Numbered from the stretch's first letter, positions 1-59,375 are shown. The stretch is 59,375 nucleotides of DNA from Cyanobacteriota bacterium (GCA_040752795.1 JBFMGH010000646.1:1-59375), one strand, 5' to 3'. Numbers and translations: made by a program. Notes: generated from the sequence alone by a model not told the origin.

Positions 1-47
1 AACTTGTTTACTTCTTGTATTGTCACTATTAGAACTCCTTGTTTCAT
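1..47 (-). CDS. 5' end of a leftward CDS that runs off the window edge (hypothetical)
   Basis: ATG (minus strand) at 45-47 is preceded by GGAGGA at 54-59. It reads MKQGVLIVTIQEVNKL to the window edge, which is too short to assign a family. Confidence 0.3.
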   Translation of the reverse strand, partial: MKQGVLIVTIQEVNK

Positions 48-79
48 TTTTTATCCTCCAATTTTTTTTATTGAAAACC

Positions 80-124
80 GGACATTTTTACTTTGTTCTA
101 ATAGGACATTTTCATTTTGGTTCT
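80..124. promoter_or_regulatory. Tandem direct repeat (possible operator or iteron-like site) upstream of the left-edge CDS
   Basis: GGACATTTTTACTTTGTTCT (80-99) and GGACATTTTCATTTTGGTTCT (104-124) are separated by 4 nt. They lie 33-77 nt upstream of the minus-strand ATG at 47. Confidence 0.3.
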
Positions 125-364
125 ACAATAGTTTTTATTTTTAAATAGCAAGTTTTATTCAAGTATGTTTTTAATTAGACATAGAAGAGTTTGAATTTAG
201 CTATAGCACTATGGTGACTGCCTGATCAATAAAAATCTAGTTTGTAAGGTTACAAAGTTTTAACCGCTCAAATGTCTGTTATTGCTAACTTTTATCAATT
301 AGATTGCCCAGAATTACAAATTGGTGTAAATTACAAATAGAACAGTTCTTTGGAGTAATGATTT

Positions 365-766
365 ATGTCTCTAAAAAGGGACTCGAAAGGAACAAAATCA
401 ATAACTCAAAAAGCTAGCCTTATATCAGGTAGAAAAAATTCCGCTAATGACGATGTTTTATTTCTTTTAAAAGCTTTAAACACTACGGATCACCAATTAT
501 GTGTTGATATTGAGAATGATTTGGTTAAAATTGGTAAAAAGGCTATTAATCAACTAATAGAAGCTTTAGAAAATACTAACAATAAAGTAAGGAGCCATGC
601 TGCAATGGCTCTTATCAGAATTGGATCGGATTCTATCGAGCCTTTAGTTTCTGTATATAAAAATAAATCTAGTGAACGCTGGATGGCCGACTTTATTATT
701 TCAGAAATAGTATGCTCAAAAGAATTATTGGTTACTAATAGTTATTATGAATCAATGGCTAGCTAA
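365..766 (+). CDS. HEAT-repeat (PBS-lyase HEAT-like) protein
   Basis: 133-aa ORF. LIEALENTNNKVRSHAAMALIRIGSDSIEPLV is a typical HEAT-like repeat (xxVRxxAAxALGxIG pattern). Confidence 0.6.
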   Translation: MSLKRDSKGTKSITQKASLISGRKNSANDDVLFLLKALNTTDHQLCVDIENDLVKIGKKAINQLIEALENTNNKVRSHAAMALIRIGSDSIEPLVSVYKNKSSERWMADFIISEIVCSKELLVTNSYYESMAS

Positions 767-787
767 CACAAGCAACAGTTAAGCTAC

Positions 788-869
788 TTATACCAATACA
801 CGAAAGTAAACGATATATGGTTTTAAATTACTCTAAGGTGTTTTTGCATGCGCAGCAGGCAAAAACACC
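788..869 (+). repeat. Intergenic repeat element, copy A (intact 11-bp hairpin)
   Basis: TTATACCAATACACGAAAGTAAACGATATATGGTTTTAAATTACTCTAAGGTGTTTTTGC-ATGCGCAGCAG-GCAAAAACACC. It closely matches the reverse complement of 38441-38523 and partly matches 15769-15855. GGTGTTTTTGC and GCAAAAACACC form a perfect inverted repeat. Confidence 0.75.
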
Positions 870-950
870 TGGCCTCTATAATTTGGAATCTATAGATTAC
901 TTTCAAGGATCAGTATATTTGTTTGATTTTATAATTAATAAGTTTCTATT

Positions 951-3899
951 TTAGTCACCCAGTTTTGTCAATCCTCGTTTAGGATCAAGAAGTCTTCTTC
1001 CAAAATCCTGAAACTGAATTGAACAAAGCTTTTTGTCTCCAGTTGTAATTATACGGTTAATAATTCCAATTCCGTAACGTTCATGATGAACACGATCGCC
1101 TTCCTGAAAATCAATATCTTCTGCACCTAAGTTAGGAGAAGCATACACAGGTATGTCTTCTAATTGATCTGGTATGGATTCAGGTCTTATGCGAGCATGT
1201 GACTGTGAGGCTGATTTGTGCATGGGGTATGGTTCTGGCTGTTGCTGTTGTTTATTATAAGGTGTTTGTGGTTGCATTTGTTGTGGCATGAACTCATCAT
1301 CAGGGATGTGATGGACAATAGATTCCTGATAATGCTTTTTTTGCTGCTGTTGGGGCTGGGGCCTTCTTTGTTGCTGGTTCATAAACTCATCATCAGAAAG
1401 ATGGTGTGTCATATGATCTTGAGAATGTTGTGGCATCTGTTGTGGCTGACGTTGCTGAGGCTGTTGTGGCATCCTTTGTTGTTGCTGTTGAGGATGTGCT
1501 TGTTGTCTCATTTGTTGAGGCATAAATTCATCGTCAGGAATATGATGAGCTATAGATTCTTGAGAATGCTGTTGCATTTGTTGCGGTTGACGTTGCTGAG
1601 GATGTTGAGGCATCCTTTGTTGTGCTGGAGGAGGCCCTTGTATTTGGATTTGTTGTGGCATGAATTCATCATCTGGAATATGATGGACAATAGATTCCTG
1701 ATAATGTTGTTGTGAAGTCTGCTGCCTTTGTTGAGGCTGTTGAGGCGTTCTCTGTTGCCCCTGAGGCGGCCTTTGCTGTTGGATTTGTTGTGGAATAAAT
1801 TCATCATCTGGAATATGATGGACAATAGATTCCTGATAATGTTGTTGTTGCCTTTGTTGTGGCATAAATTCGTCATCTGGAATATGATGGACTATGGATT
1901 CCTGATAATGTTGCTGTTGCTGCTGTGGTAGTGGCATTCTCTGTTGTTGATGCTGAGGAGGTTGCGGTTGTTGCATATGTTGTGGTATAAACTCTTCATC
2001 TGAAATATGATGGACTATGGATTCCTGATAATGTTGCTGAGAGGGTTGTTGTTGCCTTTGTTGTGGCATAAACTCATCATCAGGAATATGATGAGCCAGG
2101 GTCTCAGAATATTGTGTCTGAACTGGTTGTGGATGAATTTGTATATCAAAACCATCCAATTCATCATCATCTAAGGATGAATGTGTTGCCAGTAGCTCTT
2201 CTTCATACTCTTCAGAAATATTTTGATATTTTTCCATAAAGGACGATTGTTGCAGGGTTGAAGGTGCATATTGATCCAGGTCTAAAGATGTATATCCGGA
2301 GTAATCTTCGAAAGCTTCTTGCTCGGCTTGAGCTATAGTTTCGGGTATTTCAATTTCTCCCAGGCCCATCTGTTGATGAAATCCACCTTCTGCTATATCC
2401 ATTTTTTGATCAATTCCAGAACTATGAAGAGATTTATAAGAATATATTATCTCACCATATTCGGATACATATTTCTTAATTGACCCAAAATGTCTGCTTC
2501 TTAAAGAACTTAAATTACTGTCATGTAATTCAACCAGTATGGGATAACTGTTAGAAATATCTCCGTGAATAAGCACAGTATTTTCAGGTTGGCGTTTTAA
2601 GAGCATATTTAATAAAGTTTTATCTGCTTTAAGGTTGCTATAAAACTTATTGTTTCCATCAAGGTTGTCAGTAGAAAACATAAAAAGGTTTTCAGCTTGT
2701 TTAATTATTTCTACAGGTATTTCATCTTCATAGTTTGTTATGAATATGCTGTTTAAACCATGATTTTTTGTTTTATAAAGTAAATCAATAGCCATTTCTT
2801 GATCAATGTATTTGCTAATATCTTCATAGAAAACAAAAGCACATCCATCATAAGTGGATAAATCTTTTATAGAGCTATTTAAGAAAACTTTTTGCCAGAA
2901 TAGTGGTATATTAGAAATATCTAAAACTATCAACCCTCTGTTATTAAATGTTGTACCGATATCACAAAGTTCATCAGGCGTGTTGGCAAATATACCAAGC
3001 TTATTTATCGCTATAATTCTATTTCTGAGGGTTCCTAACTCAGGTATTCTTTTTTGACCTTCAGGTGTTTGCATTTCTTTTTCAAGGAGTTCTCTTAGCA
3101 AATTTAGAGGTAAAAACTCTTTAGTCATAGATAAAGCTCTGTTTGTTAGTTGAACATAGAGAGACTCTATCTTATGCTTTAGATTAGCTTCAATCTGTCC
3201 GGAAATTAATGCCCCTAAAGTTTGAATGCCATATTCAATAAGGGATAGCTTAAAGTTTTTACCGGCTTCAAGAACCTTGGCATCTTTTAAATTATGATAA
3301 GCTCCCTTTGGGTCTATAACAAGAACCTTAGCCTGTTTGTTGACCAGTTCGCTTTGAATTATGTTAAGTAAATTAGCTTTTTCTTTTGATCTGTCTCCTA
3401 CTATTAAGCTCGTTGTCTCTAATAAACTGGCTTCAGCAACCAGTGGAACTGTATAATGACTTACAAAATGACCTAAATTTATAGGGTTTAAGGGCGATGA
3501 CCCAATAGTATGAGAAATGATCTCTGTAGGAGGTACTACATCAACAAAATCTGCCATTGATGGAAGGTTGCCTCTCCAGTTAATCCACTTATTACCTATT
3601 ATAGAAAGTTTTATTTTCCCTGTGGCAACATGTAATGAATTAATATCATCTTCATAAGTGTTGCTGGAAATAGAGTTAAAATGAGCAATCTGTGATTTAA
3701 GTGCTTCATCTGTTACACTTGCAAAGTCTAAATTTTCTATCTGGTATATTTGTGCGACAATACCCTGTTTCTCTTCATCGACTATCTTTATACTATCTCC
3801 CGTGAAGAGCTTTTCCAATTTAGGATTAAAGATAATTTTTATTTTATCCCCTGATATTGAGCCAATTAGCATTGATGTAGATTGAATGTCGTAAGCCAT
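951..3899 (-). CDS. HerA/FtsK-like P-loop NTPase homolog with degenerate Walker A, a Q/P-rich tandem-repeat region and a PcrA/UvrD-type C-terminal Tudor-like domain
   Basis: 982-aa ORF. The N-terminal barrel-like segment is followed by SLIVGDRSKEKANLLNIIQSELVNKQAKVLVIDPKGAYHNL, which aligns to the HerA pattern h-I-G-x-T-G-S-G-K-S ... v-I-D-P-h-G-E-Y. FVFYED is Walker-B-like. The C-terminus GDRVHHERYGIGIINRIITTGDKKLCSIQFQDFGRRLLDPKRGLTKL matches the PcrA/UvrD CTD pattern GDRVxHxxFGxGxV...V.F...G.K.L. Confidence 0.75.
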   Translation of the reverse strand: MAYDIQSTSMLIGSISGDKIKIIFNPKLEKLFTGDSIKIVDEEKQGIVAQIYQIENLDFASVTDEALKSQIAHFNSISSNTYEDDINSLHVATGKIKLSIIGNKWINWRGNLPSMADFVDVVPPTEIISHTIGSSPLNPINLGHFVSHYTVPLVAEASLLETTSLIVGDRSKEKANLLNIIQSELVNKQAKVLVIDPKGAYHNLKDAKVLEAGKNFKLSLIEYGIQTLGALISGQIEANLKHKIESLYVQLTNRALSMTKEFLPLNLLRELLEKEMQTPEGQKRIPELGTLRNRIIAINKLGIFANTPDELCDIGTTFNNRGLIVLDISNIPLFWQKVFLNSSIKDLSTYDGCAFVFYEDISKYIDQEMAIDLLYKTKNHGLNSIFITNYEDEIPVEIIKQAENLFMFSTDNLDGNNKFYSNLKADKTLLNMLLKRQPENTVLIHGDISNSYPILVELHDSNLSSLRSRHFGSIKKYVSEYGEIIYSYKSLHSSGIDQKMDIAEGGFHQQMGLGEIEIPETIAQAEQEAFEDYSGYTSLDLDQYAPSTLQQSSFMEKYQNISEEYEEELLATHSSLDDDELDGFDIQIHPQPVQTQYSETLAHHIPDDEFMPQQRQQQPSQQHYQESIVHHISDEEFIPQHMQQPQPPQHQQQRMPLPQQQQQHYQESIVHHIPDDEFMPQQRQQQHYQESIVHHIPDDEFIPQQIQQQRPPQGQQRTPQQPQQRQQTSQQHYQESIVHHIPDDEFMPQQIQIQGPPPAQQRMPQHPQQRQPQQMQQHSQESIAHHIPDDEFMPQQMRQQAHPQQQQQRMPQQPQQRQPQQMPQHSQDHMTHHLSDDEFMNQQQRRPQPQQQQKKHYQESIVHHIPDDEFMPQQMQPQTPYNKQQQQPEPYPMHKSASQSHARIRPESIPDQLEDIPVYASPNLGAEDIDFQEGDRVHHERYGIGIINRIITTGDKKLCSIQFQDFGRRLLDPKRGLTKLGD
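1230..2115 (-). repeat. In-frame tandem repeat array (8 units) inside the 951..3899 CDS
   Basis: There are eight copies of H-[YS]-Q-E-S-I-[VA]-H-H-I-P-D-D-E-F-[MI]-P-Q-Q, separated by Q/P-rich spacers of variable length. The 51-nt stretch at 1663-1713 is identical to 1798-1848. Confidence 0.85.
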
Positions 3900-4311
3900 T
3901 TTATCCTATATATTTCCCTATCTAAAAAACTTATTAGTTTATTATAGTATGTAAATGCTTACAGGAACACTTTGTTACCTTTTTGAATGAAATACTTCAA
4001 AATATCCTCGAAAGTGTAGCATTAGTGTAGTAAAAAAGCTTTTATGTCCATAATTTTTTAATAAGTTATTTAATACTATTTTGATTATACCTGCCATTAT
4101 TTAGGAAAAAAAACTATTTTATAGTTATTTTTAAAAATGTTCTTTACAAGAAGTTTTATTAGTCTTTGTATAATTAGCCCTATTTTTGCTCTGGCAGGTG
4201 CATTTTTCGGTTTGCTAATTCGAGTTTTTATACTTTATTAATCTGTTTCCTATTTTATTGTTTATTAGTTAAACTATTCCATGAAAGTTTTAGTAGAGAT
4301 TTATTAAAACA

Positions 4312-5304
4312 ATGAAAAAATATTTACGCCTGATTGGAATATTGTTATTTGTAATTATTCTTACCAAGATAAATATAGCTGACGTTTGGCAGTCTCTTTT
4401 GCATGCTGATTGGTATATATTGTCATTTGCTGCTATGCTTAACCTTCTGGTTATAATCTTAAGATCTTTTAGATGGGTAAAATTATTAGAAATACAAAAC
4501 TATTCCTTTGGCTTTGCAGAATCTTTCTGGTCTTATTTGAGAAGTCTGTATTTTGGTAATATTACTCCGGCCAGAGTTGGGGAACTTTCAAGGGTTCATT
4601 ATGTTATGAAATATCTTAACATTAATTCAGCTGTAGCTACTTCAGGAGTAATTTTTGATAGAGTTCTTGACTCTTATTTTGTTTTAATTCTTGGTGTAAT
4701 AGGTATATTTTTTTCTGCTGTGTGGGGTCAATACATAAGTATTAAAGTATTCCTTGTTATATGTATGTTCTTGATCCCTATATTTTTGTTTGTACCTGAT
4801 GTAACGCTGACTCTTGCACGCTTTGTGCCTAATTATTGGAATATGAGAGAAAAATTTATTTCCTGGGCCAGGAATTTTTTTGATGCTATTAAATGCTTTT
4901 TAAACCTTAAAAGCACTGTTCCTGTTTTGCTGACAGTTATAATATATATTTTATTCTTTATACAATGTATATTATTAGCTGTTGCAATGAATTTACAGAT
5001 AGATATGTTTTACCTAATATTATGTGTTGTTGTTTTCTCGGCTTTGTCTATACTTCCTATATCTATTTCAAATATGGGAACCAGAGAATCAACCTTAATA
5101 TTTATGTTTTCTTATGTGGGTATTGTTTCTGAGCAGGCTATTACATATTCAATATTGTTTTTTCTAATTATAAACCTGTTTTTAGCTTTATTTGGCTGGT
5201 TAGCCTTTGTTTTTTATACTGATAAAGTTGATAAGCTAGATTCAGGTATAGGATCTGTAAAAAACTTGTGCAAAGAACATAGTGCCAATAAAATAAGTAA
5301 TTAG
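4312..5304 (+). CDS. Lysylphosphatidylglycerol-synthase-like transmembrane (flippase-like, UPF0104) protein
   Basis: 330-aa polytopic membrane ORF. The N-terminal pattern (TM, then LRSFRWVKLL, then ITPARVGELSRV) is typical of the LPG_synthase_TM family. Confidence 0.55.
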   Translation: MKKYLRLIGILLFVIILTKINIADVWQSLLHADWYILSFAAMLNLLVIILRSFRWVKLLEIQNYSFGFAESFWSYLRSLYFGNITPARVGELSRVHYVMKYLNINSAVATSGVIFDRVLDSYFVLILGVIGIFFSAVWGQYISIKVFLVICMFLIPIFLFVPDVTLTLARFVPNYWNMREKFISWARNFFDAIKCFLNLKSTVPVLLTVIIYILFFIQCILLAVAMNLQIDMFYLILCVVVFSALSILPISISNMGTRESTLIFMFSYVGIVSEQAITYSILFFLIINLFLALFGWLAFVFYTDKVDKLDSGIGSVKNLCKEHSANKISN

Positions 5305-5313
5305 GATAAAGTT

Positions 5314-5499
5314 TTGTTGGAGGGAAAAAATTTGGAAATAATCTTAGTTCCGTTTATGATAGTTGCTCTTATTGCATTTGTTGTTTTTATAATGTGTGTA
5401 ATTTTAATGATAGATATTAAACTTAAAGCTATAGTTACAGAATTAAAGAAAGTAACAGCATATATAGCTTCGAAAACTTCTTCAGAAGAAAATAAATAG
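5314..5499 (+). CDS. Small single-TM membrane protein (hypothetical)
   Basis: 61-aa ORF with one hydrophobic helix (FMIVALIAFVVFIMCVILMI). GGAGGG at 5320-5325 suggests the true start may be TTG at 5335 or ATG at 5356. Confidence 0.35.
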   Translation: MLEGKNLEIILVPFMIVALIAFVVFIMCVILMIDIKLKAIVTELKKVTAYIASKTSSEENK

Positions 5500-5561
5500 A
5501 ATTTTATAACAACACGTTTTGTTTTAGGTTTTCTGGGAAAAGGTTATAGTGATTAAAGGTG

Positions 5562-8500
5562 TTACCTTGTCCAGCGGAAGTTTTTGACTGAGGAAAGTTT
5601 GTAGATTTTACCTTGAAGTTCAACAGCAAATTTGCGTACTTTATCACTTTTTGGCCCTCCGAATCCCGGTATAAAACTTAATCCGGGTATAAAATCTAAT
5701 AAGCCCAATCGTTTTTTCTCTCTGCCTAAACCAGGTATAAAGCCCAGCCCTGGTATAAAGTCTGTCAGGGTATCAATATTGAGGTTGCCTAATGGGCCTA
5801 ATAGGCCCGACACATTTCTGGATAGATTGCCTTTAATATTAAGGTCAGCATCTTCTGTATAGATGTTATATTCTCCTGATATCTCTAAGCTCAGATTTTT
5901 ACCCCTTGTTATTAAGTTATCTGTGTGTAAAATACCTTCTTTTACATTAAAATCGCCTGTGAGTTGTTCAAATTTACCTGTATGCATGGGTACAATTGAG
6001 GCAATGATGTTATTAAGATTGAGACCTGTTACGCCTCCCCCTATAATATTGCTTGCTCTTAATAAGTGCTCCATAGTTCCTAATCTAGAAAAACTGCCAT
6101 CATTTATAATTAAGCTTGCCTGTCCTTCGGCGTTTGCTAAAATCTGATCATAGTTATTACCTCTGGAATTGAATACCACTGTAGTATATAGATCTCCAAA
6201 AATCTCGTTTGGTAAATCTAATAGCACTGTTGCAGCAGCATTAGCTTTTACCCCTGCAATTTGAAGCTGTGCACCAAGTGTATCTTCCAGTAGGTTTACG
6301 TATAAACTTCCTGTTGCTGAACCTCCTGCTGTATTTAGCTCTATGTTATTTAGCTGAAAAAGTCCATCAGAGCATAATGCTATGTTTCCACTCAGGTTAG
6401 AGGTAATTAGTTTGTCTATAATAGCGTCGTCTATTGATAGATATCCGTTTTTGATCATAATTGGCAGTGTATCAAATTCAACATCTTTAGTTTTCTCTGA
6501 AATGGAATCCAGAAGGTTTGTAAGGCTTAATGAAGGGCTGTGTATTTGCAGGTTGCTTAGTTCAATGGGGAATTTTTTGAAATTGTTTATATGAGTGCTT
6601 ATTTCAAATATAATTCCGTTAACATTTAAGTAAGCATCTTTAATATTAGCTTTTTCTCCCTCAATATCAATGTTAAAACTTATATCTTTGGTTTTGAAGA
6701 CAGGCAAACTAACTTTTAAGAAGTTAATAAAACCATAAATATCAGGGTTAAAAGCTGTACCTGAGATAGTTAAGTCACTTTGAATTTTTCCTGTCAGATT
6801 ATCAGTAAGTAATCCTTTGGCTAGAAACTGATTTATTTCATCCAGGTTAATTTCGGGTATCTGAATTTTTAAATTATCAATTACTATAAAATCTTCCTCA
6901 GAATATTCTAAAAAACCATTAGCATTAAAAATACTATTTCCTACCTGAAAGAGGATTCTATCAATATCGATATATTTTGTGGTACCTTTGCCATCGACTA
7001 GTAATTTAATAGGAATATTTGCTGGTTTCTGAAACATTCCTTTTAGTTCTATTTTAGCATTTTCAGGTATGTTAGACTCGAATTGAATGTCCCAGTCTTT
7101 CATATTACCTTTTGCATGACCGTTAAAGTCTATTGGTTCAGAGAAAACGAGATTATTTTGCACTTCCTGGGTGTAAAATTCGTTAAAACTAAGGGGTGAT
7201 AGCTTTCCATTAATTTTTATATCAATGTAAGGATTGGGTTTTGTAAGATTCTTAAATCCACCATCTATTAAAATGTTGGAATCTCCATAGGCTATATTTA
7301 AGTTTTTAAGTGATATTAAATGGTTACTTAATTGAATGTGTCCTGAAATATCTTTGATAGGTTTATCTAACTGAATTGCTTGAATTGCAAAATCGTTTAA
7401 ATCAACGTTAATATCAAACTGTTCATTTTTTGTTTTTATATCCAGGCTTGCTTTTCCGGAGGTTCCCTTGATGCTTGTTATGAGTTCTTTAAGGCCTTTA
7501 GGGGCAAATGGATGCGAGCTTACATTTTTCATCAGGTCATAAGTAATATTTTTGCTTTTTGCTTCAAAAGCATAGTTAGGATTAAGATTTGCTAAATCTT
7601 CCATGCTACCTGATATAACGAAAGTTGAACCACTGGTTAAGACGGTTAAATCTCTTATTTTAATATTCTGATTTGCGAGTTCAATTATGCCTTTTTCTAC
7701 TGCAATATCGTCATGAAGCAAAGGGTGTATAACATGGGTTTTCTCAAGGTTGATATGTGCTGAAGGTATAATGTTATTGTTTTTCAATACAAGACCTATG
7801 TTACCATTTACTTTTCCGGAGAATTTTGCGGTTTCTACAAACTCTTTTTCCTCAGGTGTAAATATATTTAACTTTAAAGCAAGTGTTTTGATGTCTTTAA
7901 GGTTAAATCCTGGTAAATCAACTTTTATTTCTCCTTGTCCGTCTAAAGAACCTACACCTGATATTTTGATTGAGTTGTTAGCTATTGTTGCATTTAAATT
8001 GTTTAAGTTTATTAGTTTATTGAAGCTAATTTGACCGTTAATGTTTTCAACAGCGATTTTTGTTGAGTTATCAAGTATTTTAGCATTAGATAAAATTGCC
8101 TGGCCATATAGTTCAGGGTTTTCAATCGTGCCTTTTAAATTGATATCTGCCGTTGTAAAGCCTGTTAGTTGAAATTTTTCAAGCTCTTTGATAGAAATTC
8201 TCAGGTCTATTAGGGCTGCAAAAAGCATATCTTGAAGTTGATTTAATCGAAGTTTTTCTGAAAATATATTTATTCCTTTAAATTTTTGATCATGAAAATC
8301 ATAAATGCCTTTGATGCTTATATTGCTGTTATTGCCAAGAGATACATTAATATCTCTGGAATCTATATTAGCATTGTCAAAAGCAATATTGCCTTTAATT
8401 TCGTTTATAGGGTTATCGAATCCACGTAACACTATGTTGCTGGCGTTTATAAAAAGGTTGCCTTTGATGTCAGGCTTAAAGAAATCACCTAACAGATCCA

Positions 8501-10004
8501 CATTAAATTTAACGTGACCTTTCAGAGATGTTCTATCTAGGAATATAATTCTCTGGTCAAAGAAATCATCGGCAGTTGTCAATATTGATTTGATTTGTTG
8601 AAGGTCGAGAAGGGTTGAAGATATTTTTAAATGTTCAAATTCTCTTTTTAGAAAGTCAATATTACCGTTTATTTGTAACAGGTTAGTGCTTGTAAGCGGT
8701 ATAAGCCAATTTGTAGCTCTTGCTTTTGACCCATTGAATTTGATTGATCCGTTAATAGGGCTTATTACTATATCTGGTGACAGTGTAATTGAGTAATAAT
8801 ATAAATTTACATCACCATAAAGTAGAGGTTTCTTTAGAGAACCTTTTATTTCTAGATTAACTTTTGTTTTACCTTTTATTTTGCATTCATTTATTTTGTC
8901 TATAAAAAGTTTCGTTTCTGGTAAATAGGGTATAAGTGAATAGAACCTGTCTATATTGAAGTTATTGGAGTTTACTTTAAGATCAAAATTGGGGTTATCT
9001 TTTTGCCATTTGTCTATTCTTCCTTCTGCTTCAATAGGAACGTTGTTGATATCTGACTTTAGTTTATAAAGGTCTATTTTATTATTGGCTATATTTGTTT
9101 TTAGTTCCAGGTTTCCATTTTTAGCGTTTATTTTTAGCTCTGGAAATATTAGAGGCTCTTTTACGTTTAGTTTATTAAATATTTCCAGCCTTTTATTTTT
9201 AATTTTAAAGTTGAATTCGGTATCAAATTTCCCTTTTAAGTCTTTGTATGTCAGGTATGGTACAAATGTTTCAAGGTTCAGATTTTGAAGATAGCCTTTT
9301 AAGTAGAATCCATTGGAGAAGAGGTCTTTCTTGACTGGTATACTTATGTAGGTATCAAGGTCATATATTGTTTCGTTATTGAGTATACCTTTTAATTGAA
9401 CTTTAAGCTTTTTGTTTTCAGTGTAATTAGTGATCTTTATATATTCTCCTTTAAGGTTTAGTTTGTATTGAGGAGATATAACTTTATCGATTACCTGAAT
9501 GGAATAGTTTTTTATGAAAGCCTTAGAGCCTCTAAACTTTATGAAATATTTATCTTCTGGAAGCGGTGGTTTAATAATATCTTCCAGATCAAGTTTTATT
9601 TCCTGTTCTCTAACGGTATAAAGTTTTAAATTATCAGCTTTTAAATTTTTAATAACAATATCTTTGAAAAGCAAAGGTAAAATAGCAAACTTACATTTTA
9701 TGTTATCTGCATAAAACAGGTGTTTCCCATCTTTATGTGTAGCTTTTATAGAGTCAACAGTAATAACAATGCCACCGGTAACAGGTAATTCAAGCCCTAG
9801 TTTACCAATTTCTACATTACCTTCTATCCTTCTGTCAAGTTGTGCAAGTTCAAGAATTTTATTTTTGTATTGATTAATGTTAATTAGAGGTGGTAAGACA
9901 AATGTATAGATAGAAAGTAGAACAGCAATACATATAGCTATAGTAACAATTTCTTTTTTTCTGGATTTAGCTAGGTCCAGTATATTTTCAGATTTTATTG
10001 ACAT
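5562..10004 (-). CDS. AsmA/TamB-like giant envelope protein (N-terminal anchor, long beta-rich body)
   Basis: 1480-aa ORF. It has an N-terminal TM anchor (IVTIAICIAVLLSIYTFVL), hundreds of residues of repetitive beta-strand-like N/K/I/G-rich sequence, and a C-terminal AsmA-like tail. Size and architecture match the AsmA/TamB family. Confidence 0.6.
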   Translation of the reverse strand: MSIKSENILDLAKSRKKEIVTIAICIAVLLSIYTFVLPPLININQYKNKILELAQLDRRIEGNVEIGKLGLELPVTGGIVITVDSIKATHKDGKHLFYADNIKCKFAILPLLFKDIVIKNLKADNLKLYTVREQEIKLDLEDIIKPPLPEDKYFIKFRGSKAFIKNYSIQVIDKVISPQYKLNLKGEYIKITNYTENKKLKVQLKGILNNETIYDLDTYISIPVKKDLFSNGFYLKGYLQNLNLETFVPYLTYKDLKGKFDTEFNFKIKNKRLEIFNKLNVKEPLIFPELKINAKNGNLELKTNIANNKIDLYKLKSDINNVPIEAEGRIDKWQKDNPNFDLKVNSNNFNIDRFYSLIPYLPETKLFIDKINECKIKGKTKVNLEIKGSLKKPLLYGDVNLYYYSITLSPDIVISPINGSIKFNGSKARATNWLIPLTSTNLLQINGNIDFLKREFEHLKISSTLLDLQQIKSILTTADDFFDQRIIFLDRTSLKGHVKFNVDLLGDFFKPDIKGNLFINASNIVLRGFDNPINEIKGNIAFDNANIDSRDINVSLGNNSNISIKGIYDFHDQKFKGINIFSEKLRLNQLQDMLFAALIDLRISIKELEKFQLTGFTTADINLKGTIENPELYGQAILSNAKILDNSTKIAVENINGQISFNKLINLNNLNATIANNSIKISGVGSLDGQGEIKVDLPGFNLKDIKTLALKLNIFTPEEKEFVETAKFSGKVNGNIGLVLKNNNIIPSAHINLEKTHVIHPLLHDDIAVEKGIIELANQNIKIRDLTVLTSGSTFVISGSMEDLANLNPNYAFEAKSKNITYDLMKNVSSHPFAPKGLKELITSIKGTSGKASLDIKTKNEQFDINVDLNDFAIQAIQLDKPIKDISGHIQLSNHLISLKNLNIAYGDSNILIDGGFKNLTKPNPYIDIKINGKLSPLSFNEFYTQEVQNNLVFSEPIDFNGHAKGNMKDWDIQFESNIPENAKIELKGMFQKPANIPIKLLVDGKGTTKYIDIDRILFQVGNSIFNANGFLEYSEEDFIVIDNLKIQIPEINLDEINQFLAKGLLTDNLTGKIQSDLTISGTAFNPDIYGFINFLKVSLPVFKTKDISFNIDIEGEKANIKDAYLNVNGIIFEISTHINNFKKFPIELSNLQIHSPSLSLTNLLDSISEKTKDVEFDTLPIMIKNGYLSIDDAIIDKLITSNLSGNIALCSDGLFQLNNIELNTAGGSATGSLYVNLLEDTLGAQLQIAGVKANAAATVLLDLPNEIFGDLYTTVVFNSRGNNYDQILANAEGQASLIINDGSFSRLGTMEHLLRASNIIGGGVTGLNLNNIIASIVPMHTGKFEQLTGDFNVKEGILHTDNLITRGKNLSLEISGEYNIYTEDADLNIKGNLSRNVSGLLGPLGNLNIDTLTDFIPGLGFIPGLGREKKRLGLLDFIPGLSFIPGFGGPKSDKVRKFAVELQGKIYKLSSVKNFRWTR

Positions 10005-10013
10005 AGTTTCGGT

Positions 10014-10775
10014 TTATTCTGCGATCTTTAGTTCTTTAAGTATATTCATATGCCAGGATTCATGCTTCTGTATAATTATATCAGCACCTCTTGTCTTTAT
10101 TTTTTTGAGAGATTTCTTATCTTTAATAGGTAATATTAAAGTAACAATAACTGTATCAGTATGACATATTTCGGTAGCTTTTCTTAAAGCTTCAACTAGC
10201 ATAAGGTCATGTTCGGCTACAGATTGCATGTCAAAAAGAATGCAGTCATATTCTTTTTCTTTCAGTTCTGCAATAGCTTCGGAGTAACTTTTAACAGATG
10301 TAACCTGACATCCAAATTTCTGGAACAAGATTTTCAACTGGTGCATTATTAGGCCAATATTAGCAATAATAAGTATAGAGTTAATATTTCCTTTAACCTC
10401 TCTTGGCTTAGAGTTTTTCTCGTCATCCTCTTCGGAGCTTTTTGTCGGTCTTTGTTTTTTATTTTCATCTTTTGTATCTTCTTTAGAATCTTCCGAGGAT
10501 CCGGTAGTTTTAGAATCCTGTAATTTGTGTTTTAAATCAGCTTTTTGAGTTTTTAATTCTTCTATTTTCTTTTCACTATCGTCAGCTTGTTCTTTGAGTT
10601 TTCCTATTTGTTCTTTAAGTTTAATCAACACTTCTTTTACTCTTCCAGAAGAGCGTTCAATAAATTCACTTGTAATTACTTCGGGAATTTCAAGGCCAGA
10701 TAGCTCACAAAAAGTGGCTATATTTTTGATTGTTTCTGAATCTAATTCAAGTTTTATATTTTTATTTTCCGACAT
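10014..10775 (-). CDS. Coiled-coil protein with a C-terminal receiver-like (pseudo-REC) domain
   Basis: 253-aa ORF. The charged coiled-coil N-terminal half is followed by a CheY-like alpha/beta pattern: SILIIANIG ... DCILFDMQ ... VIVTLILP ... IIIQKH. The usual DD pair after beta1 is replaced by AN. Confidence 0.55.
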   Translation of the reverse strand: MSENKNIKLELDSETIKNIATFCELSGLEIPEVITSEFIERSSGRVKEVLIKLKEQIGKLKEQADDSEKKIEELKTQKADLKHKLQDSKTTGSSEDSKEDTKDENKKQRPTKSSEEDDEKNSKPREVKGNINSILIIANIGLIMHQLKILFQKFGCQVTSVKSYSEAIAELKEKEYDCILFDMQSVAEHDLMLVEALRKATEICHTDTVIVTLILPIKDKKSLKKIKTRGADIIIQKHESWHMNILKELKIAE

Positions 10776-10861
10776 AAGAGTTTACTAAAGTGTATTATTG
10801 CATGTATATTTTACTCTAAAAATATTTAAATTAGATCTAATCAGAGTGATTTGTGAACAAA

Positions 10862-10907
10862 AAAATATAGATAAAAATGCAATAGAGGGGCTTTTTAAAA
10901 GCCCCCC
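10862..10907 (-). terminator. Rho-independent terminator after the oxidoreductase operon
   Basis: The palindrome GGGGCTTTTTAAAAGCCCC at 10887-10906 lies 20 nt downstream of the delta-subunit stop. On the minus strand it is followed by a U-rich tract (UCUAUUGCAUUUUUAUCUAUAUUUUU). Confidence 0.55.
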
Positions 10908-10926
10908 TAGATGCAAAATAAAATAA

Positions 10927-11199
10927 TTATTTTTCAATCCTGATAGCTCTATCAGGACATATTGTTTCACACATTCCGCAAGCAACACAGAGATCTGGGT
11001 TAGGTTCTACAGCAGGAGTAGCGTAGATACCAACTTCTTTAGACCACTGTAAGCATTTTTCGCCTTTAGCGTTAACAGGGCATTTAATTATACAAAGGCC
11101 GCAACCTTTACACATTGATGTGTATAGATAGTAAGTGGCTTCATTGTTTTTTCCACAGCCTTTGAAAACCATGCCTTTATGTTGCAATTTAACAGTCAT
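10927..11199 (-). CDS. 2-oxoacid:ferredoxin oxidoreductase delta subunit (2x[4Fe-4S] ferredoxin)
   Basis: 90-aa ORF with two cluster motifs, CKGCGLCIIKCP and CVACGMCETICP. It is the last gene of the OFOR operon. Confidence 0.8.
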   Translation of the reverse strand: MTVKLQHKGMVFKGCGKNNEATYYLYTSMCKGCGLCIIKCPVNAKGEKCLQWSKEVGIYATPAVEPNPDLCVACGMCETICPDRAIRIEK

Positions 11200-11220
11200 T
11201 ATATATTCCTCCCTGGGAAA

Positions 11221-11787
11221 TTATACTTGAGCTGGTGATTTAATAAGGTTCATGCCTTCTTCAAGAGCTTTGAAGTTAAGTTCTCTCAGTTCAGGCTTAT
11301 CTTTAAACTTGCTGCCAAAAGCATCTTCAATAGCTTTTTTACAGCTATCTACTTGGATGATGCCGGTAGCTTTAACGATAACTCCAAGAATAATCATGTT
11401 GAATACCCTTGGGCTAAGGTCTTCTAAAGCCATTTTGGTAGCAGGAATGCCGATAATGTCTTTAGCTTTGAATGTTGGTTTTGTTTCACAGACGGAAGTG
11501 TCATAAATAACGATACTTTTGTCTGGGTCAACATATTGAGCACAGCGTTCGAGGGCTCTATCTGACAACATGATTACTATATCGCCTTTAGCAAATTTAG
11601 CTTCACCAATGGGGTCATCAGATATTTGAGAGAAAGCAATACTAACTCCGCCACGTTGCTCAATACCAAAGTTAGGAATATAGATAACATTTTTATTTTC
11701 AAGATAAGCGGCTTCAACAAGGATTTTAGCAATAGCCTGAACGCCTTGCCCACCTTCTCCGCCTAATGCTATTCTAGAGCGAGCCAT
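11221..11787 (-). CDS. 2-oxoacid:ferredoxin oxidoreductase gamma subunit
   Basis: 188-aa ORF. IALGGEGGQGVQAIAKILVEAA matches the gamma-subunit signature GxGGQG. Its start overlaps the beta-subunit stop. Confidence 0.85.
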   Translation of the reverse strand: MARSRIALGGEGGQGVQAIAKILVEAAYLENKNVIYIPNFGIEQRGGVSIAFSQISDDPIGEAKFAKGDIVIMLSDRALERCAQYVDPDKSIVIYDTSVCETKPTFKAKDIIGIPATKMALEDLSPRVFNMIILGVIVKATGIIQVDSCKKAIEDAFGSKFKDKPELRELNFKALEEGMNLIKSPAQV

Positions 11788-12554
11788 TATTTTACTCCTT
11801 TAACTTCTTCTGGTACTTTAAGTTCTCCAACTTTGTAGAATGATTCCATTTCTTTGAGTCTTTCCCATGTGTCTACGTTGTTAGTTCTCCAGTTAAGAGG
11901 ACATAAGGAAAGTACTTCAACAAATGAAAAACCTCTACCATCAGCAACATTAGTCAGTGCTCTTTTCAAAAAGGTTTTAAGCTGTCTTAGGTTGTTGACG
12001 GAGCCTCTTGCTACGTAGTTGAGTTTTTCATCAGTAATAGAAGCAACCATTTCTGGCCCTAAGAAAGGCTTGCCATGAGCTTCAATATCACGACCGTAAG
12101 GTGTGGTTTCGGTTTTTTGTCCTGGTAAAGTTGTAGGTGCCATCTGGCCACCTGTCATACCATAGTTAGTGTTGTTGACCAGTAAAACCATCATTTTTTC
12201 ATTTCTTGTGGCAGCATTAACCAGGTGTTGAGCGCCGATAGCATAACCACCGCCGTCACCCATATAAGCAATACCAACGGTTCCTGGAACTGCTCTGGTA
12301 ATACCGTAGATTACTGGAGTTGTTCTGCCGTGGTGTGTTTGGACAGAATCAACTGACATGAAATTCCATGCAAGTAAGCTACAGCCTATATCACAACCAA
12401 AAACGGATCTTTCTTTTAATTCTAATTCGTCAATAGCGAATCCTAAGGTGTTTAAAGTTATACCGTGTCCGCAACCAGGGCAGAATTTGCTTGGACCAAT
12501 TTCACAGTTAACAGCGTCTGCCTGTTTAGGAGGTATATCTAAAATCTGTACCAT
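11787..12554 (-). CDS. 2-oxoacid:ferredoxin oxidoreductase beta subunit (TPP-binding)
   Basis: FCPGCGHG and GDGGGYAIGAQHLVNAA are TPP/cluster motifs. I trimmed the start to Met31 (ATG at 12552-12554, GGAGAT 6 nt upstream), because the longer track ORF overlaps the alpha subunit. Confidence 0.85.
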   Translation of the reverse strand: MVQILDIPPKQADAVNCEIGPSKFCPGCGHGITLNTLGFAIDELELKERSVFGCDIGCSLLAWNFMSVDSVQTHHGRTTPVIYGITRAVPGTVGIAYMGDGGGYAIGAQHLVNAATRNEKMMVLLVNNTNYGMTGGQMAPTTLPGQKTETTPYGRDIEAHGKPFLGPEMVASITDEKLNYVARGSVNNLRQLKTFLKRALTNVADGRGFSFVEVLSLCPLNWRTNNVDTWERLKEMESFYKVGELKVPEEVKGVK

Positions 12555-12576
12555 TGTGATCTCCTTTTTTGTCACA

Positions 12577-13680
12577 TTATGTTGTAACAAGATTTTTTTG
12601 CATTTGTTTGACTTTTTGTACAATATCTTCTCCAACGATACCATATCCAGGTCTGTAGTATGTATCGTATGGTGTTGTTAAGCCATACATCTGTTCTAAA
12701 CAGATTCTAGCTAATTGTCCTAAAGCGGACTCTGTAAACAGAACTTGTTTAGCCCTTGATACGGCTTCTCTTAAAGGTTTAACAGCGAGAGGTCTAAGAG
12801 TAACAGGACGGAATAAACCGACTTTAATACCTTCTTCTCTTAAGATATCAACTGCTGTAACAACGCTTCTTGCTACTATACCGTGAGCTATAACGAGAAT
12901 TTCAGCATCGTCTGCTTTGTAAGTATAATATTCTTCGATTTCTGGAGCGATTCTATCGAAATCTTTTTGATAGTCTTCCATGGCTTCCAGTAGTTCTTCT
13001 TCAACACTGAAAGCATTTCTTATATGGCATGGAGGTCTATCAACGCCTGGTCTTCCTTTAGCACGGACATAAGGATCTGTAGGAACCATTGTGATGCCAC
13101 GTGATGCAGGGTCGTAGCATACAACAGGTTCTCTCATTTTGCCTTGATAACCATCTGCTAAAACATAAGTTGGATAACGATATTTCCAGGCAGTGTTGAA
13201 TGATTTAATTGTATAGTCATATAAGTCCTGGTTGCTCCAGGTTGAATAAACAATTCTGAAACCTTCACCATTGCCACCGAATACTGCCAAAGTTGTTTCT
13301 TGTTGACTGTAAATAACTGTAGCAGTGCTTGGACCACCTCTGGCAAGTACAACATATACTGCGGGTAGTCTCATCATTTCTGCCATACTCATGGCATCTT
13401 GCATTATAACGTGACCTGGGCCAGCGGTAGCTGTAAATGCTCTTTTACCTGCAACAACACCGCCCAGGGTTGCGAAACCAGCAGAAATTTCATCTTCTGT
13501 TTGTAAGAATAAAGCGCCGGTTTTAGGAAGTAATTTTGCCCATGTGTGCATTACTTCGTTTTGAGGAGTAATAGGGTAGCCGTACATAATGTCTGCCTGA
13601 GCAGCTACTGCTGCATAGGCTACCGTTTCGTTCCCTGTCATGAAGAGCTTTGTGTCTTCAGTGATTAGCTTATTTACCAT
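12577..13680 (-). CDS. 2-oxoacid:ferredoxin oxidoreductase alpha subunit
   Basis: 367-aa ORF. LFMTGNETVAYAAVAAQADIMYGYPITPQNEV is the conserved alpha-subunit N-terminus. It is the first gene of the operon. Confidence 0.85.
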   Translation of the reverse strand: MVNKLITEDTKLFMTGNETVAYAAVAAQADIMYGYPITPQNEVMHTWAKLLPKTGALFLQTEDEISAGFATLGGVVAGKRAFTATAGPGHVIMQDAMSMAEMMRLPAVYVVLARGGPSTATVIYSQQETTLAVFGGNGEGFRIVYSTWSNQDLYDYTIKSFNTAWKYRYPTYVLADGYQGKMREPVVCYDPASRGITMVPTDPYVRAKGRPGVDRPPCHIRNAFSVEEELLEAMEDYQKDFDRIAPEIEEYYTYKADDAEILVIAHGIVARSVVTAVDILREEGIKVGLFRPVTLRPLAVKPLREAVSRAKQVLFTESALGQLARICLEQMYGLTTPYDTYYRPGYGIVGEDIVQKVKQMQKNLVTT

Positions 13681-13939
13681 AGCCCTTACCTTTAATTATT
13701 CTAGTAACTAACGCATCTCTATAAATGTACTATAAACATGATTCATTTGTAAAATAAAATTAATAAAGCTGTATTTTTGTCTAATATACTTTTTTCTAGT
13801 GTGGTTCAATTGTTTACTACAATAGTAACTAATTTTGCTGCTATGCTTGTCTCTGTAATGCTTATAACTAAACAACTTATCAATTTGTTGACATGGACAG
13901 TATAATAATTTAAGTGCGAATAATAGTTGGTGTTTATAA

Positions 13940-15094
13940 TTGAACTCAATTTTATATTTAGTGTTTTGCAGGTTTAAATCAAGAAAATTTCAGAATACAA
14001 TATCTTTTCTGGTTGTATCTCTTTGTGTATCAGTTCTTATTATTGCTTTATCTCTTTCAAATGGCTTTGAAAAAACATTAATTGATAAGTTAATAGTTGC
14101 GTCTCCACATGTTACGATGATTGGAGATTATAATAACTTGAAAATACCACAAAAAGATCTGATTAGTAATGATATTAATATTGCTCAAGTTCAGTCATTA
14201 TCAATAAACCCTGATAATAATCAGGTTCAAGGGGTTCTATTAAGAGGGACATATCCTGATAAAATACCAGATTTATTTGGCGGAAAGGATATATTAGAAT
14301 TAGGTAAATTCCCAGTTTCTGGAGAAGCAATTATAGGTAATAAATTGGCAGAAACCTGTAATTTATCAGTAGGAGATACAGTAAAGATATTGACAGGCCC
14401 TGCTGTATCAACAGAGTTTAAGGTTAGTGGCATTTTTAAAGTTGGCCTTTATGACTTTGATTCAAACGTTATTATAGCACCATATAAAGATATTGAATAT
14501 TTAACACCTGAAGAAGGAGAAGGTATAGCAGCAGATGTTAATACTTTTAGAGCTTTATGGCTTAAAAAACCTATGGAGTCAAAATTATTTGCTGAGAAAA
14601 TTTCAGCCCTGAACCCAGGTATAATAACTAGCAACTGGCAAGATGATAATAAAAGCCTTATAGATGCAATAGCTGTAGAAAAAAAGGTGATATTTATTGT
14701 GCTATTACTATTAGTAGTAGCTGCTTCAGTCGCTATTGCTAATTCTCAGTTTATACAGATAGTTTCTCAGCAAGAACAAATAGCCATACTTTCTTCTATT
14801 GGGTTTACAAGCAGGCATGTATTATTTACATTCGTATTAGAGGGGCTTTTAATAGCTTTGATAGGTTCAGTGTTAGGTTTATTAATAGCATTAGGAGTTG
14901 TAGCATATATAGCTAACTTCCCATTAAACTTGCCTATGGATGTTTATCAGGTTGAAAGTATACCAGTTGAATTAAAATATTCTGATGTGGTAATAACATC
15001 TCTTTGCGCTATTGTAATGGTATGTTTGTCGAGTATTGTACCTGCTTATTATGCTTCAAGATTAGATCCTGTTGAGGTTCTAAGAAGAGCTTAA
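13940..15094 (+). CDS. LolC/LolE-type lipoprotein-release permease (MacB periplasmic domain plus FtsX)
   Basis: 384-aa ORF with a TTG start. The N-terminal TM with LSLSNGFEKTLIDKLIVASPHVTM is followed by a periplasmic domain and three C-terminal TMs, ending in the FtsX-type tail YYASRLDPVEVLR. Confidence 0.75.
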   Translation: MNSILYLVFCRFKSRKFQNTISFLVVSLCVSVLIIALSLSNGFEKTLIDKLIVASPHVTMIGDYNNLKIPQKDLISNDINIAQVQSLSINPDNNQVQGVLLRGTYPDKIPDLFGGKDILELGKFPVSGEAIIGNKLAETCNLSVGDTVKILTGPAVSTEFKVSGIFKVGLYDFDSNVIIAPYKDIEYLTPEEGEGIAADVNTFRALWLKKPMESKLFAEKISALNPGIITSNWQDDNKSLIDAIAVEKKVIFIVLLLLVVAASVAIANSQFIQIVSQQEQIAILSSIGFTSRHVLFTFVLEGLLIALIGSVLGLLIALGVVAYIANFPLNLPMDVYQVESIPVELKYSDVVITSLCAIVMVCLSSIVPAYYASRLDPVEVLRRA

Positions 15095-15711
15095 TAATAG
15101 TGATAATGCCATACGTAGTTAAAGTGTAGCAATTTCTCACAGATAATAAGCAATATTAGCATATTGATACTAAAGACTACTGTACTTATAAAAAATATTA
15201 ATAGGTTAGCTAAAACATTTCCACGAAATACTTTGCCTGGTGATAAATCTTTAAAGACCACGGATGTTGCACTATACATAATCATAATAAAATATATAAA
15301 CGGTAATGATTTAACCAGCACAATTATTAATGAGTCACGTATTGGTAAACAGCTTAATGACATTATAGGTAATAATGCAATCATTAAGTATGAAGCTGTT
15401 TTAAAACATATTTTAAATGAAACATTAGATTTATATAGCTTACTGAAGATTAAAAATATTGTTAAAGCTATAAAGAATGTGTGGGGTATGACAGATATTG
15501 GAGAAAAAAGTAAAAAAATAAAAGCTGAAAAGGTTTTTAAAATGTTAGCGAATATGGCATAAAACCAGGCACTTAATATTAGATAGCATATTAGCTGGAA
15601 ACAATTAAGATCCAGGTTTTTGAAAGTCTTTGTAGGAAAAAGAAGTGTGTTGTATATGATTTTAAAATAAGTTTTTAAGTCTGTATTATAAGAATTTTCT
15701 GAGTCAGTCAT
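15091..15711 (-). CDS. Polytopic membrane protein, Yip1-like
   Basis: 206-aa ORF with about 5 hydrophobic helices. The N-terminal LLFPTKTFKNL resembles the Yip1-domain lead-in. Family assignment is weak. Confidence 0.4.
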   Translation of the reverse strand: MTDSENSYNTDLKTYFKIIYNTLLFPTKTFKNLDLNCFQLICYLILSAWFYAIFANILKTFSAFIFLLFSPISVIPHTFFIALTIFLIFSKLYKSNVSFKICFKTASYLMIALLPIMSLSCLPIRDSLIIVLVKSLPFIYFIMIMYSATSVVFKDLSPGKVFRGNVLANLLIFFISTVVFSINMLILLIICEKLLHFNYVWHYHYY

Positions 15712-15768
15712 GATAAGTTAACCAGATTAAACTAATTTTAAGCTTCATTCTAGCATGTAATAAGATAT

Positions 15769-15855
15769 GTTATACCAATACACGAAAAGAAACATTATAT
15801 TGCTTAAATTTGCTGCAGGATGTTCCCCATCGAAACGGTTAAAATACCCACCTTT
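15769..15855 (+). repeat. Intergenic repeat element, copy B (degenerate, left hairpin arm missing)
   Basis: The first 18 nt (TTATACCAATACACGAAA) are identical to copy A, and the next ~25 nt are similar. The GCTGCAGG loop remnant is retained, while the GGTGTTTTTGC arm is absent. Confidence 0.6.
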
Positions 15856-15953
15856 ATATTTCCTTAAATCTATAATTGCCTTCCAGGAATGCTATAGGTG
15901 AATGACAGAAATCTATGAGCATTATGTGTGGCTGATTTGTGCTCTTCTGAGAC

Positions 15954-15978
15954 TAAAAAGAAACCTTTATCAGGTTTC
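15954..15978 (-). terminator. Rho-independent terminator after the 16006..16605 gene
   Basis: The minus strand reads GAAACC-UGAUAAA-GGUUUC followed by UUUUUAG, about 28 nt downstream of the stop. Confidence 0.6.
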
Positions 15979-16005
15979 AATTTAGTAAATATTTATTTAA
16001 AAATT

Positions 16006-16605
16006 CTATATAACTTTATTTAATGTTGGCCTAAAGCCTGGATCAGGAGTCATATTAAGTGCTGGTGAAAACTTCATAGTACTGTTGTCTTTTTTTCCTT
16101 GCTCCTGGTTGAGCATTTGTTTACGTGTAATTTGAACATTTAACCATGGTATGAATAGACCAAGTATTGCTATTGCGACAGCCATACCTATAACAAATAC
16201 AGTAGACTTATTGCGCATCAGGTCTTTATAGTTTTTAGGATCTATAGTATCTTTTAAAGCTTTTAGATCGTCGAATGAGCGGACTCTGTATTTTGTTAAA
16301 GGATTCAACATGCTTAAGAAGCTTTTTTGAGACCCTGGTCCTTTTATTAGTGATACTCCATTGGCGGAGCTTGGTGTTAATTTATCTAAAACATAACCTA
16401 CAACGTTTTGAATTACAGATGCACCATAGAAGAATGTAACCCAGCCAGGTATGTCTCTTGTAGCAACTTCTCTAAGCTCTTCTTTGCTTCTGGCTGCACC
16501 AATTCTTGCTCCTACTGTTCCGGCATAAAGCCCCTTCATCATATTTGTAGAAGGTAAAGATGTGCTGAAATCTACAGCGTGTACTAATCCATTAATTATA
16601 CTCAT
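16006..16605 (-). CDS. Hypothetical membrane protein (second gene of a coupled pair)
   Basis: 199-aa ORF. Its ATG overlaps the upstream stop (ATGA, 16602-16605). It has one clear TM (VFVIGMAVAIAILGLFIPWL). No family recognised. Confidence 0.5.
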   Translation of the reverse strand: MSIINGLVHAVDFSTSLPSTNMMKGLYAGTVGARIGAARSKEELREVATRDIPGWVTFFYGASVIQNVVGYVLDKLTPSSANGVSLIKGPGSQKSFLSMLNPLTKYRVRSFDDLKALKDTIDPKNYKDLMRNKSTVFVIGMAVAIAILGLFIPWLNVQITRKQMLNQEQGKKDNSTMKFSPALNMTPDPGFRPTLNKVI

Positions 16606-18035
16606 CTTTCATACCTCCTTAAGAATTCTTCCCAGCCCGTTGGCGTTTTATTAGGAAGATTAGTTGCCTGTGGAGCATTGTTAACATTGGTACTCACAGG
16701 CACAGGTAAAGGTTGTGTTGCAGTGTTTGCAGCTGGTTGGGCCTTGTTTTCAGTGCTTGAGAATGCTACTTTATCACTGTTGCCTTTGCTATCTTTGCTT
16801 AATCCAGCTAACCCAGGGAATTCTTCTTTGCCGGTGATTTTTTTAGTCATCCAGACAACGAATTTTGGTAGTAACATTAAGAAAGCAAGTACTAAGACAA
16901 AAGGTAATACTACTTTTGCAATTTTGAGTGTTCTGGTAGATTTAATTATTTTATCTACTTCACCGCGCATTTTATCTATGCCAATGTTGTCTACACCTTT
17001 AGCAGCTTTGGCTATTACGTCATCAGTGGCTGTAAATACATCTCTGACAACTATACCAGCATTTGTGGTGATTGGTTTAGCTCCTTTAACAGCTAGAGTA
17101 ACTTCAGTTTCTTTAAGGTGTTTGGTCATTTTAGGTAATAATTTATTAATAAAGGCAGTGACGCCTTTTTCTCTGTTGGCCATAAGAGATTTTTTAACTG
17201 CTGTTTCAGTTGTCTGCGTCAGTCCTTTTAAGGATTCTTTAGCTAATTTAGCAGCTTCTTTTGTTAATGCTGCCATGTCAGGGTTGGCGATGCCCTTAGC
17301 AGCAGCTTCTTTAAGAAGTGTGCCCTTGGCTGCTTCAAATGCAGTTTTAAATTCGCTTCTCAGCTGAGATCTGGCAAATTGTGATGCTGTTTTATCTATG
17401 TTGGCGTGTTTAAATGTGTTACCAACTTCTCTTACTACATCATCAATCAAATCAGCAGAAAGTTTTAAAGGTTTATCAGCAACGCTTGAATAAGCTCTAA
17501 CATCTTCTAGCAAACCTTTTGCAACCATTTTTCTTAGTTCATTAACAGAAATGGTCTTATTACCAGCAAGTGCCTGGGTTTTAAGAATATCCTGAACTTT
17601 TAACTCGATTGCTTTTAATGTATCAAAGTTTGTAAAGGCTTTAGTATTTACGCCTAATGGGTTAAGCTTACTATCCAGTAATTTTTGACCCACCTTGTTA
17701 AAGACGTAACCAGGCCCTAAGTATAAGCCAACACTGGCCAATGATTGATTGGTTAACATTTCACGACCAGCATCCCAGTTGAGATGGCCTAGTTCCTTTT
17801 TATTTCTGTTCAGCTCAATCAACGTTCTTGGGGTAATCATACCCAATACGTCAATAGTTGCCAAAGAAAGAATAGGATTATTTTCTAAAGCCGTTAATAT
17901 TTTGGTTACTGGAACCCCTTTGAAGCTTACACTATCACCCTGAGAGGACTTTGCCCTGTGAGCAGGATAGCCCATTTGTTTAAGGGGCTTTTCTTGATAG
18001 TTATTAGCTTTTGATAATACGCTATTTAAATACAT
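16602..18035 (-). CDS. Hypothetical protein with a long Ala/Lys-rich helical region and a C-terminal TM
   Basis: 477-aa ORF. The central amphipathic A/K/E/T-rich helices (KTAFEAAKGTLLKEAAAKGIANPDMAALTKEAAKLAKESLKGL) are followed by a TM segment (VVLPFVLVLAFLMLLPKFVVW) and a P/Q/N/T-rich tail. No family recognised. Confidence 0.5.
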   Translation of the reverse strand: MYLNSVLSKANNYQEKPLKQMGYPAHRAKSSQGDSVSFKGVPVTKILTALENNPILSLATIDVLGMITPRTLIELNRNKKELGHLNWDAGREMLTNQSLASVGLYLGPGYVFNKVGQKLLDSKLNPLGVNTKAFTNFDTLKAIELKVQDILKTQALAGNKTISVNELRKMVAKGLLEDVRAYSSVADKPLKLSADLIDDVVREVGNTFKHANIDKTASQFARSQLRSEFKTAFEAAKGTLLKEAAAKGIANPDMAALTKEAAKLAKESLKGLTQTTETAVKKSLMANREKGVTAFINKLLPKMTKHLKETEVTLAVKGAKPITTNAGIVVRDVFTATDDVIAKAAKGVDNIGIDKMRGEVDKIIKSTRTLKIAKVVLPFVLVLAFLMLLPKFVVWMTKKITGKEEFPGLAGLSKDSKGNSDKVAFSSTENKAQPAANTATQPLPVPVSTNVNNAPQATNLPNKTPTGWEEFLRRYER

Positions 18036-18361
18036 AAGTGGTTGTCTCTCTTTAAAAAAGAATCATATTAGTGTGTTGTGAAATATTCTAAATTAACGTG
18101 TATTAATCCCTTATTTAATATACTTTTATGGGTTAAAACTAATGAAAAAGTAAAGTTGACACTAAGTATATTTAAATTAATACAAATATTTACATTTTTT
18201 GATAATAAAGTATTAATTTGGTTTTACCCAAAATCAGTAGAAACAGTATAATAAATCCCAACGTTGGAGGTAAATATATCATGGAAAAAATTTAATTACT
18301 TTGTTTTTGAAGATTATTTTACATAAGATGTAGTAGAAGTTTACAAATCAGGAGAAATTAA

Positions 18362-19237
18362 TTGGAAACTTTTTATGACTGTATACCGTGCTTTATAAAG
18401 CAAACTCTGGATGTTTCCCGGATGAGTTCACCTGAAAATGAAAAACTTCATGGGGAAATATTAAAACAAGCAATGCAAGAAATTCTTAATTTAGAAATGA
18501 GTACTCCTCCTCCTGTGGTAGCTTCAAGACTTCATAGAATTATCAAAAAAATGACAGGCAATTATGATCCATACAAGGTTGTTAAAGATAGATTTAATAA
18601 TGAGGCTTTAGACCTGTATGATGATTTAAAACGTCTTATAGAAGATTCAGCCAGGCCCTTTGAAACAGCTGTAAAAATTGCTATTGCAGGTAATATAATT
18701 GATTTTGGTCATATGCCCACAACTCAGGATTTTGATTTGAAAAAATCTGTTAAAGAAGTGCTGGAACAAAACCCGGTTATTAACCATATTGACTATCTTA
18801 AAGAAAACATTGATAAAGCGAAAAAAATTCTTTATATTGCTGATAATACAGGTGAGATAGTTTTTGACAGGGTTTTTATTGAGTATATTATGCCCAAAAA
18901 AATAATATATGCTGTTAGAAAATATCCTATTATAAATGATGCAAACTATGAAGATGCTGAATATGTAGGTTTGACAGATATAGTTAAAGTTATTGATAAT
19001 GGAACTGATGTTCCGGGAACATATTTACAGGAGTGCAGTCTTGAATTTAAAAAAGAGTTTGACTCTGCTGATCTGATAATTTCTAAAGGTCAGGGTAATT
19101 ATGAAACACTGGGAGATGAAGACTATAATATTGTATTTTTGTTAAGGGCTAAATGCCTTTGCGTTTCAAGAGATATTGGGTGTAAATTAAACGACATTGT
19201 TGTTATATCAAAGAAATATGTTAAAGCAGCAGTATAG
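18362..19237 (+). CDS. DUF89 (ARMT1-like damage-control phosphatase) family protein
   Basis: 291-aa ORF with a TTG start. The N-terminal DCIPCFIKQTL and later DNTGEIVFD and KGQGNYETL are hallmark DUF89 motifs. Confidence 0.7.
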   Translation: METFYDCIPCFIKQTLDVSRMSSPENEKLHGEILKQAMQEILNLEMSTPPPVVASRLHRIIKKMTGNYDPYKVVKDRFNNEALDLYDDLKRLIEDSARPFETAVKIAIAGNIIDFGHMPTTQDFDLKKSVKEVLEQNPVINHIDYLKENIDKAKKILYIADNTGEIVFDRVFIEYIMPKKIIYAVRKYPIINDANYEDAEYVGLTDIVKVIDNGTDVPGTYLQECSLEFKKEFDSADLIISKGQGNYETLGDEDYNIVFLLRAKCLCVSRDIGCKLNDIVVISKKYVKAAV

Positions 19238-19766
19238 ATTTCTTTTAATAGTAATATTTGTTGCATTATTAATGTTACCCTTAGCTTTATATGCTCAGGT
19301 TGATACTGTTCGCCCTGATGAAAAGCCTTCAGAACCGACTAAAAAATCAGAATTGTCTTTAGACCTTCATATAAGAGATGGTATATGTCGCAATACTAGC
19401 CCTGTAATGATTGATTTAATATTTAAAAACAGTTCAATACAACCTCAAAAATTATGCATATATAACTTTTATGAATCTTTAATAAAACTTGATATCAGAA
19501 GCTCCAGTGGAAAGAAGTTAGAGTTTAATCCAAAATTGGTTAAAGCTGATAAAATAACAGAAGATGATTGGGTTATTATACCTCCGGGTAGAGCTTATAA
19601 GAGAACTTTTAGTCTTACCAGAAGAGTTATAGACGCTACTGGTTATAGAATTGCTCCGGATAATTATAGTGTTAAAGCTTTTTATGAGGGATGTGCCAAG
19701 TTTGATCCTGCAATTCCGGATCAAAAAATCGAATCTAATTGGTTATATTTGCTTATTACTGACTAA
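19218..19766 (+). CDS. Secreted hypothetical protein
   Basis: I trimmed the start to Met8 (MLKQQYRFLLIVIFVALLMLPLALYAQ), which gives a canonical signal peptide. It overlaps the DUF89 stop by 20 nt. Confidence 0.5.
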   Translation: MLKQQYRFLLIVIFVALLMLPLALYAQVDTVRPDEKPSEPTKKSELSLDLHIRDGICRNTSPVMIDLIFKNSSIQPQKLCIYNFYESLIKLDIRSSSGKKLEFNPKLVKADKITEDDWVIIPPGRAYKRTFSLTRRVIDATGYRIAPDNYSVKAFYEGCAKFDPAIPDQKIESNWLYLLITD

Positions 19767-19843
19767 CTAATATACTCCAAAATAACGATTATAAAATTTG
19801 TTGTAATAAATTATAATAATAATGGAGACATTAAACTTCATAA

Positions 19844-20029
19844 GTGTTATTTATGGTAAAAAAATGGCTTATAGCATTAATAATGATACTTGTCCTCGTT
19901 GCAGCCGGGGGATATTGTGCCTATGTCGATAAGCAACAGAAAGATGAATGGACACAACGCTCAGAAAATCTTTTAAAAATTAAAAAATATCCTAAAAAAG
20001 CTATTCAAAAGAAAAATTTGTTTGAATAA
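19844..20029 (+). CDS. Small membrane protein (hypothetical)
   Basis: 61-aa ORF, more likely starting at ATG 19853. It has one TM (WLIALIMILVLVAAGGYCAY) and is followed by a strong terminator. Confidence 0.3.
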   Translation: MLFMVKKWLIALIMILVLVAAGGYCAYVDKQQKDEWTQRSENLLKIKKYPKKAIQKKNLFE

Positions 20030-20070
20030 GAATATATTTTCAGGGATTTATTAATAAATAAGTTTAAAAA

Positions 20071-20109
20071 TTGTCAGGCCTTTATTTTAAAAAGGCCTGA
20101 CAATTTTTA
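20071..20109 (+). terminator. Rho-independent terminator
   Basis: A perfect 10-bp stem, TTGTCAGGCC (20071-20080) with GGCCTGACAA (20094-20103), is followed by TTTTTAA. Confidence 0.8.
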
Positions 20110-20224
20110 ATGATAATTCCTGAAATAGCTTGCTATGAGAGGTTTTAGAGAGCCAGTAGACTTCTTCTTTTCGTAATTGATATAGAACAAATATTAAGAA
20201 ATGCAAAATCAATTTGTGAAATAC

Positions 20225-20252
20225 TTAATTTTCATGAGCATTTTGACGATAT
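20225..20252 (+). promoter_or_regulatory. Candidate sigma-28 (FliA) promoter of the flagellin gene
   Basis: TTAATTTT-N12-GACGATAT has the same spacing and -10 core as the fliS-upstream site at 21938-21965. It resembles the TAAAGTTT-N11-GCCGATAA consensus. Confidence 0.45.
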
Positions 20253-20412
20253 ATAAAATACATACTAGGTGAGGTCAGTATGATCTTATTATAGGGCGGT
20301 TTTATTGCTTTTTAGCCGTTTAGACAGCTGATCTTTATTAAGGGACGATTAACAACTCACAAAGTACACCATCAATCATGAAACATACTAAGCGATCGGA
20401 GGACCATGTAAT

Positions 20413-21267
20413 ATGGCTTTGAGTTTTGGCAGTATTCAATCGTCGATGTTGAATAGAAATCTTATGACCAACACTCGTCGATTGGGCACATCATTGGAGA
20501 GACTATCGACAGGGTATAGAATCAATAGAGCTTCAGACGATGCAGCGGGATTAAGTATTTCAGAAACATTAATTACACAGATTAGAGGTTACGAACAAAG
20601 TATTCGTAACGCTCAGGATGGTTATAGCATGTTATCAGTAGCTGAAGGTGCTACATCCACAATTTCTGAGAATTTGCAAAGAATTAGAGAGTTAACAGTA
20701 CAGGCTGGTAATGATACACTTGGTTCGTCAGAAAGAGATGCTATAAATGCAGAAATAAACCAGAGACTAGAAGATATCGATAGAATTTCGGAATCGACTC
20801 AGTTTAGCGGAGTACAACTTTTAAGTGAAAATGCTCCGGCAAATTTTGTGCTTCAAATAGGCCCTAATGCAACTGCAAATGATTCTTTAGATGTGGCCAG
20901 TGCATTAGGTGATGCGGGTGCGACGGCTCTTGGATTGACGGTTCCTGGTAATGTGGATCTTTCTGATGCTGCAGCTGCAACTAGCTTTTTAACTACTGTT
21001 GACAGTGCTATATCTACACTCAGTAGCAGAAGGTCAACTTTAGGAGCTTTCCAGAATCGTATAGATAGTGTAATAGATAACTTGAGTACGGCAGCGATGA
21101 ACGTTTCTGCTGCAAACTCGAGGATAAGAGATACAGATATAGCGACGGAAACATCGAATTATGTGAGGTATTCATTGCTACAGCAATTTGATGTTTCCTT
21201 GATGGCCCAGGTTAATAATAACATGGCATCGATATCACTGGGCTTGATAAATTCTTTAAACCGATAA
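20413..21267 (+). CDS. fliC: Flagellin
   Basis: 284-aa ORF with conserved flagellin termini: LSTGYRINRASDDAAGLSISE (N-terminus) and ANSRIRDTDIATETSNYVRYSLLQQ (C-terminus). GGAGGA lies 9 nt upstream of the ATG. Confidence 0.92.
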   Translation: MALSFGSIQSSMLNRNLMTNTRRLGTSLERLSTGYRINRASDDAAGLSISETLITQIRGYEQSIRNAQDGYSMLSVAEGATSTISENLQRIRELTVQAGNDTLGSSERDAINAEINQRLEDIDRISESTQFSGVQLLSENAPANFVLQIGPNATANDSLDVASALGDAGATALGLTVPGNVDLSDAAAATSFLTTVDSAISTLSSRRSTLGAFQNRIDSVIDNLSTAAMNVSAANSRIRDTDIATETSNYVRYSLLQQFDVSLMAQVNNNMASISLGLINSLNR

Positions 21268-21298
21268 TTTTGTGAGTGAAATGATGGTGGTTGTACAG

Positions 21299-21328
21299 GC
21301 TGGTAAATTTACCAGCTCTTTTTATTTT
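21299..21328 (+). terminator. Rho-independent terminator after flagellin
   Basis: The palindrome GCTGGTAAATTTACCAGC (21299-21316) is followed by TCTTTTTATTTT. Confidence 0.8.
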
Positions 21329-21467
21329 GTTGGTATTTTTATTTATGAATACAACTTAAAATTAATGTTAAGCTTATTTTTGATCTTACAAAAATGACTG
21401 TTAATTTTGCTAAATGCCATTTATAATAATATTTAGAGGTTAAATTGAATAAGGAATATTAATATCT

Positions 21468-21887
21468 ATGCCATTAGAAGGTATATCAAATCCAGGACCT
21501 CTTATGCCTAATCAACATCTTGCAGAAGCTCATACTCTAGGAGCTTTTGAATCAAGGGTTGAGCAGAATGAAATGATTAAAAAAGCAAACGATGAAGATG
21601 AGTCTGGAAAAGATTCTCAAGAAGATGATAACGAAGATCAAGATAGCCAGGATAATCTTTATAAAGAGGAGTTAGATGGAACAACAAGCCTTTATCGTAA
21701 TACAAGTGAAGGTGTAAGTGATAAGTCTATTGGATATACCCTTAAGTTTAACAGGTATACTGAACTTGTAGAGCTTGTAGATCTTAAAACTGGTGATCTC
21801 ATACAGGCAATACCCCCTAAGGATCTTATAGATCTTGTTTCTAAATTGAGATACAGATCTGGACTTTTTGTAGACAACAAAGCTTAG
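21468..21887 (+). CDS. flaG: Flagellar protein FlaG
   Basis: 139-aa ORF. The acidic N-terminal half is followed by the FlaG-type C-terminus: LKFNRYTELVELVDLKTGDLIQAIPPKDLIDL. Confidence 0.65.
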   Translation: MPLEGISNPGPLMPNQHLAEAHTLGAFESRVEQNEMIKKANDEDESGKDSQEDDNEDQDSQDNLYKEELDGTTSLYRNTSEGVSDKSIGYTLKFNRYTELVELVDLKTGDLIQAIPPKDLIDLVSKLRYRSGLFVDNKA

Positions 21888-21937
21888 AGAGTGTCTCATC
21901 TAAATGGATGATTTTTTAAAAAAGCTGGAAAAAGTTC

Positions 21938-21965
21938 TAAAGTTTTAATGAAATTATGACGATAC
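21938..21965 (+). promoter_or_regulatory. Candidate sigma-28 (FliA) promoter upstream of fliS
   Basis: TAAAGTTT (21938-21945)-N12-GACGATAC (21958-21965). The -35 is identical to the sigma-28 consensus TAAAGTTT. Confidence 0.5.
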
Positions 21966-22035
21966 AAGTTATAGTTAATATTTCTTTACATTCTTAATTG
22001 AATGATCTTACTAATCCTGTGGGGAAAAGGAGATT

Positions 22036-22473
22036 ATGAATCCGTATTTAAACCAGTATAAAAAGGCTCAAGTTCAAACTGCTAGCCCAGAGCAGATATT
22101 AATAATGCTCTATGACGGAGCTATCAGGTTTTTGAATCAGGCGAAAGTTCACATAGCAAACAAAGATATTGAGCAGTCTCACGTTAATATAGTTAAAGCC
22201 CAGCGTATCATTACAGAATTTATGTCTAGTTTAGATATGGATATGGGCGGTGAGATGGCTGTTAATTTATTTAATCTGTACGAATATTTGCATTATAGGT
22301 TAGTTCAGGCTAATATTAAAAAGGATGTTGAAGCTCTTGATGAGGTATTAGGACACCTCAGAAGCCTTAAAGCCACTTGGGAAGAAGCTATAAAAATAGC
22401 TGCCAAAGAAAAAGAAGAGGCTGTAGGTGGAGATGAATATCCTGGTAGTAGCTCTGTATACGCCTCAGCGTAA
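22036..22473 (+). CDS. fliS: Flagellar export chaperone FliS
   Basis: 145-aa ORF. YKKAQVQTASPEQILIMLYDGAIRFLNQAK is the canonical FliS N-terminus. AGGAG lies upstream. Confidence 0.9.
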   Translation: MNPYLNQYKKAQVQTASPEQILIMLYDGAIRFLNQAKVHIANKDIEQSHVNIVKAQRIITEFMSSLDMDMGGEMAVNLFNLYEYLHYRLVQANIKKDVEALDEVLGHLRSLKATWEEAIKIAAKEKEEAVGGDEYPGSSSVYASA

Positions 22474-22835
22474 TGCAAGAAAAAATTTTAGATACATACA
22501 ACAAGATACTTGAATATACTTTAAACATTAAAGCTGCCATTGAAGAGGAAAAATGGGAGCGAGTTAATCTATTGGCTTCTCATAGAGAAAAATTGTTTCA
22601 AGAAACAAACGCTTTTCTTATGGGTAAGAATGAAGTAGAGGAATCTTTAAAGAAGAAAATATTTGAAATTTTGACTGAAATTAAATTAATTGATGATGCT
22701 AATATTGAAGCTATAAACCAAAGCAAAGTTGCATTAGATAAGTCTAAGGTTAAAATGAAGGTAGGGCATAAAATGTTAAAAGCATATCAGTCAATGCCTG
22801 ATTTTTATAAAGGTAGGTTTGATAAATCAACTTAA
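22473..22835 (+). CDS. FliT-like flagellar chaperone (tentative)
   Basis: 120-aa helical ORF whose start overlaps the fliS stop (TAATG). AAIEEEKWERVNLLASHREKLF resembles the FliT signature (E-x-W-D/E-x-l ... R-x-x-L). It sits in the usual fliS-fliT position. Confidence 0.45.
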   Translation: MQEKILDTYNKILEYTLNIKAAIEEEKWERVNLLASHREKLFQETNAFLMGKNEVEESLKKKIFEILTEIKLIDDANIEAINQSKVALDKSKVKMKVGHKMLKAYQSMPDFYKGRFDKST

Positions 22836-22837
22836 GA

Positions 22838-23884
22838 GTGTGTTTGATGAATAGTTCTGATAACTTGTCTTCTATTATATTACAGAATTTAGGTGTTGGT
22901 ATTTATGCTGTAAGTCCTGATATGAACTTATTCTGGATTAATAGCGAGATTAAAGATTGGTTTATTGGTAATGATACTTCTTTTGATAATAAAAAATGCT
23001 ATGAATATATTTTTTCAAGAGATATGCCATGCAATAACTGCCCTGTTATAAGACTTTCTAAGCCTAATAAAATAGAAGTTTCTACAATTCAACTTGCATC
23101 ATGGGCAGGGAAAAAGAGACAATATAGATTTAGAGCAAAATATTTAGACTCTGATCAGAAAATTGTAATGGTTATGGATGTAACAGACCAGTTTGAAATA
23201 GAAAGAATGCGCGAAGATTTTGTTGCAACTTTAACGCATGATCTAAGAACACCCTTGCTTGCTGAATTTAGAACACTTGATTTGCTTACTAAAGGTATTT
23301 TTGGATCATTAAATGAAAAGCAGATGGAAGTTCTTGAAGCTATGTTAATAAGTAATAGAGATCTTCTGTCGATGGTTAAAAACTTGTTAGAAGTTTATCG
23401 CTATGAAGCAGGGGCAAAAATTTTAAGCAGTCAGAGTTTTGATTTGTCTCAACTGGTTGAAGAATGTCTTTTTGAGTTGTCTCCTCTTGCTGAAACAAAA
23501 AATATTGAACTTTCTTCAGATGTGCCTGAAATATTACCTCTTGTACTTGCTGATAAGAGAGAAATATGGAGGGTTTTAACTAATCTTATAGGTAATGCTA
23601 TAGAATATACACAAGAAAATGGTAAGGTATGGGTAAATATATCTTTTGTAAAAGATTATATGCTTGTTGAAGTAGGTGATACAGGTAGAGGAATACCGGA
23701 ATCTGAACTTGAACATCTCTTTCAGCGGTTTTCTCAAGGAACATCTGAAAATATATCTTCTGGTACAGGACTCGGGTTATATTTATCCAAACAAATAGTA
23801 CAGGCTCATAATGGTAAAATATGGGCAGAAAGTCATCCAGGAAAAGGCAGTCAATTCTACTTTACGCTGCCAATAAATATTTAG
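22838..23884 (+). CDS. Cytoplasmic sensor histidine kinase (PAS-like, HisKA, HATPase_c)
   Basis: 348-aa ORF without a TM segment. It has the H-box FVATLTHDLRTPL, the N-box LTNLIGNAIEYT, and the G-boxes DTGRGIP and GTGLGL. The true start may be ATG at 22847. Confidence 0.8.
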   Translation: MCLMNSSDNLSSIILQNLGVGIYAVSPDMNLFWINSEIKDWFIGNDTSFDNKKCYEYIFSRDMPCNNCPVIRLSKPNKIEVSTIQLASWAGKKRQYRFRAKYLDSDQKIVMVMDVTDQFEIERMREDFVATLTHDLRTPLLAEFRTLDLLTKGIFGSLNEKQMEVLEAMLISNRDLLSMVKNLLEVYRYEAGAKILSSQSFDLSQLVEECLFELSPLAETKNIELSSDVPEILPLVLADKREIWRVLTNLIGNAIEYTQENGKVWVNISFVKDYMLVEVGDTGRGIPESELEHLFQRFSQGTSENISSGTGLGLYLSKQIVQAHNGKIWAESHPGKGSQFYFTLPINI

Positions 23885-24054
23885 TTCCCTTTACTATATT
23901 GTTTAAAAACTATATACATACCCGCAAACATCCCTATTATAGAGAAAACAATGGCTATAATAGGTGTGGTAGAAATCATTTTATCTATGTATAATCCTAG
24001 AAAGAATCCGATTATTACTGGAATTAATAATTTAACTGCAATTTCTATAAGCAT
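23881..24054 (-). CDS. Unannotated small ORF: AtpZ/AtpI-like two-TM protein (57 aa)
   Basis: Hand translation gives MLIEIAVKLLIPVIIGFFLGLYIDKMISTTPIIAIVFSIIGMFAGMYIVFKQYSKGN. The motif G-x-x-L-G-x-x-h-D-K-x-x-x-T-x-P plus a second helix with G-x-x-x-G matches the AtpZ/ATPase_gene1 family. Its ATG is 1 nt after the upstream stop. Confidence 0.5.
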   Translation of the reverse strand: MLIEIAVKLLIPVIIGFFLGLYIDKMISTTPIIAIVFSIIGMFAGMYIVFKQYSKGN

Positions 24055-24055
24055 T

Positions 24056-24925
24056 CTAGTTTTGAATTTTCTCTTTTTTACTAAACTTAAGTTTTTTAAT
24101 TAAAGCACTGCCTGTTAAAATTATACGTTCTCCTGCAACTGAATTTACGGATGTTGCTTTTATTTCTACATCTTCTTTTATTTTGTCTTCTTCTTTTTGT
24201 ATTATAGAAAGTAATTTATCATTTATTATACCTGAAACTTCTTTGGGTAATGCGAGGCCAGAGGTTATAATGTTAGGAGATACCATAACCAGCTTGTTAT
24301 TAATTACGGCTAATTCTGTTGTGAATGTTACAGGAAACCCGACCATATTTCCGAGAGTGGCTAACATGTCTATTTGTATCATGTTATTGGTTAATATCTT
24401 ACACCTGGGCTCCATAAAGCTAATAAGCCCACTGTCCAGTTGTATTCCAAACTTTTTAATTTTGACTTGAGATAGTTTTGATAATTTTTCCAGAGTTTTA
24501 GGTCTATTTAGTATTGCATTTAAACCATTTTCAGAAAGTACAATGCTTGCTTTAGCTTCAACAGGATATTTAAGAATTAGTTCCTGATTTGATAAAAGGT
24601 TTTCAGAGTAAAAAGAAATATCATCCAGTTTAAAAGCTATTTGGTCAAGTAATATAGATTTGTTCTGATATCCTGAGCAGATTACTTGTAAACTTTGTAT
24701 CTTGCCAGTTTCAAAATTGGCTCCATTAGCAGTAATATCAAGGTTGCCTATATGAGATTTTTTGAAAGATGCATTATTTAGTTGAATCTTTAAACCATTA
24801 ATTACTGCTGTATCCATTTGAGAGAAAACCTTGTTTTCATCTATCTGTGTTAATACTAAGAAAAGTAGAATTATAAAACTCAATAAAAAAGTTCTGTATC
24901 TTTTTAATAGCTTGTCTGGTTTCAT
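24056..24925 (-). CDS. Membrane-anchored hypothetical protein, possibly LmeA/DUF2993-like
   Basis: 289-aa ORF with an N-terminal anchor (FLLSFIILLFLVLT) and beta-rich repeats of the kind IGNLDITANGANFETGKIQSLQVICSG. Family assignment is weak. Confidence 0.4.
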   Translation of the reverse strand: MKPDKLLKRYRTFLLSFIILLFLVLTQIDENKVFSQMDTAVINGLKIQLNNASFKKSHIGNLDITANGANFETGKIQSLQVICSGYQNKSILLDQIAFKLDDISFYSENLLSNQELILKYPVEAKASIVLSENGLNAILNRPKTLEKLSKLSQVKIKKFGIQLDSGLISFMEPRCKILTNNMIQIDMLATLGNMVGFPVTFTTELAVINNKLVMVSPNIITSGLALPKEVSGIINDKLLSIIQKEEDKIKEDVEIKATSVNSVAGERIILTGSALIKKLKFSKKEKIQN

Positions 24926-24967
24926 CTATTATTCCTTTTCTTTCATTTGAACGGATAATTGATCATG

Positions 24968-25879
24968 TTAGCTATTGAATATCTTATAAAGTCGGCTTTT
25001 TTCTAAAAAAGTTTCATCTTCTTCATTTGATTTATTAAGATATTCAACAACTTTATCCTGTTCGCCTTTTAGGTTATATATTAAAGCTGTTCTTGCAAAT
25101 ATTAAGGCTCTATTTGGTTTTAATTCAATAGCTGTTTCATAAAATTTAAGTGCCTCATCATATTGTTCAAGTTTATAATAGCTGTTAGCTATCCATATAT
25201 TTACGTATTCATTTCCTTCTGAGAATTTAAGCACTTTTTTAAGCATTTTTATGGCATCGTCATAGCTACCAAGCATATAAAATGTGTAGCCTATAGCTAT
25301 ATAAAGACTTAAGTGTTTTTGATCTTGCCTTAAAGCAGCTTCAAAAACCTTAATAGCCTTGCCAAATGATTTTTCAAGTGCATAAATAGACCCTAAAAAG
25401 ATCAGTGCATTAAAGTTAATAGGGTCAATCTGTAAGCCCTGTATAAGTTCTTCAATTGCTTTGGAATATAGGCCTTTCTCATAGAATGTTTTAGCAACAA
25501 TAAAGTGCATATTAGGTCGCTCAATTTCAACATTGAGATCTTTTAGAAGTTTATCCAGTGCGAAAAATGCCAGTTGCTTTTCAATATAAATATCACCATA
25601 TTTCCAATAGAGGTCTATATTATCAGGTTCTATGAATAATGCCTCTTTTAATTCTTCCAGGGCAAGGTCATTATCGCTTTTTAGGTAATAAATATCAGCT
25701 GTATAGATATAAGCTTCTATACAATCAGGGTCTATCCTTATTGCGTGGTTAAATTCGTCCATTGCTAATTCGATAAATTTCCTTTCAAAGTAGATTTTAC
25801 CAAGACTTAAATGTGCTTGCAGGTCGTCTTCGTTTTCCTCAACTCTTTTCAGGTATTTATCTATTTCAAGTTCAGACAT
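24968..25879 (-). CDS. TPR-repeat protein
   Basis: 303-aa ORF with about 8 consecutive 34-aa TPR units, for example AHLSLGKIYFERKFIELAMDEFNHAIRIDPDCIEAY. Confidence 0.8.
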   Translation of the reverse strand: MSELEIDKYLKRVEENEDDLQAHLSLGKIYFERKFIELAMDEFNHAIRIDPDCIEAYIYTADIYYLKSDNDLALEELKEALFIEPDNIDLYWKYGDIYIEKQLAFFALDKLLKDLNVEIERPNMHFIVAKTFYEKGLYSKAIEELIQGLQIDPINFNALIFLGSIYALEKSFGKAIKVFEAALRQDQKHLSLYIAIGYTFYMLGSYDDAIKMLKKVLKFSEGNEYVNIWIANSYYKLEQYDEALKFYETAIELKPNRALIFARTALIYNLKGEQDKVVEYLNKSNEEDETFLEKSRLYKIFNS

Positions 25880-25880
25880 C

Positions 25881-26696
25881 TTAACCCTTTTTCACTACTG
25901 TAATGTAGCGTTCGTGCTTAAAAGGTGAAAAATAATTTGAATACGGTTTTTCTATTTCAATGTAATTTAACCCCAAACCCTTAATAATTTGCAATTGAAT
26001 TTTAAATTCAATTTCTGATTGATTAACAACTAATATTATACCTTGCGATTTAAGTAAATTATAAGCATGTTTCAACATGTTCTCTGGTTCAAAGTATTTT
26101 AAAGGTAATCCCCAATTTAACAAGGGTTCTTTTACTATAAAAGGGAGAAACCAGGTTATAATATCATATTGATTCTCTTTGAAATCTAGTAAATTGGATG
26201 TAATATATTTTGTGTTTTGCAGGTCTTTGATGTAATACATGGCATAGTCATATCTTGAATGAAGATCCACCATTATTCTATAAGGGTCAATCTCTATACC
26301 ATCCAGGTATATTATGCGGTTTGTTTTATATGAAGGATGGAAAAGACTGAAAAAATTATTCAGGCTAATAGCATAGGAAAAGTTTTTACTTCCTATATCT
26401 AATATTTTAAGTCTTTCTATATCCCAGTTAAAAGAGACATTTTTTAAATTATCTTCAAGCAATTTAAGGGAGTAAAGGTTTTCTTTATAGTGTATTAAAC
26501 TGGAATTGTTTTTGAAACTTTCCATTTGATAATAATTGATTAATCTTTGCTCTTCTTTTATTTCTTCTTCATTACTAAATATGTTGATTTTATCTTCATT
26601 AATAATTGTTTTAATTGGTCTTGAAAACCTAATAGTATTTCTAATAGGATAAGTGAAAATGTTTATGAGATTTTTTAATATGTAAGTCACCTTCAA
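25881..26696 (-). CDS. Putative class I SAM-dependent methyltransferase-like protein
   Basis: 271-aa ORF with a TTG start. ILDIGSKNF (motif I-like) and YLDGIEIDP (post-I acidic residue) fit a Rossmann methyltransferase. Weak. Confidence 0.4.
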   Translation of the reverse strand: MKVTYILKNLINIFTYPIRNTIRFSRPIKTIINEDKINIFSNEEEIKEEQRLINYYQMESFKNNSSLIHYKENLYSLKLLEDNLKNVSFNWDIERLKILDIGSKNFSYAISLNNFFSLFHPSYKTNRIIYLDGIEIDPYRIMVDLHSRYDYAMYYIKDLQNTKYITSNLLDFKENQYDIITWFLPFIVKEPLLNWGLPLKYFEPENMLKHAYNLLKSQGIILVVNQSEIEFKIQLQIIKGLGLNYIEIEKPYSNYFSPFKHERYITVVKKG

Positions 26697-26706
26697 TTAA
26701 CTCTCT

Positions 26707-26735
26707 AAAAAAATAAAAGCAGACTGTTAGCCCGC
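26707..26735 (-). terminator. Intrinsic terminator-like hairpin between the small ORF and the methyltransferase-like gene
   Basis: The minus strand reads AAGCGGGC-UAACA-GUCUGCUU (8 bp including 2 G-U pairs), followed by UUAUUUUUUU. It ends only 11 nt before the TTG start at 26696. Confidence 0.5.
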
Positions 26736-26786
26736 TTTAAACCTCCCCCTTATTTCCTCAGATCTTTTTGCATCTATAAGCCCATT

Positions 26787-26936
26787 TTAGGCAATAATTC
26801 TTACTTGTGGAGAATAGACATAATCTTTAATAACCTTTTCTCTAAGCATATAAGAAGGCGTAGGTATAACGAATAAGTTGTGAACACGGGTAACTTTAAC
26901 TTTTTCCACACTCCTGCCCAAATTAATATTATTCAT
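26787..26936 (-). CDS. Unannotated small ORF (49 aa) with a strong Shine-Dalgarno
   Basis: AGGAGGAGAAA precedes the ATG at 26934-26936. Hand translation gives MNNINLGRSVEKVKVTRVHNLFVIPTPSYMLREKVIKDYVYSPQVRIIA. TATAAT (minus strand, 26954-26959) lies upstream. Confidence 0.45.
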   Translation of the reverse strand: MNNINLGRSVEKVKVTRVHNLFVIPTPSYMLREKVIKDYVYSPQVRIIA

Positions 26937-27169
26937 TTTCTCCTCCTAAGACGATTATATTTAAAGATCCCTGATAACCATTCCCTGTATTAAATATTTT
27001 CACCTTTTTAGAGGAGGTTTACATCAATCATCAGGTTACAAGTGACCTCCACCATGTGGTGTAGACCACATTTGTAAATTGCCAACATAAAGTTTTAGCA
27101 CTTTAAAAGCAGGTTTTTCTGGAATGAAGTAATTGTTTTCAAGGTTCAGTATACTTGAATGAATATTGT

Positions 27170-30100
27170 TTATTTTGCTGAAATCAATTCACATTTAGCA
27201 TTGAATTTATGTCCTATTCGGCCTTTGATAACTCCTGCCAGCTCTTCTGAAGCATTAACCCAGAAATGGCTACTTGTTATCATTGTTAAAGAAGTTCCTT
27301 TATTGTCCAGCTTTATTATTACCGGGTCAGAACCTTTATATTTTAGTATTATATTTTTAAGTTCCATAATATCTGTATAGTCGGCTTCGGGTGTTAAAGC
27401 AATATTCATTAGTTTTGCTTCTTTTACGTCTTTAGCCTCATCTATTACTATGCTGATATTGACTTCTTCATCACCTCTGTGCTGCACTTTGCCCTTTATA
27501 ATTACTTTAGAATCTTCTTCCAGCAGGGGGCCATATTTATCAAGAGTGTCACTGTAGGCTACAATCTCAACATTTCCACTTAAATCTTCCAGAACACCAA
27601 TTTTCATTAGCTTATTATTCTTGGTTATGATTTGTCTCATGCTGGTTATTAAACCTGCTATGGCAACAAATGATCCCTCTTTAACTTCCGAAAGCTCAGA
27701 TACCTGGTGAGTTGTAATGATTGGCAAATGTCGCTTAATGCTTGAAAGCGGATGAGATGTAACGTAAAAACCTAAGAGTTCTTTTTCAAAAGCTTGAATT
27801 TCATTGTCTAAAAATTCTGTATCATCGCCTGCTAGCTGGAATGTAGTAGTAAGCTTGCTGTCAGGCTCTGCTTCATCAAATAGGCCGAATAAACTTATTT
27901 GTCCACTGGCACGACGTGATTTTTCTCTTTCTGATGACTGTTTTACCCCATCAATATTTTCTAATAATTGCTTACGACTTCTTTCTATATTAGCAAATGC
28001 TCCACATTTTATAAGGCTTTCAAGTGTTCTGCTATTTAAACAGGATGAATCAACTTTTAGACAAAAATCATATAAAGATTCATAAGCCGCATCTTTTCTG
28101 CCTGCAATGATTGCTTCTACTACTCCTACTCCTACGTTTTTAACAGAAGCCAGGCCAAAGCGTATACCGTCTTTAGTTGGTGTGAATTCTACACCTGAAG
28201 CATTTATATCTGGTGGTAATACTTCTATTCCCATTCTCTGGCATTCAGCTATATACATTTGAATTTTATCCTGGCGATCTCTTACGCTAGAAAGCAATGC
28301 TGCCATGTATTCAACAGGATAATGACATTTAAGGTAGGCTGTTTGATATGCAAGGAAAGCATAAGCAGCAGAGTGAGATCTGTTAAAACAATATGAAGCA
28401 AATTTTGCCATTTTATCAAATAGCTCTCTGGCTATGTCTGGATCAATGCCATTTTGAGCTGATCCATCAAGAAAAATCTCTTTTTGTTTGGCCATCTCAT
28501 CGGCTTTTTTCTTGCCCATAGCCTTTCGGAGAATATCAGCTTGTCCGAGTGTATAACCTGCAAGCTTTTGAGCTATCTGCATGATCTGTTCCTGATATAC
28601 AATTGTACCATAGGTATCTTCAAGAATATCTTCTAATAATGGGTGGTCATATTCGATTTTTTGCTTGCCATGTTTTCTTAATACAAAGTCTTTTACCATT
28701 CCTGATTCAAGTGGGCCCGGTCTAAATAATGCTACAAGAGCTCCAACATCACTAAAATTAGATGGTTTAAGATCTTTAACAAGCATTTTCATCCCGCTTG
28801 ACTCAAGTTGAAATACTCCGTCAGTCTCTCCTGCAGATAAAAGCTTGTAGGTATCTTCATCATCAAAAGGTATTTTATTAATACATATGTCTTTATTGTG
28901 GTTTGCCTTAATAGATTTAATTGTATTGTTTATTATAGTCAGGTTTCTCAGGCCTAAAAAGTCCATTTTGAGCATGCCTACTTTTTCTGAGTCAGTCATA
29001 GAATATTGAGTTATTACGATTCCTTCTTTAGAGTTTTGAATAGGTACTGTATCAGATAGCGGATCTCTTGATATAATTACTCCTGCGGCATGAGTGCCAA
29101 TGTTAAAATTTATACCTTCAATGCTTTTAGCCAGGTCAATCCAGCTTTTCATCCGTTCATCTTTGTCATAAAGTTTACGAAGTTCCTGACCATCAGCCAG
29201 TGCGTCATCAATAGTAATACCAGGCCCCTGTGGTATCAGGCTTGCTATTTTATTTGATTCGGCGAAGGGGTAGTCTAAGGCCCTGGCTACGCCTTTTACT
29301 GCAGCCCTTGCTGCTAGTGTTCCGAAGGTAATAATTTGGCATACACGGTCTTTGCCATATTTTTCTGTAACGTATTCTATTACTTTGTCTCTTCTTTCTA
29401 TGCAGAAGTCAATATCAACGTCTGGCATGCTGATTCTTTCAGGGTTTAAAAATCTTTCAAATAAGAGTCCATGTTCAAGTGGGTCAATATCTGTTATTCC
29501 GAGGCAATAGGCAACTAGGCTTCCGGCAGCAGATCCTCTGCCAGGGCCTACAGGGATTCCATTTTTTCTTGAATAATCTATAAAGTCCCAGACAATTAAG
29601 AAGTATGCAGCAAATCCCATCTGTTCAATGATGCTCAATTCATACTTGAATCTTTCTTCAATTTCAGCAGTTATATTTTCATATCTTTTCCCTAATCCTT
29701 CTCTGGCAACCTTATTAAGATATGATTCAGCAGTATAGTTGGGAGGTACAGGATAATGTGGCAATATGGTTTTGCCCAATGGTAGAGTTAGAGAGCATTT
29801 ATCGGCAACTTTAAGGGTGTTATCAATTGCTATAAACACATCGTCCGGGTTAAGGTTTTTAAACATTTGTGCCATTTCGTCGCCGTTTTTAAGATAAAAC
29901 TCCTGGCTTGGAAATCTCATTCTGCCCGGGTCATCGTAGGTTCTACCTGTTTGCAAGCATATCAATATGTCATGAGCGACATGGTCTTCTTTTTTTGTAT
30001 AGTGGCTATCATTGGTTGCCACAACTGGTATATCAAGTTCTTTGCTAATTTTAATTATATAAGGGTTAATTTTATGTTGCTCTGGCATATTATGGTCTTG

Positions 30101-30634
30101 AATTTCAAGATAAAAATCGTCTTCAAAAAGGTTTTTAAAATATTTAGCTCTTTTTATAGCGTCTTCATATTTATCATCTAAAAGATACTGATTTATTTCT
30201 CCTGCTAGACAGGCTGACATTGCTATAAGACCATCTTTATATTGTTCTAAAAGCTCATAATTTATTCTTGGCTTATAATAAAAACCTTCTATATGTCCTA
30301 TACTTACAAGTTTTACAAGATTCTGGTAGCCTTTAAAATCTTTCGCTAAGAGAACTAAATGATTATATGATCCACCTTTTCCTTTAATAGAAGTTTTATC
30401 TTTAATGTCACCATTTATAGTGTATACTTCACAACCAATAATGGGTTTTATATTAAGGCTCTTAGCTTGTTGATAAAAATCTACAGCACCACACATGCTA
30501 CCATGATCTGTTATGGCAACTGCAGGCATATTGTTAATTTGAGCATACTTCACTAAATCTTTAATCTTGGTGGCTCCATCTAAGATGCTATATTCGCTGT
30601 GAAGGTGTAAAGGAACATATGGACGTGGTGACAT
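27170..30634 (-). CDS. dnaE: DNA polymerase III alpha subunit
   Basis: 1154-aa ORF. It has the PHP domain start YVPLHLHSEYSILDGA, the polymerase core (PGRGSAAGSLVAYCLGITDIDP, MPDVDIDF) and a C-terminal OB fold. Confidence 0.95.
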   Translation of the reverse strand: MSPRPYVPLHLHSEYSILDGATKIKDLVKYAQINNMPAVAITDHGSMCGAVDFYQQAKSLNIKPIIGCEVYTINGDIKDKTSIKGKGGSYNHLVLLAKDFKGYQNLVKLVSIGHIEGFYYKPRINYELLEQYKDGLIAMSACLAGEINQYLLDDKYEDAIKRAKYFKNLFEDDFYLEIQDHNMPEQHKINPYIIKISKELDIPVVATNDSHYTKKEDHVAHDILICLQTGRTYDDPGRMRFPSQEFYLKNGDEMAQMFKNLNPDDVFIAIDNTLKVADKCSLTLPLGKTILPHYPVPPNYTAESYLNKVAREGLGKRYENITAEIEERFKYELSIIEQMGFAAYFLIVWDFIDYSRKNGIPVGPGRGSAAGSLVAYCLGITDIDPLEHGLLFERFLNPERISMPDVDIDFCIERRDKVIEYVTEKYGKDRVCQIITFGTLAARAAVKGVARALDYPFAESNKIASLIPQGPGITIDDALADGQELRKLYDKDERMKSWIDLAKSIEGINFNIGTHAAGVIISRDPLSDTVPIQNSKEGIVITQYSMTDSEKVGMLKMDFLGLRNLTIINNTIKSIKANHNKDICINKIPFDDEDTYKLLSAGETDGVFQLESSGMKMLVKDLKPSNFSDVGALVALFRPGPLESGMVKDFVLRKHGKQKIEYDHPLLEDILEDTYGTIVYQEQIMQIAQKLAGYTLGQADILRKAMGKKKADEMAKQKEIFLDGSAQNGIDPDIARELFDKMAKFASYCFNRSHSAAYAFLAYQTAYLKCHYPVEYMAALLSSVRDRQDKIQMYIAECQRMGIEVLPPDINASGVEFTPTKDGIRFGLASVKNVGVGVVEAIIAGRKDAAYESLYDFCLKVDSSCLNSRTLESLIKCGAFANIERSRKQLLENIDGVKQSSEREKSRRASGQISLFGLFDEAEPDSKLTTTFQLAGDDTEFLDNEIQAFEKELLGFYVTSHPLSSIKRHLPIITTHQVSELSEVKEGSFVAIAGLITSMRQIITKNNKLMKIGVLEDLSGNVEIVAYSDTLDKYGPLLEEDSKVIIKGKVQHRGDEEVNISIVIDEAKDVKEAKLMNIALTPEADYTDIMELKNIILKYKGSDPVIIKLDNKGTSLTMITSSHFWVNASEELAGVIKGRIGHKFNAKCELISAK

Positions 30635-30742
30635 TCTTCTATAACCTCTAGTTTCTTCAGTTTATTAAACAAAAACAATAGTATTCAAATATTATTATAA
30701 TTTGAACAATTATTTGAAACTATAAAAATTTACAATTTTAGT

Positions 30743-33259
30743 TTAGATAGTTTTAATTAACAGCCCTTTTAGTTCATTAGGGCCAAGAAGAATGGTTGTA
30801 TTTTCTGTTGGTTCAGATAGAATTTCTTTAAGAGCGTTTATTTCGGTTATAGTATTGATATTCAAGTCTGAACTCAGTTTGATTTGTTGTGGATGGCTCG
30901 ATAAGTTTAGTAATCGCAGAATTATTCCACCAGTGCAAAGGTCATACTTCAGTGTAGAGGCTATAATATTAGGGTTATTCCAGCTAATAAGAGATTTGTC
31001 AGAGCAGGTATTGGTTGACTCCCCTTCAAAAACCTGAGTACATCCCATAAATCTTTCTGCTAACATATATAGGTTATCTAAAGGTACCTTAGGATGTATT
31101 GCATATCTGGCACTGTTAAAGCCCATACATTGATTTCCTGGTACTTGTAGATCTGGGCCAGCATATGCTCCTCTTGTTGATACAAAATCTCTTGAGAGAT
31201 AACCTGTTGCTCTTAAGATAGTAACATAGAGATTATTCTCAAACACTTCATACTCGGGTAAACCTTCTGTAAATATAGCTAGATTATTTGCTTGCACAAA
31301 TCTTTGCATTGGAGCAGTATTAGTTGCTACCTCTGTTAGTTTTTCAGCGGGTATATGGTTATAAATATTATAATTGGGGTCGAAGCTTCTCTCCAGAGCA
31401 CAGAAATGGTTTTCGACCAGTGTTGAATATACATCATTATCTGTTGGAAACTTAACCTGTAAAATATGATCTTCTGCTTCATTTAACCAATCAATATTAA
31501 ATTCAAGGAGTTTTGAATTGGCATATAAGCTTATATCACATATAAATAATATCTTAGCTGTATCTGTTGAAGGAGTTTGTCTGTCTTCATTAAGTTTTTC
31601 AGGGATTTCTATTTCATAAAGTACTTCAATTGTGCCTTTTATAGGACCATCTTCAACAATATTGCTTTCAATTATTTTAGCTTTTACAGGGTTATTATCT
31701 TTTATTGGCCCAAAATTGTAGCTATCACCGCTATCCAGTCTGTGTATTATTTGATTTAATCCGGCATATTCGCAATTATTTTTCAGATCTTTTAGTTTTA
31801 CCGAGTCTTCTTCAATTATTAATTCAACTAACCCATTGTTTAAATTGTTATTTTCTATTTTAACCGGGTTTGGAATATCAATAGAATCAATTATTTTTAC
31901 ACTATAAGGAGGTATATTATCAGCCCATAATAGTTGGTTAACCTGATGTTTAACAATTGTGGCTGGTAATTGTATTTTTAAATCATTATAATATCTATAA
32001 TGTCTATCTTTAAATTCTTCGATTATCTGTGTATTTAAGTTATGATTAGTGTCATTAATCTGGGTAAATTCGATTGGACCTGTATAGGGATAGTTAGAAG
32101 AGTTAAAAACAGCGATTTTTTCTTCAGGTATATTTTTAATAAGTGTAAATAAGGATCTATTTATAAGTTCATTACAGGCTTGTTCAAGGCAATCATACCG
32201 TTGAACCATTTCTTCGTGAACTTCATCTATACTACAACCGCATATGCTATCATGAGGCTGGTTTATAATTAGCATTTTCCAGAGGTAGTCACTATCTGGT
32301 AGCTGGAAAGTATCCAGTTTAAAAGAATTACAATAGCATGTTAATGGTTCAATGATCCGGTTAATTTTATTATTAAGTTGTGCGTTGTATTGTTTTAAAT
32401 AAAGTCTTGAAGAATATACGGCTGGCAAAATATAGGTTTTGGAACAGTCCCGGAGTTCTTTCTGGACGTGTTCATTAATATTTTTACTATTAATGTTGTT
32501 AATAAACTGGCTTAAGTTACTTTGAATGAATAAATATTCTGTTTGAGCATTATTAAGTAGCTTTAATTGTGAGGATATATTTATTGGTGGTGGTCTATGA
32601 TCTCCTCCAACAGGTAAAAGTATACTGTCTAAAGTTGTTTTCTCTTTAATTTCATCTAGAAATTCTTTAAGTAATTTAACTTTATTTTCTAAATCGTAGT
32701 TTTCCTCTTCTTCGAAGATGTTAGTGTAGTATCCTTTCATAATGTGATAGGATTTTACATAGCTTCTATCCATTGAGTACCAGTTAAATTCGGTATTATC
32801 TGTATTAACACCTCTCCACATTATTGAATTATCTATGTTGAATTGCTTAAAAATCATTGGCATATCAATACTATGCCCGAAGGTATCAGGTATATAGCCA
32901 ATTTTGTTTGTTTTGCCATATTTTTCTGAAATCTTGTGTCCGAGAATAATGTTATTGATCAAGCTTTCACCGCTAACCAGAAATTCATCTGGTAATACCA
33001 TCCATGGGCCTATATCAAGCTGTCCTGATTTGATATAATTGATCAGTTTCTCTTTATTTTGAGGTTTTACTTCCAGATAATCTTCAATGACTATTGACTG
33101 TCCGTCGAGGGTGAAATATTCCAGTTCTTTCTTTTCGAACTGATCTAAAATAAGGTCAATAACTTCAATTAAACGTAACCTATATTGTTGAAAAGTTCTA
33201 TACCATTCTCTATCCCAGTGTGTGTGTATATATACATAAACTTTAGTCTGTTTAGACAT
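30743..33259 (-). CDS. Glycoside hydrolase family 38 (alpha-mannosidase / mannosylglycerate hydrolase-like)
   Basis: MSKQTKVYVYIHTHWDREWY is the GH38 N-terminal metal-site motif. I trimmed the start to Met27 (ATG 33257-33259) to remove the overlap with the sigma factor gene. Confidence 0.8.
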   Translation of the reverse strand: MSKQTKVYVYIHTHWDREWYRTFQQYRLRLIEVIDLILDQFEKKELEYFTLDGQSIVIEDYLEVKPQNKEKLINYIKSGQLDIGPWMVLPDEFLVSGESLINNIILGHKISEKYGKTNKIGYIPDTFGHSIDMPMIFKQFNIDNSIMWRGVNTDNTEFNWYSMDRSYVKSYHIMKGYYTNIFEEEENYDLENKVKLLKEFLDEIKEKTTLDSILLPVGGDHRPPPINISSQLKLLNNAQTEYLFIQSNLSQFINNINSKNINEHVQKELRDCSKTYILPAVYSSRLYLKQYNAQLNNKINRIIEPLTCYCNSFKLDTFQLPDSDYLWKMLIINQPHDSICGCSIDEVHEEMVQRYDCLEQACNELINRSLFTLIKNIPEEKIAVFNSSNYPYTGPIEFTQINDTNHNLNTQIIEEFKDRHYRYYNDLKIQLPATIVKHQVNQLLWADNIPPYSVKIIDSIDIPNPVKIENNNLNNGLVELIIEEDSVKLKDLKNNCEYAGLNQIIHRLDSGDSYNFGPIKDNNPVKAKIIESNIVEDGPIKGTIEVLYEIEIPEKLNEDRQTPSTDTAKILFICDISLYANSKLLEFNIDWLNEAEDHILQVKFPTDNDVYSTLVENHFCALERSFDPNYNIYNHIPAEKLTEVATNTAPMQRFVQANNLAIFTEGLPEYEVFENNLYVTILRATGYLSRDFVSTRGAYAGPDLQVPGNQCMGFNSARYAIHPKVPLDNLYMLAERFMGCTQVFEGESTNTCSDKSLISWNNPNIIASTLKYDLCTGGIILRLLNLSSHPQQIKLSSDLNINTITEINALKEILSEPTENTTILLGPNELKGLLIKTI

Positions 33260-33296
33260 AGTTAAATTCCTTTCTAATTTTAGAATATTGGTAAAA

Positions 33297-33851
33297 TTAG
33301 TGATGAATTCTTGATAGTACTCTTTTAGAGAGGTCAATCAATCTTTTGCTAACCTCTCCCTGGCTTATTTTAAGAGCCTGGGCAATATCAATTTGTTTTT
33401 TCCCTTCGATATACCTCATTTTAAAGATTTCCAGGAATTTCTGATCGTGAAATTCTGTATCTAAATCTTGAAGAGCTTTTCTAATAGTTTCAACTTCTTC
33501 TTTGCGAATTAAGTCCTCTTCGATACTTGGTGTAGGATCTTCAATATCATAAATGATATCAAAGTTTTCATCTGTGTTGTATGGTTGAATTATCGTTTCA
33601 GGGCTAATCTTTTTATAGCCTGATTTTAGTCTACGCAGTCGTCCTGAAGACCTTAGTACATCGAGTATAGCAGAACTGGCAACCTTATGGAGATAAGCTT
33701 CAAAGTTTACGATAGTTTCATCGCTGGCAAGCATTTTATAACAGCGTTTAAAAGTTTCGCTGCAAAAGTCCTCAAATAAATCCTCGTTTCCGCTGAATCG
33801 AGCATTAGTTCTGATAATTTTTTCTATTAGTGGCCTATATCTTTCAGGCAA
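33297..33851 (-). CDS. Sigma-70 family (ECF-like) RNA polymerase sigma factor
   Basis: 184-aa ORF. It has region 2-like EDLFEDFCSETFKRCYKML and the region 4 HTH KQIDIAQALKISQGEVSKRLIDLSKRV. Confidence 0.7.
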   Translation of the reverse strand: MPERYRPLIEKIIRTNARFSGNEDLFEDFCSETFKRCYKMLASDETIVNFEAYLHKVASSAILDVLRSSGRLRRLKSGYKKISPETIIQPYNTDENFDIIYDIEDPTPSIEEDLIRKEEVETIRKALQDLDTEFHDQKFLEIFKMRYIEGKKQIDIAQALKISQGEVSKRLIDLSKRVLSRIHH

Positions 33852-33920
33852 TGTGCTTAACCTGCTATTCCATATACATGCCTACCCCTACTAATATTAC
33901 CATTTTTTCTATGATTAGGA

Positions 33921-36900
33921 CTACAGGGCAATAGTAAGTTTGATTTGAACAGTGTTTGAAGAGGTGGTAGACCCTGGTAAAAATTTCCCGGAAAAGCTCT
34001 TCCTGACTGCATTTAGGATGAGGTTGTCAACCCTTGAAGAACCACTTGAAGAAACAAGTGTCGATATAATGGAATTTGTAGAATTGTTAATTTTTACTGA
34101 TATTACAGTTGATCGAAGCTCTCCAGAGATTTGACTGCTCTTAAGTTCAGAATTGATAGCCGTTTTAGCTTTTTGAGTTGAAGAGCTAATAAATGTTTTT
34201 AGTTCTTTATCTATGATAGAAGAGTCAGCTGGTTTCCAGAAAACATTTGCCGATGTAATATATTGAATTGCTGCAATTTCTTTATCTTGAGGGTTGAAGC
34301 CCATTTTAATTGACTCTTCTTTTTCTTCCAGACCTGATAACACTGGATTAGAAGGAGCACTTGCCCTTGCTATATCTGCACTGGCAAGTTCATTTTGTTT
34401 GAAATCGTCGCTTGCACTATAACCAGCCTTAACAAAACCTTCACCTTCTTTTGAATTTTCAGGTAAGAAGCTTTCACCTTTTTGATTCTCTCTGGCAATA
34501 GTTTTTTTTGTTTGAAGAATCACAGGCTCTTTAACTTCTGGTTGTGCTGGTAATGCTTCGTCAGCCAGGCTGGCTAGAAGCTTTTGATCTTTATCAGATT
34601 TTTCTAATTTTCCCTGTGCTCTTGAAACTTTGCTTATAGATTGTGGTTTTGCAGGTGGTGCGTTAACAGGTTGAGCCTTGCTTTTTTTAGTTATTGTTGG
34701 TTGATCAGATTCTACTTTAGTAGAAGCTATAATATCAGCTGGCATTTGCTTATTTTGCTCCAGTCTTGCCCTGTCTGTAGCTGCTTCTGAGGGGGCTTTG
34801 TTGTCTTTATTAGCTATATGAAGTTTTTCTTCTGTTGCAGTCTGGGTATTTGTTACTTCATTTAGCAGTGTAGTATCCTGAGATGGTGCCTGGGCAAGTT
34901 TATCACCAGTTGATGCTTCCGGTTCTTCTTGAGTTGCCTCTCCAGTAGTGGTTTGTTCTGTTGGTTGTGTGGTTGAGGCAGGCACTTGTTGCTGGTTAGC
35001 AGTTTCTTTTGCTAGAGGGTTTTTAAAATCTATTTTTGGCAAAGAAGCAACAAGCTTATCTGAAAAGCCACCAAATTTTGGTGCTATTACAATTACACCT
35101 GCTATAACACCACCTATGAGTAATAGTGATGCTGTAAGTAAGAAGAACTTTTTAACTCCACCTTTTTTTGCTTTTTTTCGGGCTTTTTTAGCATCAGCTT
35201 TTGTTGTATCAACAAATTCTTGAAGTTGTGCAATATCTTGATCAGTAGGTATAGAACTATCCATAGATTGATCTACTGGAGCATACTGCCCCTGATATAT
35301 TTCATGGCTAAATTGATCTATTTGATCATCGAAATCAGGAGGTGAAATATAAGTTGATTCTTCCATTGCTGCCTGAGAAGTGAAGCCAGATTGTTCTGCA
35401 AATGTTATATTATCTCCATAAGAAGAATCGTCCATTGGTGGTAGGGTAATTTCGTCTTCATAGTCATCTTCTTCATAGTCATCTTCTTCACTTATTTCAT
35501 CAAGTGTAGATGCAGCACCAAAAACATCTTCAGCTGTTGGGGGTGTTTCAAACATTCCTTCCATCTCAGAAGAAATGTTAAATAAGTCTGCGGACTGAGT
35601 ATCTTCTTCTGGTTCATCTTGTCGGGAAATATTTTCGGTTCCTTTTATGAAAGAATCAAAGTCTGAGAAGTCGTCAGCCTTAGAATCTTCTGCTGGTTGA
35701 ATATGTTGTAGGGGTGTACTTAAATCTTCTATATTGAAAGAAGCAATTGAGCCGAATTCTTTTTCAAGGTCTTCCAGTGTGGCGTCTTCAGAAGCCTGTT
35801 GTGCAGCAAATGTTTCTATATCATCAGTATGGTAGTCGTCATAACTACTTATGTATTCAAAATCACTTGTATCAGGCAATGACAGTTCTGAAGGTTCTTT
35901 GTCTGGGATCGTTAAAGAATCATCTCCACTGGCTGTTTCTGTAGTGCCTGCAATAATAGTAGGGTCTTGAAGGTTAAAAGAGTCTTCCATTGATTCAAGA
36001 TCAATGTCACTTACTAATGTATCAAAGTGCTCTTCTTCCAAGCTTTCCAGTGTTAAACTGCCTTCGTGTTCAGGGTAATCAGTCAATGAATCATCTGAAT
36101 GATATTCTTCTTCATCATAAGTTTGAGCTTCAACACCTGCTGCGTTTAATTTAGCATTTATATAATCTTCAGCTGCCTGTGCTTCTGCTAATAAACGTTC
36201 TTCTTCAGACATTTCATCTAATTCTTGAGGCTCTATATATTCAGGTTCTTCAGATTCAAATACTGGAGATATATCAGGTTGTGAGAGTATTTCTTCAGAT
36301 ATTCCCACATCAGGGAGGGTATCAGGCGTTGTATCCATGATAGGTTCCTGGATCATTTCAGATATTGTAAACTCTTCAGCTTCTTCTTCTGAAGTTTCAG
36401 GGGCTGCAAAGCTTTCATGCCATATATCTCCTTCGGTAGGGTATTGTTGCCATAAAGCCTCATCATCTGATGCAAAAACATCTGATACAGAAGGCCCTGA
36501 TTCTCCAAAAGCATCTTCAGTAAAGACAGTATCTGGTGTGCTATAGGAAGCTTCCCATGCAGAGGTAGGTGTATCGGTTATGAAGGATTCTTCAGGTTGA
36601 ATATCAACTTCCTGGCCTGTCTCAATAATTCCAGGAGTAAATTCTTCAATCTGACTACGAAAGGGTTCACTCTCTACTTTTGCCTCCTGTACAAACTGTT
36701 CGATCTCTTCTATGTCTTGTTGTATAAATCCTTGTGTTTCTGTATCTTCAAGTTTGTCTGATTCTATTTCAATAGAAGTTCCTTCTTCTCTTGCTATAAT
36801 TTCATCCAGGCTTAGCTCTTTAATTTCTTCTTTCGCTATAGATTTTATTGCTTCAATAGTTTCAGATTTTGGAGCTGTTTTAGCAGCATATGGTATATCT

Positions 36901-37766
36901 TCTTTAAACTTTTGAATTGTTTCTTCTATTTCCTCGAATTCTTCATCCTCTTCGAATTCTTCAATATCTTCTTCAGGTATATATTCTTCATCATAAGAAT
37001 CTGTTTGAGTAGGAGTTACGAAAGCTTCTTCAATAGGTATGCTTCCGTCCAGATATATCATTGGCTCTTTTGGAGCTTTAATTTTTCGATCAAATAAGTG
37101 TAAGTAAAGTAGCGTTTCTCTACAATTTTCACAGTGTTGCATGTGGTTACGGAAAAAATTCAATTCTTTAGTGGTCAGAGAATTATCTAGAAAGCCTGTG
37201 AATAGTTCCTGAACTACGTCATGATCTTCTTCAGTGAATTTATCTAAGTCTTTTTTAGCTTTAGATATGGGTATAATAGCACTTGCTAGTTCTAATGGAG
37301 ATCTTAGAATGCTTCCATCGAATACATAGTAGTTTATTTTATCAGAGCTAGTTCCTATAGCATCTTTTATATCATCATAGGATACCCATCCAACTATTTC
37401 GGCTCTATCTTTGTTGGTATCCAGTGATATAGCAACGTAGAAATCAAATACATAACCAAATTCATATGGTTTTTTAGGTATCCAGAGTTGAGAATATTTT
37501 GTATTTACTATAGTTCTTGCATCTATATTAGCTTTTCCAATTTTAATATCTGCGATGTCGAAGCCTTCTGATAAGAAGAAATTGTCGCAGTAAGCTTCTC
37601 CCTCATCTATTTTAAGCCCCTGTTCTGAAAGAAAATCTTTTAATGTTAATGTTGCCAGTGTACTAACAAAAACCCTTTTTCTTATGCTTGAGCTTGTAAA
37701 GAATAAGCATTTCTGCCTAGCCTGTTTTTTGTGAGAGAGTCGTATCCTTTTAGTAGCAGATGGCAC
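33921..37766 (-). CDS. Giant anti-sigma-like protein: N-terminal domain, zf-HC2 (HX3CX2C), hyper-acidic linker, one TM, P/Q/T-rich linker and a TonB-C-like domain
   Basis: 1281-aa ORF. FLDNSLTTKELNFFRNHMQHCENCRETL is the anti-sigma zinc-finger signature (37122-37145). The single TM is KKFFLLTASLLLIGGVIAGVIVIAP (about 35078-35150). The C-terminus STVISVKINNSTNSIISTLVSSSGSSRVDNLILNAVRKSFSGKFLP fits the TonB_C pattern. It lies immediately upstream of the sigma gene. Confidence 0.6.
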   Translation of the reverse strand: MPSATKRIRLSHKKQARQKCLFFTSSSIRKRVFVSTLATLTLKDFLSEQGLKIDEGEAYCDNFFLSEGFDIADIKIGKANIDARTIVNTKYSQLWIPKKPYEFGYVFDFYVAISLDTNKDRAEIVGWVSYDDIKDAIGTSSDKINYYVFDGSILRSPLELASAIIPISKAKKDLDKFTEEDHDVVQELFTGFLDNSLTTKELNFFRNHMQHCENCRETLLYLHLFDRKIKAPKEPMIYLDGSIPIEEAFVTPTQTDSYDEEYIPEEDIEEFEEDEEFEEIEETIQKFKEDIPYAAKTAPKSETIEAIKSIAKEEIKELSLDEIIAREEGTSIEIESDKLEDTETQGFIQQDIEEIEQFVQEAKVESEPFRSQIEEFTPGIIETGQEVDIQPEESFITDTPTSAWEASYSTPDTVFTEDAFGESGPSVSDVFASDDEALWQQYPTEGDIWHESFAAPETSEEEAEEFTISEMIQEPIMDTTPDTLPDVGISEEILSQPDISPVFESEEPEYIEPQELDEMSEEERLLAEAQAAEDYINAKLNAAGVEAQTYDEEEYHSDDSLTDYPEHEGSLTLESLEEEHFDTLVSDIDLESMEDSFNLQDPTIIAGTTETASGDDSLTIPDKEPSELSLPDTSDFEYISSYDDYHTDDIETFAAQQASEDATLEDLEKEFGSIASFNIEDLSTPLQHIQPAEDSKADDFSDFDSFIKGTENISRQDEPEEDTQSADLFNISSEMEGMFETPPTAEDVFGAASTLDEISEEDDYEEDDYEDEITLPPMDDSSYGDNITFAEQSGFTSQAAMEESTYISPPDFDDQIDQFSHEIYQGQYAPVDQSMDSSIPTDQDIAQLQEFVDTTKADAKKARKKAKKGGVKKFFLLTASLLLIGGVIAGVIVIAPKFGGFSDKLVASLPKIDFKNPLAKETANQQQVPASTTQPTEQTTTGEATQEEPEASTGDKLAQAPSQDTTLLNEVTNTQTATEEKLHIANKDNKAPSEAATDRARLEQNKQMPADIIASTKVESDQPTITKKSKAQPVNAPPAKPQSISKVSRAQGKLEKSDKDQKLLASLADEALPAQPEVKEPVILQTKKTIARENQKGESFLPENSKEGEGFVKAGYSASDDFKQNELASADIARASAPSNPVLSGLEEKEESIKMGFNPQDKEIAAIQYITSANVFWKPADSSIIDKELKTFISSSTQKAKTAINSELKSSQISGELRSTVISVKINNSTNSIISTLVSSSGSSRVDNLILNAVRKSFSGKFLPGSTTSSNTVQIKLTIAL

Positions 37767-38024
37767 TTTTTAATCACCCTAACTGTAAACTTGTGTAGTA
37801 CTTAACAATGTTTTTTTGTTTAAACAGACCTCTTACTTTATTAGAGGGCACCAGTTGTATTAATATTCCAACTTTATTGAACTAGAGTTTTTTTATGAAG
37901 AAATGTAAAACTTTCTATTGCATGCTACTTGATGCATGCAAATAAATCCTTTTACATGTTTTAAGTAACCAGTGGTAATTATTACCAGCGAAAGAAGAAA
38001 AGTAACCGCTTAAGGAGATATAAT

Positions 38025-38375
38025 ATGCCTGCTATTTCCCCAGTAAGTCAAACAGTAACTCAAAAGGTAAGTTTCGCAGCAGCAAAACCTATTCAGTGGG
38101 ATAATGACCCTCAAAGCGCTCTCAAAAGATTTGAAAGCGGTAAGGGTGATGCTTGGAAAAGTTCAGGAAAAGGTAAAAAACTTGTAGGGCTAACAGCACT
38201 AGCTGCTATTATAGCTGGTGTAGTTTTACATAAAGTACCGGCAGATAAATTACCAAAAATTCTTGCTCCTGCTAAGAAATGGGTAGGTGATATGCTGGCC
38301 AGAGTTCAGGGCATGATTAGCAAAAAAGCTCCAGAAGCTACTGAACAGGCTCAAAAATTATTAACCGCCGGTTAG
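38025..38375 (+). CDS. Small membrane protein (hypothetical)
   Basis: 116-aa ORF with AAGGAG 7 nt upstream and one TM (LVGLTALAAIIAGVVL). It is followed by a strong terminator. Confidence 0.5.
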   Translation: MPAISPVSQTVTQKVSFAAAKPIQWDNDPQSALKRFESGKGDAWKSSGKGKKLVGLTALAAIIAGVVLHKVPADKLPKILAPAKKWVGDMLARVQGMISKKAPEATEQAQKLLTAG

Positions 38376-38423
38376 ATAAAAGATAATTAATTAGTCAATA
38401 AACAAATTAAAGGTTTTGATAAA

Positions 38424-38450
38424 CCCGGGAGTTTTTTCCCGGGATTTTTT
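38424..38450 (+). terminator. Rho-independent terminator
   Basis: A perfect 7-bp stem, CCCGGGA (38424-38430) with TCCCGGG (38437-38443), is followed by ATTTTTT. Confidence 0.8.
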
Positions 38451-38523
38451 GTCTGCTACGCAGGCAAAAACACCCTAGAATAATTTAAAGCCATATATCG
38501 ATTACTTTTGTGGATTGGTATAA
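38441..38523 (-). repeat. Intergenic repeat element, copy C (inverted orientation, fused to the terminator)
   Basis: The reverse complement reads TTATACCAATCCACAAAAGTAATCGATATATGGCTTTAAATTATTCTAGGGTGTTTTTGCCTGCGTAGCAGACAAAAAATCCC. By hand alignment it has about 10 mismatches to copy A over about 82 nt. Confidence 0.75.
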
Positions 38524-38595
38524 TAATTTTTAGTTATTTAAATAACATCTGCTACAATTAGTGAAGATTATTCAGAGGTTTTCGAGGAGATAAAT

Positions 38596-39906
38596 ATGGC
38601 CCGGTACGTAGATCTTATCTATAAAAAAAGATTTGGTGGCGAACATACTAAGCAAGAGATTCATCAGATTGTTAATGGTGTAATTACAGGTGAAATGCCA
38701 GATTATCAGATATCTGCCTGGTTGATGGCTATTTGTATAAATGGAATGACGCTTGATGAAACGGCATTTCTTACAGAGGAAATTGTTAAATCAGGAGAAA
38801 CGATAGATTTGTCATCTCTGGGTGAGTATGTAATTGATAAACATAGCACTGGTGGTGTAGGAGATAAGACTACACTTGTATTAACCCCATTATTGTCTTC
38901 AACAGGAATACCTATTGCCAAACTTTCCGGGCGGGGGTTGGGTCACACTGGGGGCACTATCGATAAACTAGAAGCTATTGAGGGTTTAAATACATCTATA
39001 CCTGTTGATAAGTTTTTAGATCAGGTTAAAAAATATGGTATAGCAGTTGGTGGACAGACTGCAAAGCTTGCTCCTGCTGATAAAACGCTTTATGCTATTA
39101 GAGATGTTACTGCTACAGTTGATAGTATCCCTCTTATAGCTGCATCAGTTGTTTCTAAAAAGATTGCAGCAGGTTCTAATGTAATAATACTGGATGTCAA
39201 ATATGGTACTGGTGCTTTTATGAAAACAGTTGCTGAAGCTGTAGAGCTTGCTAATACCATGGTTGAAGTAGGTAATAGGCTTAATAAACAAATTACATGT
39301 TGCGTAACTTCTATGGAGCAACCTTTGGGTTGTGCAGTTGGTCATAGTCTTGAGGTTATTGAGTCTATTGAAACTTTAAAGCATAAAGGTCCGGAAGATC
39401 TTACAGAATTATGTCTTACTCTTGGGGCTGTAGCATTGACTAAATCTAAAATGGTTAACAGCATTGATGAAGGTAAAGCGTTGCTGGTTAAGAATCTTGA
39501 TAATGGAGAGGCTTTGAAGAAGTTTGAAGATCTTATAAAGGCTCAAGAAGGTGATATTTCGGTAATATCAGATTATTCTAAGTTTAGACAGGCTAATATA
39601 AAACATGAATTTAAAGCAGATAACGATGGGTATGTGCTTAAATGTGATGCCTTATCAATAGCAAGAGCTTGTAAAGCTATGGGAGCTGGTAGAGATAAAA
39701 AAGATGACCCGATTAATATGGCTGTTGGTGTGGTGGTTAAGAAAAAGGTTGCTGATAAGGTTCAATCGGGGGAAACTTTAGCCGAAATTTATGCAGATGA
39801 AGATCAGCATCTGCAAGTGGCTATAGATTATCTGAAACAGGCTTATGAGCTTACTGATAAACAGCCTGAAAAACCTGTATTGATTAATAAAATGATTGGT
39901 GCTTGA
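38596..39906 (+). CDS. pdp: Pyrimidine-nucleoside (thymidine) phosphorylase
   Basis: 436-aa ORF. DKHSTGGVGDKTTL and SGRGLGHTGGTIDKLE are the family signatures. GAGGAG lies upstream. Confidence 0.9.
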   Translation: MARYVDLIYKKRFGGEHTKQEIHQIVNGVITGEMPDYQISAWLMAICINGMTLDETAFLTEEIVKSGETIDLSSLGEYVIDKHSTGGVGDKTTLVLTPLLSSTGIPIAKLSGRGLGHTGGTIDKLEAIEGLNTSIPVDKFLDQVKKYGIAVGGQTAKLAPADKTLYAIRDVTATVDSIPLIAASVVSKKIAAGSNVIILDVKYGTGAFMKTVAEAVELANTMVEVGNRLNKQITCCVTSMEQPLGCAVGHSLEVIESIETLKHKGPEDLTELCLTLGAVALTKSKMVNSIDEGKALLVKNLDNGEALKKFEDLIKAQEGDISVISDYSKFRQANIKHEFKADNDGYVLKCDALSIARACKAMGAGRDKKDDPINMAVGVVVKKKVADKVQSGETLAEIYADEDQHLQVAIDYLKQAYELTDKQPEKPVLINKMIGA

Positions 39907-39932
39907 TGATATAAAATTATAACTTTTATAAA

Positions 39933-39960
39933 ACAGGAAGAGCATACTCTTTCTGTTTTG
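39933..39960 (+). terminator. Probable terminator after pdp
   Basis: ACAGGAAGAG-CATA-CTCTTTCTGT (10 bp, one G-U pair) is followed by TTTTG. The U-tract is short. Confidence 0.5.
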
Positions 39961-39964
39961 CTGT

Positions 39965-39980
39965 GGGCGGGCGGGCGGGG
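39965..39980 (+). other. Canonical G-quadruplex motif (GGGC)3GGGG
   Basis: GGGCGGGCGGGCGGGG has four G3+ tracts with 1-nt loops. It sits in the 84-nt spacer between the convergent pdp and cheW-like genes. Confidence 0.6.
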
Positions 39981-39990
39981 CCTGAAAGCT

Positions 39991-41079
39991 TTATACGGCT
40001 TCTTCTATAATTAAACGTTCGTCTTGTAAAAATTTTTCAAGATCAAATATATTTATAACTCTTTTATCGTCGAAAATTATTTCACCAGTAGTGTATTTGA
40101 CTTTGTCTATTTGCATTAGTCCAGGTTTTGTTATTTTGTCTGTCGGTACGATTATTATATCAAATACTTCATCAACTAATATTCCTATTTGCATTTTAGA
40201 TGTTTTGACAAATATTATCTTTGATTTTTCTGTAATTTGGGTTTTAGATATACCTAAAAATCCTTTTATATCAAGTACTGGTATAAATTCGCCTCTTAAA
40301 TTACTGAGTCCTTTGTAAAATTCTGGCACACATGGCACAATAGCGAGATTAATAATTTTACTGAATTCTCTTATGTATTCAAGGCTTATGGCATACATTT
40401 CATTATTCAGCAGAAAGCTTACAAAACGGTGGTCAGAAGTTTTTTTTCTTTCTAAAGATAGATCAAGTTCAAGTTGAAGTTCTGTAGCTCTTTTTTTAAA
40501 TATTTCTATGGCTTTTTTATCTTTAGGAAATTGAGAAATCTGGTTTACAGTATATTTTAGAGCTGCTGGTATATAAGATTGTTTTTTCTCATCTGTTCCT
40601 ATTAGATTTTGCTCAGAGCTTTTCATTATTCTTGAGAGAATTTGCAGGTTTAATATAGCCAGAAGCCCTTCGGCTGTTTTTGCAACATTTTTAATAAGAG
40701 TATTAGAAGAGTCTATACCATAGGGTGTTTGTGATATTTGATCATTGGAAATAGTTACAACATTGCTTACAGCATCAACAATAAGACCCCATGAGGCATC
40801 TTCATAGGTAAGTACCAGTATGCAATCATCTGTTGTGTATGTTTTAGGTTCTAACCCCAGTGTTCTGCGTATGTCTAAGACGTTTATTATGTTTCCTCTA
40901 AGATTTAATATGCCTACTATATGTTCTGGTAAATGTTCCGGGCAATTTAGCATTGGTAATTTTATTACTTCTACAATACTTTGAGCCGGTGCTGCATATA
41001 ATCGTTCTGCAAGACTGAATGTCATGTAGAGGTTGTAATTAGTATCCAGGGTTTCTGTTGTTAAATAATGATTTTCCAT
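39991..41079 (-). CDS. cheW: Tandem-CheW chemotaxis coupling protein (two CheW domains)
   Basis: 362-aa ORF with two CheW-like units. The first is LYAAPAQSIVEVIKLP...IVGILNLRGNIINVLDIRRTLGL. The second is MYAISLEYIREFSKI...YKGLSNLRGEFIPVLDIKGFLG. Confidence 0.8.
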   Translation of the reverse strand: MENHYLTTETLDTNYNLYMTFSLAERLYAAPAQSIVEVIKLPMLNCPEHLPEHIVGILNLRGNIINVLDIRRTLGLEPKTYTTDDCILVLTYEDASWGLIVDAVSNVVTISNDQISQTPYGIDSSNTLIKNVAKTAEGLLAILNLQILSRIMKSSEQNLIGTDEKKQSYIPAALKYTVNQISQFPKDKKAIEIFKKRATELQLELDLSLERKKTSDHRFVSFLLNNEMYAISLEYIREFSKIINLAIVPCVPEFYKGLSNLRGEFIPVLDIKGFLGISKTQITEKSKIIFVKTSKMQIGILVDEVFDIIIVPTDKITKPGLMQIDKVKYTTGEIIFDDKRVINIFDLEKFLQDERLIIEEAV

Positions 41080-41086
41080 TTTCTTT

Positions 41087-42565
41087 CTACGGGTTGTAGA
41101 TTTCTATTCTATTTCTACCATTTTCTTTAGCATTATACAATGCTTCGTCAGCTCTTTTTATAAGTTCTTGTTCTTTTTGAATATCCTGAGTCAGGCTTGC
41201 TATGCCAATACTGACGGTAACTTTGATATTTGTTTCGTCTCCCCAGGTGTATTCAGCATCTTCAATTTTTTGTTTTAATCTTTTGGTTGGTATTAAGGAA
41301 TTTTCAAGGTTTGTTTCTGGTAAAACTATTACTATTTCTTCTCCGCCGTATCTTGCTACGCAGTCTGTTTTCCTGTAACTACTTTTCACTATAGCTGATA
41401 TTTTTTCTAATACAAAATCTCCTAGCTGATGGCCGTAAGTATCATTTATTTTTTTGAAATGATCTATGTCTATTAGTACTACACATAATTCATGTCTGTA
41501 TCTTACAGATCTGTTGAATTCTCTTTCGTAAATATCCTGAAAATACCTTCTATTGAAAAGTTTTGTGAGCCCGTCAGTAATAGCTAGAAATTTTGTTTCT
41601 ATATATAAGCTACGTAAACGCATCAGGAGAACCATTTCTTCTGCTACCAGTTTAATTAACTGATCTTCTTTGTAGTGGTTAGGTGTAGTGCTGTATAAAC
41701 ACAGGCCTCCTAGAACTTGTTTGCCGTAAGTGATCGGGATAATTATTTTGGATGCAAACTGGTTTATATCATCTATTTCGTATTTACTGTAGCATTCATG
41801 TTCTTCAAAAATTTCATATTCATACATATGATTTTCTTCCATTGTGAAAACGTCAGAATGAACTATCTGGAAGAAATCATCTTTTAAACCATTTAATAAG
41901 CCTTCATCGGTGAATAAATCATTAACGCTGAGGCTGAGTAGCTTTTTATCATCGCCATGGTCGTTAAAATAAATACCGGCAACTTGATAGTCTAAAATGC
42001 TAAAAAGAAGTGAAAATAACCCTTTTGTGAGGAAGGTTCTGTCATGGATAAGTTCAGAAAGGTTTCGGAATTCATTAGTAATAGTTGATTCAATTAATGA
42101 TTGGTCTAGTAGTTGGTTTACTCTTGATTTAATGTTGGTAGATTCAACTTTTTTTGTTTCTACCAGTCTTTTTCTTTCAGATTCTGATAACAATGATGTA
42201 GTGGCTAAGAAATTTTTGATTTCTTTAACAAGTCCTGAAATGTCTCCTCCTTTGATGAAAAATGAGTCAGCACCAGCTTTAATGCCCCAGAATCGGTCAA
42301 TTTTTTCATCAAGGCTTGTCAGTAGTATGATAGGTATTCTTTTGGTTAAGTTGTCATTTTTTAGAACTCTACAGAGCTGATAACCGTTAATCTCTGGCAT
42401 TATAATGTCTGAAATTATAATATCAGGGAAATTCTGGTATGTCATGGCAATGCCTTCTATACCATCTCTCGCTACACAGATATCAAAGCCAGCTTTAGTC
42501 AGGGCCAGCTTAAAAGTAGTGGCCTGTGTTATGCTATCATCTATAATTAGAATTTTGCCTTTCAT
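41087..42565 (-). CDS. Response regulator-diguanylate cyclase (REC-GAF-GGDEF)
   Basis: I trimmed the start to Met49 (MKGKILIIDDS, ATG 42563-42565). The REC domain has DIIISDIIMP, the middle region is GAF-like, and the GGDEF domain has an RYGGEEI active site with an RKTD I-site 5 residues upstream. Confidence 0.8.
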   Translation of the reverse strand: MKGKILIIDDSITQATTFKLALTKAGFDICVARDGIEGIAMTYQNFPDIIISDIIMPEINGYQLCRVLKNDNLTKRIPIILLTSLDEKIDRFWGIKAGADSFFIKGGDISGLVKEIKNFLATTSLLSESERKRLVETKKVESTNIKSRVNQLLDQSLIESTITNEFRNLSELIHDRTFLTKGLFSLLFSILDYQVAGIYFNDHGDDKKLLSLSVNDLFTDEGLLNGLKDDFFQIVHSDVFTMEENHMYEYEIFEEHECYSKYEIDDINQFASKIIIPITYGKQVLGGLCLYSTTPNHYKEDQLIKLVAEEMVLLMRLRSLYIETKFLAITDGLTKLFNRRYFQDIYEREFNRSVRYRHELCVVLIDIDHFKKINDTYGHQLGDFVLEKISAIVKSSYRKTDCVARYGGEEIVIVLPETNLENSLIPTKRLKQKIEDAEYTWGDETNIKVTVSIGIASLTQDIQKEQELIKRADEALYNAKENGRNRIEIYNP

Positions 42566-42659
42566 TTCTATAGTGTATATTATAAAAAAAACGCTTCTAC
42601 TATAATTAAGATATCTTAAAACGTGGAATAAGTACAAATAAGAAAATAGGCTGTGGTAT

Positions 42660-43718
42660 ATGTGGAATAAGTTAAATTTTGCAGAAAGAACGAATCTAAG
42701 GATTATCATTAATGTAATAGTGTCTTTACTAATATTAATAATACTGGCTTTAGGTCTATTTGGTCAAATTTTCCCGGATCCAGCCATTTTATATTTTGCT
42801 GTAGCCGCTATGGTTGTAATAGCTATCATACTTGATATTGCGTTTAGTGGATGGGCTTTAAACTCAGTTAAAATGCCATTAAGAGAGGCTGACGAATTTA
42901 CTGGCAAGGCTTCTAAAGCTATTAAAGCGGCAAGCTCCAGGCATGAAAGTTCTATAAAACGTCAATTAGAGCTTATTAAAGAAACAGAGGAGATGGTAGG
43001 TAAGCTTAGTTTTAGATCTGAAGAGACCAAAAGAAGTGCTCAAAGAGTTGCTGATAAATCTGGACAGGCTTTGCAAATGTCTAAAGAAGGTCAGAATTCC
43101 ATGAACGTAAATATCAGAAATATGATGACCCTTAAACAGAAGATAGAAGCTATTGCAGAACAGATATTAGAACTCAGTGAACATACTCAGCAGATTGGAA
43201 GTATAATTGGAGCAGTAGAAGACATAACAGAGCAAACAAATATGTTGGCTCTTAACGCTGCTGTAGAAGCTGCCAGAGCTGGTGAGCATGGCAGGGGTTT
43301 TGCTGTTGTTGCGAGTGAAATCAGAAAGCTTGCAGATCAGAGTAAACAGGCTACAACTAAAATTAGTGCATTGATTTATGATATACAACAAGCTACTAAT
43401 TCTACTGTTATGGCGACAGAAGAAGGTACTAAAGAAATTGAGGCTGGTGTTAATCTTGCTAAAGAAGTTGCTAAAACAATAGATGTATTAATAAATACTA
43501 TGCATGAAACACAGGAAGCTGTTGAGTCTATTGTTTCTGCTACTAGAGAACAGTTTAAATCGACAAACGATGTTTCAAATGTTATGATGTCTGTTAATTC
43601 TGGTATAAAAGACTCTGTAGATACTGTTGAAAAAACTAAAAATGCTATTGAAATTCTGGGTAAAGTTACCGATAGTTTGCGTAATATCTATGAGCAGGAT
43701 AATACTACTATAAGTTAA
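42660..43718 (+). CDS. Methyl-accepting chemotaxis protein (short, minimal periplasmic loop)
   Basis: 352-aa ORF with two closely spaced TMs and the highly conserved signalling tip [38 protein letters not shown]. Confidence 0.85.
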
Positions 43719-43737
43719 GATACAAGGAAAAAAGGCG

Positions 43738-46700
43738 ATGGAATTTTCTGAAGAGGAACTGGAAGAGGTTCTGGCAATATTCCAGGAGGAGAGTGAAGAG
43801 CAAATACAGAAGCTCAACGATAATATGTTGCGTCTTGAGCAGAATCCTCAAGATGAAAAAGCTATTCAGGAAATTTTTAGAGAAGCACACAGCCTTAAAG
43901 GCGCAGCTAGAATGATAGGTCTGGATGATATTCAGACTATTGCTCACAAATTAGAAGATATATTTGGCCTGGCACGTAAGGGTGAATTGATAATTAAAGC
44001 TGAAGTTATTGATATAATGTGTAATTCTGTTGATGCACTTGCTTCTATTATTGAAGATACTGTAAAAACTAAAGGCTCACATTCTATAGATGTTGAATCA
44101 ATAGTAAATCAGCTTAAAATGATTGAATCAGGTCAAATATATAATTTAATGAGTGGAGCAGTAGAAGAAGAAAAACCTAAGAAAAGGTCTGACAAAAAAC
44201 AAATTCCTAAATTGAATCTGGATGATATACCTGATATTGATGATCTGGATGAACCTTTGAGTTCTCTGGGCTCAAAGAAGAAAGAAGATACACCAGTTCT
44301 AAAACAAAAGGCTAAGCTACAATTTGAAGATTTACAATTAGAAGATTTAGAAGAAGAACCCCGGCAAATTTTGCCAGAGTTACCTGACTCTGTCGCTAAA
44401 CATATGCCACCTGGGCTGGAAGCAAAGTTAAAGAAAACTTCTGAAGAAAAGTCGCTTGTTGTAGATTCTCCTAAAGAGGAATCAAAAGAAATTAATATAG
44501 AGCAAATTGCAGAGCAAGAAGGTTTCTCAGATGATGAACTGTCAGAGTTAAAACAGATTTTTTATGCTGAAAGCATTCAGACGATTGATTTTATTTTTGA
44601 AAGTATGGAAAAATTAAAGCATTCTCCTTATGATAGAGAAATAATTTCTGAAGTATATCGTCATGCACATTCATTAGAAGGCTCAACAAGAATTATAAAT
44701 TTTGAGGAAATCAAAGATTTAACTTATTCTGTTAGGGATATTTTTGAGCAAGCTACTAAAGAAGAAATATTTATTAATTCAGAAATATTGTATGACCTGG
44801 AAAAACAGCTTGCCCATGTAAAAGAAATAATTCAAAAAGCTCAATATAAAGAAGGTTTTAGTGGAGACATGGATCTTGATCAATTGCAAGAGCAGATTGA
44901 TCAGAAAATGGAAGTTTATAAAAAACAAAATATTAAACCGAAAAAAGTTAAAACTCAAAAAGTCTCATTATCTTCAGATGCTTTGAATTTTGATGAAGAA
45001 GAAGTATTGAAGGAATTTGGAGTAATAAAAGAACAAGAAATACAAGATATAAAGCCAAAAGAACCTCAAAAAAAGTTAGAAGTTGATCCTTTGACACTTT
45101 CTGATGAAGAGCTGGGAGACCTTGAAATAGGTTCTTTAAAAGGGTTTATGCCTACTGATATGCCTGAACATCCACCAAAAGAGAAGAAAAAAGATTCGCT
45201 AGTTACTTCTGGCTGGTCAATTTCCAGTAAGGTTACACCTACTCCTAAAATAGATAATGATTTTGAAGATAACCTGGAAGATTTGCTTCAGAAACTTATA
45301 GATGATTTAAATTTGCTTTCTCATAACGTTAGTAACAAAGGTATACTCGAAAAGCTCAATCAAAATATATTAAGGGTTAAAAACTTAACCATAAAAGAGA
45401 ACCATCATGTACTTCTTGCAATAATAACTAAAGTTGAAACAATTTTTTTTGAAGCAGCTTCCGGAAAAACCTCATTTACTACTGAAATGGCTATAGTAAT
45501 GGCCCAAAGCCTTGATTCTGCCAAAGCACTTGTTGATATGAATGCTGATGCTGTAGATATAGTTGAAGATCCCAGCTTGATTTATCAACGCTTAATGATA
45601 TTGCACCAGACTGCAAGGCTTACGGCAGGTATACCTTTTGAAGAAGAAGAAGAACCGGAAATATTCCAGAATATGAAATATGGTTCAAAAGAAACTGAAG
45701 AAACTTCTTATGAAAAACCTGCTAAAGAACCAAAAGGATATATTGAAACTCAGGTAGAAAAAATTAAAACAACACCAATCAAAAAAGACTCACCGACAAT
45801 AATGGCACAGCCAAAATCAATGTTTGCACCCAAAAGTGGTATGGCCCCAGTAGGAGAGATGTCTCCTGACGATGATAAAGCCAGGGATACTATGGAGACC
45901 TATACCATTAAAACTCTAAGGGTTGATACAAGAAAATTGGATCAACTTGTTGCTCAGGTAGGTGAGCTAATTATTGCTAAAATTAAAGCAAAAGAGAGGC
46001 TTAATGAAATAGAAAACCTCCTTAATTTTGTTGAAGAATGGCAAAGAGATTGGGCAAAAACAAAGTATGCTATAAAAGCAACTGATAAAAAACAACTTAA
46101 AGCTGCCTTTATGGCTGAAGGCACTTCTATATATACGCCTGGTAAAGATATGCATGATATTATCAGGCAAAATTCTGATAGAATAGCTAATTTTACAAAT
46201 CAACTTAATATGCTTTATAGAAATATTCAAGAGGATGATACTCGTTTAACCCTTATAATTGGTGAATTAGAAGACAAAATTAAAAATGTTAGGCTATTAC
46301 CTCTGGCAACTATATTTAATATGTATCCACGTATGGTAAGAGACTTTTCACGTCAGAATAATAAGGATATTGAGCTTGAAATTAGAGGTAGTGAAACTAC
46401 TGTAGACAAAAAAATTATTGAAGAGATTAAATCTCCTCTAATGCATATATTAAGAAATGCCATGGATCATGGTATTGAAGAAGCCGAAAGAAGACTTAAA
46501 TCTGGGAAATCATCAATAGGTAAAATTGTACTTGCCGCCAGTCATCTTGAGAATAGCGTTTTGATTGAGATTATAGATGATGGTAGAGGTATAGATATTG
46601 AGTCAATTAAATCAAAAGTTTTAGAAAAAGAGCTTCTTACTCCTTCTGAACTTGCTGTTATGACAGAAAATCAGATTATGAATATTATTTTCTGGCCGGG

Positions 46701-47709
46701 TTTTTCTACAAGTAAAGAAGTTACTGATATATCAGGCAGGGGTGTTGGTATGGATGTTGTCCATACAAAAATTACCCAGCTGAATGGCAAGGTTAAAGTT
46801 CATTCAGACCTTGGTAAGGGTTGTAAGGTATCGATTCAGCTGCCTGTAACCATGGCAACTATTCAGGTATTTTTAGTAAGAATACAGAATCAAACCTATG
46901 CAATACCTGCTTCAGCAATAAAAACAGCTGTTTTAGTTAAACCAGAAGATATATTCTATAAAGAAGGCAGGCAGACTGTGCTGGTTGGAGGCATACCTGT
47001 ATTTCTTTCGGATCTTGCTGAATTGCTTGAGATTCGTAGTGATCAGCATGTTAAAGAAGAAGAAAAAGATATCAAAAAAGAGAAAATTACAGTTCTTGTT
47101 ATGCAATCAGAAGATAATAATATAGGTTTCATTGTTGATGGCTTGCTTGGAGATCAGGAAATTTTACATAAGAATCTTGAGCCACCATTAATAAGAGTTA
47201 GAAATGTAGCTGGTGTTACGACTCTTGGCTCAGGAGAAGTTTGTCTTATTCTTAATGTTGGAGATCTAACTAAAACAGCTCAGATGAATTATGGAATGGC
47301 TCTTAGATCAGCCTATAAGAAAAAATCGCAAACTGACTCTCAGAAAAAAGATATTTTAGTTGTTGATGATTCTGTTACAACCCGTATCCTTGAACGAAAT
47401 ATCTTAAGAGCAGCCGGATATAATGTTACAGTAGCTGTAAATGGATTAGATGCTCTTACAAAACTTGCCACTCAGTCATTTGATTTAATTGTTTCTGATG
47501 TTGAAATGCCTGATATAACTGGTTATGAGTTGACCTCAAGAATTAAGAAAGATGATATGCTTTCTAATATTCCTGTGGTTCTGGTTACTTCGCTGGCTTC
47601 AGAAGTAGACAGACAAAAGGGCATGTCTTCTGGGGCGTCTGCTTATATAACTAAAGGTGGGTTTAATCAGGAAGAGTTGTTAGGTACTATTAGACGTCTT
47701 TTATCTTAG
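43738..47709 (+). CDS. cheA: Hybrid CheA histidine kinase: multiple Hpt, dimerisation, HATPase_c, CheW and REC domains
   Basis: 1323-aa ORF. Hpt1 is FREAHSLKGAARMIGL and Hpt2 is YRHAHSLEGSTRIINF. The kinase core has HILRNAMDHGIE, DDGRGID and GRGVGMDV. A CheW-like domain and a C-terminal REC follow (ILVVDDS...DLIVSDVEMPDITG...AYITKG). Confidence 0.9.
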   Translation: MEFSEEELEEVLAIFQEESEEQIQKLNDNMLRLEQNPQDEKAIQEIFREAHSLKGAARMIGLDDIQTIAHKLEDIFGLARKGELIIKAEVIDIMCNSVDALASIIEDTVKTKGSHSIDVESIVNQLKMIESGQIYNLMSGAVEEEKPKKRSDKKQIPKLNLDDIPDIDDLDEPLSSLGSKKKEDTPVLKQKAKLQFEDLQLEDLEEEPRQILPELPDSVAKHMPPGLEAKLKKTSEEKSLVVDSPKEESKEINIEQIAEQEGFSDDELSELKQIFYAESIQTIDFIFESMEKLKHSPYDREIISEVYRHAHSLEGSTRIINFEEIKDLTYSVRDIFEQATKEEIFINSEILYDLEKQLAHVKEIIQKAQYKEGFSGDMDLDQLQEQIDQKMEVYKKQNIKPKKVKTQKVSLSSDALNFDEEEVLKEFGVIKEQEIQDIKPKEPQKKLEVDPLTLSDEELGDLEIGSLKGFMPTDMPEHPPKEKKKDSLVTSGWSISSKVTPTPKIDNDFEDNLEDLLQKLIDDLNLLSHNVSNKGILEKLNQNILRVKNLTIKENHHVLLAIITKVETIFFEAASGKTSFTTEMAIVMAQSLDSAKALVDMNADAVDIVEDPSLIYQRLMILHQTARLTAGIPFEEEEEPEIFQNMKYGSKETEETSYEKPAKEPKGYIETQVEKIKTTPIKKDSPTIMAQPKSMFAPKSGMAPVGEMSPDDDKARDTMETYTIKTLRVDTRKLDQLVAQVGELIIAKIKAKERLNEIENLLNFVEEWQRDWAKTKYAIKATDKKQLKAAFMAEGTSIYTPGKDMHDIIRQNSDRIANFTNQLNMLYRNIQEDDTRLTLIIGELEDKIKNVRLLPLATIFNMYPRMVRDFSRQNNKDIELEIRGSETTVDKKIIEEIKSPLMHILRNAMDHGIEEAERRLKSGKSSIGKIVLAASHLENSVLIEIIDDGRGIDIESIKSKVLEKELLTPSELAVMTENQIMNIIFWPGFSTSKEVTDISGRGVGMDVVHTKITQLNGKVKVHSDLGKGCKVSIQLPVTMATIQVFLVRIQNQTYAIPASAIKTAVLVKPEDIFYKEGRQTVLVGGIPVFLSDLAELLEIRSDQHVKEEEKDIKKEKITVLVMQSEDNNIGFIVDGLLGDQEILHKNLEPPLIRVRNVAGVTTLGSGEVCLILNVGDLTKTAQMNYGMALRSAYKKKSQTDSQKKDILVVDDSVTTRILERNILRAAGYNVTVAVNGLDALTKLATQSFDLIVSDVEMPDITGYELTSRIKKDDMLSNIPVVLVTSLASEVDRQKGMSSGASAYITKGGFNQEELLGTIRRLLS

Positions 47710-47761
47710 ATACAATTCAGGTATCATTTATAGGGTAGGATGGAAGGCTATTTGTGTTGCT

Positions 47762-48475
47762 TTAAAATGGTATTAATTTGGGGAATAGACCATAAACTAT
47801 TAAATAGATTCCTATTAATATTAGTAAAACACCGCTTCCTTTAGTTATGTATGTTGTCCATGATCTAAGTTGTCCTATTTGTTTTATGAAACCTGTAAAT
47901 GTTCCGCAAATAAGAAGAATGATACTGTGTCCGAAGGCGTATGCTAATAGCATAAAAGTTCCAAATAAAACGCTACCTTTGTAAGCTACATAGCTTACCA
48001 AAGCAATTAGAATTGGTGTTGAGCATGGTGTAGCAACTAACCCGAATGCCATGCCCAGTATTATTGGAGAAAAAATCTTTCCATATTCATTTTTAGGCAT
48101 ATCTTTAATAATTGTAGGGAATTGAATATAAAAGACTTCTAATAAACTGAGCCCCATCACAATAGCAATTATAGCTAAAGTAATGTACCATAAGGGGCCC
48201 ATGAACCAGCCTATAAGTTGTCCGGCTAGAGCTGCTAATAAACCAACTATAGTTAGAACCATAGTAAAGCCTAATACAAATAGTAGTGATTGGAAGAAAG
48301 CGTTAGAAGTTTTGTCTTCTGAGTAACCTCCTATGTAACCAATCATTATAGGTATTATAGATAGGACACATGGAGATACTGAACTGATAAGACCACCGGC
48401 AAAAGCTATTAAGATAGCCCATAGAGGTTTATTTTGTATTGAGGTTTCAAGTATTTGTAGTAATTGATCTTCCAT
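47762..48475 (-). CDS. ccdA: Cytochrome c biogenesis thiol-reductant transporter CcdA (DsbD family)
   Basis: 237-aa ORF with 6 TMs. It has SPCVLSIIPIMIGYIGG and a second half with TPCSTPIL, the two conserved Cys motifs of CcdA. Confidence 0.85.
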   Translation of the reverse strand: MEDQLLQILETSIQNKPLWAILIAFAGGLISSVSPCVLSIIPIMIGYIGGYSEDKTSNAFFQSLLFVLGFTMVLTIVGLLAALAGQLIGWFMGPLWYITLAIIAIVMGLSLLEVFYIQFPTIIKDMPKNEYGKIFSPIILGMAFGLVATPCSTPILIALVSYVAYKGSVLFGTFMLLAYAFGHSIILLICGTFTGFIKQIGQLRSWTTYITKGSGVLLILIGIYLIVYGLFPKLIPF

Positions 48476-48955
48476 TTATTTTTCCAGAAGGGTTGTAATA
48501 TTTTCTTCAAAAGCGTTTTCAGGGTAATATCCGGCCAGAACTTTACTTTTTGTTCCGTCTTTTTTTACAAATATTGCAATAGGTACTCCTAGAATTTTGA
48601 ATTTTTTAATAGCTTCTTTGCTGAGAGAGTCTTTAGCTCTTACATCTATTATTAGAAAGTTAACTGATTCAGAATATTTCTTTTCTAATTTGTCAATGAT
48701 TGGTTTTACCTGTAAGCAATCTCTGCAATATTCTGAAGTAAAGTATAGTACAGTAGGTTTTCCATTTTGTAGAGTTTCTTCCAGAAGTGCTTTACCTGGT
48801 GTAGATTTAGAAGTATCTTTTGTTATTTTTGTTTTAGGTTTACTGTCATCTTTAACAGGTTTTGAAAGACTGCTTAAAGTGAAGTAAGATATGCATAAAA
48901 TGCTTACTATCAATAGTATTGTGGTTGTTGTTAATTTGTTATATTTTTTTATCAT
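48476..48955 (-). CDS. Membrane-anchored thioredoxin-like protein (CxxC)
   Basis: 159-aa ORF with an N-terminal anchor and a thioredoxin fold carrying YFTSEYCRDCLQVKP (CRDC). Its stop abuts the ccdA start. Confidence 0.7.
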   Translation of the reverse strand: MIKKYNKLTTTTILLIVSILCISYFTLSSLSKPVKDDSKPKTKITKDTSKSTPGKALLEETLQNGKPTVLYFTSEYCRDCLQVKPIIDKLEKKYSESVNFLIIDVRAKDSLSKEAIKKFKILGVPIAIFVKKDGTKSKVLAGYYPENAFEENITTLLEK

Positions 48956-49001
48956 GATAAATACCTACTTAATAATTGATTAACACATGTCTTCTTTAAC
49001 G

Positions 49002-49961
49002 TCAAAATTTCAGGAAGAGTTCAGTAATATCAAAATAGAACTTTCTTAATTTTCCGGAATCATTTTCTTTGACAGTAATAAGGGTGTAATGTTTGTTATT
49101 ATGTTTGACGTGGCTTTGATCAACCTGTTCCCATCTGTTATTGTCTCCGTAGAAATTGTTTATATATTCTTTTTGAGATCTTAAACATGACAGAGAGTTT
49201 TTGATACCTGTAATTTTAATAGCATCTTTGAGGTTTAGTCCGCTTCCACCGGAGTATTGAATTTTTGAAGTATCTGAAAGGGCTTGATATTTAATGTGAA
49301 AAATAGCTCTTTTAGCACTGGATCTAACGCTATCGTAAGGATCCTGTGTTAATATTTCCAGGTATGGAGTAGCTTTTTGAGCTTTAAGTAGACCAAGAAC
49401 CCATGCGGCATTTTCTCTAACTTGAGGGTTGTCATGGTCGAGCAGTTTAATAATGGGATCAATGGATTTTGTAGAGTTAAGTATACCCAGTGAGTAGCAG
49501 GCAGAAAGTACTACAGTATAGTCATTATCATTAAGTAGTTCTATAAGGTAGTTATCAGAATTTATTGCATTAAGTCTTCCTAGAGAAAGTGCTGCGGAGC
49601 CTCTTACGCCCGGGTGTTCGTCTTTGAGGGCATTAATTAAATAGGGAATTGCCAGAATGTTATCCAGTTTTCCTAAAGTTATTGCAGCCAGGCCTCTTAT
49701 TCTGAAATCTTCGTCATTTAAGCATTTAATAACATCGTTGCAGGCATTATTAATTTTCTTTTCAGCGATGTCATTTAATGCTTGAGCTTTAATGTTGTAG
49801 TTTGGGTGGTTAACTTTTGAAATAATATCGTAATAAGGGTTATTTTGGCTATTAATGACTCTTTTTTCAAAGTCAAAATCATATTCATTAGAAATATCTA
49901 AACTGCTTTTAGTTGCTATTGTAGTTATTAGTAGTTTTGTTAAAAGAACTTCTATTATCAT
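49002..49961 (-). CDS. HEAT-repeat (PBS-lyase type) protein with an unknown C-terminal domain
   Basis: 319-aa ORF with five consecutive repeats: DEDFRIRGLAAITLGKL, DEHPGVRGSAALSLGRL, DNDYTVVLSACYSLGIL, HDNPQVRENAAWVLGLL and DPYDSVRSSAKRAI. Confidence 0.75.
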   Translation of the reverse strand: MIIEVLLTKLLITTIATKSSLDISNEYDFDFEKRVINSQNNPYYDIISKVNHPNYNIKAQALNDIAEKKINNACNDVIKCLNDEDFRIRGLAAITLGKLDNILAIPYLINALKDEHPGVRGSAALSLGRLNAINSDNYLIELLNDNDYTVVLSACYSLGILNSTKSIDPIIKLLDHDNPQVRENAAWVLGLLKAQKATPYLEILTQDPYDSVRSSAKRAIFHIKYQALSDTSKIQYSGGSGLNLKDAIKITGIKNSLSCLRSQKEYINNFYGDNNRWEQVDQSHVKHNNKHYTLITVKENDSGKLRKFYFDITELFLKF

Positions 49962-50582
49962 TTAAACTTTACCCCATCCATGGATATCGTTATTTTAAAG
50001 ACAGAATGGAGTTGTCTACATCGTCTAAATTGATTATTTAGTAAATAGTTAAGACTTATGAATAAGTATGTAAATATTGAAATAACCAAGGAAAAAGAGA
50101 AAGAGAATCGGGTTAAAAGGCTTACTATAAGGATATTTCAAGACTTATCTGGTTGAGTATGCTAATACCTTATATTTTATTAAACTTGAGTTGCAAAGAG
50201 GCCTCATCGTTTAAAAGGATTAAAGAAAGAATTAGTATAGTTTTGCTATTACAGCCGGGTCAATAAATATATTAATTATAGTTTTTAGTAGGTTGTAAAT
50301 GGCTTTTCTTTTTGTATTTGAGGTAAAAAAAGCCAATGTAAATGTGGAAAATTAATTTTGTATTAATATTTGAACTATTTCTTAAAATAGTTGTTTAAAT
50401 GTTAATAGATGAATAAAATTTTAATAGAATGTAAAATGAATGTAACAAAGTATTACAACCTGATAGGTCAACATACTCAAGCTTAACGTTACTTAATAAT
50501 TGGGAACATGTTTTTAAAGAACACATCCATGTCTTCCGATAAAAAAATTAGATGTAATAGTAATTCTATGGGAAGAGGTAAT

Positions 50583-50981
50583 ATGGTGGACAAACTTAAT
50601 AGAATTAACGTAAACATAGGGAAAGTCAATAATGACTTAGCTAAGAATGCTGAAAAGCAGCCAAAGCAAGAAGCAGAGAAACCTCCGGTAGATAAACCAG
50701 CTTTGGCCAACTCATATTTAGATCCAGATAAGGTATTAGATGCAATGAAAAAGCACGGCATTCATAATCTTAACCATGTCATGGCATCAGGAAAAGTGGG
50801 CTGCAAGTCAATCACCGAAGCAGTAGATTTCTTCACGAGTGCAATATCACCGGAAATGCACGCAAGGTTGACTCTGAAGGTCCAGGAAGCATGTAAAAAG
50901 GAATTTCCATCAGTTAATATTAACCCAGACGTTATAGCAGAGGTAGTCGATAACCTCTTATTTGACACATTAATTGCATAA
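50583..50981 (+). CDS. Hypothetical protein (132 aa)
   Basis: I trimmed the start to ATG 50583, with GGAAGAGG 4 nt upstream. No family recognised. The gene is convergent with fliA. Confidence 0.4.
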   Translation: MVDKLNRINVNIGKVNNDLAKNAEKQPKQEAEKPPVDKPALANSYLDPDKVLDAMKKHGIHNLNHVMASGKVGCKSITEAVDFFTSAISPEMHARLTLKVQEACKKEFPSVNINPDVIAEVVDNLLFDTLIA

Positions 50982-51022
50982 AATTACAAGTTTAGTTTGT
51001 CCATTGGAAGTGAATGCCACCT

Positions 51023-51673
51023 TTACAGGTGGTCTTTTTCTTTTAAATATTCTCTAACAGTGTTAAGTGAGGCTTGAACGATTCTTGTTACACGTGAAGA
51101 AGATAACCCAACTTGTGCGGCGATATCTTTGACTTGAAGGTTTCTATAGAATCTGTATTCAACTATAATTCTTTCTTTAGGGGGTAATTGTTTAATAGCT
51201 TCTCTAATAGCTTTACCTAATTCTTGGAGTTCAAGTTTTTCATCTGGTAAAGCAGATTGATCTTTAACAAAATCGAATGGAGAATCTCCATCTGATGAGT
51301 CAGCTATGCTATCTATAGATAAAATAGTCTCATATACGGCTTCTCTTACCTTCTCAGGAGACATATCTAAAGGTTTGCCTTCTTCGTCAAGTTCTTGTGC
51401 GGATTTAGTATGTTTAAGAGTGTACCATTTATACCTGTTACGGAGTTCATTTCTTATAGCCCACCTGACAGCAGTGGCTATATAAGCATCATTAAAGGTT
51501 GCAATTTCTTCTGGAGTTTTGTTATTAAAGAGAGCCTGTATTGCTATAGTGCCAATACTAACTAATTCTTCGTATTCAACCATGTGAGAAGGTATGCGAC
51601 GATATTCTACTCTCGCAACTTTTTCGACAATATGAATAAACTTGGATATGTTACTATGACGCACTACAGTCAC
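51023..51673 (-). CDS. fliA: Flagellar sigma factor FliA (sigma-28 family)
   Basis: 216-aa ORF with a GTG start 3 nt after the flhB stop. It has region 2 (EYEELVSIGTIAIQAL, ATAVRWAIRNELR) and the region 4 HTH (LQVKDIAAQVGLSSSRVTRIVQASL). Confidence 0.75.
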   Translation of the reverse strand: MTVVRHSNISKFIHIVEKVARVEYRRIPSHMVEYEELVSIGTIAIQALFNNKTPEEIATFNDAYIATAVRWAIRNELRNRYKWYTLKHTKSAQELDEEGKPLDMSPEKVREAVYETILSIDSIADSSDGDSPFDFVKDQSALPDEKLELQELGKAIREAIKQLPPKERIIVEYRFYRNLQVKDIAAQVGLSSSRVTRIVQASLNTVREYLKEKDHL

Positions 51674-51676
51674 TTT

Positions 51677-52750
51677 TTACACTGTTTTTAGTTGACGTTT
51701 TTCCTTTAAATTGTAAACAAATAATAGAATTTCTGCTACTGCTTTGTAAAGTTCAGGTGGAATTTCTCTGTTTAGGTCGACAAGTCTGAATAAAGCACGA
51801 GCAACAGGAATGTTTTCAATAACAGGAATATTATGGTTTTTAGCTATGTCTACAATCTTCTTTGCAAATAATTCAGACCCTTTTGCTACCACCTGAGGAG
51901 CTTCCATGTTATCTTTATCGTATTTAACAGCTACAGCAATATGAGTAGGATTAGTAATAATGACATCAGCTTCTGGAACAGCTTCTAACATAGCTTGTTG
52001 TAGCATTTGCATACGTCTTTGTCTTAAAGCGGCTTTAACATGTGGATCACCTTCAGTGTTTTTATATTCGTCTTTAATTTCTTTGAAAGACATTTTCTGG
52101 TCTTGAAGGAATTTCCATCTCTGAAAAAGGAAGTCACCGCCTGAGATAACGAGGAAAAATATACCGGATCTAATTACAAATATGATTAAGGTATCACCTA
52201 GTTCCTGCATCATTGCAAAAACAGAGTCAGTAGCTCCTAGCATTAGTATTTTGGGTAAGTGCTCCTGAAAAGTGATCCATCCGATAAACCCCATTACAGT
52301 AACTTTGAGAATGTTCTTTATTAATTCTACCAAAGTTTTGCTAGAAAAGATATTTTTTAACCCTTTAACCGGATTTATTTTGTCAGCTTTGGGTATCAAA
52401 GGTTTTGTAGTAAATAGAGGTCCAACCTGGAAGAAATCTGCTAGAGATGCAGATAAAAAGGCCATAAATAAAACGGGCCCTATAATTAATATAAAAGGAA
52501 TCAGGGTTATTAAGAGTAGGTACAAATAACCAATTTCTTCTGCATCTTTGTTTGGAATCTGTTCATATAAGAGCTGAAAGAGTTGTGAAATCTGATACCA
52601 GATTGCAGGCGCAATGTAGTAGAGCATGGTAAACATAATAATTAGAGAAAAGGCCATAGAAGCGTCTTTACTCTTTATTACCTGCCCTTCTTTTCGAGCA
52701 TTTTGAAGTTTTTGTGGAGTTGCCTCGAATTGCTTGTCTTCGTCACCCAT
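51677..52750 (-). CDS. flhB: Flagellar type III export switch protein FlhB
   Basis: 357-aa ORF. The N-terminus is EATPQKLQNARKEGQV, followed by 4 TMs and the autocleavage motif NPTH in VIITNPTHIAVAVKYD. Confidence 0.9.
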   Translation of the reverse strand: MGDEDKQFEATPQKLQNARKEGQVIKSKDASMAFSLIIMFTMLYYIAPAIWYQISQLFQLLYEQIPNKDAEEIGYLYLLLITLIPFILIIGPVLFMAFLSASLADFFQVGPLFTTKPLIPKADKINPVKGLKNIFSSKTLVELIKNILKVTVMGFIGWITFQEHLPKILMLGATDSVFAMMQELGDTLIIFVIRSGIFFLVISGGDFLFQRWKFLQDQKMSFKEIKDEYKNTEGDPHVKAALRQRRMQMLQQAMLEAVPEADVIITNPTHIAVAVKYDKDNMEAPQVVAKGSELFAKKIVDIAKNHNIPVIENIPVARALFRLVDLNREIPPELYKAVAEILLFVYNLKEKRQLKTV

Positions 52751-53319
52751 GTAAGCCTGCGCCTAGATTAGTTAGTAAACTTTAACCATACTATTATCAT
52801 TATACTTTTATCTGATCATAAAGAAAAAAACGTTTCGTGTAGCTTTAAGCATCTTTATTTGAAGTTGTCTAAAATATGCTAATAACAAATTAATCAAGAT
52901 TTTAATATGATATAAATTAATGTTCATAGCTGATAATGTTAGCTTATTTTGTATTTTTAAATACTTAGAATGCCTGCGATACTTCTTTATACTAGTTAAA
53001 CAGTTTTTGATATGCTTAAAATAGAAAAATTTCTTTTTAAACATTTCCTTAACAAAAATAATGGTTAATTAATCTTGTAAAAATTTAGTAACGCAATCGT
53101 TTACTATGTTGAGCTTAAATTCACAATTTAAGTGAATTTTGGATAAATAATGTCTTGATTTGTAAATGTTAAAATTATTAAGTTCTACTAAACCCCTGTT
53201 AATCCTTGCTATTGCTGAAGTGTTAAAAATGTTATGCTTCAAATACCACTGTTCTTGTATTATACTTACCACTTAGAGAGACATTGTTACTGAGAGAGAT
53301 TAAATAGGCACTTATAATT

Positions 53320-54183
53320 ATGTTTAATGTTACATTGAATAAGGTGAACCCTTTTGTAGTAGGTTTACCCACCCCCAAACAAGAATTAAAAACTTTGCCA
53401 GCAAAGATCAGCACTAATCCATCATTTGCTAGTTATACCTCAGAACACGTTAAGGCTAATTTTTTACCATCACTAGCTTTCACAGGTGTTCATAAAGATG
53501 CTGTTATAGGTATAGAAACTAAAATAGTTGGTATAAGTAATTATCAAAAAGAGGCAGATGCTGTTAAATTCAGATTTCTACATAGAGAACAAAGAGGAGA
53601 GAAGGAAAAAATTCAGCTTGAGCTTAGAAGAGAACCTGATAATTCTAAAGATAAAAATGCTATAGCTGTTTATCATGTGTATAAAGGGAAGTCCGGCAAG
53701 CTTGGTCATATACCAGCTAGTATGGCGAAAAATGTTGCTCCTCTTATGGACAAAGGCTATAAATTTGAAGCTGGAGTAGTTAATGTTGGTGGTAAATTTA
53801 TCGGCCATAAAAGCCCTTATACAGGTATAAGAATAAGACTTGAATATGTTACCAGCCCTGATAGATCACCAAACCTGAAAAAAGTTAAAACTGTGAAAAA
53901 AGCTTTTAAAAATTGCTTGCAGAATGGTTCGGCTCTAAAATATAGAGAAGAACTTATTTATAATTCAAAAGAATTAGATGGTGCGGCTAAAATGAGAGTA
54001 GATACAGAGAGGTCTGAAGTTACTATCTATAGAAAAGGCTGGCAGCAATTAAAAGGTGACCTGAAAGAAGATACAGATTTGTATAATAGCCGTAATCACC
54101 AGCAAAGCGAGAAATTTGTTGACCACTCTAAAAATGCAGTGGATGTATTAGCTAAAAAGCTTAAGGCCTTACAGGAAAAATAA
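53320..54183 (+). CDS. HIRAN-domain protein
   Basis: 287-aa ORF. KIVGISNYQ...IQLELRREPDNSKDKNAIAVYH...KLGHIPASMAKNVAPLMDKGYKFEAGV follows the HIRAN pattern (VG-x-x-Y ... L-x-R-E-P-x-N-x-x-D-x-N-A-I-x-V ... G-h-h-P-x-x-h-A-x-x-L-x-P-L-h-D). Confidence 0.6.
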   Translation: MFNVTLNKVNPFVVGLPTPKQELKTLPAKISTNPSFASYTSEHVKANFLPSLAFTGVHKDAVIGIETKIVGISNYQKEADAVKFRFLHREQRGEKEKIQLELRREPDNSKDKNAIAVYHVYKGKSGKLGHIPASMAKNVAPLMDKGYKFEAGVVNVGGKFIGHKSPYTGIRIRLEYVTSPDRSPNLKKVKTVKKAFKNCLQNGSALKYREELIYNSKELDGAAKMRVDTERSEVTIYRKGWQQLKGDLKEDTDLYNSRNHQQSEKFVDHSKNAVDVLAKKLKALQEK

Positions 54184-54368
54184 TACATTTCTGAATCTGA
54201 ATGAATTTTGATTTATAAGAAAAATCACTTTGCATACTTTTCGCCTGGTGTTTAATTTGTAATTCTTTATCTGGCTACCTTTCTTTGTAAACACTGTATT
54301 TTAAAATATGTGTGTAATATCATTTTTATGTAAGTTAAGTTAAATAGTAAGTAAGATCGACAGTTGCC

Positions 54369-56009
54369 ATGGAATCAAAAAACATAGTTCTATTGACAGT
54401 AGCACCCCATAAAAAAAGTTTTGTTCCGGTGAATGATAAAAGAATACCCCTAAATATTGCTGTGTTGTTAGGGTTGTTAAACTCTCAGGGGTATAATGTA
54501 AACCTTATAGATAATTACCTTAAAGAAAATAATTGGCTAGATGAAATTGAAAAATCTTCAGTAGACTATGTTGGGCTATATTTAATTCATGAGTGCTGGG
54601 GAAATGCTCAAAACTATCTAAATGAGCTTAAATCTATTAAGAATGTTGACGGTAATGATAGGTTTAAAATTATTGTTTTTGGCCCGTTTGCTACTTTAAA
54701 TCCAGAATTAATACCTGATGGTGTTGATTTTGTTATAACAGGTTGCTTTGAGTCTGCTTTCGAGAGTATTTTAGAAGGTAAAGTGGAAGATAAAGTAATT
54801 CTCGGGCAATTACCTGATAATTTGGATAATCTTGTTCGACCCTATTGGGAGAATTTTATTCCGGAAGGGAATCCTTTAGATTGTGAATATGATCTTACTG
54901 AAGTTGCACTGGGTAATATATTTCCTGTTTTTGATTTAAAAACTGTAAAAGGTAAACAAAATAATCTTAATTATTGTTTTGCAAAAGATATACAGAATAA
55001 TTCTGCGTGTTACATGTCAGCATCTAAAATAATTGAATATATTGAGTATCTGATTAATAACTATGATGCTAAAGGTTTGAGAATACTAGATTATAACTTT
55101 GCAAGTAATAAAGATAGATTAATAGAATTTTGTTCTTTAATGATAGAGTCAGGATTAAAATTATCCTGGATGTGTAACATAAAACCCGGGTCAGTTGATA
55201 AAAAATTGCTCTCGTTGATGAAAGAAGCCGGTTGTAGTGCAATAAAAATTTCTGCAGATTCAGGAAGTCAGCGTATTCTTGATTATATTAATGCTGAATT
55301 TGATGTTAATAATATCAAAGAATTAATAAAAATTGCTAAAGATCTTAATATAAAAACAAAAATAAAGATAATATATGGCTGGCCAACTGAGTCAGAACTT
55401 GATCGCAAGCAAACAGAAGTTTTGATAGAATGGTCTAAAGCAGATTATACAGATGTAAGAATTTTTGTAGGGATACCCAAGACATTTTTATGTGATGAAG
55501 TACTTAATTTTCCCCACAGAATAGATGAAAATGGCCTTATTATACCCTATCAATGGGAATCTATAGCAAAAAAATATTTAGGTATTAGTTCATATTCAGG
55601 AGATTATTCAGATAAGCCGATTGTTTCTAATCCTATTCCTTCTGTAATGTTCTATAAGAAGAAAGATTACATTGAAGATAAACTTAATTTAATTAATTCA
55701 ATACCACTTAAAAAGAAAATATATTTCTATGGTGCTGGTGAACTGGCAAAAAGCTTTGTGAAAAAATATAAAATAGCAGAATACAATATTAAAGGTTTTT
55801 TTGATAACGATTTATCTAAGTGTGGCAAGTTTAGGCCTACTAAATTTACTATTTATCACGAATCAGAGATTAAAAAACTTGCTCCTGACTATATTTTTAT
55901 TACCATGGCCTCAAAAGAAGATAGTATTAAAGTTAAAAATGCTATTATGTCTGATTTAAGCATTCTTAAAAAGCCTGAAATATATAGTATTTTTTATGAA
56001 GAACTCTAG
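54369..56009 (+). CDS. B12-binding-like / radical-SAM-like protein with a degenerate cluster motif and a C-terminal Rossmann-like domain
   Basis: 546-aa ORF. The N-terminal flavodoxin-like region is followed by an Elp3-type core (AGCSAIKISADSGSQRILDYINAEFDV ... IIYGWPTES). At the CX3CX2C position it reads KGKQNNLNYCF (54948-54980). The C-terminus KKIYFYGAGELAKSF...GFFDND is NeuD/PglD-N-like. Confidence 0.6.
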   Translation: MESKNIVLLTVAPHKKSFVPVNDKRIPLNIAVLLGLLNSQGYNVNLIDNYLKENNWLDEIEKSSVDYVGLYLIHECWGNAQNYLNELKSIKNVDGNDRFKIIVFGPFATLNPELIPDGVDFVITGCFESAFESILEGKVEDKVILGQLPDNLDNLVRPYWENFIPEGNPLDCEYDLTEVALGNIFPVFDLKTVKGKQNNLNYCFAKDIQNNSACYMSASKIIEYIEYLINNYDAKGLRILDYNFASNKDRLIEFCSLMIESGLKLSWMCNIKPGSVDKKLLSLMKEAGCSAIKISADSGSQRILDYINAEFDVNNIKELIKIAKDLNIKTKIKIIYGWPTESELDRKQTEVLIEWSKADYTDVRIFVGIPKTFLCDEVLNFPHRIDENGLIIPYQWESIAKKYLGISSYSGDYSDKPIVSNPIPSVMFYKKKDYIEDKLNLINSIPLKKKIYFYGAGELAKSFVKKYKIAEYNIKGFFDNDLSKCGKFRPTKFTIYHESEIKKLAPDYIFITMASKEDSIKVKNAIMSDLSILKKPEIYSIFYEEL

Positions 56010-56177
56010 AAATAATTAAAAATAAACTTTTTTTAGATTTTGTTAACTTTGGTTGTTTTGATTAGTTTGGTTGGTAACAAGTAACACATATGTATTGATA
56101 TTTTATTCTTTTATCATTATTTGAATTTACTATAATTGTAGAAATTAGATGAATTATAAGTATTCATAAAGATCTTT

Positions 56178-57179
56178 CTATATACCTAAAGCTTTAATAA
56201 CTGAATCTACTGATATTTTTTCCATACAGGGTGAATAAAGTTTATTTTCTTTTATATATGGACAATTTTTTCTTTCACAAGCCAGACAGTTGTGGTTACT
56301 TTGAATTATTTCATGTCCTCTACCAAATAATCCTCTTTTGTTTATATTTGTTGGACCATATAAACCAATAACTTTTGGTCCTACAGCTGTAGCTATATGT
56401 GACGAACCTGTATCTCCTCCAATAACCAGCATACATAAGGATAAAATACCTGTTGTTTGAGCAATACTTAATTTGCCACAAAAATTTCTAATTTTGTTTT
56501 TATTGACTAATTGTAATTCTGTTGCCAGTTTTGTTTCATTAGTTCCGCCCAGTATTATTACATTTAAACCTCTTTTATTACATATATAATTCAATAATTG
56601 TTTCCAGTGTTCTTTAGGCCATAATTTATGCTTACTTTTTCTTCCTGCTCCCGGTATTATTCCTATAGCATGTGTGATATTTTCTTTTTCCATTGTATGT
56701 TTTGACCATTTTTCAATTTCTTTATTGAGATAAAGTTTTAGATCTTTAGGTAGTTCTATCTCAGGTATAACAGGTTGAATGGTGTTATAGAAGTTTTTAA
56801 CAACATGAATATGATCTTGATTTCTACTAGGCTTGAATTCTGAATAAGTTAGTGTAAATTTTTTATTGATAACAGCGGAGAAAAGTAAAGTTTTAAAAGT
56901 AGGTTGAAAATTTACTATTAAATCATAATTTTCTTCAGAAAGTTTTAAAGCTAGCCTGAAAATACCATCTAAAGTTGGATCGTCTAAAGAAATAACCTGA
57001 TGTAAATAGATGTCATTATTAAGTAATTCTTGTAAAAGAGAACTTGTTAAATAATCTATATCAATGTTTTTAAAATTTTGTCTAATCATTTGATAAGCAG
57101 CTGTTGTATGTACAACATCACCTATATTTCCAAATCTTATGAAAAGAATTTTTCTTATGTCTTGATATTTGTTGTACAT
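56178..57179 (-). CDS. Glycosyltransferase family 9 (LPS heptosyltransferase-like)
   Basis: 333-aa ORF. ILFIRFGNIGDVVHTTAAY and GGDTGSSHIATAVGPKVIGLYGPTN are the GT9 signatures. Confidence 0.8.
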   Translation of the reverse strand: MYNKYQDIRKILFIRFGNIGDVVHTTAAYQMIRQNFKNIDIDYLTSSLLQELLNNDIYLHQVISLDDPTLDGIFRLALKLSEENYDLIVNFQPTFKTLLFSAVINKKFTLTYSEFKPSRNQDHIHVVKNFYNTIQPVIPEIELPKDLKLYLNKEIEKWSKHTMEKENITHAIGIIPGAGRKSKHKLWPKEHWKQLLNYICNKRGLNVIILGGTNETKLATELQLVNKNKIRNFCGKLSIAQTTGILSLCMLVIGGDTGSSHIATAVGPKVIGLYGPTNINKRGLFGRGHEIIQSNHNCLACERKNCPYIKENKLYSPCMEKISVDSVIKALGI

Positions 57180-58063
57180 AGTTTATGCTCTATATAATCT
57201 GCTAATAAACTGCTTATTTTAAAACCTGCTTCTGTTTCAACTTTTTCAAAACCAGGAGTTGAATTTATTTCTATAATTTTAGGACCTCCATCAGTTATTA
57301 AAAAATCTATACTGCAAAAATTTAAATCAAAATAACTTGCAGCTTTTAAAGCAATATTTTCTATAAGTGTATTAATTTTATAAAGTTTCATTGTTCCGCC
57401 ACAATGTGTATTAGACCTAAAATCAAAAAAATTTATTCTTTGAGTGGCTCCTATGACGGATTTATTTAAAACATAAACTCTTATATCAGAGTATTTAGGA
57501 GATGTTTCAAAATACTCTTGCAATATAATATCCTCTTCTAAAAGGCTCATAGTATCAATAATAGATCGAAGAGTATTAATATTATCTGCAATCATTACTC
57601 CTTTACCCTGAGAACCTCTTGTTAGCTTTATAATAATAGGAAAACCGTTAAGATTATTTAATATATAATCAAGGTTTTGAGTTGTTTTAACAAGAGTTGT
57701 TTTAGCTGTAGGTAGTTTACATTGAACTAGTTTGTTATATATTATTAGTTTATTTCTGCAATTTAAAAGGCCCTTATAAGAATTAAGAACTTTAAATCCT
57801 TTTTCTTCTAGTGCCTGAACTACATAAAGACCATAAAAATGTGATGCTGAACCTATACGAGGTATTATAAAATCTGTTTTATCAATTAATTTACCTTCAT
57901 AAAGAACAAAAGAATTATTTCCTTCAATATGCACATTACATTCTAAAGGATTTATTACTTTTGCTTCTATACCACGTCTGTTTAATTCTTTTAATATAAT
58001 TTCTGTAGAATAAATCCAGGGGCTTTTAGATAAAACTATTACATTCATTTTTTTCCGGCTCAA
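57155..58063 (-). CDS. rimK: RimK-family ATP-grasp alpha-L-glutamate ligase
   Basis: 302-aa ORF with FPIIIKLTRGSQGKGVMIA, ILQEYFETS..SDIRVYVLN, FRSNTHCGG and SIDFLITDGGPKIIEINSTPGF. Its 3' end overlaps the GT9 start by 25 nt. Confidence 0.8.
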   Translation of the reverse strand: MSRKKMNVIVLSKSPWIYSTEIILKELNRRGIEAKVINPLECNVHIEGNNSFVLYEGKLIDKTDFIIPRIGSASHFYGLYVVQALEEKGFKVLNSYKGLLNCRNKLIIYNKLVQCKLPTAKTTLVKTTQNLDYILNNLNGFPIIIKLTRGSQGKGVMIADNINTLRSIIDTMSLLEEDIILQEYFETSPKYSDIRVYVLNKSVIGATQRINFFDFRSNTHCGGTMKLYKINTLIENIALKAASYFDLNFCSIDFLITDGGPKIIEINSTPGFEKVETEAGFKISSLLADYIEHKLCTTNIKT

Positions 58064-58162
58064 GTTAAATACAGTGGTTTTTCATGTTTTTTATTCTGAT
58101 TACTTATTATTACTTACTAATAAGAACAAAAACAATTTACTTATTTGTTTACTGATTAAATA

Positions 58163-59375
58163 TTATTTTCTTCTTTTACCTTCTATTTGATCTAAAAGAG
58201 CTTCTGTTAAGGTTGAAAATTGTTTATTGTTAAATAATTTTAAATTACAATGGTCTGCTTCAAAAGTAAAAGAAGGAATGTTATAAGTATCTAAAAGTCT
58301 TTTAGATAATCCATAATAATTATCACTATTTCTTTTACAACTTACAGAATGATGAAAAATAATTCCATCCGCAGACCATTGTTGTACTAAATTTATAATA
58401 AAAAGTTCTTTTTCATTATCTGTAAGATTAATAAATAAATGAGTATAAGCTTTAGCCAGGCTCTCTATGGGGTCATTTTCATCTAAATCAAAAACCCAGC
58501 TTGATGCATATATTGAATTTACTAAAGAAGTATTTAAACTACTGAACAAGGTTGACATATATTTTAATCTACCCCATACAGGTAAACCTGCCCAGATTAA
58601 TCGATACTGATCTTTTTTTCTTTCTGTAGACTCTTGTTTAATCTGTTCTTTTAACTCTTTTAATAGCAATAGATAAAAATCATTTGCTTTTAATTCACCT
58701 CTAAAAAATACACTTGCTGCCATAAAATTACAATGGTCAAAGAAAGTAATTGGTACAGGATTTATTTTGTTTAAATTTAATATTTCCTGCCATAACTTGC
58801 TACATTCATTAGAATTTGTAACTATTTCTTTTAAATAATCTCTGTTTAGTTTTATATTAAAGTCTTTTTCAATATTTTCTATTAAGTTTTCTATTTGTTT
58901 TACTACACATTCAATAATAATTTTATTATTTTTATTTATACTGTGTGGTGTTTCTATTCCATAAATAGGTACTTTATAAAAACTAGCATAAAAATTTAAC
59001 CATTGTTTTATTTCTATACATTGATTTGTATTATAAACGATTAAATCTGGTTTAGGAGGTAATTTAAAATCTGATAGAGGAGAATTCTGTCTTAAATAAG
59101 ATCCAGTATCAGTTAACATATAACTGCAACAATTCTCAGAATAACCTTTAGTTTTTAATGTTTCTTGAATATTTAATAATTCAAGTCTTTTACTACCTAT
59201 GATAACAGCATGATTTTCTGGAAAAAATAATTTAAAACCAAAAGCTTTTAATATTTCTACAGGGGCCATACTTGATACATAAGCTACTTTAGAAGATTTA
59301 TTAAGGTTAAAATTATCTAAAAAATTTAATTTTAAATTTTTTAAAATATCTTTTGGTAGTTGTTGTTGATTAGTT
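58163..59375 (-). CDS. 2-hydroxyacyl-CoA dehydratase (HgdB/BcrB/BadD) family protein, 5' end beyond the window
   Basis: APVEILKAFGFKLFFPENHA is the typical family N-terminal region. The reading frame upstream of the track Met (59269) stays open to the window edge (TNQQQLPKDILKNLKLNFLDNFNLNKSSKVAYVSS-MAPVE), so the true start is probably outside the window. Confidence 0.65.
   Translation of the reverse strand, partial: TNQQQLPKDILKNLKLNFLDNFNLNKSSKVAYVSSMAPVEILKAFGFKLFFPENHAVIIGSKRLELLNIQETLKTKGYSENCCSYMLTDTGSYLRQNSPLSDFKLPPKPDLIVYNTNQCIEIKQWLNFYASFYKVPIYGIETPHSINKNNKIIIECVVKQIENLIENIEKDFNIKLNRDYLKEIVTNSNECSKLWQEILNLNKINPVPITFFDHCNFMAASVFFRGELKANDFYLLLLKELKEQIKQESTERKKDQYRLIWAGLPVWGRLKYMSTLFSSLNTSLVNSIYASSWVFDLDENDPIESLAKAYTHLFINLTDNEKELFIINLVQQWSADGIIFHHSVSCKRNSDNYYGLSKRLLDTYNIPSFTFEADHCNLKLFNNKQFSTLTEALLDQIEGKRRK

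Follow-up and report, generated by a model that had tools for sequence, protein, structure and literature searches.

What can a protein with the fold of a HerA ATPase do once the motifs for ATP hydrolysis have gone? The question is raised by a gene at 951..3899 (minus strand) in the 59,375-nucleotide stretch of DNA from a Cyanobacteriota bacterium (GCA_040752795.1 JBFMGH010000646.1:1-59375) that is referred to here as the window. The list of open reading frames in the window gives an intact 982-aa frame with an ATG start, and the product consists of a HerA-fold N-terminus, a 441-aa low-complexity linker and a UvrD/PcrA-type C-terminal Tudor domain, an architecture that is the same in orthologues at 46–65% identity. 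To our knowledge, the only role described for HerA-type rings is that of DNA translocases driven by ATP, at work in end resection in archaea and in several anti-phage systems of bacteria. An earlier note on this DNA, made from the sequence alone, knew of no HerA-like pseudo-NTPase with a PcrA C-terminal domain, and the literature searched for the present analysis likewise contains no description of a DUF87/HerA protein with a Tudor domain. The gene is best annotated as a HerA-fold pseudo-ATPase with a disordered linker and a C-terminal Tudor domain. The preferred explanation, to which we give about an even chance, is that its product belongs to the HerA branch of the FtsK-HerA P-loop ATPases but is catalytically dead and has turned into a structural adaptor.

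Judged from a predicted structure, the N-terminal ~490 residues keep the HerA fold, with a barrel, a RecA-like core and a helical insertion. Pfam DUF87 (PF01935) matches residues 174–332, beginning just past the P-loop, with 24.9 bits against a cutoff of 23.2, and the relative P0010 reaches 33.8 bits. Foldseek searches of the PDB with an AF2 model of residues 1–489 (mean pLDDT 64) returned HerA chains as all of the ~40 leading matches, with E-values from 5.6e-14 for the best to ~1e-7 over 445–560 aligned columns, and the alignments reach nearly the full length of the N-terminal part. These two results uphold the HerA/DUF87 architecture that the note had read by eye into the first ~480 residues. 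The model is strongest in the core (~170–370, pLDDT 85–93) and weak at residues 123–161 and 403–489 (pLDDT <50). At the sequence level, the N-terminal profile recovered only spurious lipocalin matches from the PDB, so that Pfam and structure comparison were both needed to recognise the kinship with HerA.

Three elements can be delimited within this part. Residues 1–125 (3525..3899, minus strand) form a beta-rich, HAS-barrel-like domain according to the AF2 strands (residues 10–56 and 90–122) and the Foldseek alignments; it is closed by a conserved W-x-x-W-x-G-N-L-P motif, of which G110 and P113 are common to active and tailed relatives in the alignment. The RecA-like P-loop-fold core, corresponding to the Pfam DUF87/HerA central domain, spans residues ~160–460 (2520..3422, minus strand) on the evidence of PF01935, AF2 (pLDDT 85–93 over residues 190–350) and Foldseek. 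The helical insertion at residues 217–305 (2985..3251, minus strand) was delimited by its AF2 helices (residues 220–301, pLDDT ~90) and by differential conservation: most residues that are conserved solely in the tailed family, namely KLP, F-x-P-F, L-x-L-L-x-N-K-L and G-I-F-A, sit here. The barrel, the core with its insertion and the DUF87 signature are what this protein shares with the HerA translocases, namely archaeal HerA-NurA and bacterial Sir2-HerA, DUF4297-HerA and TdpAB.

Where it departs from them is in the catalytic residues. The Walker A position reads GDRSKEKA (residues 168–175; 3375..3398, minus strand), as noted earlier and as the coordinates translate, and in a profile alignment it shares columns with the GxKGSGKS of active relatives. 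The second and third glycines and the serine are gone; the first glycine (G168) and the lysine (K174) are retained. The motif expected to read PhGEY is indeed PKGAY (residues 197–201, within DPKGAY at 3297–3314, minus strand). A Walker B remnant, FVFYED, lies at 2820..2837 (minus strand) by alignment and translation, and its acidic pair (E359, D360) is retained in this clade and gone in distant tailed relatives. When compared with 39 active relatives, positions G171, G173, S175, H176, K179, N198, E200, R376, R378 and H379 are replaced; the D-x-N-x-E-Y motif and an Arg/His cluster conserved in active relatives are lost as well. With the Walker A glycines and serine, the D-x-N-x-E-Y motif and the Arg/His cluster missing, ATP-driven translocation is unlikely.

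The loss extends through the family. An exhaustive profile search yielded 347 representatives, and 92 of the 154 examined carry the same tail. In none of these 92 is Walker A or Walker B intact, whereas GxKGSGKSH and FFEEAH are retained in 39 untailed relatives. All Walker A and Walker B positions are unconserved in the 83 distant tailed members. In a rough neighbour-joining tree all tailed proteins group together, and the clade that they make up includes no active relative. At least 91 other 50%-identity clusters share the HerA-fold and Tudor architecture, and such recurrence puts the three-part arrangement far beyond chance. The phylogenetic survey suggested in the note has turned up a large family with a single tailed clade, not a lone oddity. 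Named sources, on whose few records the taxonomic span rests, are almost all Vampirovibrionia/Melainabacteria, and a genome scan using narrow patterns found at least seven loci. The proteins thus constitute a previously undescribed family across the Vampirovibrionia, the non-photosynthetic cyanobacterial relatives, as far as sources are named, and the family looks vertically inherited inside this one class.

Could this be no more than an ordinary HerA gene that is decaying into a pseudogene or was corrupted in assembly? The degenerate motifs themselves are all that speaks for it, and we consider its probability negligible. The 982-aa frame is intact, the degenerate motifs are kept in orthologues from independent assemblies and the tail is highly conserved, so this candidate was rejected. 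The note had reasoned that orthologues with an intact Walker A would mark this copy as recent decay or a sequencing artefact; the degeneracy is present in every orthologue and tailed relative. Collectively, the intact frame, the other clusters, the conserved tail, the newly conserved positions and the single tailed clade point to catalytic loss under selection, not decay.

A more serious objection is that the protein is still a working NTPase or a nucleotide sensor with a deviant P-loop, perhaps one that is brought to RNA polymerase (RNAP) and moves slowly along DNA. This clade does retain G168, K174 (invariant in nine close sequences), E359/D360, T388/N389 and D426, and some orthologues still have K[ST] in the loop (GDKAKEKT, GDKEKEKS). 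However, no close orthologue has the glycine that precedes the lysine; E, D or N stands there instead and brings a side chain, often with a negative charge, into the phosphate-binding loop. N198, E200, R376, R378 and H379, which active relatives have, are also replaced. Further, the rest of the tailed family keeps its architecture without a recognisable Walker A or B, so that the function shared by the family cannot depend on hydrolysis. An active enzyme is accordingly improbable, while residual nucleotide binding may persist in this clade, as the retention of K174 and E359/D360 would suggest.

The opposite end of the protein indicates what might have replaced catalysis. The last ~50 residues (931–979; 963..1109, minus strand) are a UvrD/PcrA-type Tudor domain that retains four RNAP-contact residues, in keeping with the note's reading of the tail. 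For the single sequence, PF21196 (PcrA_UvrD_tudor) gives 17.4 bits in the whole protein and 23.1 for the tail alone, against a cutoff of 23.9. CarD_TRCF_RID (PF02559) gives 27.1 bits for the tail alone, above its cutoff of 23, and the Pfam matches of the tail are below threshold when the whole protein is scanned. For the family, PF21196 matches 27 of 30 diverse family tails at E<=0.01 (best 1.3e-8), and the family profile searched against the PDB finds the UvrD1 Tudor domain (5.4e-9), the E. coli UvrD C-terminal domain (3.5e-6) and D. radiodurans UvrD (5e-5). The AF2 model of the tail has five strands with pLDDT ~90, and Foldseek superposes it on 9dqs, 7egs_B and 5dma with target-normalised TM-scores of 0.83–0.85 and rmsd of 1.8–2.2 Å; 7egs_B is the UvrD C-terminal domain in complex with the RNAP lobe. 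H939, Y942, R969 and L971 align with H681, W684, K712 and L714 of PcrA, positions at which mutation abolishes PcrA-RNAP binding (PMC5397179; K727/K708 in PMC8318588). Among 30 diverse tails the H939 position is invariant and conservation of the Y, R and L is 90% or higher, and mean tail identity across the family is 60–74%.

The tail is therefore like the Tudor domains of PcrA, UvrD and UvrD1 (5dma, 7egs, 6yi2, 9dqs) in its five-stranded fold, its place at the extreme C-terminus, the flexible linker ahead of it, its profile-detectable sequence and its surface of histidine, aromatic, basic and leucine residues, which PcrA needs for RNAP binding. It differs in that it is joined to a dead HerA fold instead of an SF1 helicase core, that the critical lysine of PcrA is an arginine, that the linker runs to hundreds of residues and that, should the protein form a hexamer, several copies of the domain would be presented together. 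The N-terminal domain of CarD/CdnL and the RID of Mfd (TRCF) are also Tudor-like RNAP-binding modules, whose model (PF02559) the tail passes; these rank lower among its structural matches, while UvrD/PcrA score better in both sequence and structure. CarD and Mfd modules bind the beta1 lobe by beta-sheet augmentation and not through the TGE hairpin (PMC5397179, PMC8318588).

Docking of the tail on RNAP is an extrapolation from residue conservation. The Tudor domains of UvrD and PcrA recognise the RNAP motif in UvrB and other proteins too, and UvrB and RNAP compete (PMC8318588), which leaves the binding partner ambiguous. The tail may thus be directed not at RNAP but at UvrB, at a 155-aa partner protein or at acidic-aromatic motifs in its own linker, giving the protein a role in repair or in a self-assembled network. 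We regard this as a minority explanation. Two genes away from one family member lies uvrB, whose product carries IDPVSGEIL, a possible Tudor ligand in this lineage. Such adjacency is seen in only 1 of 16 loci, however, which weakens the case for UvrB.

The linker (residues 490–930, 441 aa; 1110..2432, minus strand) was defined by composition. It holds 25% Q and 11% P, is predicted from this composition to be disordered, and is conserved in neither length nor sequence between orthologues. Within it, motif positions and DNA tandem repeats mark an array of eight units of approximately HYQESIVHHIPDDEFMPQQ, with Q/P-rich spacers between them (1269..2129, minus strand). Each unit holds a copy of H[HQ][IL][PS]D[DE]EF[MI][PN]Q (HHIPDDEFMPQ-type; residues 603–873), and the DNA repeats at 1420–2130 have periods of 135, 69 and 81. 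The ~290-aa repeat region described in the note agrees with the repeat-bearing part (~287 aa) and falls short of the full linker. The orthologue P0001 has five similar repeat units. The Q/P-rich array is confined to this sub-clade; family-wide, the linker is an acidic disordered segment with 31% D/E. The delta subunit of RNA polymerase (RpoE) of Firmicutes likewise combines an RNAP-binding globular domain with a long, strongly acidic disordered segment. It resembles the family-wide acidic linker, but its fold is unrelated and it lacks a ring domain, and the linker in this window is Q/P-rich rather than purely acidic.

The repeats bear on the self-binding variant of the alternative partner. The HHIPDDEF repeats, EDIPVY and the EDxDF[SY][LM] of the 155-aa partner share an acidic-aromatic character, and the basic surface of a Tudor domain could bind such peptides. 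Against this, the known Tudor ligand is a structured beta-hairpin with TGE and not a linear acidic peptide. Aromatic residues in acidic micro-motifs exceed the compositional expectation in this protein's linker (z=3.5), but the excess across the family is modest (1033 acidic-flanked aromatic motifs observed versus 877 expected, median z 0.9), and enrichment beyond composition is significant in this sub-clade only. A family-wide acidic-aromatic linear motif was rejected on this ground, with the exception of [DN][IL]P[VI][YF]. The latter is the family consensus of the short conserved motif EDIPVY (residues 914–919; 1143..1160, minus strand), which was found by aligning the tails and sits 12 residues ahead of the Tudor domain; I-P-x-Y is invariant in close orthologues, and P and Y are each present in at least 80% of the 92 tails.

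The genomic surroundings speak to both the third candidate partner and the possible origin in anti-phage defence. In the window, an LPG_synthase_TM-like gene upstream and a HEAT-protein gene downstream both lie on the opposite strand, and synteny across orthologues comprises AsmA-like, LPG-synthase-like and HEAT genes. This is a chromosomal housekeeping neighbourhood, unlike the defence or repair operons of HerA translocases. The gene was previously called monocistronic, without a NurA, Sir2 or nuclease partner. The first point holds in this window, yet 6 of 12 distinct informative related loci have a conserved, unannotated ~155-aa gene directly upstream on the same strand; the second agrees with the opposite-strand neighbours and with Pfam-annotated loci free of NurA and Sir2, and it sets the protein apart from the HerA translocases, as do the long disordered linker and Tudor domain added to the fold. 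The 155-aa protein, whose C-terminus reads EDxDF[SY][LM], has no Pfam, PDB-sequence or PADLOC match, and tblastn found no such gene in the upstream spacer or the whole 59-kb window. As a Tudor ligand it suffers from being missing from half of the loci.

It could also be imagined as the effector of an anti-phage system derived from HerA-based ones (Sir2-HerA, DUF4297-HerA, MADS), with the tailed protein as a further component. The closest active relatives match the PADLOC HerA and mad8 models, defence HerA complexes are among the best structural matches to the AF2 model, and a small uncharacterised partner upstream in half of the loci would suit such a system. On the other hand, PADLOC gave zero matches for both the tailed protein and the 155-aa protein, the housekeeping synteny is conserved across orthologues, the family is apparently vertical within one class, and the known HerA defence systems run on an ATPase activity that this protein has lost. 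A defence role is very unlikely on balance.

The likeliest function, at about even odds, is that of a scaffold without catalytic activity, probably a hexamer, to which RNA polymerase (or UvrB) would be tethered via Tudor-tipped flexible arms; both binding and oligomeric state are inferred. By likeness to other HerA proteins, the N-terminal parts would assemble into a ring, and in a hexamer about six flexible arms would each end in a Tudor domain. These domains could dock on RNAP at the 'TGE' helicase-interaction motif, a beta-hairpin in the beta subunit, and perhaps on UvrB, which has this motif as well. A second ligand may be bound by the ring through the family-specific helical insertion, with DNA or, in relatives, the upstream-encoded 155-aa protein as candidates. 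Overall, such a protein would act as a multivalent tether without enzymatic activity, which could cluster transcription or repair complexes, anchor them, or vie with UvrD/PcrA for binding to them. Further contacts, by mimicry of nucleic acid or through peptide motifs, may come from the acidic linker found family-wide (31% D/E) or, in this protein, from the acidic-aromatic repeats. More speculative, and on present evidence unlikely, is a transcription-organising hub of one lineage, in which a dead HerA hexamer encircling or sitting on DNA would gather several RNAPs (or RNAP and UvrB) with its six Tudor-tipped arms into a multivalent assembly or condensate, and the eight acidic-aromatic motifs of the Q/P-rich array would here add valency.

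If the scaffold explanation is correct, the family would be the first pseudoenzyme branch of the HerA family, a large conserved clade that dropped catalysis and gained a UvrD/PcrA docking domain, and a new type of RNAP- or UvrB-associated factor. It would also show the bacterial Tudor 'helicase interaction' module with partners and uses past those known from SF1 helicases. Were the hub to exist, a ring motor turned scaffold would be a role new for any FtsK-HerA protein. Vampirovibrionia are the non-photosynthetic sister lineage of cyanobacteria, and their molecular biology is almost unexplored; as the family appears characteristic of them, it offers a concrete handle on lineage-specific organisation of transcription and repair.

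As for the remainder of the window, it contains no RNAP genes, and an Rfam scan of it gave no match. Promoter-like sites around the gene are fewer than in shuffles, and terminator-like matches there fall inside the repeats. The large ORFs of the window encode DnaE, a GH38 enzyme, a DUF1822 protein and a CheA-like kinase, and POR genes are present too.

On the minus strand, window 951..3899 forms one unbroken reading frame of 982 aa. All the features located in it by the earlier note were recovered by translation: GDRSKEKA at the Walker A position (3375-3398, minus strand; residues 168-175), DPKGAY at residues 196-201, the repeats, and the Tudor-like tail, FQEGDRVHHERYGIGIINRIITTGDKKLCSIQFQDFGRRLLDPKRGLTK, 49 residues just ahead of the last three. 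A Walker B remnant, FVFYED, occupies residues 355-360. The proposed HerA relationship was also upheld. Pfam DUF87 ("Helicase HerA, central domain") matches residues 174-332 with 24.9 bits, barely over the curated cutoff of 23.2, and the match starts directly past the P-loop. A profile from eight close sequences gave no credible match among PDB sequences. The AF2 model of residues 1-489 has a mean pLDDT of 64, with a core (~170 to 370) at 85-93 and weak regions at 123-161 and 403-489. When it was searched against PDB structures with Foldseek, approximately the first 40 matches were all HerA chains (E 5.6e-14 to ~1e-7; alignments of 445-560 columns), including archaeal HerA-NurA, S. solfataricus HerA, Sir2-HerA, DUF4297-HerA, TdpAB and D. 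radiodurans HerA, followed by DndH, VirB4, Cag-beta and TrwB. Because HerA chains lead this search, the HerA assignment of the N-terminal part is sound at the level of the predicted fold.

The erosion of the catalytic motifs extends across the family. The seven close relatives recovered by a word-indexed search (46-65% identity; one named as a Vampirovibrionia MAG) all have a P-loop of the form G[DN]xxx[EDN]Kx and a variable linker. Their Walker B reads F[VI]FY[ED]D except in the most divergent one (FIIFNE), and the tail is near-invariant in all six complete sequences. An exhaustive HMMER search with an N-terminal profile over 1.84 billion representatives yielded 347 proteins at E<=1e-3, of which 219 reached E<=1e-10; 154 sequences were examined (150 among the matches listed, the earlier matches and the query). 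The query's tail is present in 92 of these, and Walker A and Walker B are degenerate in every one of the 92 (as in the pairs CDKQEQRIN/FLIFEAR and QSDRNDKTQ/YLFLSLND), whereas 39 untailed proteins of ~450-520 aa, hereafter the active group, carry canonical GxKGSGKSH and hhFFEEAH. Columns conserved in at least 75% of the active group and unconserved in 83 distant tailed members comprise, in the numbering of the 982-aa protein, the whole Walker A, K179, N198 and E200 of the D-x-N-x-E-Y motif, E359, E360, A361, the T375-R376-x-R378-H379 cluster, T388, N389 and R400. Positions conserved only in tailed proteins gather in a helical insertion (K217-L218-P219, F262-x-P264-F265, L288-x-L290-L291-x-N293 and A305), which the alignment shows to be the site of new conservation. 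Model and alignment together show a predicted HerA fold without its catalytic apparatus. The window's clade takes an intermediate position, retaining G168, K174, E359/D360, T388/N389 and D426 and having lost G171, G173, S175, H176, K179, N198, E200, R376, R378 and H379 of its active relatives. Residual nucleotide binding in this clade is improbable.

A rough NJ tree groups every tailed protein in one clade with zero active members inside and the window's clade at its base; nine tail-less proteins with degenerate motifs, known partial sequences among them, belong to the same clade. Because the tailed proteins form one clade without active members, the tree fits one event of fusion and inactivation, with divergence afterwards. 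Recent decay or a sequencing artefact, the alternative raised in the earlier note, is therefore excluded by the tree and the family-wide degeneracy, and on these comparisons the catalytic erosion is ancient.

Within the whole protein, the tail's Pfam matches are below threshold (CarD_TRCF_RID 21.1 vs 23; PcrA_UvrD_tudor 17.4 vs 23.9); scanned by itself, it reaches 27.1 bits for CarD_TRCF_RID (cutoff 23) and 23.1 bits for PcrA_UvrD_tudor (cutoff 23.9). Both families are matched by 27 of 30 diverse family tails (best PcrA_UvrD_tudor E = 1.3e-8). A profile of the 30 tails found, in the PDB, the Tudor domain of M. smegmatis UvrD1 (5.4e-9), M. tuberculosis UvrD1 (1.5e-6), the E. coli UvrD CTD (3.5e-6), D. 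radiodurans UvrD (5e-5) and the PcrA CTD (0.008). The AF2 tail model has five strands with pLDDT ~90, and its best Foldseek matches are 9dqs, 7egs_B (a complex of the UvrD CTD with an RNAP lobe) and 5dma, with target-normalised TM 0.83-0.85 and rmsd ~2 A, and the NMR model 6yi2 (TM 0.61, rmsd 4.0 A). Mfd and CarD are matched by the tail structure as well, but rank below the UvrD/PcrA Tudors. Sanders et al. demonstrated that H681A, W684A, K712A and L714A each abolish binding of the PcrA CTD to RNAP (E. coli equivalent K708; PMC5397179), and Urrutia-Irazabal et al. defined the ligand as a beta-hairpin motif, [VIL]-D-x-x-T-G-E-[VIL]-[VILT], in RpoB and UvrB (PMC8318588). Aligned by HMMER to the E. 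coli UvrD CTD, the tail places H939, Y942, R969 and L971 at the RNAP-binding positions of PcrA; in the 30 diverse tails these residues are either invariant or conserved to at least 90%. Profiles and predicted fold thus show a conserved UvrD/PcrA-type Tudor domain, as the earlier note had proposed, with the predicted RNAP/UvrB-contact surface intact.

Between YSYK (residue 489) and F931 lies a long tether of 441 aa (25% Q, 11% P), predicted from its composition to be disordered. In 90 tailed proteins, the linker's median length is 234 aa and its composition 31% D/E and 4.6% K/R, the Q/P-rich exceptions being the window's protein and two relatives, P0001 and P0008. In these three, aromatics occur in acidic micro-motifs far above the composition expectation (z = 3.5-4.8); in the family as a whole the excess is small. 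Repeated acidic-aromatic units of a different sequence, EFQDESVLDY and EFSDDDLxxFMDYDE among them, occur in other clades. Here, eight copies of H[HQ][IL][PS]D[DE]EF[MI][PN]Q, each after about HYQESIV, span residues 603-873, and the underlying DNA forms tandem repeats with periods of 135, 69 and 81. Most members carry [DN][IL]P[VI][YF] 12-20 residues ahead of the Tudor domain (here EDIPVY, residues 914-919). Opposite the repeat array (1218-1931, plus strand), two long antisense ORFs rich in L, W and H (165 and 67 aa) were rejected as genes; they are by-products of the CAG/CAA-rich repeats.

The gene is monocistronic in the window, with neighbours on the opposite strand: a convergent downstream HEAT-repeat protein of 133 aa (365-766, plus strand; kept in L001, L002, L004, L005 and L007) and an upstream LPG_synthase_TM-like membrane protein (4312-5304, plus strand). 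Past the latter lies an AsmA/TamB/YhdP-like giant of 1480 aa (5562-10004, minus strand), identified by synteny with Pfam-annotated orthologues; its C-terminal region has a repeated peptide, FIPGLGFIPGLG...DFIPGLSFIPGFGG. This order is kept in orthologue loci L001-L005, L007 and L014, and the rest of the window encodes DnaE, a CheA-like kinase, 2-oxoacid:ferredoxin oxidoreductase, a GH38 enzyme, a GGDEF regulator and similar genes. Rfam gave zero matches in the window, and PADLOC gave none for the protein. On these annotations, the conserved order and the absence of Rfam and PADLOC matches, we concluded that the setting is chromosomal housekeeping; a defence role is even less likely than nucleotide binding. 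A 1281-aa ORF (33921-37766, minus strand) has an N-terminal DUF1822 (residues 11-159) as its sole Pfam match, its other ~1100 residues being unannotated. The family's named sources comprise Vampirovibrionia, Candidatus Melainabacteria, Gastranaerophilales, Caenarcanum and "Cyanobacteriota bacterium". Family members are also encoded in two automated MAG records (GTDB), L007 (CAZFBA010000031.1) and L012 (CAYZIV010000013.1), that bear the label 'uncultured Gammaproteobacteria bacterium'. The family protein of L007 is identical to P0001 and its synteny is that of Vampirovibrionia loci, so both labels look like mis-assignments.

Elsewhere the monocistronic description needs qualifying: of 12 distinct informative loci, 6, distant Gastranaerophilales included, have a conserved same-strand gene for a product of 152-155 aa, placed 27-165 bp upstream of the family gene (L001:7368-7835, L005:6252-6719, L009:3156-3614, L010:2962-3423, L012:288-749 and L013:3814-4275). 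This 155-aa partner has an invariant W-K-G-x-T-K-H-x-G-P-I and an acidic-aromatic C-terminal end, EDxDF[SY][LM], and matched nothing in Pfam, PDB sequences or PADLOC. It is absent from the 412-bp spacer (3900-4311) and the whole 59 kb here, and, in the closest named Vampirovibrionia genome (L014), from the upstream position. At one locus, L016, a distant family member, P0158, is followed two genes later by uvrB (7419-9404), whose product contains IDPVSGEIL, which nearly matches the published 'helicase interaction motif' bound by PcrA/UvrD Tudors; this proximity, seen at L016 only, may be coincidence.

We give about an even chance to the protein being a multivalent adaptor that works without catalysis and serves RNAP and/or UvrB. 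Like every characterised HerA protein it would assemble into a ring, which could display Tudor domains multivalently; these might dock on TGE hairpins of RpoB or UvrB, and the ring might bind DNA or the 155-aa partner as a second ligand. The main uncertainty is the choice of ligand: that the Tudor domain serves something other than RNA polymerase, be it UvrB, the 155-aa partner or its own linker motifs, is a distinctly weaker candidate that still deserves some weight. The HerA fold and the Tudor domain are each well known singly, and full-text literature searches (DUF87 + Tudor, HerA + Tudor, FtsK-HerA pseudoenzymes) found no description of the architecture. The novelty lies in the HerA-Tudor combination, the systematic catalytic loss and the apparent restriction to one lineage, which make it a variant and not categorically new. 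An untailed relative with intact Walker motifs, P0039 (617 aa), ends in a DnaX_C domain (Pol III tau C-terminal) in place of the Tudor domain, which hints that this HerA subgroup may repeatedly gain, at the C-terminus, domains that adapt it to replication or transcription machines.
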